From NCBI GenBank assembly GCA_016839805.1, contig JAEOTO010000032.1, positions 202,564 through 266,563 on the forward strand: a stretch of 64,000 nt of DNA, given 5' to 3'. Below, piece by piece: positions 1 to 64,000 of this stretch. The position numbers were made by a program, and so were the translations under genes. This stretch comes from Candidatus Hermodarchaeota archaeon. Lineage in GTDB: Archaea; Asgardarchaeota; Hermodarchaeia; Hermodarchaeales; Hermodarchaeaceae. The number at the start of each line of letters is the position of its first letter. The first letter of the stretch is position 1. The notes below the pieces were generated by a model, which saw only the letters and a list, made by a program, of their open reading frames with translations, was not told where the DNA came from and made no database searches.

Positions 1-1
1 A

Positions 2-109
2 ACTGTATATGATACCTTGATGAATCTCCTCATTTCTGGGGTTATTGAAAAGTATGTTGAAAAAAATGGTCGTCGTGGTCGGCCATCTGTTTATTATCAA
101 CTTGTATAA
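2..109 (+). CDS. C-terminal fragment of an ORF truncated by the window edge (winged-helix regulator-like tail)
   Basis: Frame open from position 2 to TAA at 107-109. Tail ...VIEKYVEKNGRRGRPSVYYQLV* resembles the wing of an ArsR/MarR-type wHTH. Only 35 codons are visible. Confidence 0.3.
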   Translation, partial: TVYDTLMNLLISGVIEKYVEKNGRRGRPSVYYQLV

Positions 110-124
110 TCCCTAGCAACTAAG

Positions 125-145
125 CCCCTTTGTTTCCACTGGAAC
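125..145 (-). promoter_or_regulatory. Origin recognition box ORB-1 (Orc1/Cdc6 binding site)
   Basis: Reverse complement reads GTTCCAGTGGAAACAAAGGGG, identical to the copy at 1278-1298. Core TCCAGTGGAAAC plus a G-string matches the archaeal ORB consensus. Confidence 0.8.
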
Positions 146-327
146 CTCATTTATTAGGTTTTTCTGTGATAATCTAGACACATTAGAAAATGCGCAAAAC
201 CATTCTATGAAACATTAAGAAAAGGCTTCTAGAAACGGGAAACTATTAATACATCCTAAACTAAAAACAAACGGGTATTATTCTTCGAATAACATATTTC
301 CATGCACAAACTCTTTATTTTCTTCGA
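146..327. other. AT-rich spacer between inverted ORB-1 and ORB-2: candidate duplex unwinding element
   Basis: 182 bp, visibly AT-rich with A/T runs, no ORF, bracketed by inverted ORBs. Confidence 0.45.
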
Positions 328-348
328 GTTCCAGTGGAAACGAAGGGG
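328..348 (+). promoter_or_regulatory. Origin recognition box ORB-2
   Basis: GTTCCAGTGGAAACGAAGGGG; 20/21 identical to ORB-1 and ORB-3; inverted relative to ORB-1. Confidence 0.8.
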
Positions 349-516
349 AGTAATATTATTATTTCATCATCTTGTTCTTAGTAGATCGTAGAACGTCTTC
401 ATTGATGTAATATATGAAAGTTTATAACTATAGTTCATAACTTTTTATAATAAAACAATACACACAATCAAAAATCCCTAAGAATTGATATCATAGAGTC
501 TGAAGATTTTCGGTGG

Positions 517-972
517 TTATACTTTTGTAGCCAGAATTGTGGCAATTTCTTCTTCTAATACCTCGATATTAACCCGGTATTCACGTTGTGCAGGTGATCC
601 ACGCCGGGTAAGGTTGCCTTCGTCATGCAGTCTTCGGAGGTATTGAGATGCAGTAGCTAATCGGAGGGGTGTATGGAAGGTCCGATTATAGAGTTCTTGG
701 ATGTCACTAGAGGTAAACCAGCCGTGCCGGCAGTGACGGAGTACAATATAGCGGACTTTACGGAACAGGCTCCAAGATTCGATATCCGCTAGAGTGGTTA
801 ATTCCTTTGCGGGTGTTGTTGGTGTTTCTTCAGTGCCAGATTGATTGAGTGCTTTGGATATTGATTGTGTAATGGATTCAGGCAAACCATCATCGAAGGT
901 AATGGTCAGGTTGCAGGTTTTTCCCTCGATTGTGAGGCCTTCGATGGTAATCTTTTGCTTCTTTTTCTTCAT
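517..972 (-). CDS. Small winged-helix DNA-binding protein encoded inside the origin region
   Basis: 151-aa ORF. Lys-rich N-terminus and an acidic/Thr-Pro linker. C-terminal wHTH-like segment: FRKVRYIVLRHCRHGWFTSSDIQELYNRTFHTPLRLATASQYLRRLHDEGNLTRRG...REYRV. Confidence 0.55.
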   Translation of the reverse strand: MKKKKQKITIEGLTIEGKTCNLTITFDDGLPESITQSISKALNQSGTEETPTTPAKELTTLADIESWSLFRKVRYIVLRHCRHGWFTSSDIQELYNRTFHTPLRLATASQYLRRLHDEGNLTRRGSPAQREYRVNIEVLEEEIATILATKV

Positions 973-1277
973 TGTTCCGTCACCTGGTATCTTCTACCCT
1001 GCTCTCCGCGTCCCATTATATTCTGGCTTGTTCACAATAATAAAAGTGTGACGGTGTGAAGTACTAAGTTAGGGTTTATACACGAAATGTGAGTTGATGT
1101 CTTTCTTGTAATTATGGGGGTTTCAAGCTTTATTCAGAATTCTTTGGTTTTTGGTGGTAAATACGGGTTCTCTGGGTTTATTTTTGGATTTCAGGTACTT
1201 TCTCCATTTCTTCTCATTGTTCACAAGTTATCGTTTGTTTATTAGTTGTTTGTATTAATCTAAGGTCTTAGAGGGTA

Positions 1278-1298
1278 GTTCCAGTGGAAACAAAGGGG
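1278..1298 (+). promoter_or_regulatory. Origin recognition box ORB-3
   Basis: GTTCCAGTGGAAACAAAGGGG, about 250 bp upstream of the orc1/cdc6 start, within a T/G-rich noncoding stretch. Confidence 0.8.
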
Positions 1299-1545
1299 TG
1301 ACTATCTGTTCACTAATGTTTTTATTCGAAATAATGGCGCGTTTAGAGAAAGATATCATAAAATAGGTTATTTTTGATGTTATGTTGACATTTAACGCGC
1401 CAAATGTGAACAAATCAACAGTGATTATTTCAAAGAATCGTTTGATAACTCACCTTAATTACGAAATGCTAATATGGAATGGGTGCACACTTCCAAAAGA
1501 AACGCTGGGATTTCCTATGGGAGCCTGGTGGAGGATCGATGATTT

Positions 1546-2781
1546 ATGGATGACCCACGCCCACTTGATCGCATCTTCGAACGTTTTAGTACCGGGCCCT
1601 CCCTCATTCGTGATAGGAAAGTTCTCTGGCATTCATATGTTCCGGATGAATTACCTCATCGTGAAGAACAAATCACCCAGATTGGAAGCATTTTGGCAAC
1701 TGGGTTGAAAGGAAGTCGCCCGTCTAATGTTTTTGTGTATGGGAAACCTGGAACGGGGAAAACGGCAGTAACTCGGTATGTCCTTCGAGAGTTGACAACT
1801 AAATTTGGAGAGCTTCAGTTACCTTTCAAATCGGTGTATTTGAATTGTCGTAACGTTGATACTGATTATCGGGTTCTGGCCCGAATTTGTGCAGAGTTGG
1901 GTCAAAAGGTTCCTTTTACTGGGTTGCCAACTGACGAAGTTCATTCGCGTCTTATTGAGTTGTTGGAAAGCCAGGATTTACTCACTATTATTGTTCTTGA
2001 TGAAGTTGACCGTTTGGTTTTGAAGAGTGGAGATGACACCCTGTATAAATTAACGCGAATTAATTATGAGCTATCAAATTCACGGGTTAGTTTAATTGGG
2101 ATCTCTAACGATCTTCGATTTCCTGAATACTTGGACCCGCGGGTGTTGAGTAGTTTAAGTGAGGAAAAGGTCATTTTTCATCCGTATACGGCATTACAGC
2201 TGCAGGATATCTTACGACGCCGTAGTTCTCATGGCCTAAAAGATGGAATTCTTGAAGAACCTGGTGTAATTAATTTGTGTGCGGCGCTGGCTGCACGAGA
2301 AGAGGGTGATGCAAGACGCGCTTTAGATCTATTTCGAGTTTCGGTAGAGGTCGCTGAACGCGAAGGAAGTAAAGATGTTTCAGTTGACCACGTTGAAAAG
2401 GCACGTTTAAGCATTGAGCGAGATACCGTGCTCGAAGTGCTCCGTACACTTCCTTTACAACAGAAATTGGTTCTTTATGCTGTTTACATACTGGGTCGTT
2501 ACAAACATCCACATCCTGTAACGGGGGAAGTTCAAGATGTGTATGGCGATTTATGCAATGAATTAGGGATTGACTCTCTAACGCAACGTCGTGTTAGTGA
2601 TCTTATCAATGATTTAGATGCCATTGGGCTAGTAAATGCTAAGGTAGTCAGTAAGGGGAGGTATGGCCGGACAAAGATAATTCGGTTGAGCGTTTCAAAC
2701 AAAATGGTAGCTGAAGTTTTAGAACGTGATAGCCGAATTAAAACGCTCTCAAGTTATATACCGAAAAATCTTGGAAAATAA
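1546..2781 (+). CDS. orc1: Orc1/Cdc6 replication initiator
   Basis: 411 aa. Walker A GKPGTGKT, Walker B VLDEVD, AAA+ lid and a C-terminal winged-helix region. Adjacent to the ORB elements. Confidence 0.95.
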   Translation: MDDPRPLDRIFERFSTGPSLIRDRKVLWHSYVPDELPHREEQITQIGSILATGLKGSRPSNVFVYGKPGTGKTAVTRYVLRELTTKFGELQLPFKSVYLNCRNVDTDYRVLARICAELGQKVPFTGLPTDEVHSRLIELLESQDLLTIIVLDEVDRLVLKSGDDTLYKLTRINYELSNSRVSLIGISNDLRFPEYLDPRVLSSLSEEKVIFHPYTALQLQDILRRRSSHGLKDGILEEPGVINLCAALAAREEGDARRALDLFRVSVEVAEREGSKDVSVDHVEKARLSIERDTVLEVLRTLPLQQKLVLYAVYILGRYKHPHPVTGEVQDVYGDLCNELGIDSLTQRRVSDLINDLDAIGLVNAKVVSKGRYGRTKIIRLSVSNKMVAEVLERDSRIKTLSSYIPKNLGK

Positions 2782-2805
2782 TTGTCCGGTAATGAGGGTT
2801 CTTCT

Positions 2806-3384
2806 ATGTTTGGTGTTCCACGTGGTTCAATTCGTTTGGTGGGTTATGCGTTTCGGGCCTTAGGAAAAAAAACTATACCTTTGCAGCAATTAATTTTTTT
2901 TCTCTCTTTTGATTTAAGACAAATGACTCCTTCCAAAGCAAAGAAATTTATTCACGATTTACATGCTGACGGAAGAATTGTATTTAAAGACGATTTGGTC
3001 TCATTACCTCCTGACCTTGTGATTGAATCGGAACAGCCTACATCTAGTTCTACTGAAAACTTAGGGGCCTTACTCCAGCACTTCGTTAGCAATTCACGCC
3101 TTTCTCGGGCAGTAGGGATGAGTAATCAAGCCCTAGAAATTAAAATAGCTTCACAAAACCCATTAAGACTAGAAGCTAAAGTACATGGGTCCCAGGATTA
3201 TATTCTTGTTCTTGATGAGGCCCTAAGACAAATTCAGCATAATTGTCCTGATTGGAAACGAGTAAGTGTGCTTCACCGGTTTTGTAAGCATGTGGCGAAA
3301 CTCTTTTTGTTATTAGAAAAAGATGAGTCGATTAGGGTTTTACAGTCTTTGCAAGAGGAATCGTGGGATTTTGTTCAGCTTTGA
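2806..3384 (+). CDS. Hypothetical protein with C-terminal SWIM-like H-C...C-H motif
   Basis: The ORF track starts at TTG 2782; the first ATG is 2806 (MFGVPRGS...). C-terminus HNCPDWKRVSVLHRFCKH resembles a SWIM zinc finger lacking the second Cys. Its 3' end overlaps the dp1 3' end by 10 nt (convergent). Confidence 0.5.
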   Translation: MFGVPRGSIRLVGYAFRALGKKTIPLQQLIFFLSFDLRQMTPSKAKKFIHDLHADGRIVFKDDLVSLPPDLVIESEQPTSSSTENLGALLQHFVSNSRLSRAVGMSNQALEIKIASQNPLRLEAKVHGSQDYILVLDEALRQIQHNCPDWKRVSVLHRFCKHVAKLFLLLEKDESIRVLQSLQEESWDFVQL

Positions 3385-4946
3385 GTGAAATTCAGAGTTT
3401 TCACATTAAGGGTTTGAAGATTGACAAGTGGAATGATTCCGGGTGTTGGTTCGATTCCGATAAGCTTTTGATAATTAGTCTGACTCTGAAAGGTACCGGA
3501 ATTAATGAGAAGGGTTTTCCGGTAACTTCCTACGCTGGTAACATGAACATGTCCGCAATGGAGTATATCAGGTACCTCATCGATAACTAGCCAATCACGG
3601 GGCTCGGGTGCTAATGTAGTCCCAATTCGGTCGTCTTTCTTTTTTCCGTAAATTGGGGCAAGGTGTCGACCACGAAGCATCTCTCGCATTGCAACGAACC
3701 TTGCCTCCATTTCGGGTTTAGAAAGAGCGGCCATGATATCTACTAAACTGTCACCATGATAGATGAGGACATTGACTCCATGAAGACTCACTTGCGAAGG
3801 GCATCCTAGCGAAGTTACTTCAGTTCCTGAATCGTTGAGTACACTTAGAAACTTCTCATCGATTGCAGGTCGAGGTAAAGCTAACCGAACTCCATCATGG
3901 TTACCAGGCGCTATTAAGACTTGAATGTGATTAGGGATTTCTTGAAGAAGACGATTCAGTCCCTTGAATTGACTATCAAGGTCATGAATGGTAATTTCAG
4001 CAAGTTGGTTCGGGTAAATTCCAATTCCATCAACAAGGTCGCCATTTATTATGATATATTTCACGTTACCCGCTAGCTCAATATGTTCCTTACTACCTTC
4101 CTTTCCCTGCAGCCAATCAAGAACTCTTTGGAATATTTTATCCAGAAAATGCTGGCTTCCAAAATGTATATCGGAAATCAGTAACGCGCTAATGTCCTCT
4201 TTAGCACGATTATTACGGCGATTAGATGGGATGTCGGGTAGAAACAAATCCTTTGCAATGAGCATTTCAGAGCTGATGATCGCACCTTCTATGCAAAGCA
4301 CTTGGTCGAGTAAAACTAATTGTACTTTGGAAAAGAGATTCGGGTCCCGATTCTGCACTATGACAGTGACTCGTCCTGTTAGGTCGTCCAATTCTATAGC
4401 AATATTCCCACTCTTTGTCATAGTCTTTTTCGTGACTTGACCAACAATTTTGATTGTTCTATCTTTATCATTCGTTGTGTTCTTCTTTGATTTCATTGCA
4501 TCTTGGATGTCAATTATTCCCTTTCCATCTACTCGTTGGCTTAAGATGTCACGTAATCGGTAATATCGATCCTGAAAATTTGAAAGAAAGTCATCAATAG
4601 TGCCCTTGCCACGTAATTCGGGTGTAGGATCTTTGAGAATCTTGATTTCCGATTTTATGCCTTCTGCCGGCTGTCTTTTTTTTGTTGGCTGTGTTATTGG
4701 TTTCGTTGGTTTAGCGTCTTTTTCTTTGGTTATCTCAGGCGGTTCAATCCGAGGTAATTGAAAATGTGTGGGTTTGAGAACAGGAGTTTCTAAAGGGTGA
4801 ATTTTGTTTGTTGATAGAAAGGTATCCACAATCTGGTTTGGATTTGGTTCTTTTTGCAACATATCTAAGGTTTCTGGGCTAATTTGGAATCCGGCTTTGA
4901 TTAATTTCGCAACAGCTGTTTGTACGTTGGTTTCTTCTGTTGACAC
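3375..4946 (-). CDS. dp1: DNA polymerase II (PolD) small subunit DP1
   Basis: 523 aa. Calcineurin-like phosphoesterase motifs LISDIHFGS, INGDLVDG, GNHD, GHVH follow an OB-fold-like middle region. Confidence 0.9.
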   Translation of the reverse strand: MSTEETNVQTAVAKLIKAGFQISPETLDMLQKEPNPNQIVDTFLSTNKIHPLETPVLKPTHFQLPRIEPPEITKEKDAKPTKPITQPTKKRQPAEGIKSEIKILKDPTPELRGKGTIDDFLSNFQDRYYRLRDILSQRVDGKGIIDIQDAMKSKKNTTNDKDRTIKIVGQVTKKTMTKSGNIAIELDDLTGRVTVIVQNRDPNLFSKVQLVLLDQVLCIEGAIISSEMLIAKDLFLPDIPSNRRNNRAKEDISALLISDIHFGSQHFLDKIFQRVLDWLQGKEGSKEHIELAGNVKYIIINGDLVDGIGIYPNQLAEITIHDLDSQFKGLNRLLQEIPNHIQVLIAPGNHDGVRLALPRPAIDEKFLSVLNDSGTEVTSLGCPSQVSLHGVNVLIYHGDSLVDIMAALSKPEMEARFVAMREMLRGRHLAPIYGKKKDDRIGTTLAPEPRDWLVIDEVPDILHCGHVHVTSVGSYRKTLLINSGTFQSQTNYQKLIGIEPTPGIIPLVNLQTLNVKTLNFTQS

Positions 4947-5047
4947 GCCTTATCGCCAATACATCAATGGGCAGTTATCTTTTTTGTAGAGTTCGGTTAG
5001 GATGATATCATAAGGAACCTTAACGAATATTATCAAGAACTCGATTT

Positions 5048-6016
5048 ATGGTGGTATCCATGGAGGCAAGGAAGTTACAGCAAGTTGGGGCGACTTTTCT
5101 TCTCTCAGTTCCCAAACACTGGGTCGAAGAACAAGGCCTGAAAAAAGGTTCGATGATTATTGTACATGAACGCGTGGATGGAATGCTGATAATTGATCCT
5201 GGTCTAGTTGAAGAACCATTGAAATTACGAAGTGTAATCACTAATCCGTCGAATTTGGGGCGTAATATTTTAGCAGGGTATCTTGCGGGGAATGATGTTA
5301 TTGAGGTTAATCTTGGGAATGAGATGACTCCGGTACTAAAACGTGAAATCAAGCGTATGTCTCAGTTTTTGGTTGGAGTTGAGATTATGGAAGAGGATGC
5401 GTCTACAATGACACTCCAATGTCTAATTCCACGAAGTATTGACTCTCGAACTTATTTGCGACGTACTTATGGTATCGCTGCAAAGATGCATGAAGACGCA
5501 ATACGTGCTTTTATTCGGAATGACCAAGAATTGGCACAAGATGTGATTAACCGAGATCGCGAAGTGGATCGATTATATTTCCTTGTTGTTCGTCAGCTCC
5601 GGAAAGCTATTGCATCACCCACTGGTGACCTTATGCTTTCCCCACTTAATCTCCTCGATTATCGGCTTGTTGCCAAGGAAGTAGAAGCTATTGCAGATGG
5701 TTGTGCAAGTATCGCCGAACAAGTGATTACAGAAGGTTATGTGGTTCCTCCTCGTCCATTTGCACGTGTTCTAACGGAAATCAGTCAACAAGTCCTCCTC
5801 GCACATCGAGAGGCTATTACAGCGGTTATTAAACAAGATAATAACCGGGCACGGCGTGTTATTGCCCTTCAAGAAAAAATTTCAAGGCTTGTTGTTGAAA
5901 TAACTGAGGTATTAGCAAAACAGGACACATCGGTATTACCCGTCTTTGATCGGGTAATCCATAATCTTGAAAGAATCTTTGAATCTAGCATTGATATTGC
6001 GGACCTTGTAATATGA
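5048..6016 (+). CDS. AbrB/SpoVT-domain plus PhoU-domain protein (archaeal PhoU-like regulator), copy 1
   Basis: N-terminus KLQQVGATFLLSVPKHWVEEQGLKKGSMIIV is a swapped-hairpin AbrB-type domain, followed by two PhoU-like helical repeats. Paralogue at 24846-25838. Confidence 0.75.
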   Translation: MVVSMEARKLQQVGATFLLSVPKHWVEEQGLKKGSMIIVHERVDGMLIIDPGLVEEPLKLRSVITNPSNLGRNILAGYLAGNDVIEVNLGNEMTPVLKREIKRMSQFLVGVEIMEEDASTMTLQCLIPRSIDSRTYLRRTYGIAAKMHEDAIRAFIRNDQELAQDVINRDREVDRLYFLVVRQLRKAIASPTGDLMLSPLNLLDYRLVAKEVEAIADGCASIAEQVITEGYVVPPRPFARVLTEISQQVLLAHREAITAVIKQDNNRARRVIALQEKISRLVVEITEVLAKQDTSVLPVFDRVIHNLERIFESSIDIADLVI

Positions 6017-6028
6017 ATAAATATGGAG

Positions 6029-6125
6029 TGGCGCGGAGTAGGGGATTTGAACCCCTGCGACCAGATGGTCACTGGATAACCCGATTTATCTCGAGTCCAG
6101 CGCGTTACCGCTCCGCCAACTCCGC
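6029..6125 (-). tRNA. tRNA-Ser(CGA), class II, with a 12-nt intron at the canonical 37/38 site; CCA encoded
   Basis: Hand fold of the minus strand: GCGGAGT-TG-GCGG-AGCGGTAA-CGC-G-CTGGA-CTCGAGA-[TAAATCGGGTTA]-TCCAG-TGACCATCTGGTCGC-AGGGG-TTCAAAT-CCCCT-ACTCCGC-G-CCA. Confidence 0.85.
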
Positions 6126-6241
6126 TAGAATTTTGAATATGACGGTACTCGCCAATAAACGTTTTTTCTCCTCTTTATCTTGTTTCACCCAAACACTTTA
6201 TTTCCTGGGACGAGTCCCACAACTCAAATAGGTGAATCTCT

Positions 6242-7090
6242 TTGGTCCAATCAAAAGACGTAACAGCTATACAAAGGAAGTATAAAATCATTGGGCGCCA
6301 AGACATAATAACTCAATGTCTTGCTTCGGATCAGGCAGATAAACATCTTCTTATCGAAGGACCAGTTGGTGTTGGCAAAACCACGATTGCTTCAGCTATA
6401 GCTGATTTCTTAGGGCGCTCTTTTTTCCGTGTTGATGGGGATGAACGTTATACTTCAGCAAAGCTGGTTGGTTGGTTTGATCCCCCCGTTGTGTTGCAAC
6501 AAGGCTATACACGCGACACTTTCGTTCCGGGTCCATTAATTGAAACTATGGAAACTGGTGGGGTACTTTTTATTAATGAAATCAATCGGATGCCTGAAGC
6601 AACGCAAAATACATTACTCCCTGTCATGGATGAAGGGCGCTTACATGTACCCAAATTAGGAACAATCCTTGCAAAAAATGGTTTCCGCATTATTGCTACA
6701 CAAAATCCTGAAGCCAGTGTGGGTGTTACACCTCTTGGTGAGGCGCTTCGTGATCGCTATGTCTGGTTGTACTTGGACTATCATTCTGAATCAGAAGAGC
6801 AAGAAATTGTGAAAATAAATACTGGCGTTAAAGATGAAGAAATTCTCAATATTGCTGTAGCTATTACACGTGCGACACGTGATTATGTCGACATTTTACG
6901 AGGGGCCAGCGTTCGGGGTGCAATAGATACCGCTAGTTTATACAAACAACTTCCTGGGGATGGTCATAAAATTTGGGAACAAGCAGCGGTGATGTCGCTG
7001 GTGCCAAAAATCGAATTGAATGATAATGCCCAAAAATCACCAGTTGAAGTGATATTAACCTTAGTAAAATCAATTTTAGCAAATTTTTGA
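6242..7090 (+). CDS. MoxR-like AAA+ ATPase
   Basis: 282 aa. Walker A GPVGVGKT. Walker B region reads LFINEINRMPEATQNTLLPVMDE (Asn where MoxR proteins usually have Asp). TTG start per the ORF track. Confidence 0.85.
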   Translation: MVQSKDVTAIQRKYKIIGRQDIITQCLASDQADKHLLIEGPVGVGKTTIASAIADFLGRSFFRVDGDERYTSAKLVGWFDPPVVLQQGYTRDTFVPGPLIETMETGGVLFINEINRMPEATQNTLLPVMDEGRLHVPKLGTILAKNGFRIIATQNPEASVGVTPLGEALRDRYVWLYLDYHSESEEQEIVKINTGVKDEEILNIAVAITRATRDYVDILRGASVRGAIDTASLYKQLPGDGHKIWEQAAVMSLVPKIELNDNAQKSPVEVILTLVKSILANF

Positions 7091-8160
7091 TCACGGAGGA
7101 GGCTGTGCCCTCCGATGACGTGCCTATTGTACTGTCGGGGACCATTTCAGATGAGAAACTATTTGAATCGGAAATCCGTGCTAGTGGGCGTGATTTTCAG
7201 TACTATCTTCGGCTGGGACGGACATTTGACTATCCTGCTGCTAAACAAATGGCTGAACTAGCCATCGAATTCGGTAACGTATCCGCGTTGCAAGCCTTGG
7301 CTCAACTCCAACCTATTGCCACTAGTGAAGCGATTTCCAGTCAAAATGGCGTTCACTTGATTGCGCGTTCAGCCCGAGAAGGTAATGTCGCTGCGCCCTT
7401 ACTTTTTTTCCAACTCCGACATCAAATTCGAGGTAAATATCGAGAAACTTTCCGAAAACTTGCCCGTGCTACCATTATCCATTCAGCGCTCCGGATTAGC
7501 GGTCGTGGTTTACGACCTGAAACAATTCAAAATGTTCCTTTCCATCCAGGTCTCAATGAATTCGATCTGGATGCTACACTAGAAGAAACCCTTCTAAAAC
7601 CTGAATACGTTAGTTATACCGACATTGTCGGCATCGAGCGTGTAGCTCGAAGAAAAATCGGTACCATCATTCTCGATACTTCAGGATCCATGGCAGGTCT
7701 CAAATTGCTTACTGCCGCAACAGCAGCTGCGGTTGCTGCTTACCATCTTCGGCACGATAAATACGCGCTCATCGCTTTCAATACTGTCGCAAATACTGTC
7801 AAATCAATGGATCAACATACCACCATTGATTCTATCGTTGACACAATCCTCGATACCGAACCCGCTGGTTATACAAATATTGCTGACGCTCTCAAAACGG
7901 CTTATACCCAATATGAGCGCTCTCACCGGTATGAATCCTGGGCTATTCTCATTACTGACGGTATCGCCAACCGTGGTGGGTCACCAGAACCCTTTGCTCG
8001 TAAATATCAAAACCTCCATGTTCTTCAGACACCTGGGACTCATCCCCAAGGTGAAGAAACCTGTCAACGCATCGCACTACTCGGTCGTGGACGTCACATT
8101 AAGGTAAACTCCTACACCGAAGTGCCACGTGCCCTAATACGACTCTTACGACATACATAA
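7087..8160 (+). CDS. von Willebrand factor A (VWA) domain protein, MoxR partner
   Basis: 357 aa. MIDAS motif ILDTSGSM and downstream ITDG. Overlaps the MoxR stop by 4 nt. Confidence 0.8.
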   Translation: MITEEAVPSDDVPIVLSGTISDEKLFESEIRASGRDFQYYLRLGRTFDYPAAKQMAELAIEFGNVSALQALAQLQPIATSEAISSQNGVHLIARSAREGNVAAPLLFFQLRHQIRGKYRETFRKLARATIIHSALRISGRGLRPETIQNVPFHPGLNEFDLDATLEETLLKPEYVSYTDIVGIERVARRKIGTIILDTSGSMAGLKLLTAATAAAVAAYHLRHDKYALIAFNTVANTVKSMDQHTTIDSIVDTILDTEPAGYTNIADALKTAYTQYERSHRYESWAILITDGIANRGGSPEPFARKYQNLHVLQTPGTHPQGEETCQRIALLGRGRHIKVNSYTEVPRALIRLLRHT

Positions 8161-8520
8161 CAAGAGAAAGTTGGTTAATAGGGGAAAGGACAAACGCCTA
8201 ATGGACCAATTTCTTCTCCAGGAAGAGGATACACATAATTCACCAAAAGTTGGTGTGTAATTTCATACTTAAACACCAAAACATTTCGTACTATAGTATC
8301 GAAACAAAACCAAACTCATTTACTCAATTTTACAAACGAATCTAAACAAACTTCGTAAGGCCAAATTACTTGCAAAAACTCTCTCAAAATCTCGTAAAAA
8401 TAGTCCAACTCTTTTCGTGTAATTTTCTTTGTTTATATAGAATTTTAGAACGGCTCCTATAGTAATAACAACTATGGAGGCATCTAACAAAATGTACCCC
8501 CCGCAACATCCCTTCCCTTA

Positions 8521-10278
8521 TTAAAAACTATTTTTCCTCCTTTTTTTTGACTTAATTTTTGGTAGTGTATTCTCTGTCCATACCCATTTTTTTGCATCAA
8601 AATCATAGTACTTTGGTTGAATTGGTGATTCAAAACCTGTCATTGCCTGCCAAGTAGGTTTCACTTGAAATGCTACATTGATTTCCTGGTTTGAAAAGAT
8701 TTTTTGTAATGTTGATAGAACATCAACAGCATTATGATTCGGGACATAAAGGAAAACATAACCATTACCATTTTCAAGAATTACTCCACTAATATTAGGA
8801 AGTATATGAAGCGATTGAAGTACTTGTATAGTTATTTCTCGTGGTTCGAAAATGTAAATTTGGATTACTGTGTCCAAGCCCACGTGGTAAAGAATCAATC
8901 CTTGTAGTTTGCTTACGTTGTTTTTTTCTAATTTCTTTATTTGTCTCCTAAATTTCATATGAGCTGAATCTGCAAGACCTGCGTAACGGGCTTCAAGTGA
9001 TGGTTGTGCTGCTACTCGATCTGTGCTGAGAATAATTCTGTGATCTCGTCTAAAATATATGAAATCCTCAGGATTCAATTGAACAGGGAATTTCTGAGTG
9101 CTCTGTAATAAGTTGTAGGAAAATTCCAGTGAATACGTTTTTGGTATTTCTTCAACTGGTATCTCTTCTGATAAAATTGTACGAGATTTTTCGAGAATAA
9201 CCGAAAAGTCTTGGGGCCATCCAATTTCGGGTATATATGAACTAAGATTCCAGTTGTTAATAATCTCAGAGCTTCGTACGTTCATTAATATTGAGATCTT
9301 CTCTTGAACCACGAGGTCTTCTAACCAATCGTTAAAGGTCATTCTTTGGTTGTTTGGGATAAGTACTCTACAATGAAGTAGGTTATCCTGAATGAGGTTA
9401 ATTAACCAGGTGTAACAAATTTCAGAAAAGAAAGATGAAATCTGCTGGCATTTCTTTTGGCTTGGTATCTGTAGAATTACCTCATGGGGAGTTAATCCGA
9501 TTAATGGTAAGTTGATAAAGTGATATAAGCGAAGTAGATGTCTTTGAGCAAGTTTATTCAACGCTTGACTAAGAGCAGAAGGGGTCATTTGAAGTTGTTT
9601 AGCAAGTTTGCTTTGATGGAGGGTAGTTATGTGTTTCAGCGTCAAAAGGATACGTAGCTCACTACTCGTAAGAGGGGTATGGGTCTCAAGCATCCACCGT
9701 TCAAGGGCGGCAGTATAGGTTGATGTGGCGAGGGGAGTGCCGGTGCTTGTGGGACGAATAGTGTTAAGCCAGTGGAGGGCGCGGTGGAGAAAGCTGCCGG
9801 CAACAACTTGATCGAAGAGGGGGAAGCCTAAGGGCGCGTCGTATATGTAGTGCTGGTAGTGTTGGGGTGGGGACACCTGCTTCCAGATCTTGGTAAACGC
9901 CTTATATTCAGATTCGGTATAGTTGCCGTAACGGAGACCAGCGTAGAGGCCAAGGTCAGCCGCTTCGGGGATGTGACGTAGGTGAGGTAGAAGAAGGCTT
10001 AGGAGGGCTTCCCGCCAAAGCACCCAATCTAAGACATGGGAGTCAGCATCTTTGAGGTCCCGGGCGAGGGCAACGTACCAACCGCCGCGTAGTTGGTTCG
10101 CAAGTTGTGTTTCAAGAGCGCCAAAGCGTGGGCGATCATAGATTAACGGGTTGTCACCCCATACGAGGTAAAGAATACGGTCTTGCTTCCGGAATAAGGA
10201 ATCCATAATGAGCTCGGTGGCTAATTGATCCTGTTTACGATGGAACCTTTGCATCAGCTCACGCGACCTCGATGACAA
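8521..10278 (-). CDS. Uncharacterised 585-aa protein with internal MarR-like wHTH (paralogue A)
   Basis: Long clean ORF. wHTH segment LAKQLQMTPSALSQALNKLAQRHLLRL. Colinear similarity over its full length to the ORF at 10635-12365. Confidence 0.85.
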   Translation of the reverse strand: MSSRSRELMQRFHRKQDQLATELIMDSLFRKQDRILYLVWGDNPLIYDRPRFGALETQLANQLRGGWYVALARDLKDADSHVLDWVLWREALLSLLLPHLRHIPEAADLGLYAGLRYGNYTESEYKAFTKIWKQVSPPQHYQHYIYDAPLGFPLFDQVVAGSFLHRALHWLNTIRPTSTGTPLATSTYTAALERWMLETHTPLTSSELRILLTLKHITTLHQSKLAKQLQMTPSALSQALNKLAQRHLLRLYHFINLPLIGLTPHEVILQIPSQKKCQQISSFFSEICYTWLINLIQDNLLHCRVLIPNNQRMTFNDWLEDLVVQEKISILMNVRSSEIINNWNLSSYIPEIGWPQDFSVILEKSRTILSEEIPVEEIPKTYSLEFSYNLLQSTQKFPVQLNPEDFIYFRRDHRIILSTDRVAAQPSLEARYAGLADSAHMKFRRQIKKLEKNNVSKLQGLILYHVGLDTVIQIYIFEPREITIQVLQSLHILPNISGVILENGNGYVFLYVPNHNAVDVLSTLQKIFSNQEINVAFQVKPTWQAMTGFESPIQPKYYDFDAKKWVWTENTLPKIKSKKRRKNSF

Positions 10279-10349
10279 TATTTAGCCATCCAACCACACG
10301 ATGACTATACAAGGGATTCAGGTTAATTTTACCTTCCGATTATCCTTGA

Positions 10350-10393
10350 AGTATCAATAAATAAAAGAAAGGAAGGAAACCATCGAGGTTTCC
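10350..10393 (-). terminator. Hairpin plus oligo-T: candidate terminator of paralogue B
   Basis: Perfect 7-bp stem GGAAACC/GGTTTCC (10375-10393). On the minus strand it is followed by TTCCTTTCTTTTATTTATT. Lies between the stop of B and the start of A. Confidence 0.35.
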
Positions 10394-10634
10394 TTTTAGT
10401 AAGTACTAAGTAGGAATCGATGTATGTCCCTTTTTATTTCCTAAATATCATGAGGGTCAGGACGACGAGGGGGCCACATTGTTTTGATGCCTCCGAGGGT
10501 TATCTACTCTTCATTTCATGTAAGTTTCCCTTTAAAGACCGAAAATTATTTGCAAAAAGTAGGATGGATTTTTTTTCTAAATGGACTTTTTGTGTAATAA
10601 TCTGGTTATTGGTTGTTACATTCATGAATAATTA

Positions 10635-12365
10635 TCAGGTGCGAGGTAGTGGCAAGGTATCTTTTGTCCATATCCACATGTTTTTTCCAAAGTCGTAGTT
10701 AACAGAATCTATAGTATATGGTCCCGTCCATCCATAAGCTTCCCACGCAGGTCTAATTGCTGTAACGGCCGGAATTTCAAGGGCAGTGAGTAATTCGTTT
10801 AAGGAGATTTGTAGATATACAGCGGACTCAGAAGGTACAAGAAGTGTAGCAACACCAGCTCCATCATCGAATATTCTTCCTGCAACGTGTGGAAACAGTT
10901 GACACGCAGTGAAGATTAGGCGAGTTTCCTCTATTGATGATTCAAGGTATAGATAGAGAGCAGTATTTAAGCCAATATTTAACAACCCAAGTCCGAGTGG
11001 TGGGCTAATTACTTCATTTTTTTCAAGATATTTGACACGTCGACGATAAGCCATGTGTTCAGATTCTTTATATCCAGCCTGCCTCAACTCATGGGACTCA
11101 AAAAACTTCATGTGCTCAGTAGCGAGATAAGCATCAGATGCTCTTTGCATGAAAAAGAAATCTTGTTGTTTAATCTCGATGCTTTTTTTCGAATGAGAGG
11201 AAGCCAGCTTGTAAAAGTTAATGGGTGGTAAATGTGGAATCCATTCTTCTGATATTAATCTCGAAAAATTGTCAAATATTGATTCGATTTCAAGGGACCA
11301 GCCATCCTTTTGGGGGTCGTACAGATTAAAGTTTCGAGCGTGCATTCTTTCTGAAATCATTCGTAGTTCCGGTGAGCTAAGACCATAACTTGAAGACACT
11401 TGTTTAAGCCATTGGCGGAATCGTGTCATTCGTTCTGTTGGAATTAAGAATGAAGCTAAAAGCTGATTATTGAATTCTTGAATTGCAAGTGCATAACGAA
11501 TTCTAGAGATTATTTGCGTCAGGGAATTTTTAATTCTCATATTCGAAGTAGAAAATTTGACTGTGATTGGTTGAAGACCAAGTATCGGATAATTTTCGAA
11601 GATAACAAACCGTAAAAGGTGTTTTTCTGCAAGTCTTTTAATTACTTGACTTATTGTTGGCTGGCGGATGTTGAGTTTATCAGCTAATTCGATCTGTGAA
11701 CAGGTAAGACAATTGTTAATGCCCTTTAGGATTTTAAGTTCTATTGGTCGTAAAATTCTGTGATAGTTGAACATCCAGCGTTCGAGATTCTCAGCATAAG
11801 TCTGTGTGGTCATCTTCGTTGATAGTTGAAAGAATGGTTTGAACCATAGTTTGGTCTTCTGGAGAAAGGTACCATCTACAAGTTTATCGAAAAACGGAAA
11901 CCCTGCTGTGGGAAAATAGCGGTAAAAGGTATATTCTATAGGTGGTGATGTAATTTCCCAGATTTGGAGAAACCAGTGTCGCTGCTTCTTGGTTCTGAGT
12001 GCATAGCGGGAGTAGCAATATAGACCGAGATCAGAGGCTTCTTTTACAGAGCGTACTATTTTGGGTATGTGGAGTAGATAGGCTTCACGCCATAATACCG
12101 CATTAAGAAGATTCCTACGTTCAGTAAGCAATTCTTCCGATAATTCCAAAGTTAATTGATTGTTGGTGCTTGTTTCGTTAGCACCGAAGCGTGGTCCGGT
12201 GAGTTCGATTGGGTTTTGGATCCAGCGAATAGTAGTATACGTGTCGAGGGATTCGGTACCAATAATCTGTTGTAATTGTCGTGCGATTTCATTAAAACGA
12301 TGCAAAGCTTCTGTCTTTCGTTGCTTAAGGATTTCATCTGAAATTTTAGAAGGATTTGTATTCAT
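10635..12365 (-). CDS. Uncharacterised 576-aa protein with internal MarR-like wHTH (paralogue B)
   Basis: Long clean ORF. wHTH LADKLNIRQPTISQVIKRLAEKHLLRF. Shares conserved blocks with paralogue A (listed in findings). Confidence 0.85.
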   Translation of the reverse strand: MNTNPSKISDEILKQRKTEALHRFNEIARQLQQIIGTESLDTYTTIRWIQNPIELTGPRFGANETSTNNQLTLELSEELLTERRNLLNAVLWREAYLLHIPKIVRSVKEASDLGLYCYSRYALRTKKQRHWFLQIWEITSPPIEYTFYRYFPTAGFPFFDKLVDGTFLQKTKLWFKPFFQLSTKMTTQTYAENLERWMFNYHRILRPIELKILKGINNCLTCSQIELADKLNIRQPTISQVIKRLAEKHLLRFVIFENYPILGLQPITVKFSTSNMRIKNSLTQIISRIRYALAIQEFNNQLLASFLIPTERMTRFRQWLKQVSSSYGLSSPELRMISERMHARNFNLYDPQKDGWSLEIESIFDNFSRLISEEWIPHLPPINFYKLASSHSKKSIEIKQQDFFFMQRASDAYLATEHMKFFESHELRQAGYKESEHMAYRRRVKYLEKNEVISPPLGLGLLNIGLNTALYLYLESSIEETRLIFTACQLFPHVAGRIFDDGAGVATLLVPSESAVYLQISLNELLTALEIPAVTAIRPAWEAYGWTGPYTIDSVNYDFGKNMWIWTKDTLPLPRT

Positions 12366-12486
12366 TGTGAGAGTTCCCGTGGTTTTCCCTAGACTAGTCT
12401 ATTCATGAATATGACATCTTAATAGTCTTAGGAAGAATAAGTGATTGAAGGTGTGGAGTTTTTCTATTCTATAGTCTTGAGATGAA

Positions 12487-12660
12487 TGGCGCGACTGCTT
12501 GGTCGTAGTCCGGGTGGCTGAGCGGTGTACAATCTGTGGGGTGGTTGGATGCCTCGCAACAATAATCGATTGCACATCTCCCCTCGTTGGATCCGACTGC
12601 CGATTGAGGGTCCGGAATCGTGCCGGGGGTACAATACGGTAGTCGGAGCACGGCCACTAC
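12487..12660. ncRNA. GC-rich structured-RNA candidate of unknown class (strand unresolved)
   Basis: About 175 nt. A 60-nt line inside it counts 62% GC, against an AT-rich flank. Two homologous modules lie 102 nt apart, and there is a long near-perfect hairpin at 12592-12652. It sits in the tRNA cluster. Confidence 0.4.
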
Positions 12661-12710
12661 GTTAGCCAATTTTTATCAGAAATTGCTAACAGTTCAAATA
12701 GCAGAAGAAG

Positions 12711-12830
12711 TGGTAGCGGGGGGTTGATTTGAACAACCGATCTCGGGGTTTCCCAAGGGGATTTATGAGCCCCGCGGGATATCAGGTCTCGGTGAGGAAC
12801 ACCAAGATATCCTGGCTACCCCACCCCGCT
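12711..12830 (-). tRNA. Initiator tRNA-Met(CAT) with two introns (D loop and anticodon loop); CCA encoded
   Basis: Minus strand: AGCGGGG-TG-GGGTAGCCAGG[..~28 nt..]ATCCC-G-CGGGG-CTCATA[~14 nt]A-CCCCG-AGATC-GGTTG-TTCAAAT-CAACC-CCCCGCT-A-CCA. A1:U72 and three G-C pairs next to the anticodon loop are initiator hallmarks. Confidence 0.8.
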
Positions 12831-12938
12831 TCCGAAGATAATGGGAATCGTTAGAGAAGAGCCGGCGTTATTGATTTAAGCTTTGTGCCTTGAAGAAGAT
12901 AAGCAACCGGTTCGCTTTGAGTGATGGAGAAGAAGTAG

Positions 12939-13015
12939 TGGTGGGTCGGACGGGCTTCGAACCCGCGACCTCTCGGTTATCAGCCGAGTGCCCTACCAAG
13001 CTAGGCCACCGACCC
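12939..13015 (-). tRNA. tRNA-Ile(GAT), uninterrupted, CCA encoded
   Basis: GGGTCGG-TG-GCCT-AGCTTGGTA-GGGC-A-CTCGG-CTGATAA-CCGAG-AGGTC-GCGGG-TTCGAAG-CCCGT-CCGACCC-A-CCA (77 nt). Confidence 0.9.
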
Positions 13016-13086
13016 ACTCGTTGTTCGGGATTGCGCGTAGGGTTTTTCGTTTATATGGGTTTTGCCGATGCAGTGATGGGGTGAGT

Positions 13087-13161
13087 TGGTGGAGTGGCCG
13101 GGATTTGAACCCGGGGCCTCGTGTGTGCGAGACACGCGATCTACCGCTGATCTACCACCCC
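13087..13161 (-). tRNA. tRNA-Ala(CGC), uninterrupted, CCA encoded
   Basis: GGGGTGG-TA-GATC-AGCGGTA-GATC-G-CGTGT-CTCGCAC-ACACG-AGGCC-CCGGG-TTCAAAT-CCCGG-CCACTCC-A-CCA. The G3:U70 Ala identity pair is present. Confidence 0.9.
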
Positions 13162-13174
13162 ACTGGGTTCGGGG

Positions 13175-15589
13175 TTATTTTGGTGGAAGTATTTGTGTGT
13201 TACCCTTTGTGGTGAATTCTAGGATCTCGATGTTGTGCATCTGTTTCAAGTCATTAGCATAGGGTTGTAGGTCTTTGGTCGTGGTGACTCGGGGTATTAC
13301 CTCACGAAAGCTCATTTTGTGGTCTTTTTTATATTTCCATACATCTGCGTTGAACTGAGTTAATGTGTCAGTGGGATGGTCTTGGTCGATGATAGCAATA
13401 GGTTCGGGAAATAATTGTTTATGAATCGAACTGTCAGGGCTGTAGAGTGTGCGATGGATTTTATCGGTGATGTATGGGCAGATGGGAGCAAGGAGTTTGA
13501 GAATACTATGGAGCACGGAATGGAGAGTATGCCAAGCAGCGTTACGCTCAGCGGTATCTTCTTCACTGTAGGCACGACCCTTAACTAGTTCAAGGTAGTG
13601 ACTAGCAAAAATGTCCCAAGTGAAGGTTCGGAGTTCACGGGCGGGGATATGGAAATCGAGTTTGTCATAACCCTTGCGACTTTTTTTTATGAGGTTGTTG
13701 AGTTCAGTTAGAATCCAGTTATCGGTAGGTTGAAGGTCATCCTTGTCTGCGTTGATATAGGGGAAACCGGAGATAAAACGGGAAATGTTCCAGAGTTTAG
13801 TGAGGAATCGGTGAGCGCCAGCTAATCGACCTTCACTATATCGGAAGTCAGAGCCAAGAGAGGCTTCGAGCGCGCCCCATAGTCGTAAGGCATCAGCTCC
13901 AAACTGGTTAATGATAGGGTTAGGATCGATGGTGTTACCACGAGATTTACTCATGGCTTCACCCTTTTCATCGAGTCCGTGACCACTAATCCAGATGTAT
14001 TTGAAAGCGGGAGCTTTGAAAAGTTGATAGATTCGGAGAATGGAATAGTAGAGCCAAGTTCGAACTATATCCTTGCCTTGTGGGCGAATGCTCGCTGGGA
14101 AGGCATGTTCGAAAAATTCATTATCTTTGGAATAAAAGATTGTAATAAGGGCGCTTATGGATGAATCCATCCAAGTGTCCATGGTGCGGGTTTCGCCTTC
14201 GAATCCTTCGGTAGCTCCACATTTGGGACATTTTTTGGTTGGTGGTGGTGTTTTCCATGGTTGATAATAAACACCTGGTGGTGGAACGATGGTTTCATTG
14301 CATTGAGTGCAATACCAGAGCGGAATTTCCGTTCCATAAAAACGGCGTCGACTAATGGGCCAGTCATGGGTGACACTATTAATCCAATCAATGAGTATTT
14401 GTTTGTGTTTTGGTGGGAAGAATTCCATCTGGTCAGTAACAGTTAGGAGATCATCAATGTATGGAATTTGCTTCAAATAATATTCAGGCATAGCCACAAA
14501 TTCAATGGGATTTCTGCTTCGCCAACACGTAGGGGTTCGATGGATGGTGGTATCTTGTTTGATAACAAGATCCTTTTTACTTAGGTCTTTGAGGATTGCG
14601 CTTCTTGCCTTGTTGACGGTCATTCCCTTATATGGGCCCGTTACTTCCGTCAGTTTTCCGTCGGGACCAAGTGCGTTAATAGGTTTAAGTTGCAGGTCTC
14701 GAAAGAGGCGCACGTCAGTATAATCACCATAACTGCACACCATGACGACTCCGCTACCAAATTCGATGCGCGCCTCATGGTGAGGGATAATTGGTACATT
14801 CTTTTCGTATAGCGGTGTAACTGCTGTTTTGTTGTGGAGGTGTTTGTACCGTTCATCTTCTGGGTTAACAAGCACAGCTGCACATGCAGACAACAGTTCC
14901 GGTCGTGTTGTAGCAATCGGTAATTCTTCATTCGTATCCTTTACAGAGAATTTTATTGTCGAGAGGGTTGTTTCGATGTCCTTGTATTCGACCTCGGCAT
15001 CAGCAATGGTGGTTCCACATTCAGGACACCAATTGTTTGGTCGGTCATCGATGAAAATTTGGTTTTTGTTGAAGAGTTCTATGAAGGTGCTTTGTGTAAC
15101 GGCTCGATATTCAGGGCTATCGGTTCGATACATCTCATCATGTTTGAAGGAGTTACAACTCAATCCTAGACGCTGTGCCTGAGCCACGACTAATTCTTCA
15201 TTTTGATCCAAGAATTTTGCACACATTTCTAGAAACTTTTGTCGCGGTATATCATGCATACTAATATTGTAGGCTATTTCGACTTGAACTTCAATAGGTA
15301 ATCCGTTTCGGTCTAATCCCATAGGAAAGATGACTTCATTTCCTTCCATGCGTTTTGTACGGGCAATCATATCAATTTGAGCATAGTGAATTGCACCTCC
15401 AACATGGAAGGGACCACTCAGATAAGGGGGTGGTGTGTCAACAGAGAAGATGGGGTTTTTAGTATCTCTTTCAAAAGTGTATAGCTGCTCCTTAGTCCAT
15501 AACTGAAGGATTTCCTCCTCGATTTTTGGCTTCCAACGCTTTTCTTTTAGCAGTATCTTTTGCCCCATCATTTCTAGCCTCTGCACCAT
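13175..15589 (-). CDS. valS: Valyl-tRNA synthetase (class Ia aaRS)
   Basis: 804 aa. DTPPPYLSGPFHVGG (HIGH-region variant), GLDRNGLPIE, editing insert, AMSKSRGN (KMSKS). The N-terminal pattern and size fit archaeal ValRS best. Confidence 0.8.
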   Translation of the reverse strand: MVQRLEMMGQKILLKEKRWKPKIEEEILQLWTKEQLYTFERDTKNPIFSVDTPPPYLSGPFHVGGAIHYAQIDMIARTKRMEGNEVIFPMGLDRNGLPIEVQVEIAYNISMHDIPRQKFLEMCAKFLDQNEELVVAQAQRLGLSCNSFKHDEMYRTDSPEYRAVTQSTFIELFNKNQIFIDDRPNNWCPECGTTIADAEVEYKDIETTLSTIKFSVKDTNEELPIATTRPELLSACAAVLVNPEDERYKHLHNKTAVTPLYEKNVPIIPHHEARIEFGSGVVMVCSYGDYTDVRLFRDLQLKPINALGPDGKLTEVTGPYKGMTVNKARSAILKDLSKKDLVIKQDTTIHRTPTCWRSRNPIEFVAMPEYYLKQIPYIDDLLTVTDQMEFFPPKHKQILIDWINSVTHDWPISRRRFYGTEIPLWYCTQCNETIVPPPGVYYQPWKTPPPTKKCPKCGATEGFEGETRTMDTWMDSSISALITIFYSKDNEFFEHAFPASIRPQGKDIVRTWLYYSILRIYQLFKAPAFKYIWISGHGLDEKGEAMSKSRGNTIDPNPIINQFGADALRLWGALEASLGSDFRYSEGRLAGAHRFLTKLWNISRFISGFPYINADKDDLQPTDNWILTELNNLIKKSRKGYDKLDFHIPARELRTFTWDIFASHYLELVKGRAYSEEDTAERNAAWHTLHSVLHSILKLLAPICPYITDKIHRTLYSPDSSIHKQLFPEPIAIIDQDHPTDTLTQFNADVWKYKKDHKMSFREVIPRVTTTKDLQPYANDLKQMHNIEILEFTTKGNTQILPPK

Positions 15590-15704
15590 TCTTTAACTGA
15601 GTTACATGAAAGGAGCCATATTTGGCACTTGTTGTATTTTTCTTTTTAACTAGGAGACGGCATTCTTTCGTATATTAAAAAGGCTTTCTCCAAGAATTTC
15701 TGAC

Positions 15705-16973
15705 CTAAGCCTGTTCAGCCCATCGTAAAATCGCTGCAAAACCTCGAAATGCACCTAGTAATTGTTTTCCTTCCTCAGTCTCAGGCGAGATGATTTCCAG
15801 CGTGGACCCAGTTTCTTGTGCTAGTTCGTTAAACTCTTCAATGATGTCTTGGGCTTTTTCAATTCCAAGGGACTGGTTATGACAGTTAGGACATTGTTGT
15901 TCTGCTAATTGATCTTCAAATTCGGAAATGGAATCAGGCTCTAAAGTTTTCTCGGAGCTGTAACCACAAGAACTACAAGTAATGGTAGCACGTTCATAAT
16001 CAATACCTTCAGAAACTAATATTGTGTCAACAGCTCCTCGATCAAGAGCTTCTCGGACTTGTTTTTCTCCATATGTAGCACGACCTGTATCACGGGCGAG
16101 TTCACTGAGAAACCGTTGGACCAGGCGCTTTTCTTTAACAAGTCGTTGGTTTCGTAGAATTTCCTCAGATTTCTCTACCAGAGCCCTAATGCCTTCTTCT
16201 CCCGCATATGCTGTATCGAGAACAGCCAAGATTTTGTCTTTGAGGGGGCTAGTGAGATAACCTTTCTCAGCAAAGACTGCCTTGGTAAATCCCGGTCCTC
16301 CGATAATTATTCCACTCAAATCGGAAATTTCCTCGAACAGTTCTCGAGTCAATTCGCTTGATTTAGTGAGAAATTCGTGAGCTGCTTGTTCGATTAGCCG
16401 TTCAAATCGTCTCTGACTCTGACCTCCTGCTCGGTGTTTACCCATAATTCCCGATTTAAGCGTTTTAACAATCTTTAAATTAGTTCCTCTGAGGAGAGCC
16501 CATGCTGATTGACTACGATCGATTGAAATTAGCCCATAACTGCTTTTAGGGCTTAACATATCACGGAGGGGATCAAGCCAGAACTCAGAGGCACATTGGT
16601 AGATATACACATTGACCGGTTCTGGTGGTTCAATGAGGTAAATTTCCATTTTTTCGCTACCTGGTGCCCCTTTCGGGATTGCGCCAGCAAATACTGCAAG
16701 TCCATTTGGAGGTGGTTTAGGAATGATTTTTAATCGCTGGATGACGGTTTGGATGGCGTCCATTACATTTTTTCGTGTCGATTTCGACTTGATGTTTGTT
16801 GCGGTCCCGTATTCAGTGCGTAGTGTTCCAATGACGTCACTTATTTGCCGGTCTGAAGGAATATAGAGAGTGATTAATTCCGTGTGTAGTCCTTTTTTTC
16901 GTGCTAAAGTGTCCACTACCTTCTTGAGTTTGAACCGCTGATACGATTCACTAGTAGTAGACATAGTGTACAA
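15705..16973 (-). CDS. prf1: Peptide chain release factor aRF1
   Basis: 422 aa. NIKS motif (TATNIKSKS), GGQ motif (HRAGGQSQRR), C-terminal Zn-ribbon insert CSSCG...CPNCH. Confidence 0.95.
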   Translation of the reverse strand: MYTMSTTSESYQRFKLKKVVDTLARKKGLHTELITLYIPSDRQISDVIGTLRTEYGTATNIKSKSTRKNVMDAIQTVIQRLKIIPKPPPNGLAVFAGAIPKGAPGSEKMEIYLIEPPEPVNVYIYQCASEFWLDPLRDMLSPKSSYGLISIDRSQSAWALLRGTNLKIVKTLKSGIMGKHRAGGQSQRRFERLIEQAAHEFLTKSSELTRELFEEISDLSGIIIGGPGFTKAVFAEKGYLTSPLKDKILAVLDTAYAGEEGIRALVEKSEEILRNQRLVKEKRLVQRFLSELARDTGRATYGEKQVREALDRGAVDTILVSEGIDYERATITCSSCGYSSEKTLEPDSISEFEDQLAEQQCPNCHNQSLGIEKAQDIIEEFNELAQETGSTLEIISPETEEGKQLLGAFRGFAAILRWAEQA

Positions 16974-17071
16974 CCCTTTTTATCGCGTAAAACGATATGA
17001 ATACGCCATTGACTGCGAGCAGCAACACATTAAAGGTAATCATAAACTTTTCGAACTAAAGAGGCATCTCT

Positions 17072-17761
17072 ATGAAGCTTGTTCTCAAAATTGGTGGGTC
17101 ACTCCTTTTTGGCAAAAACCAAGAATTCAATATAGATCGATTTAAAAAATTTGCAGAAGTTATTCGGAAATTGAAAAATCAAAATCACGATCTAGTCTTG
17201 GTGGTTGGCGGAGGGATATTGGCAAAATCTTTGGTTGAACTGGGAAAAGTGTTAGAAGCCGAACATGATGACCTGGATCGCCTGGGAATTGCAGCCACAT
17301 GGGTTTGTGCACAACTTATGATTGCTGCTTTAAGTGACATAGCTTATCCTATCCCGATTATGACAGAGCAGCAGCTGACACGTCTCAAGGGAACTGAAAA
17401 AATCCTTGTTTTAGGAGGGTTGCTTCCTGGGCAATCAACCAATGCTGTTGCCGCTTGTGCGGCAGAACTAACTAATTCAAGAATTCTGATCAATGCCACA
17501 GACGTAGAAGGTGTCTATAATGGTGACCCCAAGAGGTCCACGAAAGTAAAACTTCTTCCGGAATTGACAATCGAGCAATTACGCGTAATCGTTAGCTCGT
17601 TAGAAAGTGAACCAGGAACATATCCGCTTTTTGATAAACGTGCTTTGGATGTCGCTAAACGGGCTCATATTGAGGTTTGGTTTGTTAATGGATCAAATCC
17701 TGAGAACATACTCTTAGCAATAGAAAAGAGAAAAATCGGTACACGGGTTGTGCCGTCGTGA
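17072..17761 (+). CDS. pyrH: Uridylate (UMP) kinase, archaeal type
   Basis: 229 aa amino-acid-kinase fold. N-terminus MKLVLKIGGSLL, VVGGG, typical archaeal PyrH length. Confidence 0.8.
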   Translation: MKLVLKIGGSLLFGKNQEFNIDRFKKFAEVIRKLKNQNHDLVLVVGGGILAKSLVELGKVLEAEHDDLDRLGIAATWVCAQLMIAALSDIAYPIPIMTEQQLTRLKGTEKILVLGGLLPGQSTNAVAACAAELTNSRILINATDVEGVYNGDPKRSTKVKLLPELTIEQLRVIVSSLESEPGTYPLFDKRALDVAKRAHIEVWFVNGSNPENILLAIEKRKIGTRVVPS

Positions 17762-17860
17762 ATTTCATCAAGGGAGATATCTTTCGAGGAACACTTTTTT
17801 CCTCACAGCTCCTTGTATTGGTAATAGCTTTCTTTCTAGCGGTGAGGTTGGCTTCATCCA

Positions 17861-18148
17861 ATGGGTCGATTAAAAGAGCTCTTCGGTGATACTCCACAGA
17901 TAAGACTATTAGAAGTGCTAATTGAACAAAAGGATACGACAATGCATCTTTCAATGTTAGCCCGGCGGGCTCAAGTATCTGTCTCCTCAGTGGAGCGGTG
18001 TCTTCTGCCTTTGATTAAAGTAGGTATCGTTTCTGATATTCGGTTCTTTCGACGACGAAGAATTTTGCATTTAAACCCGAAACATCCCATCGCGAAATTA
18101 CTCGTGTCCTTTAAAGAAGAACTTGATAATGACTGGGGTTCTAGGTAA
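17861..18148 (+). CDS. Small winged-helix transcriptional regulator
   Basis: 95 aa. PQIRLLEVLIEQKDTTMHLSMLARRAQVSVSSVERCLLPLIKVGIV is an ArsR-like HTH. Confidence 0.6.
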   Translation: MGRLKELFGDTPQIRLLEVLIEQKDTTMHLSMLARRAQVSVSSVERCLLPLIKVGIVSDIRFFRRRRILHLNPKHPIAKLLVSFKEELDNDWGSR

Positions 18149-18157
18149 CACGCCTTT

Positions 18158-19303
18158 CTAATTCTTTGAACTGGCTAGCGCTTTTAATCGGGAAAGCATC
18201 CTTTTCGGGTGAATAACTTCTGCCCAGCGCTTTCTCTTTCCAATCTCAACATGTACTAAAGTGTCTGATTTCCTAAAGGCACGTTGGACATAACCCAAAC
18301 CAACGCCTTTTTTAATTAATGGTGAGATTGAGCCACTTGTGACCTCCCCGATCATTTCGCCTTTTGAAGAAATTGGGTTTCCTGTTCGGGGGATACCTTT
18401 TCCTAGCATAATGAGCCCAATGCGTAATTGTTGAGGCTTTTCTTGTTTTTCGGTTACTAGTGCTTCTCTTCCAAGAAACGTTTTTTTCTTTAAATGGACG
18501 ATAAAACCAATACGGGCTTGGTATGGTGAAGTCTGTTCATTAATGTCGTTACCATAAAGAACCATCCCCGCTTCTAAGCGTAATGTGTCACGGGCTGCTA
18601 ATCCAACAGGGACAAGTCCCTCTTCTTGTCCTTTATCCAGAATTCTGTTCCATAGATTAACCGCCTTTTCCTTTTCATCGAGACTCACATTTAGTTGGGC
18701 AATTTCAAACCCATCTTCACCGGTATATCCACTACGTGTAGCAATGACTTCATGCCCGTCTAGCTTTATCTGAATAGAACTAAAACGTGGCACAGATGAC
18801 AAGTCAGTCGTAGTCAGTTTTTGCAGGATCATAACTGCGGCTGGCCCCTGGAGAGCAAACATCGGAGTAATGTCAGAGATATTAGCGACTTTTACTTTAA
18901 ACCCGTCTGCATGTTTATTCATCCATGCAAAGTCTTTCTTGCGATTAGCACCATTTACTACAACATAATATTCATTTTCGGCGAGACGAAATAGGAAAAG
19001 GTCATCTACGATTCCTCCCTTCATTGTACAAAAAGTGCTATACGTTCCTTCCCCTGTTTCTAGTCGCTGAATTCGAGTAGGCAAGAGATACTCTAGATAT
19101 TGAGTTGCTTCGGGACCTGTAATCATAGCTCTACCCATATGGGTAACATCGAAAATTCCCGCGGCTGTCCGTGTAGCAAGATGTTCGGGAACGGCTGCCT
19201 TGTACCACAAAGGCATATGAAAACCAGCGAACTCAACCATTTTTGCGCCATGTGCTACATGCCAATCGTGCAAATGGGTTGTTAATAACTGTGAGCTCGT
19301 CAT
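18158..19303 (-). CDS. gcvT: Glycine cleavage system T protein (aminomethyltransferase)
   Basis: 381 aa. N-terminus LHDWHVAHGAKMVEFAGFHMPLWY, plus SRSGYTGEDGFEI, typical of GcvT. Confidence 0.9.
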   Translation of the reverse strand: MTSSQLLTTHLHDWHVAHGAKMVEFAGFHMPLWYKAAVPEHLATRTAAGIFDVTHMGRAMITGPEATQYLEYLLPTRIQRLETGEGTYSTFCTMKGGIVDDLFLFRLAENEYYVVVNGANRKKDFAWMNKHADGFKVKVANISDITPMFALQGPAAVMILQKLTTTDLSSVPRFSSIQIKLDGHEVIATRSGYTGEDGFEIAQLNVSLDEKEKAVNLWNRILDKGQEEGLVPVGLAARDTLRLEAGMVLYGNDINEQTSPYQARIGFIVHLKKKTFLGREALVTEKQEKPQQLRIGLIMLGKGIPRTGNPISSKGEMIGEVTSGSISPLIKKGVGLGYVQRAFRKSDTLVHVEIGKRKRWAEVIHPKRMLSRLKALASSKN

Positions 19304-19372
19304 AATGCTGACCTCTTTGAAACGGTCGAGTTCTTATTTAAGCAAGTGGCATTAAGTTTTCGGTGACTACAA

Positions 19373-20209
19373 ATGGGTCCCTTCCAAGCACAACTTGGTC
19401 CTGTAACAGTTGGTGATCATGAAGACGTTGCAGTCATGGGTATTATAAATCTGGATCCTTACTCCTTTTATCAACCATCTTATTTTGCCTCTTCGAAAGA
19501 GGCTCTTTCCGCAGCTAAAATGATGATCGAGGAAGGCGCTGATATCATTGACGTTGGAGGTGTATCCACAGCACCTGGGTCTCCAGAAGTATCCGTTGAC
19601 ACCGAAAAGCGTCGTGTTGCCACGATTATCCAACAGATAGCACAAAATTGGGATATCCCAATTTCTATTGACACCCAACGGACTCAAGTCGTTCAAACTG
19701 CAATAAGGTATGGAGCCACTATTGTTAACGATGTATCTGGCTTGAAATATGACCCTGATATGGCAAAGACGATTCAGGATAGTGGTGTAAGCTGTGTGTT
19801 AATGGCGGCAGGAAATCGACCTGGAGATCGGGCCACACTTCCTGAGATCATCTCGGCATTAGAGGATAGTCTTCAAATAGCTTTGTCTGCAGGAATTCCT
19901 TCTAACCACATCGTCGTGGATCCAGGGATTGGATTTGGCAAACCTTTCAAATGCGATCTTGAAATACTCCGAAATCTTCGGCGGTTTCGTGTTCTCGAAC
20001 AACCAATTCTGCTTGGCGTATCAAGAAAGCATTTCATCGGTGAAGTGCTTGGTTACTCTTCGCCGCATGATCGGCTCTATGGGACTCTTGCTGCTTTGAC
20101 AATAGCGCTCCAGGAAGGAGTGCACGTTATTCGGACCCATGATATCCTTGCAGCACAAGACTGTGTAAAGATGGTTAATGCCCTTCTGTCAAACAAAGAG
20201 GGTGAATGA
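19373..20209 (+). CDS. folP: Dihydropteroate synthase
   Basis: 278 aa pterin-binding fold. MGIINLDPYSFY, GADIIDVGGVSTAPG, VNDVSG, VDPGIGFGK. Confidence 0.9.
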   Translation: MGPFQAQLGPVTVGDHEDVAVMGIINLDPYSFYQPSYFASSKEALSAAKMMIEEGADIIDVGGVSTAPGSPEVSVDTEKRRVATIIQQIAQNWDIPISIDTQRTQVVQTAIRYGATIVNDVSGLKYDPDMAKTIQDSGVSCVLMAAGNRPGDRATLPEIISALEDSLQIALSAGIPSNHIVVDPGIGFGKPFKCDLEILRNLRRFRVLEQPILLGVSRKHFIGEVLGYSSPHDRLYGTLAALTIALQEGVHVIRTHDILAAQDCVKMVNALLSNKEGE

Positions 20210-20212
20210 AAT

Positions 20213-20992
20213 ATGGAGCTCTATGGACTTTCAACACCAATTATACAACCAGGTGATAATTTAGTTCGGATTGTCTTAACGGCTATGGACCAACAGGGAT
20301 TAGTACCGAACACACATGATATCTTCGTAATAGCCGAAACGGTAGTTGCCACAAGCCAAAATCGAATTCGCGAATTAACAAAAGTAACAGTTACCCCACA
20401 TGCTCTGGAACTTTCAGAGCAATATGGGCTAGATGCATCCCTTGCCCAACTAATTCTAGACGAGGCTGATGAAATACTTGGTGGAGTCCCCCATGTGCTA
20501 TTAACAATTAAAGATAACACCTTAATGGCAAATGCTGGAATCGATCGCTCAAATGCACCACCAGGTCATGTCGTCCTTCTACCCATTCAACCTACTGATG
20601 AAGCCTGGCGAATAAAAACCGAATTAGAAAACCAAACCGGTCACGAGCTAGGAATAATTATTGCTGACAGCCGAACTCAACCACTCAGACTAGGAACGGT
20701 TGGGCTAGCTGTGGCAATCGCTGGGATTGAACCAGTCAAAGATTTTCGAGGGCATCCCGATTTGTATGGCACACCACTACGAATAACTCGCTCAGCAATA
20801 GCTGACAATCTTGCCTCGGCGGCTCAACTATTATTCGGTGAAGCCAATGAACAAGTACCCCTTGTGTTAATTCGAGGAGCACCCGTAACTTTTACAAAAA
20901 AACGGATACAACCAGAATCAATGACCATCGATCGACAAGATTGCTTGTACATGACGATATTCAAAGATTATAGTGATTCAATTAGAATCTGA
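20213..20992 (+). CDS. cofE: CofE-family gamma-glutamyl ligase (F420-0:L-glutamate ligase-like)
   Basis: 259 aa. ANAGIDRSNAP and IIADSRTQPLRLGTVGLAIA are CofE-family signatures. Starts 4 nt after the folP stop. Confidence 0.75.
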   Translation: MELYGLSTPIIQPGDNLVRIVLTAMDQQGLVPNTHDIFVIAETVVATSQNRIRELTKVTVTPHALELSEQYGLDASLAQLILDEADEILGGVPHVLLTIKDNTLMANAGIDRSNAPPGHVVLLPIQPTDEAWRIKTELENQTGHELGIIIADSRTQPLRLGTVGLAVAIAGIEPVKDFRGHPDLYGTPLRITRSAIADNLASAAQLLFGEANEQVPLVLIRGAPVTFTKKRIQPESMTIDRQDCLYMTIFKDYSDSIRI

Positions 20993-21013
20993 GCATTTGA
21001 AAAGGCGGAGAAC

Positions 21014-21046
21014 GGCTCAGTACTCAAGATCCTTATCATCCCTAAT
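21014..21046 (+). repeat. Left arm of an imperfect inverted repeat (core GTACTCAAGATCCTTA, 21020-21035)
   Basis: The core matches the reverse complement of 23149-23163 (GTACTCA-GATCCTTA) at 15 of 16 positions (one extra A). Weaker similarity extends to about 32 nt. Confidence 0.5.
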
Positions 21047-21139
21047 AGCACGCTACAGGTCGTAAGGGTCAGGTCTTCACAGCCAATCTCCAATAAGAAT
21101 CATATTTTCCTTCCTTTTATGCATTCGCAAAAGAAAATA

Positions 21140-21244
21140 TGGTGCGGCTTCCGGGATTTTCGGTGACTTTACAAAGCAGTCAAGCATTCGAACCCGGGTC
21201 TCAGGCGTGGGAGGCCTGGGTCATAACCACTAGACAAAAGCCGC
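21140..21244 (-). tRNA. tRNA-Gly(CCC) with a ~30-nt intron in the T loop; CCA encoded
   Basis: GCGGCTT-TT-GTC-TAGTGGTTAT-GAC-C-CAGGC-CTCCCAC-GCCTG-AGAC-CCGGG-TTCGAA[TGCTTGACTGCTTTGTAAAGTCACCGAAAA]T-CCCGG-AAGCCGC-A-CCA. Confidence 0.8.
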
Positions 21245-21378
21245 ATGGTTCTAATGTGAAGAAGTACCAAGTAAACCTAAAATCATTTTGGTAGATTAAT
21301 CCTTAGATAACCTATTTTACACCTAAAATGGAAAAAAATCTATGAATAGTGTCACGTCCTCACAAGAAGGAATCTATC

Positions 21379-21591
21379 ATGTCTTCCAAAGTTGAAGAGA
21401 TTGCTATCATCGCCATCATCATTGGTATTGTTTTGATTATCGCAGTTACTCTAGCTTGGGTCTTTTTACCTCCACCTACCAATTACACCATAGGAGGAGG
21501 GATTTTTGTGGCAGGTGTAATAGTGTTAATTGGTGGGGTTGTAATAGTTACAACGGCCAGGACCTGTAGAACGAAAGACCTTATAGAATAA
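21379..21591 (+). CDS. Possible small membrane protein (two predicted TM helices)
   Basis: The ORF track gives 21349 (GTG); the first ATG is 21379. Hydrophobic runs IAIIAIIIGIVLIIAVTLAWVFL and IFVAGVIVLIGGVVIV. No homology recognised. Confidence 0.3.
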   Translation: MSSKVEEIAIIAIIIGIVLIIAVTLAWVFLPPPTNYTIGGGIFVAGVIVLIGGVVIVTTARTCRTKDLIE

Positions 21592-21792
21592 TGTGGAACG
21601 AAGCTTGGACAAGTGGCACAAGTTCTTAACAAATTCGTTCCTGAAGTCACGCTTCTCAAATCCGTCAAGAGCCACCTCTATGCAAATGCAATTATTGTTG
21701 TTCATAGATGGAAAATTTTCCGTGGTGTTTTTTGTACTGATTGAAGAGATAATTGACGTAGGTCATCTGTTATTTTGGAGTATAGTTAAAGA

Positions 21793-23151
21793 ATGCAGAT
21801 TACGGTGTGCGGTAGAATATTTCCTTCAAAAGAAGAAGCTGGAAAACTGGATCTCCTAATGAAACACCAATCAACTTGTATGCGATCAGCTTACAAACGT
21901 ATTTGTGAAGGAAAAACCAAATCTGAAATAGACCGATTTCTGAAAAATTTGTATCCTGAATTGAACTCCCGTTATCGTAGAGATGGCTATTTCAGAGCGC
22001 TGGTCAACTATGAAGTAGCAGTGAAATTAGAAAAAATCGGTCTACTTAATTCTATTGAGAAGGTAATATTCGGTGGTCGAAAAAACTTCCAGCGAAGAGA
22101 GCAAGGAAAACTTACATCTGAGGAATGGAAACGGCTAAGGAATAATCAACTTTTTTCAAGGGGCGACAAATCCAAAAAAGGGAATCTTAACCTGCGATTT
22201 TTAGAATTAAATGGGCAATTGTTTCTTCGTGTGAATACAGGTAATCGTACCTGGGTTAACATACCCGCTTACCTCCCCAAACATGTAGAAGAAATCGTCA
22301 ACAGTGTAGTACCTTACGGAGTAAGGATCATAAGGAAAAATGCTTCGTATGAATTACGCGTTAACCGAAGACAAGATTTCGATAATAAATTTAATTTTGA
22401 ATTAGGGGCGGTGGGTGTTGATTTCAATCATAATACGGTTGATTTAGCAGTTACCAATAAACAAGGACAACTGAAGAAGCAACGAACAATAAATTGCCAA
22501 TCATTAACTTGTGCTCGTAAAGGAAAACGGGATTGGCTAATTGGGAACCTGGTCAAACATATTGTCTATTATGCCAAGTATTGGAAACGGGGACTAGTTA
22601 TTGAGAATCTGCATAAAGTGACTCAAGGTCAATCAAATCACCATGTGTTCACCTATCGAAAATTCTCTGAAGCTATTAAACGACGTGCCAAAAAAGAAGG
22701 TGTACAGATTCGAATAATAAATCCTGCATATACCTCTATTATAGGACGATGGAAATACGCCCCCTATTATCATCTCACGGTCCATCAATCCGCCGCTTTA
22801 GTAATTGCGCGGCGGGGACAGGGCTTTTCCGAACATCTCCGAAAGCTCAAGTCTTTAGTCCTCGAACCAATGGAAGGAGGAGAGGCTAGAGAGCATTCAC
22901 CCCGTCGTCGGGTACATGCATGGCGTTTTTGGAAAAAGTTGGGAAGCCTACCCTCCCATAACGGGATGAACACCCGGCACTCCAACCAACCCTGTAAGAT
23001 CAATAGGATGGAAAGTTGGAGAACAAGGAGTTCACACGAAAATAATCTGGATACAGACGACATATCCAGAGGGAAGATCGTCATCCCTGGTAGCGGTCCA
23101 TCACAAAGTGATGTGAATAGGATCCTACATTCCTCAGAAATAGAATCGTAA
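21793..23151 (+). CDS. tnpB: TnpB-like (IS200/IS605 OrfB-type, RuvC-fold) protein, divergent
   Basis: 452 aa. N-terminus RIFPSKEEAGKLDLLMKHQSTCMRSAYKRI is TnpB-like. RuvC-like motifs GAVGVDFNHNTVDLAV and GLVIENL, then INPAYTSIIGRWKY...VHQSAALVIARRG. No CxxC Zn-ribbon seen. Long low-complexity C-terminal tail. Confidence 0.7.
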   Translation: MQITVCGRIFPSKEEAGKLDLLMKHQSTCMRSAYKRICEGKTKSEIDRFLKNLYPELNSRYRRDGYFRALVNYEVAVKLEKIGLLNSIEKVIFGGRKNFQRREQGKLTSEEWKRLRNNQLFSRGDKSKKGNLNLRFLELNGQLFLRVNTGNRTWVNIPAYLPKHVEEIVNSVVPYGVRIIRKNASYELRVNRRQDFDNKFNFELGAVGVDFNHNTVDLAVTNKQGQLKKQRTINCQSLTCARKGKRDWLIGNLVKHIVYYAKYWKRGLVIENLHKVTQGQSNHHVFTYRKFSEAIKRRAKKEGVQIRIINPAYTSIIGRWKYAPYYHLTVHQSAALVIARRGQGFSEHLRKLKSLVLEPMEGGEAREHSPRRRVHAWRFWKKLGSLPSHNGMNTRHSNQPCKINRMESWRTRSSHENNLDTDDISRGKIVIPGSGPSQSDVNRILHSSEIES

Positions 23152-23169
23152 GGATCTGAGTACCAGGCC
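23138..23169 (-). repeat. Right arm of the imperfect inverted repeat (core TAAGGATCTGAGTAC, 23149-23163)
   Basis: See the left arm. The core contains the tnpB-like stop codon (23149-23151). The outer part overlaps the tRNA-Thr-like anticodon loop. Confidence 0.5.
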
Positions 23170-23197
23170 TAAATCCTGACCACTAGACCACGGTCGC
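23160..23197 (-). pseudogene. Orphan 5' half of a tRNA-Thr(GGT)-like gene (positions 1-38 only)
   Basis: Minus strand: GCGACCG-TG-GTCT-AGTGGTCA-GGAT-T-TAGGC-CTGGTAC. tRNA likeness ends at 37/38. No matching GCCTA, T arm or CGGTCGC-N-CCA found in the window. Confidence 0.6.
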
Positions 23198-23267
23198 GAT
23201 AAATTGTGTGAAACTGGAAGAAAGACCCTATAATAATTTCCGATACTAAGTTCTCTATGGTAAGAAG

Positions 23268-24701
23268 TCAGTTGTCTTCTGTTGCAGGTGGAGAATACCG
23301 GTATTGCTGTTGGGTTTTTGCCTTTTCAATAGTTTCAGGGTCAATCCGTTTGAGTTCACGTTCAGGAAATGTTGAAAGCATTTCCCAACCCAAATCAAGG
23401 GTTTGTTCAATAGTGCGTTCTTCGAATTCACCCTGATTTAGGAATTGTGTTTCAAACATTTCTATGAAGTTCAAATACACCCGATCCCGGTCTGAGAGGG
23501 CCCCTTCACCTACAACTGCCACAAGGTCTCGGAGGTCTGAACCTTCGCTAGCAGCATAGTATAATTGAGCTTGAACCTCATTATGATCTGCACGAGTATG
23601 CCCTTCCCCAATTCCTTCCTTCATTAATCGACTAAGACTCGGTGCAGGGTCAATTGGAGGGTAGATTCCTTTATTGTGAAGGGAACGACTTGTAATAAGC
23701 TGTCCTTCAGTGATATAACCGGTGAGATCAGCTACTGGATGCGTAATATCGTCACCGGGCATTGTTAGAATGGGCATTTGTGTGATAGTACCTTTTCGTC
23801 CAATGATACGGCCTGCTCGTTCGTAGATAGATGAAAGGTCTGTATAGAGATATCCTGGATACCCTCTACGACCAGGTACCTCCTCTCGGGCCGCTGATAT
23901 CTCACGTAGGGCGTTTGCATAGTTGAGCATGTCTGTTAGTATAACGAGAACATGCATACCCTGTTCAAAGGCTAGATACTCAGCAATTGTGAGGGCAGTT
24001 CGTGGTGTAATAATTCGTTCAATCGGAGGATCATCTGCAAGATTTAACACAAGCACACTTGTGGCTAACGCGCCCGTCTCTTCTAAAGTCTTCATGTAAA
24101 ATTGCGCAGTTTCAGCTGTAATTCCGATTGCGCAAAGTATTACGGCAAACTGTTCCTCTTTACCCGGAATTTTTGCCTGGCGTGTGATTTGGGCTGCAAC
24201 CCGATCATGTGGCAAACCGGAACCACTGAAAATTGGGAGTTTCTGACCACGAACGAGCGTGTTAAGTCCATCAATGACGCTGAGGCCTGTTTGAATAAAT
24301 TCTCGTGGATATTGTCTTGCATCGGGGTTCATTGGTGCTCCATTGAGATCCAATTCGTCATCAGGGACAATCGGTGGTCCCTTGTCAATAGGGATTCCAG
24401 AGCCTGTGAGAACTCGTCCGAGTAGATCAATGGTAACCGAAGTTCTCATCGTTTCACCAGTAAGACGTACTCGAGTTGCCTTCGTGTCAAGTCCACGAGT
24501 TCCTTCAAAAACTTGAACTATTGCACGCCCTCTCATAGCCTCTAATACAGTACCTCGACGCAGAGTTCCATCTGGTGCAGTTACTTCGACAAGCTCATTG
24601 TACGCAACATCTCCTACCTTATCCAGAATTAGCAGGGGACCTGAGACAGTGGTCACAGTCTGATACGTCGGCTTCAAGGCAGAGGTTTGTTTGTCAGTCA
24701 T
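23268..24701 (-). CDS. atpB: A/V-type ATP synthase subunit B
   Basis: The ORF track starts at TTG 24716; ATG at 24701 gives [23 protein letters not shown]. Conserved [22 protein letters not shown] and [17 protein letters not shown]. Confidence 0.95.
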
Positions 24702-24845
24702 TATTAGCAGCCTCAAATTTTGAGTTTATGTGTTCGAAAATATGACGGGCTTCGGTCACTAGGCTTGTGCAACTTTTAAGCCTTACTTTAAGACGAGAAA
24801 AAACTTTGGAATTTGGTCACTCCTGAAATAAACTAAATTTAAAGA

Positions 24846-25838
24846 TCACGTTTTCAGAAGTAATGCAGTTTTAGCAATTCCACTATTATAGGCCAACATT
24901 TCTTCCATTCGATCAAGAATTATCTGTGTAATGACTGAATCTTCCATAACATCAACGATGGTTTCGGTTTGTCGCTTCCATTGTCGTAGGAGGGGAATTT
25001 CATCAAGTACTTGGCGAACAGTTTCTTGGTTGCGTTGAAGAAAGGCGGAAATTGCCTTTTTAAAATTATCACAAACCTTTGCTAAAGCTGCAACAGCAAT
25101 TTTGGCTTGATCGTCCGGTGGTTGGCGACGGGTTAACGCCTCAGCAATATGCTGAGTATTCTCGTGAATGTTACTTAATTGAAGTACAAAATATGCAGTA
25201 TCAAAAACATCCGCGGTTTCTAATTTCAAGCCTGGCGGGCGAATGCTCATAGCTTTTCTTAATGCACGTTGAGCTCGAAGATAATTCCCGCGTTGGCGCC
25301 AACTGTCCTCGATTAATTCATTTGCCATCTGTTCCGTTAAATCGGGACCGGCTCGTAACCCAGAGATGAGTTTTTCAATTAATTCAATTGTGGTTCGGCT
25401 ACTCATCTTAACAAATTCCATGATGTCGTGTCCGCGAATGGCACTTACTCCTTTGATAACGATTCTCCTGTCGGTGGTTTCTAATATTTCGTATCCAGGA
25501 AGCTGATTTACAATCTTATTCAAAATCTTTCGAACGGGTTCGTTCAATCGGCGGCTACTCTCGATAGTTAGTTGATCATAGCCTACGATGTAATATGTTT
25601 CTAGAATTGTTGTAAGCGTGGTTTCGTCCTGTTCTAGGAGACGGATTGTGGCCATTTTTTCAGAAGGTGTTTCAGAAATTTGTAAGGGAGTGATTCGTAG
25701 AGATCCTTCAGTTGCTTCTTGAATGCGAAGTTGTGAGTCAGGTTCAATGGCATATTTCTTAATCCAGCGACGAGGTAAGCTCACTACCAGGGTTTTACTT
25801 CTCCCCCATTGGATAGCTTTTCGGGTTTCATCGATCAT
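24846..25838 (-). CDS. AbrB/SpoVT-domain plus PhoU-domain protein, copy 2, located between atpA and atpB
   Basis: 330 aa. N-terminus SKTLVVSLPRRWIKKYAIEPDSQLRI (AbrB-like) plus PhoU-like helical repeats. Same architecture as 5048-6016. Same strand as the atp genes. Confidence 0.75.
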   Translation of the reverse strand: MIDETRKAIQWGRSKTLVVSLPRRWIKKYAIEPDSQLRIQEATEGSLRITPLQISETPSEKMATIRLLEQDETTLTTILETYYIVGYDQLTIESSRRLNEPVRKILNKIVNQLPGYEILETTDRRIVIKGVSAIRGHDIMEFVKMSSRTTIELIEKLISGLRAGPDLTEQMANELIEDSWRQRGNYLRAQRALRKAMSIRPPGLKLETADVFDTAYFVLQLSNIHENTQHIAEALTRRQPPDDQAKIAVAALAKVCDNFKKAISAFLQRNQETVRQVLDEIPLLRQWKRQTETIVDVMEDSVITQIILDRMEEMLAYNSGIAKTALLLKT

Positions 25839-25906
25839 TGGAATACGCCTTTTCCCTGACGGGGAGGCTAGTTATCAAGTATATTGACCTGATATTGATT
25901 ATGTAA

Positions 25907-28900
25907 CTAATTCGCTTCAATGGAAATAAATTCGTTGTTAATCTCACTTTCGAGGTCTTGGAAGTATTTCAGCATTACATCAAGATTCTCATGAGGTTGA
26001 ACTTTCATACGTGCAATTTTTCCTACTACGGGGAGTGCTATAATCCGACGGAGTGCAGTTCCCTCATCAATTGCTTGCCGCATACGGTTCCAGAATTCCA
26101 TGATAATCTTTAGCATCCAATAGCTTTTGGTCTCAGGGCAATAGGTATCAATGGGATGGAGTGCTGATTGCATTAGGTAGTCTTCCTTAACCATACGTGC
26201 TGCCTCTAAAATCGCACGTTCACGTTCAGGTAAAGCATCTGGACCGACTAGTTGGACGATTTCACGGAGTTCTTTGTCATGTTGAAGAATTGATAGCGCT
26301 TCTTCAGTAATTTCGGGCCAATCATTTCCCATCTTGCCTTGGTACCATGTTGCTAATTCGTCTTTGTATAATGAATAGCTTTGTAGATAGTTAATAGCTG
26401 GGAAGAATCGCCTTGAAGCCATATCCTTATCAAGTGCCCAAAAGACCTTCGTTATCCTTAATGTTGACTGAGTAACTGGTTCAGAAAAGTCGCCACCTGC
26501 TGGTGAGACGGCTCCTGTGACTGTTACACTCCCTATTCGCGTTTCTGAGCCAAGTGTTTCCACACGGCCTGCGCGTTCATAGAATTCAGCTAATCGGCTT
26601 CCAAGATACGCTGGGTATCCCTCTTCACCTGGCATTTCCTCTAATCGACCAGAGATTTCACGTAGTGCTTCAGCCCAGCGGGACGTGCTATCCGCCATCA
26701 GAGCAACGTCATATCCTTGGTCTCTGAAATACTCTGCTATGGTAATTCCAGTGTATATTGAAGCTTCTCTAGCCGCAACTGGCATATTACTTGTATTAGC
26801 AACAAGAATTGTTCTTTCCATTAGCGATTTTCCACTTTTGGGGTCCTTAAGCTTAGGAAAGTCCTCAAGGACTTCTGTCATTTCATTTCCTCTCTCTCCA
26901 CAGCCAACATAGACAATGATATCAGCATCAGCCCATTTCGCTAATTGATGAAGAGTTACAGTATTATGAAGTGTAACGGGTAGAACACCACCAACGAAAT
27001 TATGAGTTTTTTCCACCGTGATGTCATAAACTGGAACGTTTGTTTCAGTAATTTCTATTTTCTTAATTCGGTCAAAGTAGACTTGCTCGAGGATGTTCAA
27101 AATACTTTGTAGTTGTTCTCTTGTTTCTTGAGAGACTTGGGTATTGTTCGCATCTATTATCTCAAAGATAAGTCGTAATGTGTCGTTAGATGGTGTTTCG
27201 TCTAATCTTGTATAATTATCTAAGCGTAAACCACTCATTTTTCTGAAAACATCGTGACCTTGAGGAGTTTTTCCTTCTGTTTTGAGAGAAAGTAATAGTT
27301 GTTGGTTAACAGGAACGACATCTAAGCCAACGAAGTGTGTAATTTCTTGTGATGCATATTCATATAACCGTTGAATTTTGATGTAGGGATATACTCCATT
27401 ATCCTGCATGCATTTTGAAATACGTTCGGCAAATTTCCCATCAATTTCAATTACATACGAGTCATTCTTCTGTCTAGCCCGGTAAATCAGTCCAAGTCGT
27501 GTTAAGAGGTACCCTAAATCGCTATGAAGTTGATGGCTTGCCGTACTTAGTTGAAGGGAATATTTCGAGAAATGTCCATCACCAGCAATATATCCAGTAA
27601 GAAAGTGAATGAAGTAATCTTCTGGTGCAATTCGAATACATGAAGGAACACGAACGGTGTGGGATTTATCATCTCTTGGAAGATCAAGGGAGATTAGGAA
27701 TTTCTTGAGGCTGGTATTTCGAAGATAGGCATATGGAGTTCTATCAGATGAATCTTGATCGATTTTTGGTTCTAGACCAAACACAATTAAGGATAATTCT
27801 TTGAAACGATACAAAATTTTTGGAGAAGAATTGTATAAGTAAATCCCTTGATATTTTCCTTTGAAATGTCCATCAGCCACAAATAATCCAAGCCATTCTG
27901 AAAGTTCCTTAGTAAGCTTGGTTGGAATGCGAAAGGGTTCTGACCCTCTTTCTGCTTTAACGAGAGCAACAGGTATTCGAGGTTTACCTACGAATTTCAC
28001 TAATTTATCAAGAAATCTGAGCGTGGGTTTATTTTTTCCACTCTTATAACCAATGAGGACATCATAAGAAACTTCTAATTTCTTTGACAGAACTTTTAGT
28101 GTCATCTGTTTTTGGAGACTCTGAATCAACTCTTGCATCATTTGAATAGCTTGTGGGTCGACTACACGCAAAGAGAGATCTATTTCATAAGAGTCAAATT
28201 GGGGGATTTGACCGGGTATGTTTAGTTTTCTTGGTACGACGAGGTGATCACCTACATTTAATTGCTGAGCTTCAACTTCTTCGATTATTTCACCATTAAA
28301 TCGGAAGAGCTTGTGAACTGGTGTAACCTCTACAGTTCGTCCAGAACGAGTAGTAATCTTCACAATCGCAGGAGTTGTTCCTCTGTATATGTGAGTTGCT
28401 TTAGCGGGAATGTATCTTGCTCCATCAAATGATAGGATTCGAAGAGGAGTTTTCAGACTAATAAGTGTCTCATCTTCTGAATCTTGTTCAATAAATTCCC
28501 CTTGTTGTAAGAATTTCTTGTATAAGACTTGAATTGGTGTGGTGTCGCCATTCGAAAGTAAAACAGGAGTATCACCTGTCACACATTTTCCGGTGCCAAA
28601 CCCTCCAGGAATGGCTCCAGTTCCACCTTTTGCAACTGGGAAGAAGGTATCAATGACACGTTGGCCTGTGTATAAGGGTACTTCGGTGCTAATTTTTGTT
28701 TTATAGGGTCGACCAATACGTACGGGCCATCGTTGGGTTAGTTTAATGTCACTTTTACCCGAAGGGGTTTGAATCTGTGCGATGACGTCCTTGATAGTGT
28801 AATCACCGCCATTGACTATCTGCGTTACTTTGCCCTCAATCCCAGGCGGTACAAGGATGCGGTGAAGAAATACGCTCGTTTCTTGTACCGTTCCTATTAC

Positions 28901-29305
28901 ATCACCAGCCGCGACTGTTGCACCCTTTGTGACAATGGGCTTAAATGTCCATGGTTTATCCTCTGGGAGCGGTGGTGCAGTAACTCCTCGTGTAATGAAG
29001 TCTCCGATCTGGTTTTTGATACTGGGGAGTGGTCGTTGAATTCCATCAAAAATAGAGCCAACTAAGCCTGGACCAAGTTCAACGTCAAGAGAAGTTCCAG
29101 TAGCAACAACCGGTTCTCCCGGTTTTAATCCAGATGTTTCTTCATAAACTTGAATATAGGCTCGATCACCTACAACTCGATTGACTTCACCAATTAATTC
29201 CTCTGTCCCAACTTTACAGACCTCAAACATAGTAACTCCAAAAAGTCCATCAGCTTCGATGAGTGGACCCGCAATTCGTTGTATATTTCCTGTTCGTGTA
29301 GACAT
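25907..29305 (-). CDS. atpA: A/V-type ATP synthase catalytic subunit A, interrupted by an intein
   Basis: The ORF track starts at 29338; ATG at 29305 gives [16 protein letters not shown], typical of AtpA. The P-loop GGFGTGK is split from [10 protein letters not shown]...GERGNEM by 541 aa. The C-terminal half has [22 protein letters not shown]. Confidence 0.95.
26963..28585 (-). mobile_element. Intein in AtpA P-loop with LAGLIDADG homing-endonuclease domain
   Basis: Begins [10 protein letters not shown] (Cys1, residue 252 of the track ORF) and ends VTLHN. The +1 residue is Thr, which completes GKT. Block B is TPVHKL. LAGLIDADG-type motifs [10 protein letters not shown] and [11 protein letters not shown]. 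541 aa by hand count. Confidence 0.9.
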
Positions 29306-29392
29306 AATCAACCGCCTTTTTTGAAACTCTGCTAACAAGTGTCACTATCAGCTATACTCAATTGACAAAAAGTTTATGGTAATTATCCAGTT

Positions 29393-29716
29393 TCAAAATC
29401 CTTCTAGTTCTACTCCAATTGCACGTTTGACTAGGCGTCGAAGTGGGCTTTCTTTCTTTGCAAGGCGACCACTTTTTTCAGGAATTTCCACAATTACTGG
29501 ATATGGACGCTGAGAAATCTCCTCAATATTCTCTCGGATATCTTCTGCCAACGGTTCAGTGATGATTATTATCGAAACATCAGAATCACGCGAAAAATCG
29601 AGTAAAGCTCTCCGAGTTGATGCAGGATCAGTTGGAATATCTGATTTGAGAATACCTGCTAACCTAAATCCCACAACAGTATCGATGTCACCAATTATGG
29701 CAATTTTATCAGTCAT
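29393..29716 (-). CDS. atpF: A/V-type ATP synthase subunit F
   Basis: The internal ATG at 29716 gives a 107-aa protein MTDKIAIIGDIDTVVGFRLAG..., typical of AtpF. The longer track ORF (to 29848) overlaps the upstream gene. Confidence 0.85.
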   Translation of the reverse strand: MTDKIAIIGDIDTVVGFRLAGILKSDIPTDPASTRRALLDFSRDSDVSIIIITEPLAEDIRENIEEISQRPYPVIVEIPEKSGRLAKKESPLRRLVKRAIGVELEGF

Positions 29717-30506
29717 TTTGATTCGTCTCTTTTTTTTCGTTGAGAGGAGATTTTTGCAGAGTGTGCAATCGACGTAACATCGCTTCAATTGATTCCATTC
29801 GAGATATCGCCAAGGGAACCCGTTCTCTGTTTGCGAGCTCGATTGCAAGATAATCGATTTGTTCTACACCATGTAATACAAAAAGACTTGGTTTTATTTC
29901 CCCCTTCACTGCAACTAGGGGCGATCTACCTGTTGATACATGGACAAGAATAAGAGCTCGGTCAGTCGTTGCTTCAAAAAGTTTGAGAAATCCAACGCTA
30001 GACAATACGTCAAGTGCTTTTGTAGTGTTTACCACCAAGTATCCGAGAATTTCTCGGTCGAGAAGCTCTTCACCAGCCACAACCTGACCCCGGATACATT
30101 CAATGAAATCTTGTACTTTTACACTTTGGCTGAACTCTCTAATATCAATAATAATGTTCGTGGGTATCTCAACTCCCATTAAACGTTGAAAGGCATTGAC
30201 TATTTGCCCTCCATTTTGTTCATCTAACATAATGATGGCTTCTACAAAGCGTTTAATGGTTTTAGCACCCGGCGATTGGCGACGCCCGCTCTCATAATCA
30301 CTGATAACCGAAGGAGACACACTTCGTTCTCGCCCCTCCGAATCTGTATAGACTAGTGACTCAGCCAATTGAATTTGTGGAATGTGAAACATTTCACGCC
30401 ATTTACGCATAACACGACCTGGGTTTTCCGATAATGAAATCTCGCCTGCAATACGTCGAGCAAGACGCTGTCTAATTTGTGCCGCCACAGGCATAGCTAC
30501 ACGCAC
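29709..30506 (-). CDS. XRE-type HTH domain protein with uncharacterised C-terminal domain, translationally coupled to atpF
   Basis: 265 aa. HTH region HIPQIQLAESL...VSPSVISDYESGRRQSPG. Its stop (29711-29709) overlaps the atpF start (29716-29714) by 8 nt. Confidence 0.7.
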   Translation of the reverse strand: MRVAMPVAAQIRQRLARRIAGEISLSENPGRVMRKWREMFHIPQIQLAESLVYTDSEGRERSVSPSVISDYESGRRQSPGAKTIKRFVEAIIMLDEQNGGQIVNAFQRLMGVEIPTNIIIDIREFSQSVKVQDFIECIRGQVVAGEELLDREILGYLVVNTTKALDVLSSVGFLKLFEATTDRALILVHVSTGRSPLVAVKGEIKPSLFVLHGVEQIDYLAIELANRERVPLAISRMESIEAMLRRLHTLQKSPLNEKKETNQND

Positions 30507-30612
30507 TCAACCATACTTTAAGTGCTTTACGCAATTTAACGAAATATACTAGATTTCTAACAAAATTGACGAATTTTTATGAGAAAAAAAACGCTTTCAG
30601 GTAGAGGAAAAA

Positions 30613-30813
30613 TGGTGGGCCGACGGGGATTTTCCCAAGATGGCAATTACCATCTAGCTTTGAACCCCGGATCTCACGGATTGTCGCTATGGGTTTGGAC
30701 TGACCGCATAGTCCCGAACCGCGAATCTTCGGCGGTTAGAAGGAACTGGTCCTTTCACTTATACCATGCTAGTCCGAAAAAGTGAATTTTTCGGTTATCT
30801 AGACCATCGACCC
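30613..30813 (-). tRNA. 201-nt multi-intron tRNA gene, probably tRNA-Arg(TCT); CCA encoded
   Basis: Acceptor GGGTCGA / TCGGCCC-A-CCA pairs 7/7 (one G-U). T arm CGGGG-TTCAAA[29 nt]T-CCCCG. The best fold has D stem GTCT/GGAC and anticodon arm AGTTC-CTTCTAA-[21 nt]-GGACT. About 124 nt of intervening sequence lies at four or more sites. The anticodon call is tentative. Confidence 0.65.
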
Positions 30814-30841
30814 ATTGCTGCAGTCTACCGTCAAATACTGA

Positions 30842-31681
30842 TTAAAATTTTTCTTCCTTGGTTTTTCTCCTCGATTGAAGGTCTTCGAGTCTTCCCAATG
30901 GCGTGTGATCAAGCAGAAAGATTTCCGAATTATTCATTGAAAGGTGTCGAAACAAGGGGATTCCCAGATGATTTTCTGTTACCTCACTATTAAGGACGTG
31001 ACCTCTAAGCAGATCAAGGAAAGCTGGTAAAATTAGTACCCTCATATTAAGCAACTGATCAACGTTTGCCCTCCTTGAGTCAATAGTTGCTTTTCCCAAC
31101 CATTTTTTCATTGCATCAATTATAGTTGGTTTCCATTTTGCCTTAACCCAAACCCGGTGAGTAGTAATCCGGTTTTTTAGAGATGAAATGGCAATAACTG
31201 GATGAATATGGGCCATTAGAAGACTACTACAATCGAGGATGTCTTGTGTGGGTTGGGCATGACCGTGAATAAGAAATACTTGCTGGGAATCAAAGCTGAG
31301 TTTGAAACCGGAGGCTGGGATAATCTGGGTGTCATCGGGAACGACCAATTCTATGTCGGCATCATGATTTCCCCGCACAATGGTTAATGATGCCTTTTGT
31401 TTAATTTGGTTTAACAATACAGCAACCTTATGGAACTCTTGCGGTGAAAAATCACGAATTGAGTGTTTTAAATCGCCTAAAATAATCACTTCACTAGGCT
31501 TGACATTGGCAACCAATTGTTCAAAACGTTGAATAATCCGTTCTGCAAGGTTTATTGAATATTGATCTTTCTTAAAGAGAGTGCGCTCGTAACCGATGTG
31601 TAAATCTGCGACGACAAGGATACGACGCGATTTTTCTTGAAGTAATAGTGCGGGTTCGTTTTTTATTAGTTTCAAATGCAT
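30842..31681 (-). CDS. Calcineurin-like metallophosphoesterase (MPE/PdeM-like)
   Basis: ATG at 31681 (MHLKLIK...) gives 279 aa; the track ORF extends to 31792. Motifs VADLHIGYE, GDLKH, GNHD, HGH, HIH. Confidence 0.8.
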   Translation of the reverse strand: MHLKLIKNEPALLLQEKSRRILVVADLHIGYERTLFKKDQYSINLAERIIQRFEQLVANVKPSEVIILGDLKHSIRDFSPQEFHKVAVLLNQIKQKASLTIVRGNHDADIELVVPDDTQIIPASGFKLSFDSQQVFLIHGHAQPTQDILDCSSLLMAHIHPVIAISSLKNRITTHRVWVKAKWKPTIIDAMKKWLGKATIDSRRANVDQLLNMRVLILPAFLDLLRGHVLNSEVTENHLGIPLFRHLSMNNSEIFLLDHTPLGRLEDLQSRRKTKEEKF

Positions 31682-31744
31682 AATATCTCTAAAGTATTCA
31701 CTTGATAGGTATTTTTTTCTTTGTGATATGAAACAGGTGTAGCA

Positions 31745-32179
31745 ATGAAAGACGAAATCAACGTTGTGATTCAAACAATTCGAAAAAAACAAGGCATTTC
31801 AGGCTCAGAACTTGTTGTACTTGCACAGTTTTTTGGAGATCGGTTTTGGAAGGCTCTTCAGGCCGTAGTTAATGATTTAGTGAAAAAATACACCTTTGAA
31901 CCAAGCGGAAGAGATGCATGGATTGTCGTTGGTAAGGCACGGGACTACCGCGTTTTATCTGAGGTTTATTGTGATTGCGACGATTTTTACATCAACGTAA
32001 TTGTGAAACGCAGCGCTGATCTTTGTTACCATATTCTAGCAAAAATCCTCGCCGAGGCCCTTGGGGTGTTTTCTGAAATTTGTGTGGATGATATGATGTA
32101 TGATACGCTCCGCGATGAATGGGAGGCAATTCCTGAACCTCAATCAACTAGAAAAGGCAAGAAGCGGAGCATTGAGTAA
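31745..32179 (+). CDS. SWIM zinc-finger protein
   Basis: 144 aa. Canonical CxCx(n)CxH: CDCDDFYINVIVKRSADLCYH. Divergent from the MPE gene with a 63-bp spacer. Confidence 0.7.
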   Translation: MKDEINVVIQTIRKKQGISGSELVVLAQFFGDRFWKALQAVVNDLVKKYTFEPSGRDAWIVVGKARDYRVLSEVYCDCDDFYINVIVKRSADLCYHILAKILAEALGVFSEICVDDMMYDTLRDEWEAIPEPQSTRKGKKRSIE

Positions 32180-32348
32180 AAGTTTTAAACCTGCTAAGGG
32201 ATTTGGCAGAACGGTTCTCCCCATGAATCTAATATACCAGATTTACTATCTTGTGGCTCTCGGATTAGCAATTATTAGTGGATTTCTTATCTTAGCGTAT
32301 CATCTCCTTAGTGGTCGCGAGGAACGATAATTCAGTGATATCATTCTT

Positions 32349-35165
32349 CTATTGGGATTTTGGTTCAGCCCACCATTCGCGGGTTCGGATAAACTGCTTT
32401 TCATTTTCTAATATGAGACGGAAAAACTCACTCTCTGAACGATCATGACTCCCAGCCAAAACTCGTTTAACAACCGTCGGTCCAATACCTCGACCTGCCA
32501 TCGCAATTAACGCAGGTTTCCCATAAGCCAACACTACGTTAGCATTCTCGCGACCTTTGCGGAGTGTTTTTCGTTCTTCTGGCGATAATTTTTCACCTGC
32601 CCTGTGACGACGAATTGCACGTTCTAAAAGATCATCAGTTGGAAACACTCCTGCAACTAACCTTGACTCACATTTCCTACATTGGGGATGTTCTCCTAGG
32701 TGTTTTATAGTACGTACACTTGCCCATTGACCACAATGTAAACAGACCAGTTTGACTTTTCGATTAATCAAACGCTTTTTAGTTTGCTCAAGGATATAGG
32801 CCTCAGGAACTTCGGGCTCGAGAAACTCCCCAAAACGTGCAAGAATCTGACGAGCAAAGGGAGATGGTCGTTTCCGGAATAATCGTTGCAAAACAACTTC
32901 GCCGTTCTGGATTGCCTTCAGGAGATCCTGGGTTTCTTTCAGAGACAGCTTATCTATGTAAAATTCACGAAGCGCCTCTTCAATGATTGGAGTTCCAGTA
33001 AAATATTGTATCATTCTCAGTAATTGAGTACTTCGAAGATTAGCCTCTCGGGAAATGACTCCAAATCTTAATGCGATGTGTACAAACCGTCTAGCAAAGT
33101 ATGGAGACCGTAATAAAATGAGCTCCAACAAATCATCCATATGGGTAGGTTCAAGCGATTGGAGGCCCTCACAAATAGCTTCACCAACTTCATATCCTCC
33201 TCCACGTTCAAACCGGAAAAGAATACGGTACTGGTCAGCATGAAAAACGACTTCGACGCCTAATTGTGAAGTTAGGAGACCGGCAAGGACTCGTCCAAGA
33301 GTTTGATTAATGCGTGTACCGTAGCAAGAATGAATTACTACAAGTTCATGCCCAATCTCGATGTAGATTCTTTGGTTATCTGGGATAAAATCCTCTTCAA
33401 GTTGTTTTGTGATAGTTTTTATTAAAACTTCACGTGCTTGAACATCATAATCGATCTTAAAATCGATGGATTTCGGGTGATCTAGATTGTCAGCGATGGT
33501 ATTCCAAAGATCTGCAACTCCTTTGGCCACGTTTTTCGATACTGGAATTAGTTCTCCACTCCATCGCGGAATTCGACCTTTTGTATGATTGATAGCTGTA
33601 ACATAGACTTTCTCGTCATCTTGTTTGACAACCTCCCATGGACGCCCGCGTAGAACCAGAATATTTCCTCTTTGTCCATATTCTTCGGCAAAACCGGAAT
33701 CGAGTCGACCAATAGGTCTGCTAGTAGCCATGTTAACAACACGATGAAACGGGATGTCTGGAATGACTGAGAGATTTTCGAAATAATATGCATAAGACTT
33801 ACGTCTCGGTCTGAGTATGAACTCATCTCTTGCTAATAACCCCTCTTTTTGAAGGAAATATATGACCTCTGTTATTGTATCTTGTTCAAGTTCGTTATAG
33901 GGCGTTGCTTGTTTTATAATCTCAATTGCGCGTTGGTATGGGAGGGTTTTGTATTCAATAGCCAAACCAACCAGTTGGTGAGCAAGAATATCAAGGGCAA
34001 GATTATGGATAGGAGGTGTTTCAAGCCGACCTTTCAGGGCTTGTTGTGCAACCACTAGACTCTCACAAATATCATCAAACCGCGTAGTTAACATAACCCC
34101 CTTCGACTCTCGGTCTAACTGATGCCCAGACCGTCCAACGCGTTGAAGTAATCTAATAACTTGACGGGGGGATCCAAATTGAATTACCAAATCAACAGTG
34201 CCAATATCGAGACCTAATTCCAAGGATGAAGTACAGACTAAGTAGGGAATGATGCCCTCTTTAAAGTGGGTTTCGGCTTCAATACGGGCTTCGCGAGAGA
34301 GAGAACCGTGGTGAACTCCAAATTCATTCCCATGAAGTTTTGCCAATCTAAGGGCTAATGCTTCAGCTGTTTGTCTTTCATTACAAAATATAAGCGTGGA
34401 CCTGTGTTCAGTAACAAGCTCCCATATCCGTTTCGCAGGTCCATCGAGTGGAGATTCATCCGAATCCCCATATGAAAAGGGAACATATTCAATGTGAAAA
34501 CGAAAATCTTTGGGTGCAGGGGATTTAATAATTCTGACCTGTTCTCCCCCACTCATAAAAGCTCTAATTTCGTCGGGGTTTCCGATAGTTGCAGACAGAC
34601 CAACTCGTTGAAACGCTTTACCTGTTAATGCTCGGAGCCTTTCTAATGCTACCATTAGCTGAACTCCGCGTTTGCTGGTAGCTAGTTCGTGAATTTCGTC
34701 GATGATAACACACTGAATATGTTTCAAGTGCTCTCGAATACGTTTTCCTGCTAAAAGGGCTTGAATTGTCTCAGGAGTTGTGATGAATAGTTGAGGAGGT
34801 TTAAGTGTTTGTCGTCGTCGTACTGAAGGTGAAGTGTCACCGTGACGGACTTCGACGCTAATCTGAAGTTGCTTTGCAATCAGAACTAATCTTCTCAAAA
34901 TATCCCGATTTAAAGCACGTAATGGTGTAATCCAAAGAATTTGTACGCCTTTCTTGTTGTTAGGTTTTGTGAGAAGACGGTGGATTAGGGGGAGAAAAGC
35001 CGATTCGGTTTTTCCATGACCAGTCGGAGCAATGAGTAGGACGGATTCCCCGCGAAGTATGTGGGGAATACTACGTACCTGTATAGGTGTAGGGTTCTGA
35101 AATCCCAGTCTTATGATTTCCTTGTAAAGCTGAGGATTCAACTTTTTAAATACGTCCTCGACCAC
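32349..35165 (-). CDS. lhr: Lhr-type superfamily 2 DNA helicase
   Basis: 938 aa. Motif I APTGHGKT, motif II DEIH, GLSATIGN, HHGSLSRE, QRVGRSGH. Long Lhr-type C-terminal extension with Zn-ribbon CLHCG...CRKCE. Confidence 0.9.
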   Translation of the reverse strand: MVEDVFKKLNPQLYKEIIRLGFQNPTPIQVRSIPHILRGESVLLIAPTGHGKTESAFLPLIHRLLTKPNNKKGVQILWITPLRALNRDILRRLVLIAKQLQISVEVRHGDTSPSVRRRQTLKPPQLFITTPETIQALLAGKRIREHLKHIQCVIIDEIHELATSKRGVQLMVALERLRALTGKAFQRVGLSATIGNPDEIRAFMSGGEQVRIIKSPAPKDFRFHIEYVPFSYGDSDESPLDGPAKRIWELVTEHRSTLIFCNERQTAEALALRLAKLHGNEFGVHHGSLSREARIEAETHFKEGIIPYLVCTSSLELGLDIGTVDLVIQFGSPRQVIRLLQRVGRSGHQLDRESKGVMLTTRFDDICESLVVAQQALKGRLETPPIHNLALDILAHQLVGLAIEYKTLPYQRAIEIIKQATPYNELEQDTITEVIYFLQKEGLLARDEFILRPRRKSYAYYFENLSVIPDIPFHRVVNMATSRPIGRLDSGFAEEYGQRGNILVLRGRPWEVVKQDDEKVYVTAINHTKGRIPRWSGELIPVSKNVAKGVADLWNTIADNLDHPKSIDFKIDYDVQAREVLIKTITKQLEEDFIPDNQRIYIEIGHELVVIHSCYGTRINQTLGRVLAGLLTSQLGVEVVFHADQYRILFRFERGGGYEVGEAICEGLQSLEPTHMDDLLELILLRSPYFARRFVHIALRFGVISREANLRSTQLLRMIQYFTGTPIIEEALREFYIDKLSLKETQDLLKAIQNGEVVLQRLFRKRPSPFARQILARFGEFLEPEVPEAYILEQTKKRLINRKVKLVCLHCGQWASVRTIKHLGEHPQCRKCESRLVAGVFPTDDLLERAIRRHRAGEKLSPEERKTLRKGRENANVVLAYGKPALIAMAGRGIGPTVVKRVLAGSHDRSESEFFRLILENEKQFIRTREWWAEPKSQ

Positions 35166-35267
35166 ATTTCGCGCCTCTGAGATAGCGAGTTCAAAGAGAG
35201 GTTTTTAAACATTGGTAGTAAAAACCAGTGGTATCGAACAATCTATTATCGGAGGTTGTTTTCCCAC

Positions 35268-37010
35268 ATGTCACTTAAGCTTGCCGAAATTGTGGATTTA
35301 ATTGTGAGCAAATCCGGAAAATCCAAGGATGAGGTCCTTAAGCTCATTGAAGCTAAAAAGAAAGAACTGAACGGTTACGTCACTGACGAAGGAGCCGCAT
35401 CACTTGTAGCTCGAGAGTTAGACCTCGATCTCTTTGAAAGACAACAAACACCAGAGCTCAAATTAACCGTCCGTGACCTTGTTGCGGGAATGACAGGTGT
35501 TTCATTAAATCTGAAAGTACTTCGAATTTATCCTGTTAGAACGTTTCAACGTAAACAAGGAGGCGAAGGAAAAGTTGCTAGCATACTAGGCAGTGACTCA
35601 ACAGGATCCATTAGAGTGACATTCTGGAATAAACACACCCAACCTATTGAGGATCAAGAATTTGACGAAGAGGATATTCTTCGAGTTATCAATGGAAGGG
35701 TGAGAACCGGGCTGCGTAATCAATTAGAAATCCATCTAGGAGGAGGAAGTCGAATAATGATCAATCCTCCTGACGTTGATTCAAAAGATTTTCCTAACGC
35801 TGTCATCACCTTTTCTAAAATAAATACACTTGCTGAGGGAATGAATGATGTTCACGCTGAAGTAAAAGTGGTTGCCAAATATCGTGTTACCACTTTCAGC
35901 CGTGGTGATTCAGATGGAACAGTAGCGAGCTTAGCTATCCGCGATGACACTGGTCAAACTAGATTAGTATTATGGGATGAACAAAGTGAATGGTTCAATA
36001 AACTTTCATTAAACGATAGCATTCGAATCGAAAGTGGCTATGTTCGATTGGACCGAAATAATGAACCTGAACTGCATTTAGGTCGTCGTGGCCGAATTCA
36101 GATGATTAGTTCCGCATCTGATCTATCTTCCTCGGTGAAGCCATCGCAGTTGCAGACTCTTAAGGATCTTAATCCTGGTGATTTCGCGAGTGCTATTGGT
36201 GTAGCTGTATTAGAGAACCAAGGTCTAAGCACATTTACTCGGCGTGATGGCAAAGAAGGAAAACGGCTGGTTTTCACATTTGCCGATAAAACTGGAAAAG
36301 TGCGGGCTGTTGCCTGGGGGCAAGCTGCTGAACGCCTTGCTGATGTCGAGGTAGGATCAACACTTCTACTAGAAGGTGCTAGTTGCCGTTCTGGGCTTCG
36401 GCAAGAATTAGAAATCCACATTAATGAATCAACACAGGTTATTCGAAATCCACCGAAATTAAAGATTTCAAGTCCTTCGGATACTCTCCTTATGAGCAGC
36501 AAATCCGATGCCCCGCATCAAATTATTGCGAATGTGATTGAAGGTAATTATGTCACAGTGAAAGGAACTATTGTGCAGGTAATCCACCAAAAATCCGTTT
36601 ATGATTCTTGTCCCCGTTGCTTCAAAAAGGTATCAATTAGTAATTCAACAATATCCTGTCCTAAGTGTGGTGAAATCTCCCAATCGGAACCACGGTTAAT
36701 CGCAAAAATTGTCATAGATGACGGAACAGAAAACATTCGTGCAAGTCTCATTGGAACATCAGCAGAGAAACTATTTGGCATAAGTGGGAAAGAAGCAAAA
36801 ATCCTCATCGAAAAATCTGGTAACGAAGATGAACCGGTTCGACACGTAGAAGATATCTTGCTTGGAAAAGAAGTCAATTTATCTGGTCGAATTAGTCTAA
36901 ATAACTTCTCAAACCAGTTAGAACTCTCGGTCAATGAAGTCTCGGAGGTTAATGCTCTTGAGACAATTAAACAGCTGATGGATATCCACGAACGAAAAGC
37001 CCAAAGGTAA
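35268..37010 (+). CDS. Replication protein A (multi-OB-fold ssDNA-binding protein with Zn ribbon)
   Basis: ATG at 35268 (MSLKLAEIVD) follows a GGAGG; the track starts at TTG 35256. Repeated OB-fold units and C4 motif CPRCFKK...CPKCG. Confidence 0.85.
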   Translation: MSLKLAEIVDLIVSKSGKSKDEVLKLIEAKKKELNGYVTDEGAASLVARELDLDLFERQQTPELKLTVRDLVAGMTGVSLNLKVLRIYPVRTFQRKQGGEGKVASILGSDSTGSIRVTFWNKHTQPIEDQEFDEEDILRVINGRVRTGLRNQLEIHLGGGSRIMINPPDVDSKDFPNAVITFSKINTLAEGMNDVHAEVKVVAKYRVTTFSRGDSDGTVASLAIRDDTGQTRLVLWDEQSEWFNKLSLNDSIRIESGYVRLDRNNEPELHLGRRGRIQMISSASDLSSSVKPSQLQTLKDLNPGDFASAIGVAVLENQGLSTFTRRDGKEGKRLVFTFADKTGKVRAVAWGQAAERLADVEVGSTLLLEGASCRSGLRQELEIHINESTQVIRNPPKLKISSPSDTLLMSSKSDAPHQIIANVIEGNYVTVKGTIVQVIHQKSVYDSCPRCFKKVSISNSTISCPKCGEISQSEPRLIAKIVIDDGTENIRASLIGTSAEKLFGISGKEAKILIEKSGNEDEPVRHVEDILLGKEVNLSGRISLNNFSNQLELSVNEVSEVNALETIKQLMDIHERKAQR

Positions 37011-37073
37011 TGGCGTTTTAATATTTCAAGATGCTATATAGAACATCAAACTTATGCAATGAAGGGTATTCAA

Positions 37074-37352
37074 ATGGGTCGGCGACGTAGAAAAACAACT
37101 CCCAAGCGTCCTGTTCGAACAATTCCATCAATTTTCAATTGTCCGAGATGTGGACGAAATGCAGTTCGTGTGGAACTAAACCGGAATATTGGGCAGGGAA
37201 CAGTTCATTGTGGAAACTGTGATGTACAAGCCACAATTACTATTACACCTCTAACAGAACCCGTTGATGCATATGGTGAATTTGTAGATATTTGTGCAAC
37301 CCAACCTGTAACCTCATCAAAGACACCAAATTCACGAGTTTCTCAGGAATAG
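37074..37352 (+). CDS. Elf1-family transcription elongation factor homologue (C4 zinc ribbon)
   Basis: MGRRRRKTTPKRPVRTIPSIFNCPRCGRNAV...VHCGNCDVQATI..PVDAYGEFVD. Basic N-terminus plus CxxC...CxxC as in Elf1. Confidence 0.7.
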   Translation: MGRRRRKTTPKRPVRTIPSIFNCPRCGRNAVRVELNRNIGQGTVHCGNCDVQATITITPLTEPVDAYGEFVDICATQPVTSSKTPNSRVSQE

Positions 37353-37405
37353 TAAGGTTTTTCATTTTTACCCAACTACGTATCCAAATCTGAAATGGCT
37401 CTCAA

Positions 37406-38107
37406 TTGCTGGTTTACATGATAGTCTGTTGCATCATTCCTGCTTATCAAGAATCGCGTGCGGTAGATCAGGTAGTAACAATTTCTCAGAAGTATTGTGA
37501 CCTGGTGGTGGTAGTTGACGATGGCAGTACTGATGGTACAGGACAAATTGCCCAAGATGCGGGTGCCACAGTACTCCGGCATCACCAAAATCGAGGGAAA
37601 GGTGCAGCTCTAAGGACTGGATTTGCCTTTGCAATAAAACACCAATATGATGTGATAATCACCTTGGATGGGGATTTGCAGCATAATCCTCATTCCATTC
37701 CCCGGTTTCTTACACACCTTAAACAAGGATTCGATATCGTTGTGGGCTCGCGATATTCAACTCGATCTGAAAAAATGCCGTTTGTACGGAAATTAAGTAA
37801 TCTCATCACTACACAAGCTCTTAGGGTGTTCTTCAAAATACCCGTGACAGATTCCCAATCAGGCTATCGCGCTTTTAGAAGAACAGTGTTAGAAAGAATC
37901 TCTGTACGTGATGATGGATTTGCAGCAGAAACGGAGATCCTCATCGACGCTCAACGAGCTGGGTTTGTAATTTCTGAGGTTCCCATTGCAACAAATTATG
38001 GGGATGAGGAATCGAAAATAAAGGCTCGCCGTGATATTGCACAATGGCTTTTAACGCTTGCACGAAACCTGGTTTACCGTCCACGTTTTTTCAGCCACAG
38101 CACATAG
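37406..38107 (+). CDS. Family 2 glycosyltransferase (dolichyl-phosphate sugar synthase-like)
   Basis: 233 aa. IIPAYQE, VVVDDGSTDGT, TLDGDLQH, SQSGYRAF. Confidence 0.85.
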   Translation: MLVYMIVCCIIPAYQESRAVDQVVTISQKYCDLVVVVDDGSTDGTGQIAQDAGATVLRHHQNRGKGAALRTGFAFAIKHQYDVIITLDGDLQHNPHSIPRFLTHLKQGFDIVVGSRYSTRSEKMPFVRKLSNLITTQALRVFFKIPVTDSQSGYRAFRRTVLERISVRDDGFAAETEILIDAQRAGFVISEVPIATNYGDEESKIKARRDIAQWLLTLARNLVYRPRFFSHST

Positions 38108-39051
38108 ACAAACACTACAATCCCAGCAACTAACACTAATACTACAAAGAAAATCATAATCGACGTAGGATCTTGGAGTAAGGGAAAGGACATCCATCTA
38201 AAAATATTAGACCACAATAAGGAATTATCCATTGATTGGAACCAACTTTGATTTGTTGCAGCACAAATAGTGTCAGCAAACATTGTAGTTGATGTACATA
38301 ACACAATTCGTGAATTTCCGTTTTCAAAGGCTGCTAACCATCCTGGTTGGTTACTGATGTGTTGTCCATTTATCGCCACGGCTTCTGAGGTCTCAGCTCC
38401 TGTGGAGACAAGAAGAGGGGAGATATCGGTGGTAAGAGAACCTGCCGCAATTATGATGGATTTAAGCCCCGCTGCAAGGAGGTCACGATAGAAAGTCGTA
38501 TTAAAGTCTGAACCGTTTATCTGGATGTTATAAGGGATACCAATAGCGTTCATAGGATCGATTATCCCATCTCCTTGTGTATTATTACCCTCTAAGAATG
38601 TGGTAAATTGGATTCTATCTTCAGGCAGCCTTTGTAAAATCGCGTTCAATGCTATTGGATTTCCTAGCTGCCTTCCATCAACTTGATAGTCACTTAGCAG
38701 GAACAAAGAACCGCCCCGAGTTACGTAATTCGAGATGACTTCCTGCTCTGATGATGAATAGTTTTTGCCTGGATTAGGAATGACCAAAATATGAGAACGA
38801 GATAGATTTTCTGCTGTTAATCTTCCTTCTTCCAAAATTCTTACAAAATATTCTGGATACTCTTGGAGTTGATCAATGGCTTGTGAAAAGTTTCGATTTA
38901 TAGGGCTAAACAATTGGTCGTGGCTAAAATCAATCACAATCGTGATTTGCCCTTCTTCTCCTGAAGTCCTTGCACCTACTTGAGGTAGCACAAATATCAG
39001 TAGAATAACCACAAGTCCGACAATAATCTGTTGGCGGGAGGTATGGGCCAT
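38074..39051 (-). CDS. Extracytoplasmic protein anchored by N- and C-terminal TM helices, function unknown
   Basis: 325 aa. N-terminal signal/anchor IIVGLVVILLIFVL, C-terminal TM IMIFFVVLVLVAGIVVFVYVLW followed by KKRGR. Its 3' end overlaps the GT2 gene by 34 nt (convergent). Confidence 0.6.
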   Translation of the reverse strand: MAHTSRQQIIVGLVVILLIFVLPQVGARTSGEEGQITIVIDFSHDQLFSPINRNFSQAIDQLQEYPEYFVRILEEGRLTAENLSRSHILVIPNPGKNYSSSEQEVISNYVTRGGSLFLLSDYQVDGRQLGNPIALNAILQRLPEDRIQFTTFLEGNNTQGDGIIDPMNAIGIPYNIQINGSDFNTTFYRDLLAAGLKSIIIAAGSLTTDISPLLVSTGAETSEAVAINGQHISNQPGWLAAFENGNSRIVLCTSTTMFADTICAATNQSWFQSMDNSLLWSNIFRWMSFPLLQDPTSIMIFFVVLVLVAGIVVFVYVLWLKKRGR

Positions 39052-39204
39052 TTAGCAAATTCACCTGCGTCTGATAGGCAGATGTGACAGGTGTTACACT
39101 TTAAAGCCTTTTCCTAATCGGAGTTACTAGAAATGAATTAAAAAATGAATATTAGGTGCTGTCGTCAAAACGCATAAGAGTCACCATCATCCCCTGGTTA
39201 GACA

Positions 39205-39906
39205 ATGGCAACTCCTGTCGTCACTACTGAAGTTCAACGGAAGCTCTTTCATTCACTAATGGTTTTAGTTGTTTTAATCAACTGGTTAGGAGTGCAATTT
39301 CTTGGACCTTTACGCGGTCCCCTATTATCCATTGGGTTTACAGGCATCTGCTTAGTATTCTTTCTTGGCTTTGACATTGCACGTATCCGAGTCTATGGCT
39401 ACTTCCCCTTTCGACATATTACTGACCGTGTCATGCGACCCAAAGAACGTACACGTCTTGGTGCAAGTGTATACTTTGCAGTTGGTACTATGTTCGCTTT
39501 TCTGTCACTTTATTTCATTAGTAATCTTCTTTTAATGTGGTTTAACTTGCACCTTAACTGGATGCTTTCAGGATGGCTAGCTGCTGGTGCTGTTCTCGTT
39601 GCAGCCATTGGTGATGGAGCTGCCGCAATAATCGGCATGAGATTTGGACGCCATCGCATTAAAGGAAACCGCACCGTTGAAGGAACAATTGGTGGGTTTA
39701 TCTTTGGATTTCTGGGGTTCATTCCCTTATGTTATTTTATCGGTGTTCCTTTGATTTACGGATTTATTGGTGCAATTGTTTTAGTGATTGTAGATTTTAT
39801 TGCCTCACCAATCAATGACAATTTATTAAACCCAATCGTTATTGCGTTTACCCTAGCAATTTTTGAAATTACTATTCTCATTTTCTTTAGTATGGGGGTT
39901 GGTTAA
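39205..39906 (+). CDS. Polytopic membrane protein of the CTP-dependent dolichol kinase / cytidylyltransferase family
   Basis: 233 aa, about 6-7 TM helices. GDGAAAIIGMRFGRHRIKGNRTVEGTIGGFIFGF resembles the CTP_transf_1/dolichol kinase signature. Confidence 0.6.
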   Translation: MATPVVTTEVQRKLFHSLMVLVVLINWLGVQFLGPLRGPLLSIGFTGICLVFFLGFDIARIRVYGYFPFRHITDRVMRPKERTRLGASVYFAVGTMFAFLSLYFISNLLLMWFNLHLNWMLSGWLAAGAVLVAAIGDGAAAIIGMRFGRHRIKGNRTVEGTIGGFIFGFLGFIPLCYFIGVPLIYGFIGAIVLVIVDFIASPINDNLLNPIVIAFTLAIFEITILIFFSMGVG

Positions 39907-42900
39907 TGCGGTATCAAGAATCCTACATCACAGCTATCAAAGATGAAGTTCAACGGCTCGATCAGACCGCAAAAAAGGCGCGTGGTAAAGGTCTAGATCC
40001 AACTCCGAATGTTGAGATGCATCCAGCTGATGATGTTGCTGGGCGCGTGGAAGGATTAGTGGGACCTCCTGGTGTTGGGGAACGAATAAGACAATTAAGT
40101 GAAACTGAACCTGCTCAAAGCGTGGCATTTGAAATAGCCCGAGAGATCATACATGGCGCACGTACTGAGGGATTGGACATTGAAGCCGCTGCAGAACAAG
40201 CCATTCGTACAGCCTTGGCAATTTTGACCGAAGGAATTACTGCGGGACCCATCGAGGGAATTGCTACTGTAAAAGTCAAGACCAATACGGATGGAAGTCG
40301 ATATTTAGCCGTCTATTTTGCAGGACCTATCCGTGCTGCAGGTGGGACAGAGGCAGCACAAACTGTAATCGTTGCTGATGCAGTTCGACAAGAACTGGAT
40401 TTAGATCGGTATAAACCTTCAATTGAGCATGTTGAAAGATATGTTGAAGAAGTCGATTTGTATAATCGGCAATCTCATCTTCAATACCCCTCAAAGCCGG
40501 AAGAGGTAAGGGTGGCAGCACGTAATATTCCCGTTGAAGTCACAGGTGAACCCACAGCTGAAGTAGAAGTCACCGGCTATCGAGATCTTCCCGGTGTAGA
40601 AACCAATCGACTTCGAGGGGGAGCAATCCTTGTTCTAAATGACAGTATCCTTGGAAAAACTCATAAATTAGCCAACCTCGTCGTGCAGCATTCTTTGTCA
40701 GGCTGGGATTGGCTGGAAAACTTAGCGCCTAGCGAAACAGACGAGAATTTTATTGAACACCGGATTCAGCCGGAAGAAAAATACCTTGAAGATATGCCTG
40801 CTGGACGTCCAGCGTTAGCTTACCCATCACGGAAAGGTGGGTTCCGGATAAGATATGGTCGATCGCGAAACACTGGACTAGCAGCCCTCGGAGTTCACCC
40901 AGCTACAATGGTGCTCCTAGACAATTACATCGCTTGTGGAACTCAATTGAAAATTGAACGGCCGGGGAAGGGCTGTATTGCAATGCCCGTTGACTCCATT
41001 CATGGCCCCATCGTGAAATTACATAATGGCAGTATTATTCGAGTAGATAAGGTTGATGAAGCGAACCAAATCCGTGATTATATTGCTAAAATTCTGTTCT
41101 TAGGCGACCTCCTAATTGGATTTGGAGAATTTCGTGAGAATAACCATCTACTCATTCCTGCCGGTTATTGTCCTGAATGGTGGGCTCAAGAAGTTCTAAG
41201 TGGTTTTCTCTCAGCATCTTCGGCGCAGCGTGATGAACTATTCCAAAGCGTTGATAAACAAACCTTCTCCCTAATACTTAACGAACCTTTTCAAAACTTT
41301 CCGGATCCATGGCAAGCTTTAGCGATATCCACCATTATTGGTGCTCCTTTACATCCACGATATCTATATTTCTGGGAAGACCTTTCTGCTACACAGCTAC
41401 AGACATTACAAAAATGGACTCTTCAACTTACTGTGAAACATAATAAGTCGCGGGTTATAGAGCTCCATGGTCCATTAGACACAGAGATAGAGCAAATTAT
41501 CGATACTCTATGCATTCCTTGCGAAATTAAAGAGAATAAGATAGCCTTCAAGGAAGCTGCTCCTATTCTTCATGCACTCTTCTTGGGTGAAACTCGATGC
41601 AAATTCACATCTTCACTAGATGACACAATTGATATCATGAGCTATTTGCAAGCTAACTGGGTAATCCCCATTCATCCTAAAGGTACGTTTTATATTGGCG
41701 CTCGAATTGGACGTCCAGAAAAAGCAAAACGCCGAAAAATGGACCCACCACCTCATGGTATTTTTCCAGTGGGAAATGCCGGAGGAGCTACGAGGGATAT
41801 ACGAAAGGCTGAGAAAAAGAGTTCGATTACAGTTGAAACCAATATCCGCCTCTGTCCTAGGTGCAGAGAAAATACCTTTCTTCGAATATGCCCCGAGTGT
41901 GAAATCGAAACCGAATCCATTCGTTGGTGCCCTACTTGTAAGCGACAAACTAAAGCCCAAACTTGTGGAGAATGCGGAAATTCAACCAATACGTATGGTC
42001 AAATCGAACTACACCTAAAGAAGTATATGGATCGAGCGCGGAAATGCTTTGGTGAAAGACTTCCTGGACGAGTAAAAGGCGTGAAGGGGTTAATGAGTAA
42101 ACACAAGACCCCAGAACCTCTAGAAAAAGCTATACTCCGAGCACGTCACGATCTTTTCGTCTATAAAGACGGCACAATCCGGTTTGACATGACAGATGCC
42201 CCTTTAACCCATTTCAAGCCATGTGAGCTTAACGTCTCATCGGAAAAACTTCGTGAACTAGGGTATGCATTCGATAGACAAGGAAACACTCTAAACACCA
42301 AAGAACAAATCCTCGAACTCAAAACACAGGATATCATTATTCCCTATGACTGTGCAAAACACCTCTACCGCGTATCCAAGTTTATCGACGACCTCCTCGT
42401 CCAGGTTTATCATCTCGATCCCTACTATGAACTCAAAGCTCCTGAGGATCTTCTTGGACACTTAGTCGTGGGTCTCGCACCCCACACCTCCGCAGGCGTT
42501 ATCGGAAGAATCATCGGATTCACCCCACTCCGAGTATGCTACGCACACCCCTTCTGGCACGCAGCGAAACGACGCAACTGTATTGACGGAAGTGAAGAGA
42601 TTCTGATTTGGGATGCAGAAAAAACCAGACTTCTCAGACGCCCTCTTGGGAGCACAGTTGAAGAACTCATTAATCAAGAAGTAAAACAAAGAATTGTTGA
42701 TGATTTCGGAACCATTGCAATTGATAATCCCTATCATAATTGGTTTGCTCTGAGCTTTGATCCGGAAAAATTACATCCAATACTACAGCCAATTAAACAT
42801 TGGATTAAAGGGCAAAGTACGAACTGGGTTGAAATCACAACGCAATCTGGCAGAAGTATCAAACTGACACCAGATCATGGCATCTACAAATGGAATAACA

Positions 42901-44972
42901 CCACGAAAGCCCTTGAAAAAGTCAAAGCACTCAATTTGAAAAAAGGCGATCATATTCCTGTCATATGTTCAAATCATATACCTTCGGATTATTCCATATC
43001 CTCATTTAACGTCCTTCAAGAGCTGGTTATTAACCTCCCCCATACAAAAAAATTCCAAAAGTTTAAACATGCCACACGACTTCGTGAAGCGTCCAAATGG
43101 ATGAAGTCTAAACTTAACCAGTTTGGTCTGAGTCTTCTACAAAATAAGACTAAGGTGAATTTGCAACCGAAACCAGGTCAATGGAAAATTTCTAACACTT
43201 TACGAAAATATTTCCAATCCAAACTTCCAAGACGACCCTACAAACAAATTTTCAACTACAATTGGTTCAACTCTATTCCATTATCCCACTTGGAGATCCT
43301 TGAAAAAGAAGGCGTGTTCAAATGGGAAGAAATTCCAAACACGTCCAAAATTGGAATGGCACGTGATGCAAAGACAATTTCTCCTTATATCCCATTTACA
43401 GATGAATTTTGTCGTCTTTTAGGATACTATGTCACTGAAGGTTACATAAGGGATGAACCTAGCTGCTACCAAACCAACTTTAGTGTTCCCAATCAGGAGA
43501 TTCGTAATCATCTTAGAACACTAATTAAAAACATTCTTGGCTCGAAACCTTACTACAAGCAAGATAATCATCAACTAGTTCATTCAAATCGTATTCATGC
43601 GTATTTGTTGGCCTACGCATGGGAAATGGGCAAAAAAGCACTAGATAAACGAATACCAAATTTCATTTTCAATGCCAAGAAACAACACCAACTTCATTTT
43701 ATATCAGCCCTCATCGATGCGGACGGATCAATAATTCCCCAAGCATGCCGAACTACCCTCTATACGGGTAATAAAAAACTAGCAGAAGATTATTGTCTCC
43801 TTTTCTCGTCCTTAGGAATTTTTGCCCGAATTAGTCCTGTAAAAGGTGGACGCTTTGGTCAAAAAGTGTTAGAAAGATACGATGAACTTGGGATCCCACC
43901 GAAGGAAACAACGGGTCTTTACCACGTCAATATTCCCGGATGGGAGAACATACCACTATTACCAAATCTATTATTGGTTCATAGGAAAAAATCTGAAAGT
44001 GTCCAGAAAATAATCAGAGAGGGGTACCCCAAGTCGCAAAGGATTTCAAGAATTAGTGACTCGATGATAGCTGATCAAATTAAAAATATTGAATATTCCC
44101 ATGAAACTAATCCTTCATACTGTCTTGAAGTTCAAACGGTGAACGAAGAAGTTCCTGCTTATCATAACATCGCTCAAAACACAATGTTATGCGTTGCTCA
44201 ATGTGATGGTGATGAGGATAGTGTGTTGTTGGCTCTTGATCCGATGATTAATTTTTCGCGGGAGTATCTTCCAACGTCGCGGGGTGGGACGATGGATACT
44301 CCGTTGGTGCTCAGTGTGTCGATCACTCCGAAGGAAATTGATGCTGAAGCACATAACATTGATGGAAATGGGATTTATCCGCTTGAGTTTTATGAGCGGA
44401 CGATGCAATTCGCAGATCCCAAGGATGTCGAAGATATCTTTGATTTAGTAGCTCATCGGGTGGTTGATCATCGAATTAGTCCTACAGCAGAGTCCTATGG
44501 CCTGCAGTTTTCACATCCTACAGGTGATGTAAATTATGGTCCACGGATTACTACCTATACGAAATTGAATACAATGCAAGAAAAGGTTGAGCGCCAATTC
44601 GCTATTGGAAGGCGAATTGCAGCAGTGGACGTCCAAGACATGGCTAGGAGACTTTTGGACTCCCATTTCCTTCCTGATATTTTTGGAAACATTCGGGCTT
44701 TCTCCACTCAGCAATTTCGGTGTACAAGTTGTAATGAAAAATATCGGCGTATACCATTATCTGGTAAATGTTCAGTGTGTTCAGGAAAATTGGTATTAAC
44801 TGTCACTAAAGCTGGAATTATCAAATATTTGGATTTAGCAACCAAAATCGCTCAAGAATATAATCTACCTCAATATTACCAACAACGATTAGAGATGGCA
44901 GCCAGAATCGTCGATTCGCTCTTTCCTCCTGAAGAAGATAAACAACAAACCACTCTAAAGCGGTTTTCATGA
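39906..44972 (+). CDS. dp2: DNA polymerase II (PolD) large subunit DP2, interrupted by an intein
   Basis: 1688 aa. Conserved DP2 blocks include Zn modules CPRC...CPEC, CPTC...CGEC. The catalytic HPFWHAAKRRN|...|CDGDEDSVLLALD is split by 541 aa. C-terminal CTSC...CSVC. Confidence 0.95.
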   Translation: MRYQESYITAIKDEVQRLDQTAKKARGKGLDPTPNVEMHPADDVAGRVEGLVGPPGVGERIRQLSETEPAQSVAFEIAREIIHGARTEGLDIEAAAEQAIRTALAILTEGITAGPIEGIATVKVKTNTDGSRYLAVYFAGPIRAAGGTEAAQTVIVADAVRQELDLDRYKPSIEHVERYVEEVDLYNRQSHLQYPSKPEEVRVAARNIPVEVTGEPTAEVEVTGYRDLPGVETNRLRGGAILVLNDSILGKTHKLANLVVQHSLSGWDWLENLAPSETDENFIEHRIQPEEKYLEDMPAGRPALAYPSRKGGFRIRYGRSRNTGLAALGVHPATMVLLDNYIACGTQLKIERPGKGCIAMPVDSIHGPIVKLHNGSIIRVDKVDEANQIRDYIAKILFLGDLLIGFGEFRENNHLLIPAGYCPEWWAQEVLSGFLSASSAQRDELFQSVDKQTFSLILNEPFQNFPDPWQALAISTIIGAPLHPRYLYFWEDLSATQLQTLQKWTLQLTVKHNKSRVIELHGPLDTEIEQIIDTLCIPCEIKENKIAFKEAAPILHALFLGETRCKFTSSLDDTIDIMSYLQANWVIPIHPKGTFYIGARIGRPEKAKRRKMDPPPHGIFPVGNAGGATRDIRKAEKKSSITVETNIRLCPRCRENTFLRICPECEIETESIRWCPTCKRQTKAQTCGECGNSTNTYGQIELHLKKYMDRARKCFGERLPGRVKGVKGLMSKHKTPEPLEKAILRARHDLFVYKDGTIRFDMTDAPLTHFKPCELNVSSEKLRELGYAFDRQGNTLNTKEQILELKTQDIIIPYDCAKHLYRVSKFIDDLLVQVYHLDPYYELKAPEDLLGHLVVGLAPHTSAGVIGRIIGFTPLRVCYAHPFWHAAKRRNCIDGSEEILIWDAEKTRLLRRPLGSTVEELINQEVKQRIVDDFGTIAIDNPYHNWFALSFDPEKLHPILQPIKHWIKGQSTNWVEITTQSGRSIKLTPDHGIYKWNNTTKALEKVKALNLKKGDHIPVICSNHIPSDYSISSFNVLQELVINLPHTKKFQKFKHATRLREASKWMKSKLNQFGLSLLQNKTKVNLQPKPGQWKISNTLRKYFQSKLPRRPYKQIFNYNWFNSIPLSHLEILEKEGVFKWEEIPNTSKIGMARDAKTISPYIPFTDEFCRLLGYYVTEGYIRDEPSCYQTNFSVPNQEIRNHLRTLIKNILGSKPYYKQDNHQLVHSNRIHAYLLAYAWEMGKKALDKRIPNFIFNAKKQHQLHFISALIDADGSIIPQACRTTLYTGNKKLAEDYCLLFSSLGIFARISPVKGGRFGQKVLERYDELGIPPKETTGLYHVNIPGWENIPLLPNLLLVHRKKSESVQKIIREGYPKSQRISRISDSMIADQIKNIEYSHETNPSYCLEVQTVNEEVPAYHNIAQNTMLCVAQCDGDEDSVLLALDPMINFSREYLPTSRGGTMDTPLVLSVSITPKEIDAEAHNIDGNGIYPLEFYERTMQFADPKDVEDIFDLVAHRVVDHRISPTAESYGLQFSHPTGDVNYGPRITTYTKLNTMQEKVERQFAIGRRIAAVDVQDMARRLLDSHFLPDIFGNIRAFSTQQFRCTSCNEKYRRIPLSGKCSVCSGKLVLTVTKAGIIKYLDLATKIAQEYNLPQYYQQRLEMAARIVDSLFPPEEDKQQTTLKRFS
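42579..44201 (+). mobile_element. Intein in DP2 with LAGLIDADG homing-endonuclease domain and C-terminal Gln
   Basis: Begins CIDGSEEILIWD (residue 892) and ends TMLCVAQ (residue 1432). The +1 residue is the Cys of CDGDED. Block B is TPDHGI. LAGLIDADG-type motifs LLGYYVTEGYI and FISALIDADGSI. Confidence 0.85.
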
Positions 44973-44990
44973 AGTTACTCAGATTACATG

Positions 44991-45836
44991 CTATGGTGGT
45001 TTTTGTAAAAGAATTTTCATTAAATTCTTGTCACGAATGATACCAACTAGTTCACCTTGTGCAGTGGTGACTGGGAGTTGATCAATATCGTGTCGGCGCA
45101 TGATTTTGGTGACCTCACCAATAGTGGCCTGCTCGTATGTGGTGATGATTCCGCTTATCATCACTTCTGTTACAGGTTTATCTGGAAGTTGTAATTCATT
45201 TGTTGTAATATAGAGCACAGTTGTGGCGTCCCAAGACCAATCCGTTCCTTCGCTTGCTGCGGACGATGTCGATCTGCGTTCACGTACAATTTCACTTAGG
45301 TTTATTATATCGCTTACAGAGATGATTCCCACAAGGTCACCTTTCTCTGAGATAACAGGCAAAACATCAGTAGCAGCTAACCGCATTATCGTGTACGCGG
45401 CTTTCAGAGGTGTATTTTCCCAAACAGCTGTTACTTGTCGCTCAACAAAAGGTGTGATTGGCTCATCGACATATTGCACGCTTATGACCTTTCGGATTAT
45501 CTGATGGACCGTAATCATACCTTTCAGGCGACGTTTTGAATCAACTACCGCTAGCCGTCGAATTCCTTGGTCCAGAAGAATTCGAACTGCTTCTTCAACG
45601 TCGTTTGTCTGAGAGATTACAGGTGGGTTTCTATCCATTAAGAGTGCTAATTGATCCTCATCGGCTTTTCGCATCAAGTCAAGACGTGATACCATTCCTG
45701 CCAGCTCCTGGGTATCCTTTTTCACTAAAGGAATAGCCGTTTTTCCATGATCTGACATAATCTGGAGTACAGTGTCACGAGTACCAGGAACTGACGCCTG
45801 AGCAAATTCCGTCTTCATCACTTCTTTAACTTTCAT
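44991..45836 (-). CDS. Four-CBS-domain protein
   Basis: 281 aa composed of four CBS repeats (for example IPLVKKDTQELAGMVSRLDLM, LAVVDSKRRLKGMITVHQII, LPVISEKGDLVGIISVSDII, LPVTTAQGELVGIIRDKNLM). Confidence 0.85.
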   Translation of the reverse strand: MKVKEVMKTEFAQASVPGTRDTVLQIMSDHGKTAIPLVKKDTQELAGMVSRLDLMRKADEDQLALLMDRNPPVISQTNDVEEAVRILLDQGIRRLAVVDSKRRLKGMITVHQIIRKVISVQYVDEPITPFVERQVTAVWENTPLKAAYTIMRLAATDVLPVISEKGDLVGIISVSDIINLSEIVRERRSTSSAASEGTDWSWDATTVLYITTNELQLPDKPVTEVMISGIITTYEQATIGEVTKIMRRHDIDQLPVTTAQGELVGIIRDKNLMKILLQKPP

Positions 45837-45938
45837 AATAACGCATCCCGAGGAGCAATATCACTGACAAAACAGCATGATATTGAAAACCTTAAGTTAT
45901 TGGACACAGACCGTTAAAAAGGGTTGCTAATCGGATTT

Positions 45939-47270
45939 TCATCGCATTTTGATATAATCATAGGCATCGCGTGCTGTATCAAATGCGTAAAAGACCTTTT
46001 GAAACTCTTTACGAAACTGAGCAACATCTTTAGCAACCTTGTTTGTAGCTTCTTGGTTAAAGACAATTCTACGCATGAATTCTGCTATTTGTGTCATCTC
46101 CGGTTCTTTCATACCAAGGCGAGTAATTTCGCTAGTACCCAATCGTATTCCGCCTGGGCGGATATAATCTCGACCAAACCGTTTGTCCCATGGAAGTAGA
46201 TTTCGGTTTATGATAATATTTGCGTCTTCTAATTTTTCTTCTACAGCACGCCCGTTTCGAAGGGGCGTATCTGCCACTTCAATTAATAGAACGTGTGATT
46301 TGGTAAATCCCTTATGTTCTGCAAGAACCTTGAATCCTTCTTCGGTTAAGGCTTGTCCAAGGGCTTGAGCGTTCTTAATGATTTGTTGACTATACTCTTT
46401 TCCAAATGCCAGCATTTCAGCCATCACAACAGCTTTCGCGGCAACGTGGTGTAGATGATGGTTACTGTGAAGTGCTGGAAAGACGCCTCGTTTAATACGA
46501 TCAGCAAATTGTTCATGCGCAACAATACATCCTCCTTGGGGACCTGGAAGGGTTTTATGCGTGCTGAATGTGAGACTATCTGCCCCTTCACGAAGAGGAT
46601 CTTGGAAATTATCAGAAGCAACTAATCCTGCGACGTGCGCTGCATCATAGTTTACATAAGAACCATTTTCCTTGGCAACCTGTGAAATCTCATCTATTGG
46701 TTGAGGAAACGGAAACACTGAGGCTCCAAACATAAAGAGGTCAATATGCTTGCCCTTTTGCTTTAACCGTTCGATTTTTCTTATCGTCGCATCAACATCA
46801 ATGTTCAACTCGTATTCATCATACTTGAAATACTGAACTTTAAGGCCTCGTACACGGCCTGCTGTGCCCCATAAACGATGACGAGCTGATGAAATGTGAC
46901 CACCAGTTGGAATCGATAAACACATCATTCGATCGCCTGGTTCAGTAAACGCTGTGAGGATACTCAGATTTGCTAGTACTCCACTAATTGGGCGAACATC
47001 AGCAAATTCCGCTCGGAAGAGCTCTTTCGTAAGTTCGTTGCCTAAAATCTCAACCTCATCAATGTATTTCGTCCCAGCGTATACGCGTTCGCCAGGCCAG
47101 CCCTCCGCATAGCGGTCGCTGAAATCTACTTGCATTGCTTCCCGAACTGCAGGAGAGTGAACATTCTCAGAGGCAATTAAATTGATAGTTTCTCGCATCC
47201 AGGAATGGTGCTTTTCTAGGAGTGAGAATATCTTATCATAAGCTGAACGGGGGTCATCTGGAGTCATCAT
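45939..47270 (-). CDS. glyA: Serine hydroxymethyltransferase
   Basis: 443 aa. LIASENV, PLP-lysine motif TFSTHKTLPGPQGG. Confidence 0.95.
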   Translation of the reverse strand: MMTPDDPRSAYDKIFSLLEKHHSWMRETINLIASENVHSPAVREAMQVDFSDRYAEGWPGERVYAGTKYIDEVEILGNELTKELFRAEFADVRPISGVLANLSILTAFTEPGDRMMCLSIPTGGHISSARHRLWGTAGRVRGLKVQYFKYDEYELNIDVDATIRKIERLKQKGKHIDLFMFGASVFPFPQPIDEISQVAKENGSYVNYDAAHVAGLVASDNFQDPLREGADSLTFSTHKTLPGPQGGCIVAHEQFADRIKRGVFPALHSNHHLHHVAAKAVVMAEMLAFGKEYSQQIIKNAQALGQALTEEGFKVLAEHKGFTKSHVLLIEVADTPLRNGRAVEEKLEDANIIINRNLLPWDKRFGRDYIRPGGIRLGTSEITRLGMKEPEMTQIAEFMRRIVFNQEATNKVAKDVAQFRKEFQKVFYAFDTARDAYDYIKMR

Positions 47271-47376
47271 AATCTACTCTTGCATTTTTCAACTAGCCAG
47301 AGATAATTGTTAATTCAAGAAACCTTAAAAACGGATAGGATTTAAGAATCTCACACAATTACTATGCCGGGATTGC

Positions 47377-47574
47377 ATGCCAAAATCAAAAAAGAAACGA
47401 CAATCTGAAGGTCCAATGCCTGCTGCCGGAGCAGGACTTATCCGGTTCTTTGCTGATTCTAGTGAAGGCATAAAAGTGGGTCCAATTACGGTTCTCATAC
47501 TTTCAATTTCGCTAATGGTTATTGTACTATTAGCCCAACTTGGAGTATTAGCTTTCTTCTTCCCAACTTTCTAG
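47377..47574 (+). CDS. Preprotein translocase Sec61 beta (archaeal SecG) subunit
   Basis: 65 aa. Basic N-terminus, PMPAAGAGLIRFF, single C-terminal TM. Confidence 0.8.
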   Translation: MPKSKKKRQSEGPMPAAGAGLIRFFADSSEGIKVGPITVLILSISLMVIVLLAQLGVLAFFFPTF

Positions 47575-47669
47575 CCTTATGATACAGTGTTTCTAGCAGG
47601 CTTAATTAGGGAAAATGCTTATTCCTGCTGATAGTAGATTCTCCTTAAAATGTAGCATGGGACCTAAGA

Positions 47670-48713
47670 ATGTGGCAGTCCTCCTCTGATTTCAAGCTGG
47701 TTAGTTCACGAAACCTAGTTATTAGCGCAGGTAAGCAACGATTTCTATTTGATCCAACTGTAGTTAAGAGTCATTGGCGATCACAAAATACGATTGCATG
47801 CATTTCCCATGCCCATACAGATCATATCGCTGCATTTGAAAGCTCGCTTCAGAAAATCGTGACTCCTCCAACTTTGGATATATACAGAGCTCTTGGAGGT
47901 AAGCCCAGCAAATTTCACCCTATTGTACCAGGTGAAGAATTTTCATTAACAGATGGGGGATCAATACAGGTTCACCCAGCTGGTCATATGCTCGGTGCAG
48001 CACAATTTGTTCTCGAAAAAAATGGGGCAAGACTTGTTTACACTGGTGATTTTAATCTCACTTCCTCCCTAACTGTTAATGGTGCGAATCCTATACGATG
48101 TGATGTTCTATTAATGGAAGCAACTTATGGACGACCTGATGCTGTATTCCCACCCCGCGAACGTGTATACGCTGAAATCGCCGAGTGGACCAGTCATGAA
48201 TTAACCAAGGGAAAAATTCCAGCATTTCAGGTCTATGCTCGGGGAAAAGCTCAGGAGATTATTCAGATAGTAAATACGTATCTTACAACACCAGTAGTTG
48301 TAGATTCGACAATTGCTAAGGTCAGTGAGATATATCGAAAATATGATATTCCCCTCGAATTCATCAATGAACGCTCTGAGGAAGGACGAGAAGTAATGCG
48401 TCAGGGCGGATATGTATACATTTCATCAAAGAGTTTACGTTCACCAAAATCGATTTTCAGGCACCAGTATGTTCGAGCCGCAGCAACAGGATGGGCGCAA
48501 CTATACCAATTGAAAAAAGTAGACAGGGCATTTCCCCTATCAGCACACGCAGATTTTCAACAACTAGTTCAATATGTACAAGCTGCTAAACCACGTGCAG
48601 TGTATCTTACTTGTGGGGACACCGTTACTTTTGGCGCAGTGCTTGAGAAATTAAATGTGAAGCAAATTGTACCTCAACGCCGTCGACAATTAGAGCTTTT
48701 GGATTTTGTTTAA
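47670..48713 (+). CDS. Metallo-beta-lactamase / beta-CASP family nuclease
   Basis: 347 aa. HAHTDH (HxHxDH), GHMLGAA, YTGDFN, EATYG, SAHAD. Confidence 0.75.
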   Translation: MWQSSSDFKLVSSRNLVISAGKQRFLFDPTVVKSHWRSQNTIACISHAHTDHIAAFESSLQKIVTPPTLDIYRALGGKPSKFHPIVPGEEFSLTDGGSIQVHPAGHMLGAAQFVLEKNGARLVYTGDFNLTSSLTVNGANPIRCDVLLMEATYGRPDAVFPPRERVYAEIAEWTSHELTKGKIPAFQVYARGKAQEIIQIVNTYLTTPVVVDSTIAKVSEIYRKYDIPLEFINERSEEGREVMRQGGYVYISSKSLRSPKSIFRHQYVRAAATGWAQLYQLKKVDRAFPLSAHADFQQLVQYVQAAKPRAVYLTCGDTVTFGAVLEKLNVKQIVPQRRRQLELLDFV

Positions 48714-48785
48714 GATTTAGAGAAGCTATCGAATTCGCGCACAGTGATGAATCAAATTTTTTTAATGGATTTAACAGAGTGATGA

Positions 48786-50048
48786 TTACATTGATATTCC
48801 AGAAACATAGGGGGCACCCCCTAGGACGGCTTGAGCGGCTTTCCCTACGCGTTGGCGAAAAGGCGCAGTCGTATAAACACGAATAATATCGAGATAGCCC
48901 TTTAATGAGGAAATCACTCGAGATAACTCCACTATATCGACTGCCACTTTCTTTTTCCCGATATATGCAAAACCAGGGATTTTCATTGGATCTAATTGAG
49001 TGGAATGACGATAAGGTACCGAAGGAAGAATCGGTGAATCCAGATGCACCTTATCAACATTAACCTTCGCCTTAGCTGCAATCTCTTCTTCTATCTGTCT
49101 TCGGACACTTTCCTTATCTAACAAATCGATGGTTGGATGATCCTGGACAAGAGATTCAACAGTATACGCGCATTTGAGTAATTCTCGTCGCTCAAGGCGC
49201 TCGATAATTGGTCGTGAAGCCTTACATTGTTTTAATCCGGTCCAAGTTGTATAGTCATCCATATTTAGATAATCATCCGGGTTCTTAAACGCTGATAAGC
49301 CCAACTCTTCATCTGCAATCTTCAGAGCGTCAGCTAACATGCGTTGTACTCCGCGGCATACCCGATGATAATAGATGCTACGAAAACTCAAAACTCTTGC
49401 AATTAAAAACGCCTCAAGGGTTGTAATTGCCGTGATATTTACAGCTAAATTCCCCTGAAATGGCTCAATAGTATAAATTAACCGAAAAATGTCAACACTG
49501 CCGTATTCAGCTCCAGTATGGAAGGAGTCACGTACAATATAATCTAACTTATCAGCATCCACCGAACTGCGAATAACTTGGTTGAGAAACGTTCTAGTTT
49601 TCTTTTGCAATTTTCCAACAACAAGTTGGCTCAAATCACCAGTATTGAATCCCGCGTCTTTCAAAATATCAGCTAGCTCTGTAGATTGGACTAGCCAAGT
49701 GGTTATATCCTCATGGTTCCGTCCCTGCTTTACTAAAATTTCTTCGAAAATGTGACTAAAGGGACCATGACCAATATCATGCAACAATCCAGCTAATCGT
49801 AATGATTGTATTTCATTTTCATCATTAGTGATATTCTCCGCCATCAATCCTGCTAGATGCATTGCTCCTACGCTGTGTTCAAATCGTGTATGATTAGCAC
49901 CAGGGTAGACAAATTCCGCTCCAGCTAATTGCCGTAAACGACGTAACCGTTGTACAACTTTGGTATCGATAATACGCTTTTCCAGTGGAGTGATTGCTAC
50001 ATAACCATACAAGGGGTCTTTGATGAACCCCCACCTTTCACGAACCAA
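48786..50048 (-). CDS. HD-domain phosphohydrolase (SAMHD1/dGTPase-like superfamily)
   Basis: 420 aa. HTRFEHSVGAMHLA and LLHDIGHGPFSH, later DADKLDY. Confidence 0.8.
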   Translation of the reverse strand: MVRERWGFIKDPLYGYVAITPLEKRIIDTKVVQRLRRLRQLAGAEFVYPGANHTRFEHSVGAMHLAGLMAENITNDENEIQSLRLAGLLHDIGHGPFSHIFEEILVKQGRNHEDITTWLVQSTELADILKDAGFNTGDLSQLVVGKLQKKTRTFLNQVIRSSVDADKLDYIVRDSFHTGAEYGSVDIFRLIYTIEPFQGNLAVNITAITTLEAFLIARVLSFRSIYYHRVCRGVQRMLADALKIADEELGLSAFKNPDDYLNMDDYTTWTGLKQCKASRPIIERLERRELLKCAYTVESLVQDHPTIDLLDKESVRRQIEEEIAAKAKVNVDKVHLDSPILPSVPYRHSTQLDPMKIPGFAYIGKKKVAVDIVELSRVISSLKGYLDIIRVYTTAPFRQRVGKAAQAVLGGAPYVSGISM

Positions 50049-50122
50049 ATAATAAACCTCCTTAACTATTGAACACTGTTCTACAATTACAGATAACTTT
50101 ACTGCTCAAATTACATTTGAAA

Positions 50123-50497
50123 TCACTCTAAATTCATCGCAAGAGTCTCTTCGCTATCTAATTTCAACACAACTTGTCGTACAACCGATAACACAGACGA
50201 CACTTTACTCGCATTTTTTTGTGATAAAAAGAAATTCACAACAACAATTCCCCCCAACTTTTGAGCCGCAACATCTGCAATCGCCCGCACCTCGGCTTGA
50301 TATCGCGTTCCTACCATACACGAGGTCGCCGTTGGCGACAACTCTCCGAACGGTGTCGGAACCCCAATCGCAATAGTTCCAAACCGGTGTTCTCCATCAG
50401 TTATCAACATCAACGTCCCATTTGCCAAACGACTCACAGCAATACTAATTCGAAGATCATCAACCTCTACAGACTCTTCTACAAACTCCGGAGTCAT
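50123..50497 (-). CDS. Hypothetical conserved-looking protein
   Basis: 124-aa ORF in a gene-dense minus-strand run. No family recognised. Confidence 0.5.
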   Translation of the reverse strand: MTPEFVEESVEVDDLRISIAVSRLANGTLMLITDGEHRFGTIAIGVPTPFGELSPTATSCMVGTRYQAEVRAIADVAAQKLGGIVVVNFFLSQKNASKVSSVLSVVRQVVLKLDSEETLAMNLE

Positions 50498-50575
50498 TCT
50501 ACCACCAACCTTTCATACCCTTATTTCCAACGGCTTCAAAAAGGATGCTATATCAAGGAAACCAAGAACGGTAAT

Positions 50576-51484
50576 TTAACAACCAACTCGCTTTTTCAGA
50601 ATCTCCCATTCACGGTTAATACCACGCTCAAACTCCTTCACACGTTCAGGATCTTTAATGAGCGTCCGAAATCGACCCTGCGGCTTCAAATAATCCATCA
50701 ACGGCTTCCGCTTTATTTTACCCTCTGCAATTCGCTTACTAAGACCCAAAAACCGCCACTCATCTCCCTCCTTCTCCCACATGATCCATACACCAGTTTC
50801 AACCGCTAGTTTACCAAATTTAACACTGTCCCAGGTCGCACACCGCCAACCTGTCGGGCACATCGCATGTACTTCAATGAAACGTGTTCCAACAACATCC
50901 TTGGCTTTGGAATAGGTTTCAAAAACCAATCGAGGATATGCAGCCGAAATTGACGCCGTATACGGAATCCCGTGTTCCGCCATAATTCTAGCCATTGGTT
51001 TACGGTGCTCTTGTTTTCCGATAATTGGTGTAGTTGTGCTAAACGCACCATAGGGAGTAGCGCCAGAACGTTGTTGACCAGTATTGCCATAGCTCTCATT
51101 GTTGTAACAAGTGTAGATGAAGTTAGTCTGTCGTTCGGCAGCACCGCTGAGGGCTTGGATACCGATATCATAGGTTCCCCCGTCACCAGCCCAAGCCATA
51201 ACGTTGATATCTTTGTCTTTGCCCATAAACTTGAGACCAGCAGCAATACCTGAGGCAGCTGCTCCGGCTGTTTCAAAGGCGGTGTTTAGAACGGGTAAAT
51301 GGAGAGCATTTTTGGGGAATAGTCCTTGGATGACGGACATGCAACAAGCGGGAACTGTAAGAATAGTGTTACCGCCGAGTGCTTTTAGAGCATGGCGAAT
51401 TGCAATGGTTGCACCACAGCCTGCACAGGCAGCATGACCAAGTTCAATGTATTCATCCCGTGGTAATTCTTTGATGGTTACCAT
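50576..51484 (-). CDS. porB: Pyruvate/2-oxoacid:ferredoxin oxidoreductase beta subunit (TPP-binding)
   Basis: 302 aa. N-terminal Cys motif GHAACAGCGA, TPP motif WAGDGGTYDIG, CPTGW. Confidence 0.9.
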   Translation of the reverse strand: MVTIKELPRDEYIELGHAACAGCGATIAIRHALKALGGNTILTVPACCMSVIQGLFPKNALHLPVLNTAFETAGAAASGIAAGLKFMGKDKDINVMAWAGDGGTYDIGIQALSGAAERQTNFIYTCYNNESYGNTGQQRSGATPYGAFSTTTPIIGKQEHRKPMARIMAEHGIPYTASISAAYPRLVFETYSKAKDVVGTRFIEVHAMCPTGWRCATWDSVKFGKLAVETGVWIMWEKEGDEWRFLGLSKRIAEGKIKRKPLMDYLKPQGRFRTLIKDPERVKEFERGINREWEILKKRVGC

Positions 51485-51490
51485 TGTTGT

Positions 51491-52669
51491 TCACCTTTTT
51501 AGTCCATAGAAAATATCGGGTTTTACTTCACCTTTATCGGCGGCGTCAAAACCGAGGTGTATCAATTTCTTAATGTCAGTGTAGCGAACGTCTCGACCAC
51601 CAAGTCCAGCAATGACGCCTTGAACAGGGATAGTTTGACCGCCTCGGTAGAGGGCAGAACGGATTTCTGTGACCGCACCACCCAGGTGTCCATAAGAAAG
51701 ACTTCGGTCAACAACAACAAAGGCTTTAGCTTTGTTTGCAAGGGCTTGAATTTGTTCCGCAGGAAATGGGCGGAACACACGGAGTCGAGCGGATCCTGCT
51801 CGAATTCCTTCATTTCGAAGTTCTTCGACAGCAAGTTGGGCTTCTTCACCCATGGTTCCCATAGCAATGAAAATGACTTCAGCATCGTCACATTGGTACG
51901 TGTCGATGAAACCGCCATGAAATCGACCAAAGTGTTTCTTGAAGTCGGCTTCAACTTTGGGGATCATTTTTCGTGCGGCTTCAAAGCCTTCATGAACAGC
52001 GTAGCTTAGTTCATAGTAATATTCAGGTCCAGCAATATTTCCCGTTGCCATAGGGTCTTTTGGATCGAGCTTCCAATGCTCTGCTTGATAGGATGGGAGA
52101 AAATCGGTAATTTCTTCATGATCGTAGACTTCAATGGAAGTGAAAGTGTGACTAAGGATATACGCATCCAAAGCCACCATTCCTGGAAGCAAAACTTTGG
52201 GGGCTTCGCATAAACGAAATAGCATGAGAACAGTGTCGTAGACTTCTTGGTTATTAGAAGCGTAGAATTGAATCCATCCTGTATCACGTTGGGCCATAGA
52301 ATCTGAATGGTCAACCCAGATATTCCAGGGTGGTCCTAAGGATCGATTAACTACTGGCATTACTACAGGCAATCGTGCACGACCTGCCCAGTGAAGCATT
52401 TCATGCATTAAAGCCAAGCCATGGGACGAGGTTGCTGTGAAGGTACGGAGCCCTAAAGCTGAAGCTCCAATACATGCAGCCATGGCGCTATGTTCGGATT
52501 CAACACGCACATATTCAGATTTTAAGTCACCATTTTCCACAAATTCAGCGATTTTCTCTACGATAGTAGTTTGCGGTGTAATCGGATAAGCCGCGATTAC
52601 CGCTGGAATCGCTGTTCGTGCTGCCCAAGAGGCGGAATGGTTGCCTGTTACTGATACGATTTTAGACAT
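51491..52669 (-). CDS. porA: Pyruvate/2-oxoacid:ferredoxin oxidoreductase alpha subunit
   Basis: 392 aa. VTGNHSASWAARTA..AYPITPQT, typical POR-alpha N-terminus. Confidence 0.9.
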   Translation of the reverse strand: MSKIVSVTGNHSASWAARTAIPAVIAAYPITPQTTIVEKIAEFVENGDLKSEYVRVESEHSAMAACIGASALGLRTFTATSSHGLALMHEMLHWAGRARLPVVMPVVNRSLGPPWNIWVDHSDSMAQRDTGWIQFYASNNQEVYDTVLMLFRLCEAPKVLLPGMVALDAYILSHTFTSIEVYDHEEITDFLPSYQAEHWKLDPKDPMATGNIAGPEYYYELSYAVHEGFEAARKMIPKVEADFKKHFGRFHGGFIDTYQCDDAEVIFIAMGTMGEEAQLAVEELRNEGIRAGSARLRVFRPFPAEQIQALANKAKAFVVVDRSLSYGHLGGAVTEIRSALYRGGQTIPVQGVIAGLGGRDVRYTDIKKLIHLGFDAADKGEVKPDIFYGLKR

Positions 52670-52683
52670 TTTTCTTACCCGGT

Positions 52684-52989
52684 TTATTTCTCCACGGCTG
52701 CTTCTGCTTCAGTTTCACGCACACGACTGATTGCCTTGACTGGGCAGTTTGTTTCACAAATCATACAACCTTTGCAGTATTCGAGATTGAAGACTGGCTT
52801 ATTGTTTTCGTCCATAGTAATCGCAGTATCAGGACAATACATCCAACAGATTTGGCAACCAGTACATTTTTCCTTGTCCACAACTGGGCGAAATATGCGC
52901 CAATCACCTGTCAGGCCCATCGCGCCTGCTTCAGGATAGGTAATACAGGTAAACCGTCGGTTTGGTGGATTTCGTTTAAGTGGCGTCAT
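52684..52989 (-). CDS. porD: Pyruvate:ferredoxin oxidoreductase delta subunit (2x[4Fe-4S])
   Basis: 101 aa. CTGCQICWMYCP and CKGCMICETNCP. Confidence 0.9.
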   Translation of the reverse strand: MTPLKRNPPNRRFTCITYPEAGAMGLTGDWRIFRPVVDKEKCTGCQICWMYCPDTAITMDENNKPVFNLEYCKGCMICETNCPVKAISRVRETEAEAAVEK

Positions 52990-52991
52990 AA

Positions 52992-53564
52992 TTAATACCC
53001 TATTTGAAGTTCATTGTATGCGCGTTGAGCGGCTTCAACATTAGTTTCAATAACTTTCTCTGGAAGTTCTGCTAGACCTTTACGAATGGCCTTCTTCACA
53101 CTTTCAATTGTAACAATGCTTGTGGCTCGAGCCACAGCCCCCAACATAATTGTGTTAACAACAGCAATACCCGCAACTAAAATCCCCACATCGAGTGCAA
53201 TTGTTGTTGCATCAACTGTAGAAATTTTTGGCTTTACTTTAAGCTTAATTTCTTGTGGGGCTTGAGGGGTGTTAATAACGACAAAGGTATCTTCGTTCAT
53301 CCCTTCTTGAACACTAGGAATGTCGAGGAGTGTTTCATCCAGAATAACTATAGTTTCTGGGTCGTAGATGTAACTATGGATGCGGATGGTTTCGTCAGCA
53401 ACGCGTGTGAAGGCCATCACTGGGGCACCACGTCTTTCAGCCCCGTAATGGGCAAAGGCTTGAAAGTGTTTGTTTTCTAGCCGGGTGGCATCACCTAGAA
53501 TTTTTGCCCCGGTCACCGCACCTTGGCCACCACGACCATGAAAACGAATCTCAAACAAATTCAT
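52992..53564 (-). CDS. porG: Pyruvate/2-oxoacid:ferredoxin oxidoreductase gamma subunit
   Basis: 190 aa. EIRFHGRGGQGAVTGAKILG. Gene order gamma-delta-alpha-beta. Confidence 0.9.
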   Translation of the reverse strand: MNLFEIRFHGRGGQGAVTGAKILGDATRLENKHFQAFAHYGAERRGAPVMAFTRVADETIRIHSYIYDPETIVILDETLLDIPSVQEGMNEDTFVVINTPQAPQEIKLKVKPKISTVDATTIALDVGILVAGIAVVNTIMLGAVARATSIVTIESVKKAIRKGLAELPEKVIETNVEAAQRAYNELQIGY

Positions 53565-53635
53565 AATTGAATCCGCCCAAATTAGATATCGTTACAGAAT
53601 CACAATCATCTAAAAAGGATTATGAACCGTTAATT

Positions 53636-55519
53636 TCAGATGGGAAGCGGGAGAACGAAGAGAAGTAAGATGAGGGAAATGATGAACGCAACTGCATAGA
53701 TGATAATTCCCCACCTTTTTGCAACGCTTGCTGAAACGGGAATAAGGCTCGTTAGCTTATCAGCAGTTCCTTGACCCATTACTACAAGGGGTTCAGTGGT
53801 TCCCTGGTAAAGTGCCACATTTCCTGGCTCAAGTTTTGTGGTCGCTTCTCTTACAAGTTCGATAATTTGGCTTGTCAGGTCCTCGTGAGATATTAGTTCT
53901 CCTATGGGACTATACCCATTAGAGGCAGAAATTGCAGCGGTTTGGTGGGTATCTGAAGTCATGATTTCTGCAGCGTCCACATGTTGTGGAACAAGAGCGT
54001 TAACAATTTTTTCTCGGAATCCCACTACCATGTTATTTCCATCGAGGAGGACATAAGCCATCTTCTGACCTGCCACTTCAATAATCGAAACAGTAATCCC
54101 TTCTGAACCCATTCCTTCGCCTTCCGTATACCCCGTTTCTGTTCTTTGCGCAACTCCTATCTCAGGTTTACCCCGTGCAGTTTTTAATGCCTCACGAACA
54201 GCAGTTTTTGCAGCGGCAATCATATCAGGAATTAACTCAGATCCTTCATATACTGATTCTTTGAGCTCACTCATACAATTATGCGTATCAATGATAATAC
54301 ACCGTTTTATGAGGCTCTTCAATTCCGAAGTAATTTGCTCCGCTACAGCTAAGCTAATGTCATCCATTTCGATGGGAGAACGAGTAAACAGGAGAACCGC
54401 AGTATCTCCAAAAACTTGACAACCAACATGTATTGTTCCCGAAGTTGTTCGACAAAATTGACTCACATCCGAAATGGGCGTCGTCTGTTCATAAGCGGTC
54501 TGAACCATATTCATGAATCGTTCGACCTCGTTCTTTGAGACGAGGTTCAAATCATGAGTGGAGGCACTGTGTGGCGAACAGGCAATTGAATTCAATGTTG
54601 TTCGTCCCCATTCACCAATTCGGGTAGGTAGTGCGCTGCTACCTGTGTTTTTAAAAGGACCCGGGTGTGCTCCCGGAATGACCGTTACCAATAATGGATC
54701 TTTGGTGTTAGTACTAAATTTCATAACCGATAACGGTAGGATTTTCTCCTGCCCTATCTGGGTAAGGCTTTCTTCCATAAGATCTGCTCTGTCTTCCATC
54801 CAAACTTCAAGGAACCCCCTGAACATCTGAATTCCATCAACACTGAAGGCTTTTTTCAATGGGTGTCCGACTGCAGTAAGCAAAATCCCTGAGCCACTAA
54901 TAAATGTCAAAGTACAGAGGAAATAAATTATAAGGAAAATCCATTGTGTCGGAACAGGTTCTGTTAAAACGTACATCACCATTGCAGTTGTGGGAAAGAC
55001 AAGTGTGAGAAAGACTCCGCCTGTAACGCCAACACGACTTGTGCTTAACACGATAAGGAGCAAAATCGCTGATGTAAACGCAGCCGCTAGGATCAGATTT
55101 CGAAGGTAGAATGTTGTCGCAATCCCTCCACCTGCTAGAGGACCATAATGAAGCTTGAAAATAATCTCAATTGTCCATCCAATAAGTGTTGAAAGAAACC
55201 AGATAAGTAAGAGAACAATGACCGCTGTTGTTACGACTCCAAGGAGTCGATGCCAATTCAAAATAGTTCCCTTGCGTGTACCAAGACGGAAAGCAAGCAA
55301 AGTTAACAGCGCTGCAGGTATTGTGATTATCAACCCACGGATTGCCCCTCTCAGAAACACCATGCCAGTAAATGGACTGCCACCAAGGTATCGGAGAAGC
55401 TCTGTTAGGCCACCAACAAGAAGTGATGCCCCGAATATTATTATAATTTGCGTACGATTCCTCGGCAAACTAAAGAGCCGTTTGTAAAGCGAAATCGTGC
55501 TCTGGACATCCTCGCTCAT
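53636..55519 (-). CDS. Large polytopic membrane protein with soluble middle domain (DUF2070-like)
   Basis: 627 aa. About 6 N-terminal TM helices, a ~330-aa soluble region, and a C-terminal TM. The family assignment is from memory of the architecture only. Confidence 0.6.
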   Translation of the reverse strand: MSEDVQSTISLYKRLFSLPRNRTQIIIIFGASLLVGGLTELLRYLGGSPFTGMVFLRGAIRGLIITIPAALLTLLAFRLGTRKGTILNWHRLLGVVTTAVIVLLLIWFLSTLIGWTIEIIFKLHYGPLAGGGIATTFYLRNLILAAAFTSAILLLIVLSTSRVGVTGGVFLTLVFPTTAMVMYVLTEPVPTQWIFLIIYFLCTLTFISGSGILLTAVGHPLKKAFSVDGIQMFRGFLEVWMEDRADLMEESLTQIGQEKILPLSVMKFSTNTKDPLLVTVIPGAHPGPFKNTGSSALPTRIGEWGRTTLNSIACSPHSASTHDLNLVSKNEVERFMNMVQTAYEQTTPISDVSQFCRTTSGTIHVGCQVFGDTAVLLFTRSPIEMDDISLAVAEQITSELKSLIKRCIIIDTHNCMSELKESVYEGSELIPDMIAAAKTAVREALKTARGKPEIGVAQRTETGYTEGEGMGSEGITVSIIEVAGQKMAYVLLDGNNMVVGFREKIVNALVPQHVDAAEIMTSDTHQTAAISASNGYSPIGELISHEDLTSQIIELVREATTKLEPGNVALYQGTTEPLVVMGQGTADKLTSLIPVSASVAKRWGIIIYAVAFIISLILLLFVLPLPI

Positions 55520-55624
55520 GGTATATCGCTCATCAGGAATTCTAAAGGGAAGTTACCCATCCTAAGTAGTTCTTGAAAAGTTTTTCTTGTAATTTACAGG
55601 TAAAAACGATTTGAATCGGCTACT

Positions 55625-57556
55625 TTAATATGCGTATAATGAAGGACATTTACCACGAAGGCAGTCTTCGCATTGTATACAATTTTCTTCAATAATCCGC
55701 CCTTGACCCGTATCTATTGATATCGCGCCATTTGCACATAGAGACTGGCATGTGCCACAGGCAGTACAAAGCAAACCTCGGAGTACTGTTCGAGCAAATT
55801 TAACAGCATCTTTCTTCATAACGGGACCTGATAAGGAAAAATGACCACTTTCGAAGAGATAGGCTTTGATTTGTTCATCTTTCTTTGTGATTGAAAGTTC
55901 AATCATATTCCGTTCTAAATCTAATATTACTTTGCCCAATGCTGGAAGAAAGGCAACGGCTCGATTCAAATCTATAGGTTCATTGAATTCTCCTCTAATC
56001 AAATTCTCCTCATATTGGTCTTTGGACCCTAATACAAATGAGAGGGTTTCTCCTGTACGATTTGGATCTATTGAGGGCAACTCAATCTCCATGTTCTGCG
56101 CTAACTCTCGGATTTTAAGTGGATGAGTTTTCCAACGCCAGAATCCATGAGTCAAATATTTCTCGCTCATCCCATATTTTTTAGCAACTTTTTCAGCATT
56201 AGATTGCCAACGTTGCCATTCTAAAGGACAATGATCAGCAATGACCATTAACTCGCTCATAGTTGAGGCGGGGCAAAACATGCATCCAAGTCTTTCAAAC
56301 CCTTTTTCGTATAACGGGTTATAACTTACAGGTTCTTGGAAAATGTAAAGCCAAATCATCATTGCAGTCCAATTGTGAATTGGACTAGCTCCAATTTGTT
56401 TTGGAACCCACGGATTTTTCCAAATTCGTCTGCTAGCTGAACGCCGATGAGATTCATAACGTCGTTGACCAATGAAACTTAAACATCCATCAGGAAAATG
56501 TTCCTCAATGAGTTGGCTTGTGGGTCCAAGTTTAAGGGTTTTACAGCAGACTCGATAATCTCGGGCTACAAAACCATACAAATCAAGCACTCGGAAAAAT
56601 TGGTCCTTACCAACATTCTTCACTAATAACTGATTTTCTAAATCAAAATGTGCTACTGTTGAATATACATTTTCAACGGTTTCAGGAAATTCAATACCTG
56701 TATCGATAAACATGACATGAAATGATTGATTTGGGAGGGCCTTTTGCACTAATACAAGAACAGCTAAGCTGTCTTTACCACCAGAAAATGCTACAACTTT
56801 TTGAAAACGATATTCATGGGCAGTTTTTTGAATGAAAGTAATTGCTTCCTTTTCTAAGCGTTCAAGAAGCTCTGAGTTAGCTTCTAATACGTCTTTCCAA
56901 ATTTGACTTCCAGGAAGAATATGTGCTGGATGAGGTTCACCTTTATAGCGTTTTCTGATGACCATCCCTCGCCCTTGTCGTTGCATATCTCTGCCAGTCA
57001 TCGCAGCAATTCCAACAAGAATGGCTTCTCCTTGTTCAGTAACACCAATTACATAATCTCCAGAACTGATCGAAGAATCGGCAGTTTTAACGCCTGGTCG
57101 AAGAAGATTCGCCCCCCCAACAATGAATTTAACAGCGGAATCCTCGATGACGACTTGCTTATTCTTGGTCAGCTGAACAAGTCGGCGAGCCCCTTCTAAT
57201 TTGGGAACGAATTCCCAAGAAAGGGTTTCAATCCGAAAGCGATGAAGCCCGATAATCTGACCGTCCACAATAACTTCTTCACAACAATCTATATCAGGAA
57301 TAGCATTAAGAAGTATGATTTTGTCAGCAGGGACAAGTTGTTCAGCTACTTTTCGGTCATATTGTTTCGAGATTGAATCAATGATCTGCTTGCGATCAGT
57401 TTCAAAGGCTGGTCTGGCATCGCCAGGTGGAGCTACGTTAACCGGTCTGGTTTGTCCCCCACAACGCCCACATCGCACCCTTTTAGCTAATGGAACATTA
57501 CACTGATCACACCACGCTAGTAATAGTGGTCCCAGATATGGCTTCTTTTTCTTCAC
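55625..57556 (-). CDS. Zn-ribbon + PUA + PAPS-reductase-like (PP-loop) + 2x[4Fe-4S] ferredoxin fusion protein
   Basis: 643 aa. CDQCNVPL..CGRCGG. PUA-like GANLLRPGVKTADSSISSGDYVIGV. PP-loop VAFSGGKDS. C-terminal CTACGTCQSLC and CIQCEDCLRGKCP. Confidence 0.8.
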   Translation of the reverse strand: MKKKKPYLGPLLLAWCDQCNVPLAKRVRCGRCGGQTRPVNVAPPGDARPAFETDRKQIIDSISKQYDRKVAEQLVPADKIILLNAIPDIDCCEEVIVDGQIIGLHRFRIETLSWEFVPKLEGARRLVQLTKNKQVVIEDSAVKFIVGGANLLRPGVKTADSSISSGDYVIGVTEQGEAILVGIAAMTGRDMQRQGRGMVIRKRYKGEPHPAHILPGSQIWKDVLEANSELLERLEKEAITFIQKTAHEYRFQKVVAFSGGKDSLAVLVLVQKALPNQSFHVMFIDTGIEFPETVENVYSTVAHFDLENQLLVKNVGKDQFFRVLDLYGFVARDYRVCCKTLKLGPTSQLIEEHFPDGCLSFIGQRRYESHRRSASRRIWKNPWVPKQIGASPIHNWTAMMIWLYIFQEPVSYNPLYEKGFERLGCMFCPASTMSELMVIADHCPLEWQRWQSNAEKVAKKYGMSEKYLTHGFWRWKTHPLKIRELAQNMEIELPSIDPNRTGETLSFVLGSKDQYEENLIRGEFNEPIDLNRAVAFLPALGKVILDLERNMIELSITKKDEQIKAYLFESGHFSLSGPVMKKDAVKFARTVLRGLLCTACGTCQSLCANGAISIDTGQGRIIEENCIQCEDCLRGKCPSLYAY

Positions 57557-57631
57557 AGTAATCGAACCCTGCCGGTCAAACGGTTCTAAAAAGTAAGATA
57601 AAATCTCTTGTTTTTCTATAATAAACTGGTT

Positions 57632-57973
57632 CTAGCGAATAATGAGCCCTTGAACCTCTTTCCACGTTTCTTCTCGTAAGCGTTGCACATCTGCAATGGA
57701 AATCTCCTCGGCTTCTTTCACGGTATTAGACAATTGAATGACGTTCCCAACAGCAGAAATATTTGTGACATCAACAGGAAGCTCCACACCCAAGCCCTTG
57801 ACCTGCAACTCCACCTTGCCTGGAGGAAGTGTTACTCGAAGACTCCGGACAATGCCGATACGCCGTGCACTCCCATCAATAACTTCCTTTCCCACAATAT
57901 GACCAGGCATCTGTAATTCGTAAACTTCAGCCTCAGCCATGGATGGAACACCTGATTTCGACATAACTTTCAC
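57632..57973 (-). CDS. PRC-barrel domain protein
   Basis: 113 aa. HIVGKEVIDGSARRIGIVRSLRV is PRC-barrel-like. Confidence 0.55.
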   Translation of the reverse strand: MKVMSKSGVPSMAEAEVYELQMPGHIVGKEVIDGSARRIGIVRSLRVTLPPGKVELQVKGLGVELPVDVTNISAVGNVIQLSNTVKEAEEISIADVQRLREETWKEVQGLIIR

Positions 57974-58080
57974 ACTCCATATTCCATAAGACGTGGAATA
58001 TAGTGTAATATAAATGCGGGTAATAAAAGGATTTCAGGTAAAATCCTAGTTTAACTAAACAAAATTGTGCTGCGATTAGT

Positions 58081-60372
58081 ATGTCCGGGACGGAATTTGT
58101 CCAACATCCGCTCATCAAACCGAATTCTATCACAAAGAGATTGTATCAAGAAACAATCATTGGTACCGCAATCAAATGGAATACGCTAGTAGTGCTTCCG
58201 ACTGGGGTCGGAAAAACTGTTATCGCAATTTTAGCCGCTGCATACCAGCTTCAAAGATTTCCTAATTCAAGATGTGTTGTTCTTGCCCCGACTAAACCTC
58301 TTGTTCTCCAACATCTGAAAACCTTTCAGGATTTTATGACCTTACCAATGGATAAAATGGAAATAATTACCGGCGAAGTTACTCCTCATAAACGTTTGAA
58401 GCTCTGGGATACACTCCAGCTCGCTTTTATGACTCCCCAGGTTCTTCAAAATGATGTATTGGCAGGACGCTATCGATTGGAGGATGTATCATTATTAGTT
58501 GTAGATGAAGCGCATCGCGCTATTGGTGATTACGCCTATGTCTTTATTGCCGGACAATATTTGAAACAATCGAGATTTCCTTTGTTGTTAGCATTAACGG
58601 CGTCACCAGGCTCTGAAATTCAAAAAATACGAGAAATTGTAACCAACCTGGGCATCACGAACATTGAATTAAGAACACGAGATAGCCCAGATGTTGCGCC
58701 TTATCTCCCACCACTTGAATTCGAATGGCAAGAAGTCAAACTGCCTGAAAGATTCAAGCAAATTGGGGATGCAATTAGACGCGCCATTAAAACCCGCCTA
58801 GTCCCAATCAAAGAAGCCGGGTTCATTAACACCAGTGATATTCGAAGGGTATCCGTTCGTCAGATTTTACAGCTTCAGCGTGATATTCAACAACGTATAG
58901 CTGTAGAAACATCGCCACCAAGTCACCTATTCCAATTAGTATCTCATTGCGCTGCATTATTACGACTTTATCACAGTGTGGAATTATTAGAAACTCAGGG
59001 TGTAACTGCGCTTCATCGCTACATAGAAGGAATTCAAAAAGAAGCGCAGCGTGGAAAAACTTCGAAAGCAATTCGAGGACTTGCACAGGATCCCCACTTA
59101 TTAGAGGCTCAGCAAATTCTTAGGGAATTAATCTCTGATCACGTCGAACATTCCAAGCTACCAGTCTTAGTCAACATCGTCAAGAACCAACTGAAAAACA
59201 ACCCCAGTTCTCGAATTATGGTCTTCACACGGTATCGTGACACAGCAAAACTCCTTGAAACAACCCTTTCAACTTCAACGAGTTCGCGACCAATACGATT
59301 TATAGGACAGGCCAGTCGAGGAGACGATCGAGGGTTAACACAAAAAGAACAAGGTCAGATTCTCCAATTGTTCCGAGAAGGGACCTACAACGTTTTGGTT
59401 GCAACTAGCGTTGGCGAGGAAGGCCTTGACATTCAAGAATGTGACTTGGTACTTTTTTATGAAGCAGTTCCTAGTGCTGTACGGTTAATCCAACGGCGTG
59501 GACGCACAGGTCGTACTCAACCCGGTCGTGTAATTGTACTTGTTGCTTTAGGTACACGTGATCAAGGATATTACTGGGCGGCTATTCACCGTGAGGCAAA
59601 GATGAAAGAGCTCTTAAAGGAGATGAATGTGATGTCGCGCGAAATTGAACGAGAACGAAAACAATCCACGTTGAAAGAGTTTATGAAATCCCAGGCAAGT
59701 GATGAATCATCTCAAGATAAAGATCTTATCACCATTGTTGTGGATAATCGGGAACTTCGTTCGGCGATTACGAAGGCTTTGAAGGAACTGGACGTAAAGC
59801 TTGAAGTAGAGGCTCTTGAAGTCGGCGACTATCTCCTCTCGGATCGCGTTGCTGTCGAAGCAAAAACATCAGACGATTTCGCGCAATCAATAATTGACCG
59901 ACGTCTGTTTACCCAATTGGGGCATCTTAAAGAAAGTTTCCCAGTTCCTCTTCTTCTAATTACAGGTTCAAGTTTGTATGGATCCAGCGCCATTAACCCG
60001 GCTGCAATACGTGGTGCACTATCATCCGCAATTATTGACTTCAATGTACCAGTTGTAAACGTCCGTAATCCAAAGGAGGCCGCTGCACTTCTCTTTGCGA
60101 TCGCACGGCAAGAACAAAGTACACGAAAACACACCCTGAGCATCCGTGGAAAAAAACCAGTTCTAACTATGGCTACACTCCAGGAATATATTGTAGCTAG
60201 CCTTCCTGGAGTAAACACGACCCTAGCAAAACGTCTCTTAACCCATTTTGGAAGTATTGCTACGCTTGTCAACGCCAGTCCTAAACAACTTTCCGAAGTC
60301 CATGGCATAGGAAATACAAAAGCTCAGAGTATTCGGGAAGCTTTTGATACCAAATATGAACCTGAAAACTAG
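58081..60372 (+). CDS. hef: Hef helicase/nuclease (SF2 helicase + ERCC4 nuclease + HhH2)
   Basis: 763 aa. LPTGVGKT, VVDEAHRA, ATSVGEEGLDI, QRRGRTGR. ERCC4 region VDNRE...GDYLLSDRVAVEAKT. C-terminal LPGVNTTLAKRLL...VHGIGNTKA. Confidence 0.9.
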   Translation: MSGTEFVQHPLIKPNSITKRLYQETIIGTAIKWNTLVVLPTGVGKTVIAILAAAYQLQRFPNSRCVVLAPTKPLVLQHLKTFQDFMTLPMDKMEIITGEVTPHKRLKLWDTLQLAFMTPQVLQNDVLAGRYRLEDVSLLVVDEAHRAIGDYAYVFIAGQYLKQSRFPLLLALTASPGSEIQKIREIVTNLGITNIELRTRDSPDVAPYLPPLEFEWQEVKLPERFKQIGDAIRRAIKTRLVPIKEAGFINTSDIRRVSVRQILQLQRDIQQRIAVETSPPSHLFQLVSHCAALLRLYHSVELLETQGVTALHRYIEGIQKEAQRGKTSKAIRGLAQDPHLLEAQQILRELISDHVEHSKLPVLVNIVKNQLKNNPSSRIMVFTRYRDTAKLLETTLSTSTSSRPIRFIGQASRGDDRGLTQKEQGQILQLFREGTYNVLVATSVGEEGLDIQECDLVLFYEAVPSAVRLIQRRGRTGRTQPGRVIVLVALGTRDQGYYWAAIHREAKMKELLKEMNVMSREIERERKQSTLKEFMKSQASDESSQDKDLITIVVDNRELRSAITKALKELDVKLEVEALEVGDYLLSDRVAVEAKTSDDFAQSIIDRRLFTQLGHLKESFPVPLLLITGSSLYGSSAINPAAIRGALSSAIIDFNVPVVNVRNPKEAAALLFAIARQEQSTRKHTLSIRGKKPVLTMATLQEYIVASLPGVNTTLAKRLLTHFGSIATLVNASPKQLSEVHGIGNTKAQSIREAFDTKYEPEN

Positions 60373-60722
60373 CTTTGTAATGCTCGAATTCCGCGCAAAA
60401 TCTCTACTAAATCCTTCACAACTGCCGCAAAAGTGCGTATTTCCTCTGGATGTGGCTTTTTGGGCAAAGATCTAGTATACTCTTCTAAGATGATAAGCAC
60501 CTTAGTTGCAAGTTGGTTAAGGATGTCACCACTCGCTCCTTCTTGAATCGTCGAAGGAGTAGTTTGTTGCTCGATAACTTGCTTGTCACACTTAGCACAA
60601 TACATCGTCCCGTCTTTTAGTCGTAAAAGTGGAGTATTGCATTTTGGACAGGCTGTAATTAGAAGAGCAGCTCCTTTTCTCAGCAATTGTCCCATACGTT
60701 TTGTTACGTTTTCATCTGACAT
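60369..60722 (-). CDS. Zn-ribbon protein of the Sjogren/scleroderma autoantigen-1-like (UPF0148) type
   Basis: 117 aa. CPKCNTPLLRLKDGTMYCAKCD. Confidence 0.6.
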   Translation of the reverse strand: MSDENVTKRMGQLLRKGAALLITACPKCNTPLLRLKDGTMYCAKCDKQVIEQQTTPSTIQEGASGDILNQLATKVLIILEEYTRSLPKKPHPEEIRTFAAVVKDLVEILRGIRALQS

Positions 60723-60810
60723 ATAATCTAATTATCAGTGAAAAAAGCTTTTAAGTAATCTTGATACCTCCAAAACTCAATCCCAAAAGCATACGCCGGG
60801 GGGAATAGAT

Positions 60811-61101
60811 TTGGCTGATCCGAATAAATCAGAAGAAGTATCAGATGAAACTATGCAAAAAATCGATCAGACTACGCTGATCTTATCTCAGATTGGTGAA
60901 GATAGTACTGTCCCACGGAATATTCGGCGAGCAGCCAATGAAGCAATTGACCTGCTTCATAGTGAATTGGGGTCCGCAGCTGTGCGTGCATCCAATGCAA
61001 TTTCTCGGCTTGGGGATGCTACCCTTGATCCGAATTGTCCTAGTCATGCGCGAACAGGTATTTGGAATGCGGTGTCTATTCTTGAAACGATTAACGATTA
61101 G
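60811..61101 (+). CDS. UPF0147-family small helical protein
   Basis: 96 aa. DSTVPRNIRRAANEAIDLL matches the UPF0147 signature as I recall it. TTG start. Confidence 0.6.
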   Translation: MADPNKSEEVSDETMQKIDQTTLILSQIGEDSTVPRNIRRAANEAIDLLHSELGSAAVRASNAISRLGDATLDPNCPSHARTGIWNAVSILETIND

Positions 61102-61120
61102 GAACCAAGCCATAGCATGT

Positions 61121-61963
61121 TTAGCTGCTCTTTGTTTTTCCTATGAGTGCTAATAGATGTGTTGAAAATTCGGTGTCGCGGGCCGCAACGTATGCATATC
61201 GCGCATCATTTGTGCAGGGTCCGGTAATGGCTGATCCTTCTGGGTTGAGTAACGTTGCTCCTGCTTCTTTTAATATCAAAGCTGGTGCAGCTAAGTCGGT
61301 TCCGCGGAAAACTCCGCGGAGATCAACGAAACCATCAAGTGAGCCATCTGCCACATAACACAATTCGAGGGCGTTGGCTCCGAAATGTCTCGTATATTGA
61401 ATGCGTGAAGTGTTTGATTTTAGCTGATTACTCTTAACGTGTGTTTGAGGGAATTTATCATCTACTCCGACCAAACTCGGTTTATCCGATGTAGAATCTG
61501 CGGGTTGAATCCGTTGTCGGTCCTTGAAGGCGCCCGTTCCATTAGTAGCATAGTAACAGGTTCCAGAAAACAAATCGAGTACTACTGCGGCTTCTATTGA
61601 AGTAAATAATAGTTCAGAAGCAAAAGCAATTGCAATACACGCAAATGAGATACCATGGCTTACATTTGTACTCCCATCAATTGGATCCATAATGATAAAG
61701 CCCTCAGGTTTAGGGCCTATCCGTTGAAGACCAGCCTCTTCACTAACCAACGTAAATGCTGAAAATCTCTTAAGATACTCTACCATGGATTGCTCTGCTA
61801 TAAGATCAAACTGCTTGGTTACGTCACCACCAGCTCCAGTTCCCACTGCATCCTGACAGCTACTAGATTTTAGACACGTTAGAACATGAAGTCGAGCTAA
61901 TGTTGCGGCATTCCGAAGGTGCCTGGTCCAGAAGCATTGGTTGGTTAATGTTGAATTTGACAC
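61121..61963 (-). CDS. Inositol monophosphatase / fructose-1,6-bisphosphatase family protein
   Basis: 280 aa. TLVSEE, IMDPIDGSTN, GTDLAAPALILKEAG. Confidence 0.8.
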   Translation of the reverse strand: MSNSTLTNQCFWTRHLRNAATLARLHVLTCLKSSSCQDAVGTGAGGDVTKQFDLIAEQSMVEYLKRFSAFTLVSEEAGLQRIGPKPEGFIIMDPIDGSTNVSHGISFACIAIAFASELLFTSIEAAVVLDLFSGTCYYATNGTGAFKDRQRIQPADSTSDKPSLVGVDDKFPQTHVKSNQLKSNTSRIQYTRHFGANALELCYVADGSLDGFVDLRGVFRGTDLAAPALILKEAGATLLNPEGSAITGPCTNDARYAYVAARDTEFSTHLLALIGKTKSS

Positions 61964-62038
61964 AATTACCCGAGTACTTCTTGTAAGAGAAAAAGTTTAT
62001 CTCATATCCTGAAGTAGCTCTTCTATTCCGAAGCATTC

Positions 62039-62172
62039 GCAGGGGTGCCAGAGCTTGGTCAATCCAGTGAACGGCTTATAGATAATTGCTATTCGTTCCA
62101 TGGACCATAAGGGCTGGGTTCAGGCCCCAGTGGCGTAGGCCTGCGCGGGTTCGAATCCCGTCCCCTGCACCA
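62039..62172 (+). tRNA. tRNA-Leu(CAG), class II, with non-canonical intron(s) in the D-arm/anticodon-stem junction region; CCA encoded
   Basis: GCAGGGG-T-GCC-AGAGCTTGGTCAA..GGC-[CTTAT...ATAAG-bracketed ~37 nt]-G-CTGGG-TTCAGGC-CCCAG-TGGCGTAGGCCTGC-GCGGG-TTCGAAT-CCCGT-CCCCTGC-A-CCA. 134 nt versus about 88 expected. Confidence 0.8.
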
Positions 62173-62217
62173 ATCAATTTGTTAAATCTATTTATAATAA
62201 ATCGAGTTAAAAAGAAG

Positions 62218-62354
62218 TGGCGGGCTCGGCGGGACTTGAACCCGCGACCCTCGGGTGTCTTTAGAAGACTGCTAGAAGCTCTTCTCTAAAAGCCCGATGC
62301 TCTGACCTTACCCACGCCGGAAACCCGGTACGTGTCTGGCTAAGCTACGAGCCC
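62218..62354 (-). tRNA. tRNA-Lys(TTT) with two introns (29 nt in D loop, 30 nt at 37/38); CCA encoded
   Basis: GGGCTCG-TA-GCTTAGCCAG[ACACGTACCGGGTTTCCGGCGTGGGTAAG]GTCAGAGC-A-TCGGG-CTTTTA[GAGAAGAGCTTCTAGCAGTCTTCTAAAGAC]A-CCCGA-GGGTC-GCGGG-TTCAAGT-CCCGC-CGAGCCC-G-CCA. Confidence 0.85.
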
Positions 62355-62462
62355 GTATAATCTGTTGATTTTCTCGGTGTTCAGTCACCTGCACTTTGCT
62401 ATAAACCTTTTTGAGTTAATATGTCTTGTAAATGAACTATAATGGTGTGCAGTGGAGTCTGA

Positions 62463-62750
62463 GTGTTAGTGTTGGTAGTTCGAATCACCAATGAGGGGTA
62501 TCGACTGATTGACGATCCAAATTACAAGGAAATTATCCAAGAGCTTAATGAACGGTGGGATCACATCTTTGAAGAAGCGCGATGGGGATCTATTGATAAA
62601 GCTATGGATATGTATTCACAATTATTCGAATGGCTTGATCAATTTGGTAAGAAAGTCTCACGATACCCTTATCGGGCAGACGCAGTGTTACCCCCAAGAA
62701 ACATTGAAGCAGATGAATTAAAGGCGCTTCTGGGTAGCGAACGACGTTGA
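62463..62750 (+). CDS. Hypothetical small protein
   Basis: 95-aa ORF (GTG start per the track). Helical-looking. No family recognised. Confidence 0.4.
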   Translation: MLVLVVRITNEGYRLIDDPNYKEIIQELNERWDHIFEEARWGSIDKAMDMYSQLFEWLDQFGKKVSRYPYRADAVLPPRNIEADELKALLGSERR

Positions 62751-62764
62751 CTTTTTTCTAGATA

Positions 62765-63001
62765 TCAACTTTCTGCAGCAATGAGGGTTACAGTTTTGTC
62801 AACCTCAGGAAGCTGGCGAATTTTTGAGATGATTGTGTGTTTTAGTTGTCGGATATCTTTTACAATGATTTTCGCAACAACATCAAAATTCCAAAGAACT
62901 TGATACGCTTCTTTTACTTCCTCTATACTCATGAGAGGTTCAAGCAGGTCATCCTTTTGCACGCCTTTTTTGGCCACAATTAGTACGTACGCTTTTGGCA
63001 T
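62765..63001 (-). CDS. Stand-alone Lrp/AsnC ligand-binding (RAM) domain protein
   Basis: ATG at 63001 gives a 78-aa protein MPKAYVLIVAKKG...VKEAYQVLWNFDVVAKIIVKDIRQLKHTIISKIRQLPEVDKTVTLIA, a beta-alpha-beta-beta-alpha-beta pattern typical of RAM domains. Confidence 0.6.
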   Translation of the reverse strand: MPKAYVLIVAKKGVQKDDLLEPLMSIEEVKEAYQVLWNFDVVAKIIVKDIRQLKHTIISKIRQLPEVDKTVTLIAAES

Positions 63002-63104
63002 GGTGTTCGCCCCACATAAACCCATTAGTGCTATTATCACCCACCAGTCAAAAGCCTTATCGTACATTAATCCTTCATTAATTAATAAACAGGAAGGATA
63101 TAAA

Positions 63105-64000
63105 ATGCCAGCTACGCGAGCTTTGTTAGCAGAAGAAATGGCTGCTATCGAATTGAATACAGAATTCTTAGGAGTTAGCCGATTACTTCAAATGGAAAAC
63201 GCAGGTCGTGCCGTCGCCCATGAAATCCTTCGGCGTTTTAAACAATTACCAACTGTTGCAATTTTTGCTGGCCTAGGTGGCAATGGAGGAGATGGATTCG
63301 TTACAGCTCGACATCTTGCTCCCAGTTGTCGAAAAGTTCACTTGATAATATTAGGGAATCCGTCTACCATTGAAAATACTCCCGCTGCAAAAAATTGGGA
63401 AATCATCCGAAAAATGCGCCATTCAATAGAGCTCTATATTGTTCAGGATACCTCAGAACTACCAAAATTAACTACAACAGTGGTTGTTGACGCACTCCTT
63501 GGTACTGGTGTGAAAGGAAAACCACGGCCTCCTCTCATTAAAACCTTGCAAATAATGAATCAAATGGAAGGATTCAAGATTGCCATTGATGTGCCAACGG
63601 GAATCCATCCTAATACCGGTGAACCTACCACAAAAGATGCATTTCAACCCGATTTAACCATAACTTTTCATCGTGCAAAGGTCGGATTAGTGAAAAACAA
63701 GAAAAATGTGGGAAAACTAGTAGTTGCTGATATTGGTATTCCACCAGAAGCTGAAATATATGTGGGACCTGGCGACGTTATTCGAGCCACAAAACCTCGT
63801 CCCTTTTTTACGAAAAAAGGTGATTTTGGCCGCTTGCTTGTAATTGGGGGTAGTCCGAAGTTTATTGGCGCCCCTATTCTTGCCTCAATTGGTGCGCTTC
63901 GAAGCGGCGTGGATCTCGTATACTTAGCTGCCCCATCACATGTAATTGCAGCTGCCACCTGTCAATCCCCTGATATTATTCCTATTAATTTGGAAACAGA
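63105..64000 (+). CDS. nnr: Bifunctional NAD(P)H-hydrate repair enzyme Nnr (YjeF_N epimerase + YjeF_C dehydratase), 3' end beyond the window
   Basis: Hand translation from ATG 63105: MPATRALLAEEMAAIE...MENAGRAV...FAGLGGNGGDGFV...VVDALLGTG...KGDFGRLLVIGGSPKFIGAPILA. No stop before 64000. Absent from the ORF track because it is open-ended. Confidence 0.85.
   Translation, partial: MPATRALLAEEMAAIELNTEFLGVSRLLQMENAGRAVAHEILRRFKQLPTVAIFAGLGGNGGDGFVTARHLAPSCRKVHLIILGNPSTIENTPAAKNWEIIRKMRHSIELYIVQDTSELPKLTTTVVVDALLGTGVKGKPRPPLIKTLQIMNQMEGFKIAIDVPTGIHPNTGEPTTKDAFQPDLTITFHRAKVGLVKNKKNVGKLVVADIGIPPEAEIYVGPGDVIRATKPRPFFTKKGDFGRLLVIGGSPKFIGAPILASIGALRSGVDLVYLAAPSHVIAAATCQSPDIIPINLET

What the first reader, a model, noticed from the sequence alone, without database searches (positions are those of the whole stretch)
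30613..30813. 201-nt tRNA gene whose exons appear split by four or five intervening segments
The ends pair perfectly as an acceptor stem (GGGTCGA / TCGGCCC, then A-CCA) and a T arm is clear, yet they are 201 nt apart. The only coherent cloverleaf I can build is as follows. D stem GTCT/GGAC. C26. Anticodon stem AGTTC. Loop CTTCTAA (UCU, Arg). 3' strand GGACT. Variable AGATC. T arm CGGGG-TTCAAAT-CCCCG. This requires excising several segments. About 30 nt comes from the D loop, holding an 8-bp hairpin CCGAAAAA/TTTTTCGG, plus about 9 further extra nt there. 21 nt follows position 38 (hairpin ACCGC/GCGGT, with GAAG complementary to the anticodon-loop CTTC). About 35 nt lies between the anticodon stem and the variable loop (CTATG/CATAG hairpin). 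29 nt is in the T loop. To my knowledge the described maximum is three introns per archaeal tRNA gene, so this would be exceptional. An alternative anticodon reading (CCA in GTCCAAACC) fits worse.
Basis: partly seen in the sequence, partly recalled or inferred. Interest (0 to 1): 0.75.

Follow-up and report, generated by a model that had tools for sequence, protein, structure and literature searches.

The report
Four-intron tRNA-Pro gene in an Asgard archaeon
The 201-base stretch is a real proline tRNA gene (anticodon CGG, not arginine as first read) from a Hermodarchaeota-type Asgard archaeon, cut into five pieces by four short introns of the usual archaeal kind; four introns exceeds the commonly quoted maximum of three but has already been tabulated for other Asgard archaea.

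Summary
It is tRNA-Pro(CGG), not tRNA-Arg(UCU), and it has four introns, not five.

- **Origin.** Syntenic loci place the window in Hermodarchaeota (Asgard).
- **Uninterrupted relative.** One relative (L010) has a 77-nt tRNA-Pro(CGG) at the same place. It differs from the spliced window sequence only in the acceptor stem and D arm.
- **Intron counts.** Of the 17 distinct interrupted orthologs, 11 have four introns and 6 have three.
- **Intron positions.** I1 is 30 nt in the D loop (17/17a). I2 is 33 nt in the D stem (22/23). I3 is 32 nt at the canonical 37/38 site. I4 is 29 nt in the T loop (59/60).
- **Splice motifs.** Each junction fits a bulge-helix-bulge motif, strict for I2 and I3 and slightly relaxed for I1 and I4.
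- **Conservation.** Exons are nearly invariant (1 of 77 sites varies). Introns vary at 94 of 124 sites, with compensatory changes in their helices.
Its "anticodon arm" lies inside intron 2 and is not conserved.
- **Novelty.** Reviews and the tRNAscan-SE 2.0 paper give three introns as the maximum. A 2024 supplementary table already lists four-intron tRNAs in Freyarchaeia and Atabeyarchaeia, so this is a new member of a known kind.

Splicing itself is inferred, not shown.

The parts
30613..30813 (-). Whole tRNA-Pro(CGG) gene: 201 nt, five exons totalling 77 nt (CCA included) and four introns totalling 124 nt
   Evidence: Sequence read. Orthologs. The in-silico spliced product is called tRNA-Pro(cgg), 77 nt, by ARAGORN.
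30797..30813 (-). Exon 1 (gene positions 1-17): acceptor 5' strand GGGUCGA, U8 G9, D-stem 5' strand GUCU, D loop AGAU
   Evidence: Only position 4 (U/C) varies among the 11 four-intron orthologs; position 7 (A/G) also varies across all 17. Both changes keep the acceptor pair. The D arm matches the uninterrupted D arm of the Atabeyarchaeia ortholog.
30767..30796 (-). Intron 1 (positions 18-47, 30 nt), D loop between nucleotides 17 and 17a. Relaxed HBh' motif: H = CUAG 12-15 / CUAG 42-45, bulges AU|A and CA|U, and an 8-bp inner hairpin after one mismatch
   Evidence: BHB table. H is paired in 11 of 11 copies, and 4 of 8 hairpin pairs show double compensatory changes. The intron is precisely absent in 6 orthologs (L002, L009, L014, L026, L030, L032).
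30761..30766 (-). Exon 2 (positions 48-53): UGGUAU, i.e. D loop G18 G19 U20 A21 and U22
   Evidence: Invariant in all 17 orthologs. The same string is contiguous in Atabeyarchaeia, and in Odin and Baldr after their single intron.
30728..30760 (-). Intron 2 (positions 54-86, 33 nt), D stem 22/23. Strict BHB: H = UGGU 48-51 / GCCG 81-84, bulges AU|A and AA|G, h' 55-57/78-80, plus an inner hairpin 60-64/70-74.
   Evidence: H is paired in 17 of 17 copies. The h' pairs 55:80 and 56:79 switch G-C to A-U in L001, L014, L027 and L032. RNAalifold finds H and h' independently. 24 of 33 sites vary.
30713..30727 (-). Exon 3 (positions 87-101): GAU (23-25), U26, anticodon stem 5' strand CGCGG, loop UUCGGG. 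The anticodon C34 G35 G36 is at window 30714-30716
   Evidence: Invariant in all 17 orthologs and identical in the uninterrupted L010.
30681..30712 (-). Intron 3 (positions 102-133, 32 nt), canonical position 37/38. hBHBh' motif: outer helix = anticodon stem, H = UUCG 96-99 / CGAC 128-131, bulges GG|A and AA|U, inner hairpin CUAUG/CAUAG
   Evidence: 3 of 5 h' pairs show double changes. The junction is fixed by L010, which reads TTCGGG|TCCGTG.
30659..30680 (-). Exon 4 (positions 134-155): U38, anticodon stem 3' strand CCGUG, variable loop AGAUC, T-stem 5' strand CGGGG, T loop UUCAAA
   Evidence: Invariant in the four-intron set. The single change across all 17 (C145U) is compensated by G190A.
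30630..30658 (-). Intron 4 (positions 156-184, 29 nt), T loop 59/60. BHB with outer helix = T stem, H = UUC(A) 150-153 / (G)GAA 179-182 (three pairs plus an A.R mismatch), bulges AA|G and AA|U, and an 8-bp inner hairpin
   Evidence: 6 of 8 h' pairs show double compensatory changes. The junction is fixed by L010 (TTCAAA|TCCCC) and by L002, whose intron ends in C.
30613..30629 (-). Exon 5 (positions 185-201): U60, T-stem 3' strand CCCCG, acceptor 3' strand UCGGCCC, A73, encoded CCA (30613-30615)
30841..30850 (-). A/T-rich box AAATTTTAAT about 31 nt upstream of the mature 5' end: a likely archaeal TATA/BRE promoter (inferred). It overlaps the stop codon of the upstream ORF
   Evidence: Read directly. 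Similar boxes (CATTTTAAGAG) sit at the same distance in the orthologs, and L010 and L011 have A/T-rich boxes there too. Not tested functionally, and the conservation may partly reflect the coding sequence.
30608..30612 (-). A run of five T directly after CCA: a likely archaeal oligo-T terminator (inferred)
   Evidence: Read directly. T-rich trailers are also present in the orthologs.

Best explanation
This is the functional gene for tRNA-Pro(CGG) of a Hermodarchaeota-type Asgard archaeon, interrupted by four endonuclease-type (bulge-helix-bulge, BHB) introns.

**Proposed mechanism**
1. The gene is transcribed as a precursor of roughly 200 nt from an A/T-rich box about 31 nt upstream, ending at the T run after CCA.
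2. At each exon-intron junction the precursor forms two 3-nt bulges separated by a 4-bp helix.
3. The archaeal tRNA splicing endonuclease cuts after the second nucleotide of each bulge. In Asgard archaea this enzyme is the broad-specificity (alpha-beta)2 type with the L1 loop.
4. An RtcB-type ligase joins the exons.
5. The product is a 77-nt tRNA: GGGUCGA UG GUCU AGAUUGGUA UGAU U CGCGG UUCGGGU CCGUG AGAUC CGGGG UUCAAAU CCCCG UCGGCCC A CCA.

Introns 3 and 4 use the anticodon stem and the T stem as their outer helices, so they can be recognised in the primary transcript. Intron 2 gains its outer helix (U17-A88, A16-U89, G15.U90) only once intron 1 is removed, so intron 1 probably goes first.

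**Shown:** gene identity, exon and intron boundaries, BHB geometry, and purifying selection on exons and on intron helices.

**Inferred:** transcription, the enzymes involved, actual splicing, and its order.
For: 1. **Orthology and an uninterrupted copy.**
   - The flanking regulator gene retrieves syntenic loci from Hermodarchaeota/Promethearchaeota genomes. Each carries the same gene about 100 nt upstream.
   - L010 has it uninterrupted. Rfam scores it as tRNA at 55.9 bits and ARAGORN calls it Pro-cgg.
   - Its sequence from position 23 to the CCA end is identical to window exons 3-5.
2. **Spliced product.** Removing positions 18-47, 54-86, 102-133 and 156-184 gives a 77-nt tRNA-Pro(cgg).
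3. **Discrete introns.** Among the 17 distinct interrupted orthologs, 11 have four introns and 6 lack exactly intron 1.
4. **BHB geometry.**
   - The rule 'cut after the second bulge nucleotide' reproduces the L010 junctions for I3 and I4 and fits the window's tRNA-Ser intron.
   - At all four junctions H is 4 bp, or 3 bp plus one mismatch for I4, flanked by 3-nt bulges.
5. **Covariation.**
   - 94.2% of cells are paired, against 39-51% when partners are slid by 1-3 columns.
   - 17 pairs show double changes, and 0 of 500 shuffles reach the observed values.
   - RNAalifold independently recovers the I2 and I3 BHBs and the I4 hairpin.
6. **Selection.**
   - Exons vary at 1 of 77 sites and introns at 94 of 124. 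Mean pairwise identity is 99.6% against 63%.
   - Across all 17 orthologs, 4 of the 77 exon columns vary. Each change keeps its pair: U.G to C-G, A-U to G.U, and C-G to U-A. (Position 16 also differs, A versus C, between copies with and without intron 1; alignment A1 hides this.)
7. **D-arm junctions.** The predicted mature D arm GUCUAGAUUGGUAUGAU is identical to the contiguous D arm of Atabeyarchaeia tRNA-Pro(CGG), and to the Odin and Baldr orthologs after their single intron.
8. **Enzyme.** Asgard archaea encode the (alpha-beta)2 endonuclease with the L1 loop, which is associated with processing of relaxed and non-canonical BHBs (PMC5829648).
Against: - No RNA data exist. Transcription and splicing are inferred.
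- ARAGORN and Rfam find nothing in the unspliced region.
- The single-sequence minimum-free-energy fold of the window precursor (-67.8 kcal/mol) is not the BHB model (-55 to -59.5 kcal/mol).
- Intron 1 has almost no outer helix and has a mismatch next to its 5' bulge. Intron 4 has an A.R mismatch in H. Both are relaxed motifs.
- The intron 2 boundary could instead be 53-85, giving A22 as in L010. This changes one nucleotide of the product but not the intron count.
- I could not check whether a second tRNA-Pro(CGG) exists elsewhere in the genome, or whether the endonuclease genes are present in this organism.
Confidence: 0.9

Rival explanations
1. One reading: a tRNA-Arg(UCU) gene with four or five inserts, including one after position 38 and one between the anticodon stem and the variable loop.
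For: The hand-built splice folds into a cloverleaf that ARAGORN accepts as tRNA-Arg(tct).
Against: - Its D-stem 3' strand, anticodon stem and loop lie in a segment where 15 of 22 positions vary among orthologs. The proposed anticodon is not conserved.
- The segments it discards (GAUUCGCGGUUCGGG and UCCGUG) are invariant, and they are contiguous exon sequence in the uninterrupted ortholog L010.
- It needs a 9-nt insert, which is too short for a BHB.
- I found no BHB at its 38/39 junction by hand modelling.
Confidence: 0.01
2. A decaying pseudogene: a former tRNA-Pro gene that accumulated insertions and is no longer processed into a working tRNA.
For: - Standard finders do not see it.
- Two of the four motifs are relaxed.
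- The rest of the genome could not be searched for a second copy.
Against: - 77 exon nucleotides are kept almost unchanged across 17 distinct lineages whose introns differ at about 37% of positions.
- Stem changes in exons are compensated.
- Intron helices that matter only for endonuclease recognition are maintained by compensatory change.
- Gene position and the upstream A/T box are conserved.
- A metagenome scan with the exon 4 string found only this interrupted form.
Confidence: 0.04
3. Correct gene and intron count, but different boundaries for intron 2 (positions 53-85, between nucleotides 21 and 22). The mature D-stem 3' strand would then be AGAU as in L010.
For: - L010 reads GGTAAGATT, and this splice also gives tRNA-Pro(cgg) with a fully paired D stem.
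- A85 and A86 make the two readings differ by a single nucleotide.
Against: - No 4-bp helix with 3-nt bulges can be drawn for these cut sites.
- The 53|54 and 86|87 sites give a strict BHB conserved in 17 of 17 sequences and found by RNAalifold.
- U53 is invariant, while position 86 varies (A/C), as expected for an intron base.
- Atabeyarchaeia, Odin and Baldr orthologs have U at position 22.
Confidence: 0.05

Closest known systems
Four-intron tRNA genes of Freyarchaeia and Atabeyarchaeia (Valentin-Alvarado et al. 2024, Nat Commun, Supplementary Data 4; PMC11291895)
   Same: - Same superphylum (Asgard).
- Short introns at canonical and non-canonical positions.
- More than half of tRNA genes carry several introns.
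- Individual genes are listed with four: Freya Arg-TCT and Ile2-CAT (four by both methods), Freya Leu-GAG and Atabeya-2 Trp-CCA (four by R2DT), and Atabeya-2 Lys-TTT (four by tRNAscan).
   Different: - Different lineage (Hermodarchaeota) and different isotype. In those genomes tRNA-Pro(CGG) has only one intron. In Atabeyarchaeia-1 it sits at 27/28.
- The published cases are table entries from tRNAscan-SE and R2DT, with no junction-by-junction or comparative analysis and no mention of the number four in the main text.
- Here the four-intron state is backed by an uninterrupted ortholog and by covariation.
Three-intron tRNAs of Thermoproteales, e.g. Pyrobaculum calidifontis tRNA-Glu(UUC) and P. 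islandicum tRNA-Pro(UGG) (Sugahara et al., as reviewed in PMC4390854)
   Same: - BHB or relaxed-BHB introns at the D arm, 37/38 and T loop of one gene.
- A broad-specificity (alpha-beta)2 endonuclease.
- One intron may need to be removed before a neighbouring BHB can form (PMC8450103).
   Different: - One intron fewer.
- Different phylum (Thermoproteota) and thermophiles.
- Here two separate introns sit within 6 nt of each other in the D arm.
Multi-intron nuclear tRNA genes of the red alga Cyanidioschyzon merolae (PMC3728597)
   Same: - Up to three BHB-type introns in the D arm, at 37/38 and in the T loop.
- Ordered removal was shown by RT-PCR.
   Different: - A eukaryotic nucleus.
- Maximum of three introns.
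- Some genes are also permuted; this gene is collinear.

Membership tests
Archaeal endonuclease-spliced (BHB) tRNA introns / multi-intron tRNA gene | Removing the inserts leaves a canonical cloverleaf tRNA of normal length | tested here: met
   The 77-nt product is called tRNA-Pro(cgg) by ARAGORN. Exons 3-5 are identical to the uninterrupted L010, which Rfam scores as tRNA at 55.9 bits.
Archaeal endonuclease-spliced (BHB) tRNA introns / multi-intron tRNA gene | Each junction lies in a 3-nt bulge, the two bulges are separated by a 4-bp helix, and the cut falls after the second bulge nucleotide (hBHBh', or relaxed HBh'/hBH) | tested here: met
- I2 and I3 are strict.
- I4 has 3 bp plus an A.R mismatch in H, with both flanking helices present.
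- I1 has a perfect H and an inner helix but almost no outer helix (HBh').

The cut rule was verified against the L010 junctions.
Archaeal endonuclease-spliced (BHB) tRNA introns / multi-intron tRNA gene | Exons are conserved, introns are free to vary except for motif helices, which covary | tested here: met
   Variable sites: 1 of 77 in exons against 94 of 124 in introns. 17 pairs show double changes, 94.2% of cells are paired, and 0 of 500 shuffles reach the observed values.
Archaeal endonuclease-spliced (BHB) tRNA introns / multi-intron tRNA gene | The host encodes a splicing endonuclease able to cut non-canonical or relaxed motifs, plus an RtcB-type ligase | not tested
   Not searched for in the window. 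The literature reports (alpha-beta)2 EndA with the L1 loop across Asgard archaea (PMC5829648).
Archaeal endonuclease-spliced (BHB) tRNA introns / multi-intron tRNA gene | The mature spliced RNA and excised (often circular) introns are detectable | not testable with these tools
   No transcript data are available.
tRNA-Pro (isoacceptor CGG) | Anticodon C34 G35 G36 in a 7-nt loop with U33 and G37, a discriminator A73, and orthology to a recognised tRNA-Pro | tested here: met
   The spliced loop is UUCGGGU, A73 is present, and ARAGORN calls Pro-cgg for both the spliced product and L010. The syntenic Odin and Baldr genes and the Atabeyarchaeia tRNA-Pro(CGG) about 1.5 kb upstream of the same regulator carry the anticodon loop YUCGGGA.
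   The proposed arm lies in intron 2, and 15 of its 22 non-shared positions vary among orthologs.
Self-splicing group I / group II introns | A ribozyme core of hundreds of nucleotides that matches Rfam intron models | tested here: not met
   The inserts are 29-33 nt. No Rfam hit appears even at E<=10.
Split or permuted tRNA genes | Exons are encoded at separate loci or in permuted order | tested here: not met
   All five exons are collinear within 201 nt.

The most novel reading that the evidence does not exclude
One orthologous gene, tRNA-Pro(CGG) next to the same regulator gene, records stepwise intron accretion and loss within Asgard archaea.
- Zero introns in one Hermodarchaeota lineage.
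- One intron in Odin and Baldr (D loop 16/17) and in Atabeyarchaeia (27/28).
- Three or four introns in a Hermodarchaeota clade.

The four-intron state is fixed and under selection. The D loop appears to be hit independently at adjacent sites (16/17 and 17/17a). There may also be an obligatory splicing order, because intron 2's outer helix exists only after intron 1 is removed. If so, this locus would be a natural series for testing how and why BHB introns are gained, and whether nested introns act as an ordered maturation checkpoint.
Probability: 0.3. Interest if true: 0.55.

Novelty: new member of a known kind. Interest (0 to 1): 0.4.

Why it matters
- **Annotation gaps.** Standard tRNA finders miss most tRNA genes in this Asgard window. 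Five of eight were missed or mis-called, so tRNA complements of such genomes are under-annotated.
- **A well-supported four-intron case.** An uninterrupted ortholog, precise presence/absence of intron 1 and covariation back it, matching the highest count so far tabulated for any tRNA gene.
- **A test case.** It can be used for intron-finding software and for studies of endonuclease specificity, splicing order and intron gain and loss in the closest archaeal relatives of eukaryotes.

It does not reveal a new kind of element or mechanism.

Tried and rejected
1. **Standard finders on the raw region.** ARAGORN, and Rfam at both gathering and E<=10 thresholds, returned nothing relevant.
2. **Single-sequence folding.** The minimum-free-energy structure keeps the acceptor stem and the I1 and I4 hairpins but not the I2 and I3 BHBs. 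It was not used as evidence.
ARAGORN accepts it, but conservation rejects it.
4. **Alternative registers for intron 2.**
   - Helix UGGU 48-51 / ACCG 78-81, with cuts at 53|54 and 83|84, would give a 12-nt D loop.
   - Helix 54-57/78-81 taken as h', with H 47-50/82-85, would cut at 87|88 and destroy the D stem.
   - Cuts at 52|53 and 85|86 have no supporting helix.

   All three were rejected in favour of H 48-51/81-84, which gives a strict BHB and the same D arm as other Asgard orthologs.
Comparing the aligned orthologs by eye, neither is conserved. The second competes with the real anticodon stem.
6. **Blind iterative BHB removal plus ARAGORN on single sequences.** It gave many contradictory products (SeC and Val for this gene, Pyl/Asp/Gly for the Lys gene). 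Single-sequence modelling is therefore not discriminating.
7. **Neighbour-joining tree from intron sequences, to decide gain or loss of intron 1.** The two lineages lacking intron 1 do not group together, but the tree rests on about 150 columns and I do not rely on it.
8. **Literature searches for 'four introns' in archaeal tRNAs.** No main-text description turned up. The precedent was found only in a supplementary table.
Full report
**1. What is at the coordinates.**

The feature lies on the minus strand. Read from window 30813 down to 30613, the 201 nt begin GGGTCGA and end TCGGCCC-A-CCA. ARAGORN and Rfam at gathering threshold find four and three tRNAs in the window respectively, but nothing here. 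A permissive Rfam scan of 30300-31100 gives only noise.

The region sits in a 335-nt gap between a metallophosphoesterase ORF (30842-31792, minus strand) and an HTH regulator ORF (29709-30506, minus strand). An A-type ATPase F subunit, an Lhr-type helicase and an RPA-like protein lie nearby. The two short plus-strand ORFs that overlap the feature are mechanical listings only.

**2. Relatives decide the reading.**

Searching species-representative genomes with the downstream regulator protein returned 25 loci. The closest are Hermodarchaeota/Promethearchaeota (Asgard) genomes at 73-94% protein identity. In each of these the same interrupted gene sits about 100 nt upstream of the regulator.

One more distant Hermodarchaeota genome (L010, 64% identity) has an uninterrupted 77-nt gene at that place: GGGCCGATGGTCTAGCACGGTAAGATTCGCGGTTCGGGTCCGTGAGATCCGGGGTTCAAATCCCCGTCGGCCCACCA. 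Rfam scores it as tRNA at 55.9 bits and ARAGORN calls it tRNA-Pro(cgg).

Laying it on the window sequence shows where the true parts lie:
- The anticodon arm is CGCGG-UUCGGG...U-CCGUG.
- The anticodon is CGG.
- The D-stem 3' strand lies at positions 86-89, or at 53 plus 87-89 (see section 4).

A scan of metagenome contigs with the exon 4 string gave seven more loci, five of them new sequences. In total there are 17 distinct interrupted orthologs. Eleven have four inserts and six lack exactly the first insert.

**3. Gene model.**

Positions are in the 201-nt minus-strand sequence. The window coordinate equals 30814 minus the position.

| Part | Positions | Length | Site in the tRNA |
|---|---|---|---|
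| Exon 1 | 1-17 | 17 nt | acceptor 5' strand to D loop |
| Intron 1 | 18-47 | 30 nt | D loop, 17/17a |
| Exon 2 | 48-53 | 6 nt | D loop to U22 |
| Intron 2 | 54-86 | 33 nt | D stem, 22/23 |
| Exon 3 | 87-101 | 15 nt | D stem to anticodon loop |
| Intron 3 | 102-133 | 32 nt | canonical 37/38 |
| Exon 4 | 134-155 | 22 nt | anticodon loop to T loop |
| Intron 4 | 156-184 | 29 nt | T loop, 59/60 |
| Exon 5 | 185-201 | 17 nt | T loop to encoded CCA |

Removing the four introns gives a 77-nt sequence that ARAGORN calls tRNA-Pro(cgg) with a normal cloverleaf.

**4. Splice motifs.**

I fixed the geometry rule on cases where the junction is independently known. These were I3 and I4 against L010, and the window's tRNA-Ser intron. 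The rule is that two 3-nt bulges lie on opposite strands, separated by a 4-bp helix H, and each cut falls after the second bulge nucleotide. Applied to all 17 sequences, it gives the following.

- **Intron 3.** A strict hBHBh' motif. The outer helix is the anticodon stem, H is UUCG/CGAC-type, the bulges are GG|A and AA|U, and the inner helix has five or more pairs.
- **Intron 4.** The outer helix is the T stem. H is UUC/GAA plus an A.R mismatch. The bulges are AA|N and AN|U, and the inner helix has 8 bp.
- **Intron 1.** H is CUAG/CUAG, perfect in 11 of 11 copies. The bulges are AU|W and NN|U. The 8-bp inner helix follows one mismatch, and there is almost no outer helix. This is the relaxed HBh' form.
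- **Intron 2.** H is U48-G49-G50-U51 paired with R81-C82-Y83-R84, paired in 17 of 17 copies. The bulges are AU|W and A(A/C)|G. The inner helix is 55-57/78-80, followed by a further hairpin. The outer helix (U17-A88, A16-U89, G15.U90) exists only after intron 1 is removed.

I first considered three other registers for intron 2; they are listed under what was rejected. Three observations settle it:
- RNAalifold on the alignment independently predicts H 48-51/81-84 and h' 55-56/79-80.
- U53 is invariant while position 86 varies between A and C.
- The resulting mature D arm, GUCU-AGAUUGGUA-UGAU, is letter for letter the contiguous D arm of the Atabeyarchaeia-1 tRNA-Pro(CGG). It is also that of the Odin and Baldr orthologs after their single D-loop intron.

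The alternative boundary 53-85 would give A22 as in L010. It changes one nucleotide of the product and cannot be fully excluded without RNA data.

**5. Is it under selection?**

Counting pairs of the full precursor model on alignment A1 gives these results:
- 94.2% of cells form a standard pair, against 39-51% when partners are slid by 1-3 columns.
- 17 pairs have changes on both sides. By helix: 4 of 8 in the I1 hairpin, 2 of 3 in the I2 h', 3 of 5 in the I3 h', and 6 of 8 in the I4 h'.
- None of 500 column shuffles reaches the observed values.

Among the eleven four-intron orthologs, 1 of 77 exon sites varies against 94 of 124 intron sites. Mean pairwise identity is 99.6% for exons and 63% for introns. 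In alignment A1, four exon columns vary across all 17 orthologs, and each change keeps its pair: U4.G to C-G, A7-U to G.U, and C49-G65 to U-A. Position 16 also differs, A versus C, between copies with and without intron 1. A1 hides this because it misplaces exon 1 of the copies lacking intron 1.

This pattern is the signature of a working tRNA gene whose introns must stay recognisable. It is not the pattern of a pseudogene.

**6.

- **Correct:** the ends, the T arm with its 29-nt insert, the 30-nt D-loop insert, the variable loop and the CTATG/CATAG hairpin.
- **Wrong:** the isotype and the middle of the cloverleaf. GGAC, AGTTC and CTTCTAA lie within intron 2. ACCGC is the 3' end of intron 2, and GCGGT is the true anticodon stem plus U32.

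Of the 22 positions it called exon that fall in my introns, 15 vary. The 23 positions it called intron that are exon in my model are all invariant. ARAGORN accepts its splice as Arg-tct. A blind BHB-plus-ARAGORN enumeration yields SeC and Val readings for this gene. Single-sequence modelling therefore cannot discriminate between readings here. Only the comparison could.

**7. Mechanism (inferred).**

An A/T-rich box (AAATTTTAAT, 30850-30841) lies about 31 nt upstream of the mature 5' end. It overlaps the stop codon of the upstream ORF. Similar boxes occur at the same distance in the orthologs, including L010 and Odin. A T5 run follows CCA.

The precursor would be trimmed at its ends, cut at eight sites by the splicing endonuclease, and ligated. 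According to Kaneta et al. 2018 (PMC5829648), Asgard archaea carry the (alpha-beta)2 endonuclease with the L1 loop, which is associated with cleavage of relaxed and non-canonical motifs. I did not look for these genes in this organism.

Because the outer helix of intron 2 forms only after intron 1 is excised, intron 1 probably goes first. tRNAscan-SE 2.0 describes such dependence for Thermoproteales, and ordered removal was shown experimentally in C. merolae.

**8. Comparison with what is known.**

The Kanai review (PMC4390854) and the tRNAscan-SE 2.0 paper (PMC8450103) state that archaeal tRNA genes hold up to three introns. C. merolae also reaches three.

However, Valentin-Alvarado et al. 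2024 (PMC11291895) report the following:
- 92-95% of tRNA genes in Atabeyarchaeia and Freyarchaeia contain introns.
- More than half of the tRNA genes have several introns.

Their Supplementary Data 4 has columns for a fourth intron. It lists Freyarchaeia Arg-TCT and Ile2-CAT (four by both tRNAscan-SE and R2DT), Freyarchaeia Leu-GAG and Atabeyarchaeia-2 Trp-CCA (four by R2DT), and Atabeyarchaeia-2 Lys-TTT (four by tRNAscan).

Four introns is therefore not unprecedented. It equals the highest number tabulated so far. In those genomes tRNA-Pro(CGG) has one intron. The Hermodarchaeota gene is thus a new member of a known kind, with unusually good comparative support.

**9. Evolutionary note.**

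The same locus shows:
- zero introns in L010;
- one intron in Odin and Baldr, at 16/17;
- one intron in Atabeyarchaeia, at 27/28 about 1.5 kb from the regulator;
- three or four introns in the other Hermodarchaeota.

The Odin/Baldr intron and Hermodarchaeota intron 1 sit one nucleotide apart, and by eye share nothing beyond the CUAG-type helix. A rough tree from the intron sequences does not group the two lineages that lack intron 1. Both have C16 where copies with intron 1 have A16, so gain versus loss remains open.

**10. Verdict.**

This is a real, selected, four-intron tRNA-Pro(CGG) gene. It is a new member of a known kind and of moderate interest.

Noticed in passing
window 62218-62354 (minus strand): ARAGORN's 'tRNA-Pyl (cta)' at 62218-62295 is the 3' part of a 137-nt tRNA-Lys(UUU) gene. 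It has a perfect hBHBh' 30-nt intron at 37/38 and a further insert of about 30 nt in the D loop, whose exact boundaries are ambiguous.
   Followed up: partly
window 62039-62172 (plus strand): A 134-nt gene missed by ARAGORN and Rfam. It is probably tRNA-Leu(CAG), with a long variable arm and an insert of about 46 nt in the D arm. It lies divergently next to the Lys gene.
   Followed up: partly
window 21140-21244 (minus strand): A 105-nt gene missed by the finders. It is tRNA-Gly(CCC) with a single 30-nt T-loop intron at 59/60: H is 4 bp and the outer helix is the T stem. This is the same site as intron 4 of the Pro gene. Removing it gives a 75-nt tRNA-Gly(ccc).
   Followed up: partly
window 12711-12830 (minus strand): A 120-nt gene starting AGCGGGG, with CUCAUAA in the anticodon region. 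It looks like an initiator tRNA-Met with a D-arm insert and a 14-nt anticodon-loop intron. It sits just downstream of the uninterrupted tRNA-Ile(GAU) and tRNA-Ala(CGC) genes. The boundaries were not resolved.
   Followed up: partly
window 6029-6125 (minus strand): By BHB geometry, tRNA-Ser reads as anticodon CGA with a 12-nt 37/38 intron in a bulge-helix-loop form: H is CUCG/CGGG and there is no inner helix. ARAGORN's call was 'aga'. All eight tRNA genes seen in the window encode CCA, and six of the eight are interrupted.
   Followed up: partly
window 25907-29338 (minus strand): The ATPase catalytic A subunit ORF is 1143 aa, about twice the usual length. A large insert begins right after the P-loop (GTGK|[10 protein letters not shown]...) and ends ...VTLHN|T. 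This looks like an intein with a homing-endonuclease-like middle part. It was read by eye and not tested against domain libraries.
   Followed up: no
L011 3085-3193 and L017 3557-3665: Odinarchaeota and Baldrarchaeota have a tRNA-Pro(CGG) with one 32-nt D-loop intron at 16/17, one nucleotide from the intron 1 site of the Hermodarchaeota gene. It lies several hundred nt upstream of the same regulator gene. ARAGORN misses both copies.
   Followed up: partly
L012 2432-2528 (Atabeyarchaeia-1 chromosome CP147779.1): tRNA-Pro(CGG) lies about 1.5 kb upstream of the regulator homolog. It has one 23-nt intron at 27/28, as in the published table, and no encoded CCA. Its uninterrupted D arm GTCTAGATTGGTATGAT equals the mature D arm predicted for the window gene.
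   Followed up: partly
window 30841-30850 (minus strand): The presumed TATA/BRE box of the tRNA gene overlaps the last codons and the stop codon (AAA TTT TAA) of the upstream metallophosphoesterase ORF. Its conservation among orthologs cannot be credited to promoter function alone.
   Followed up: no
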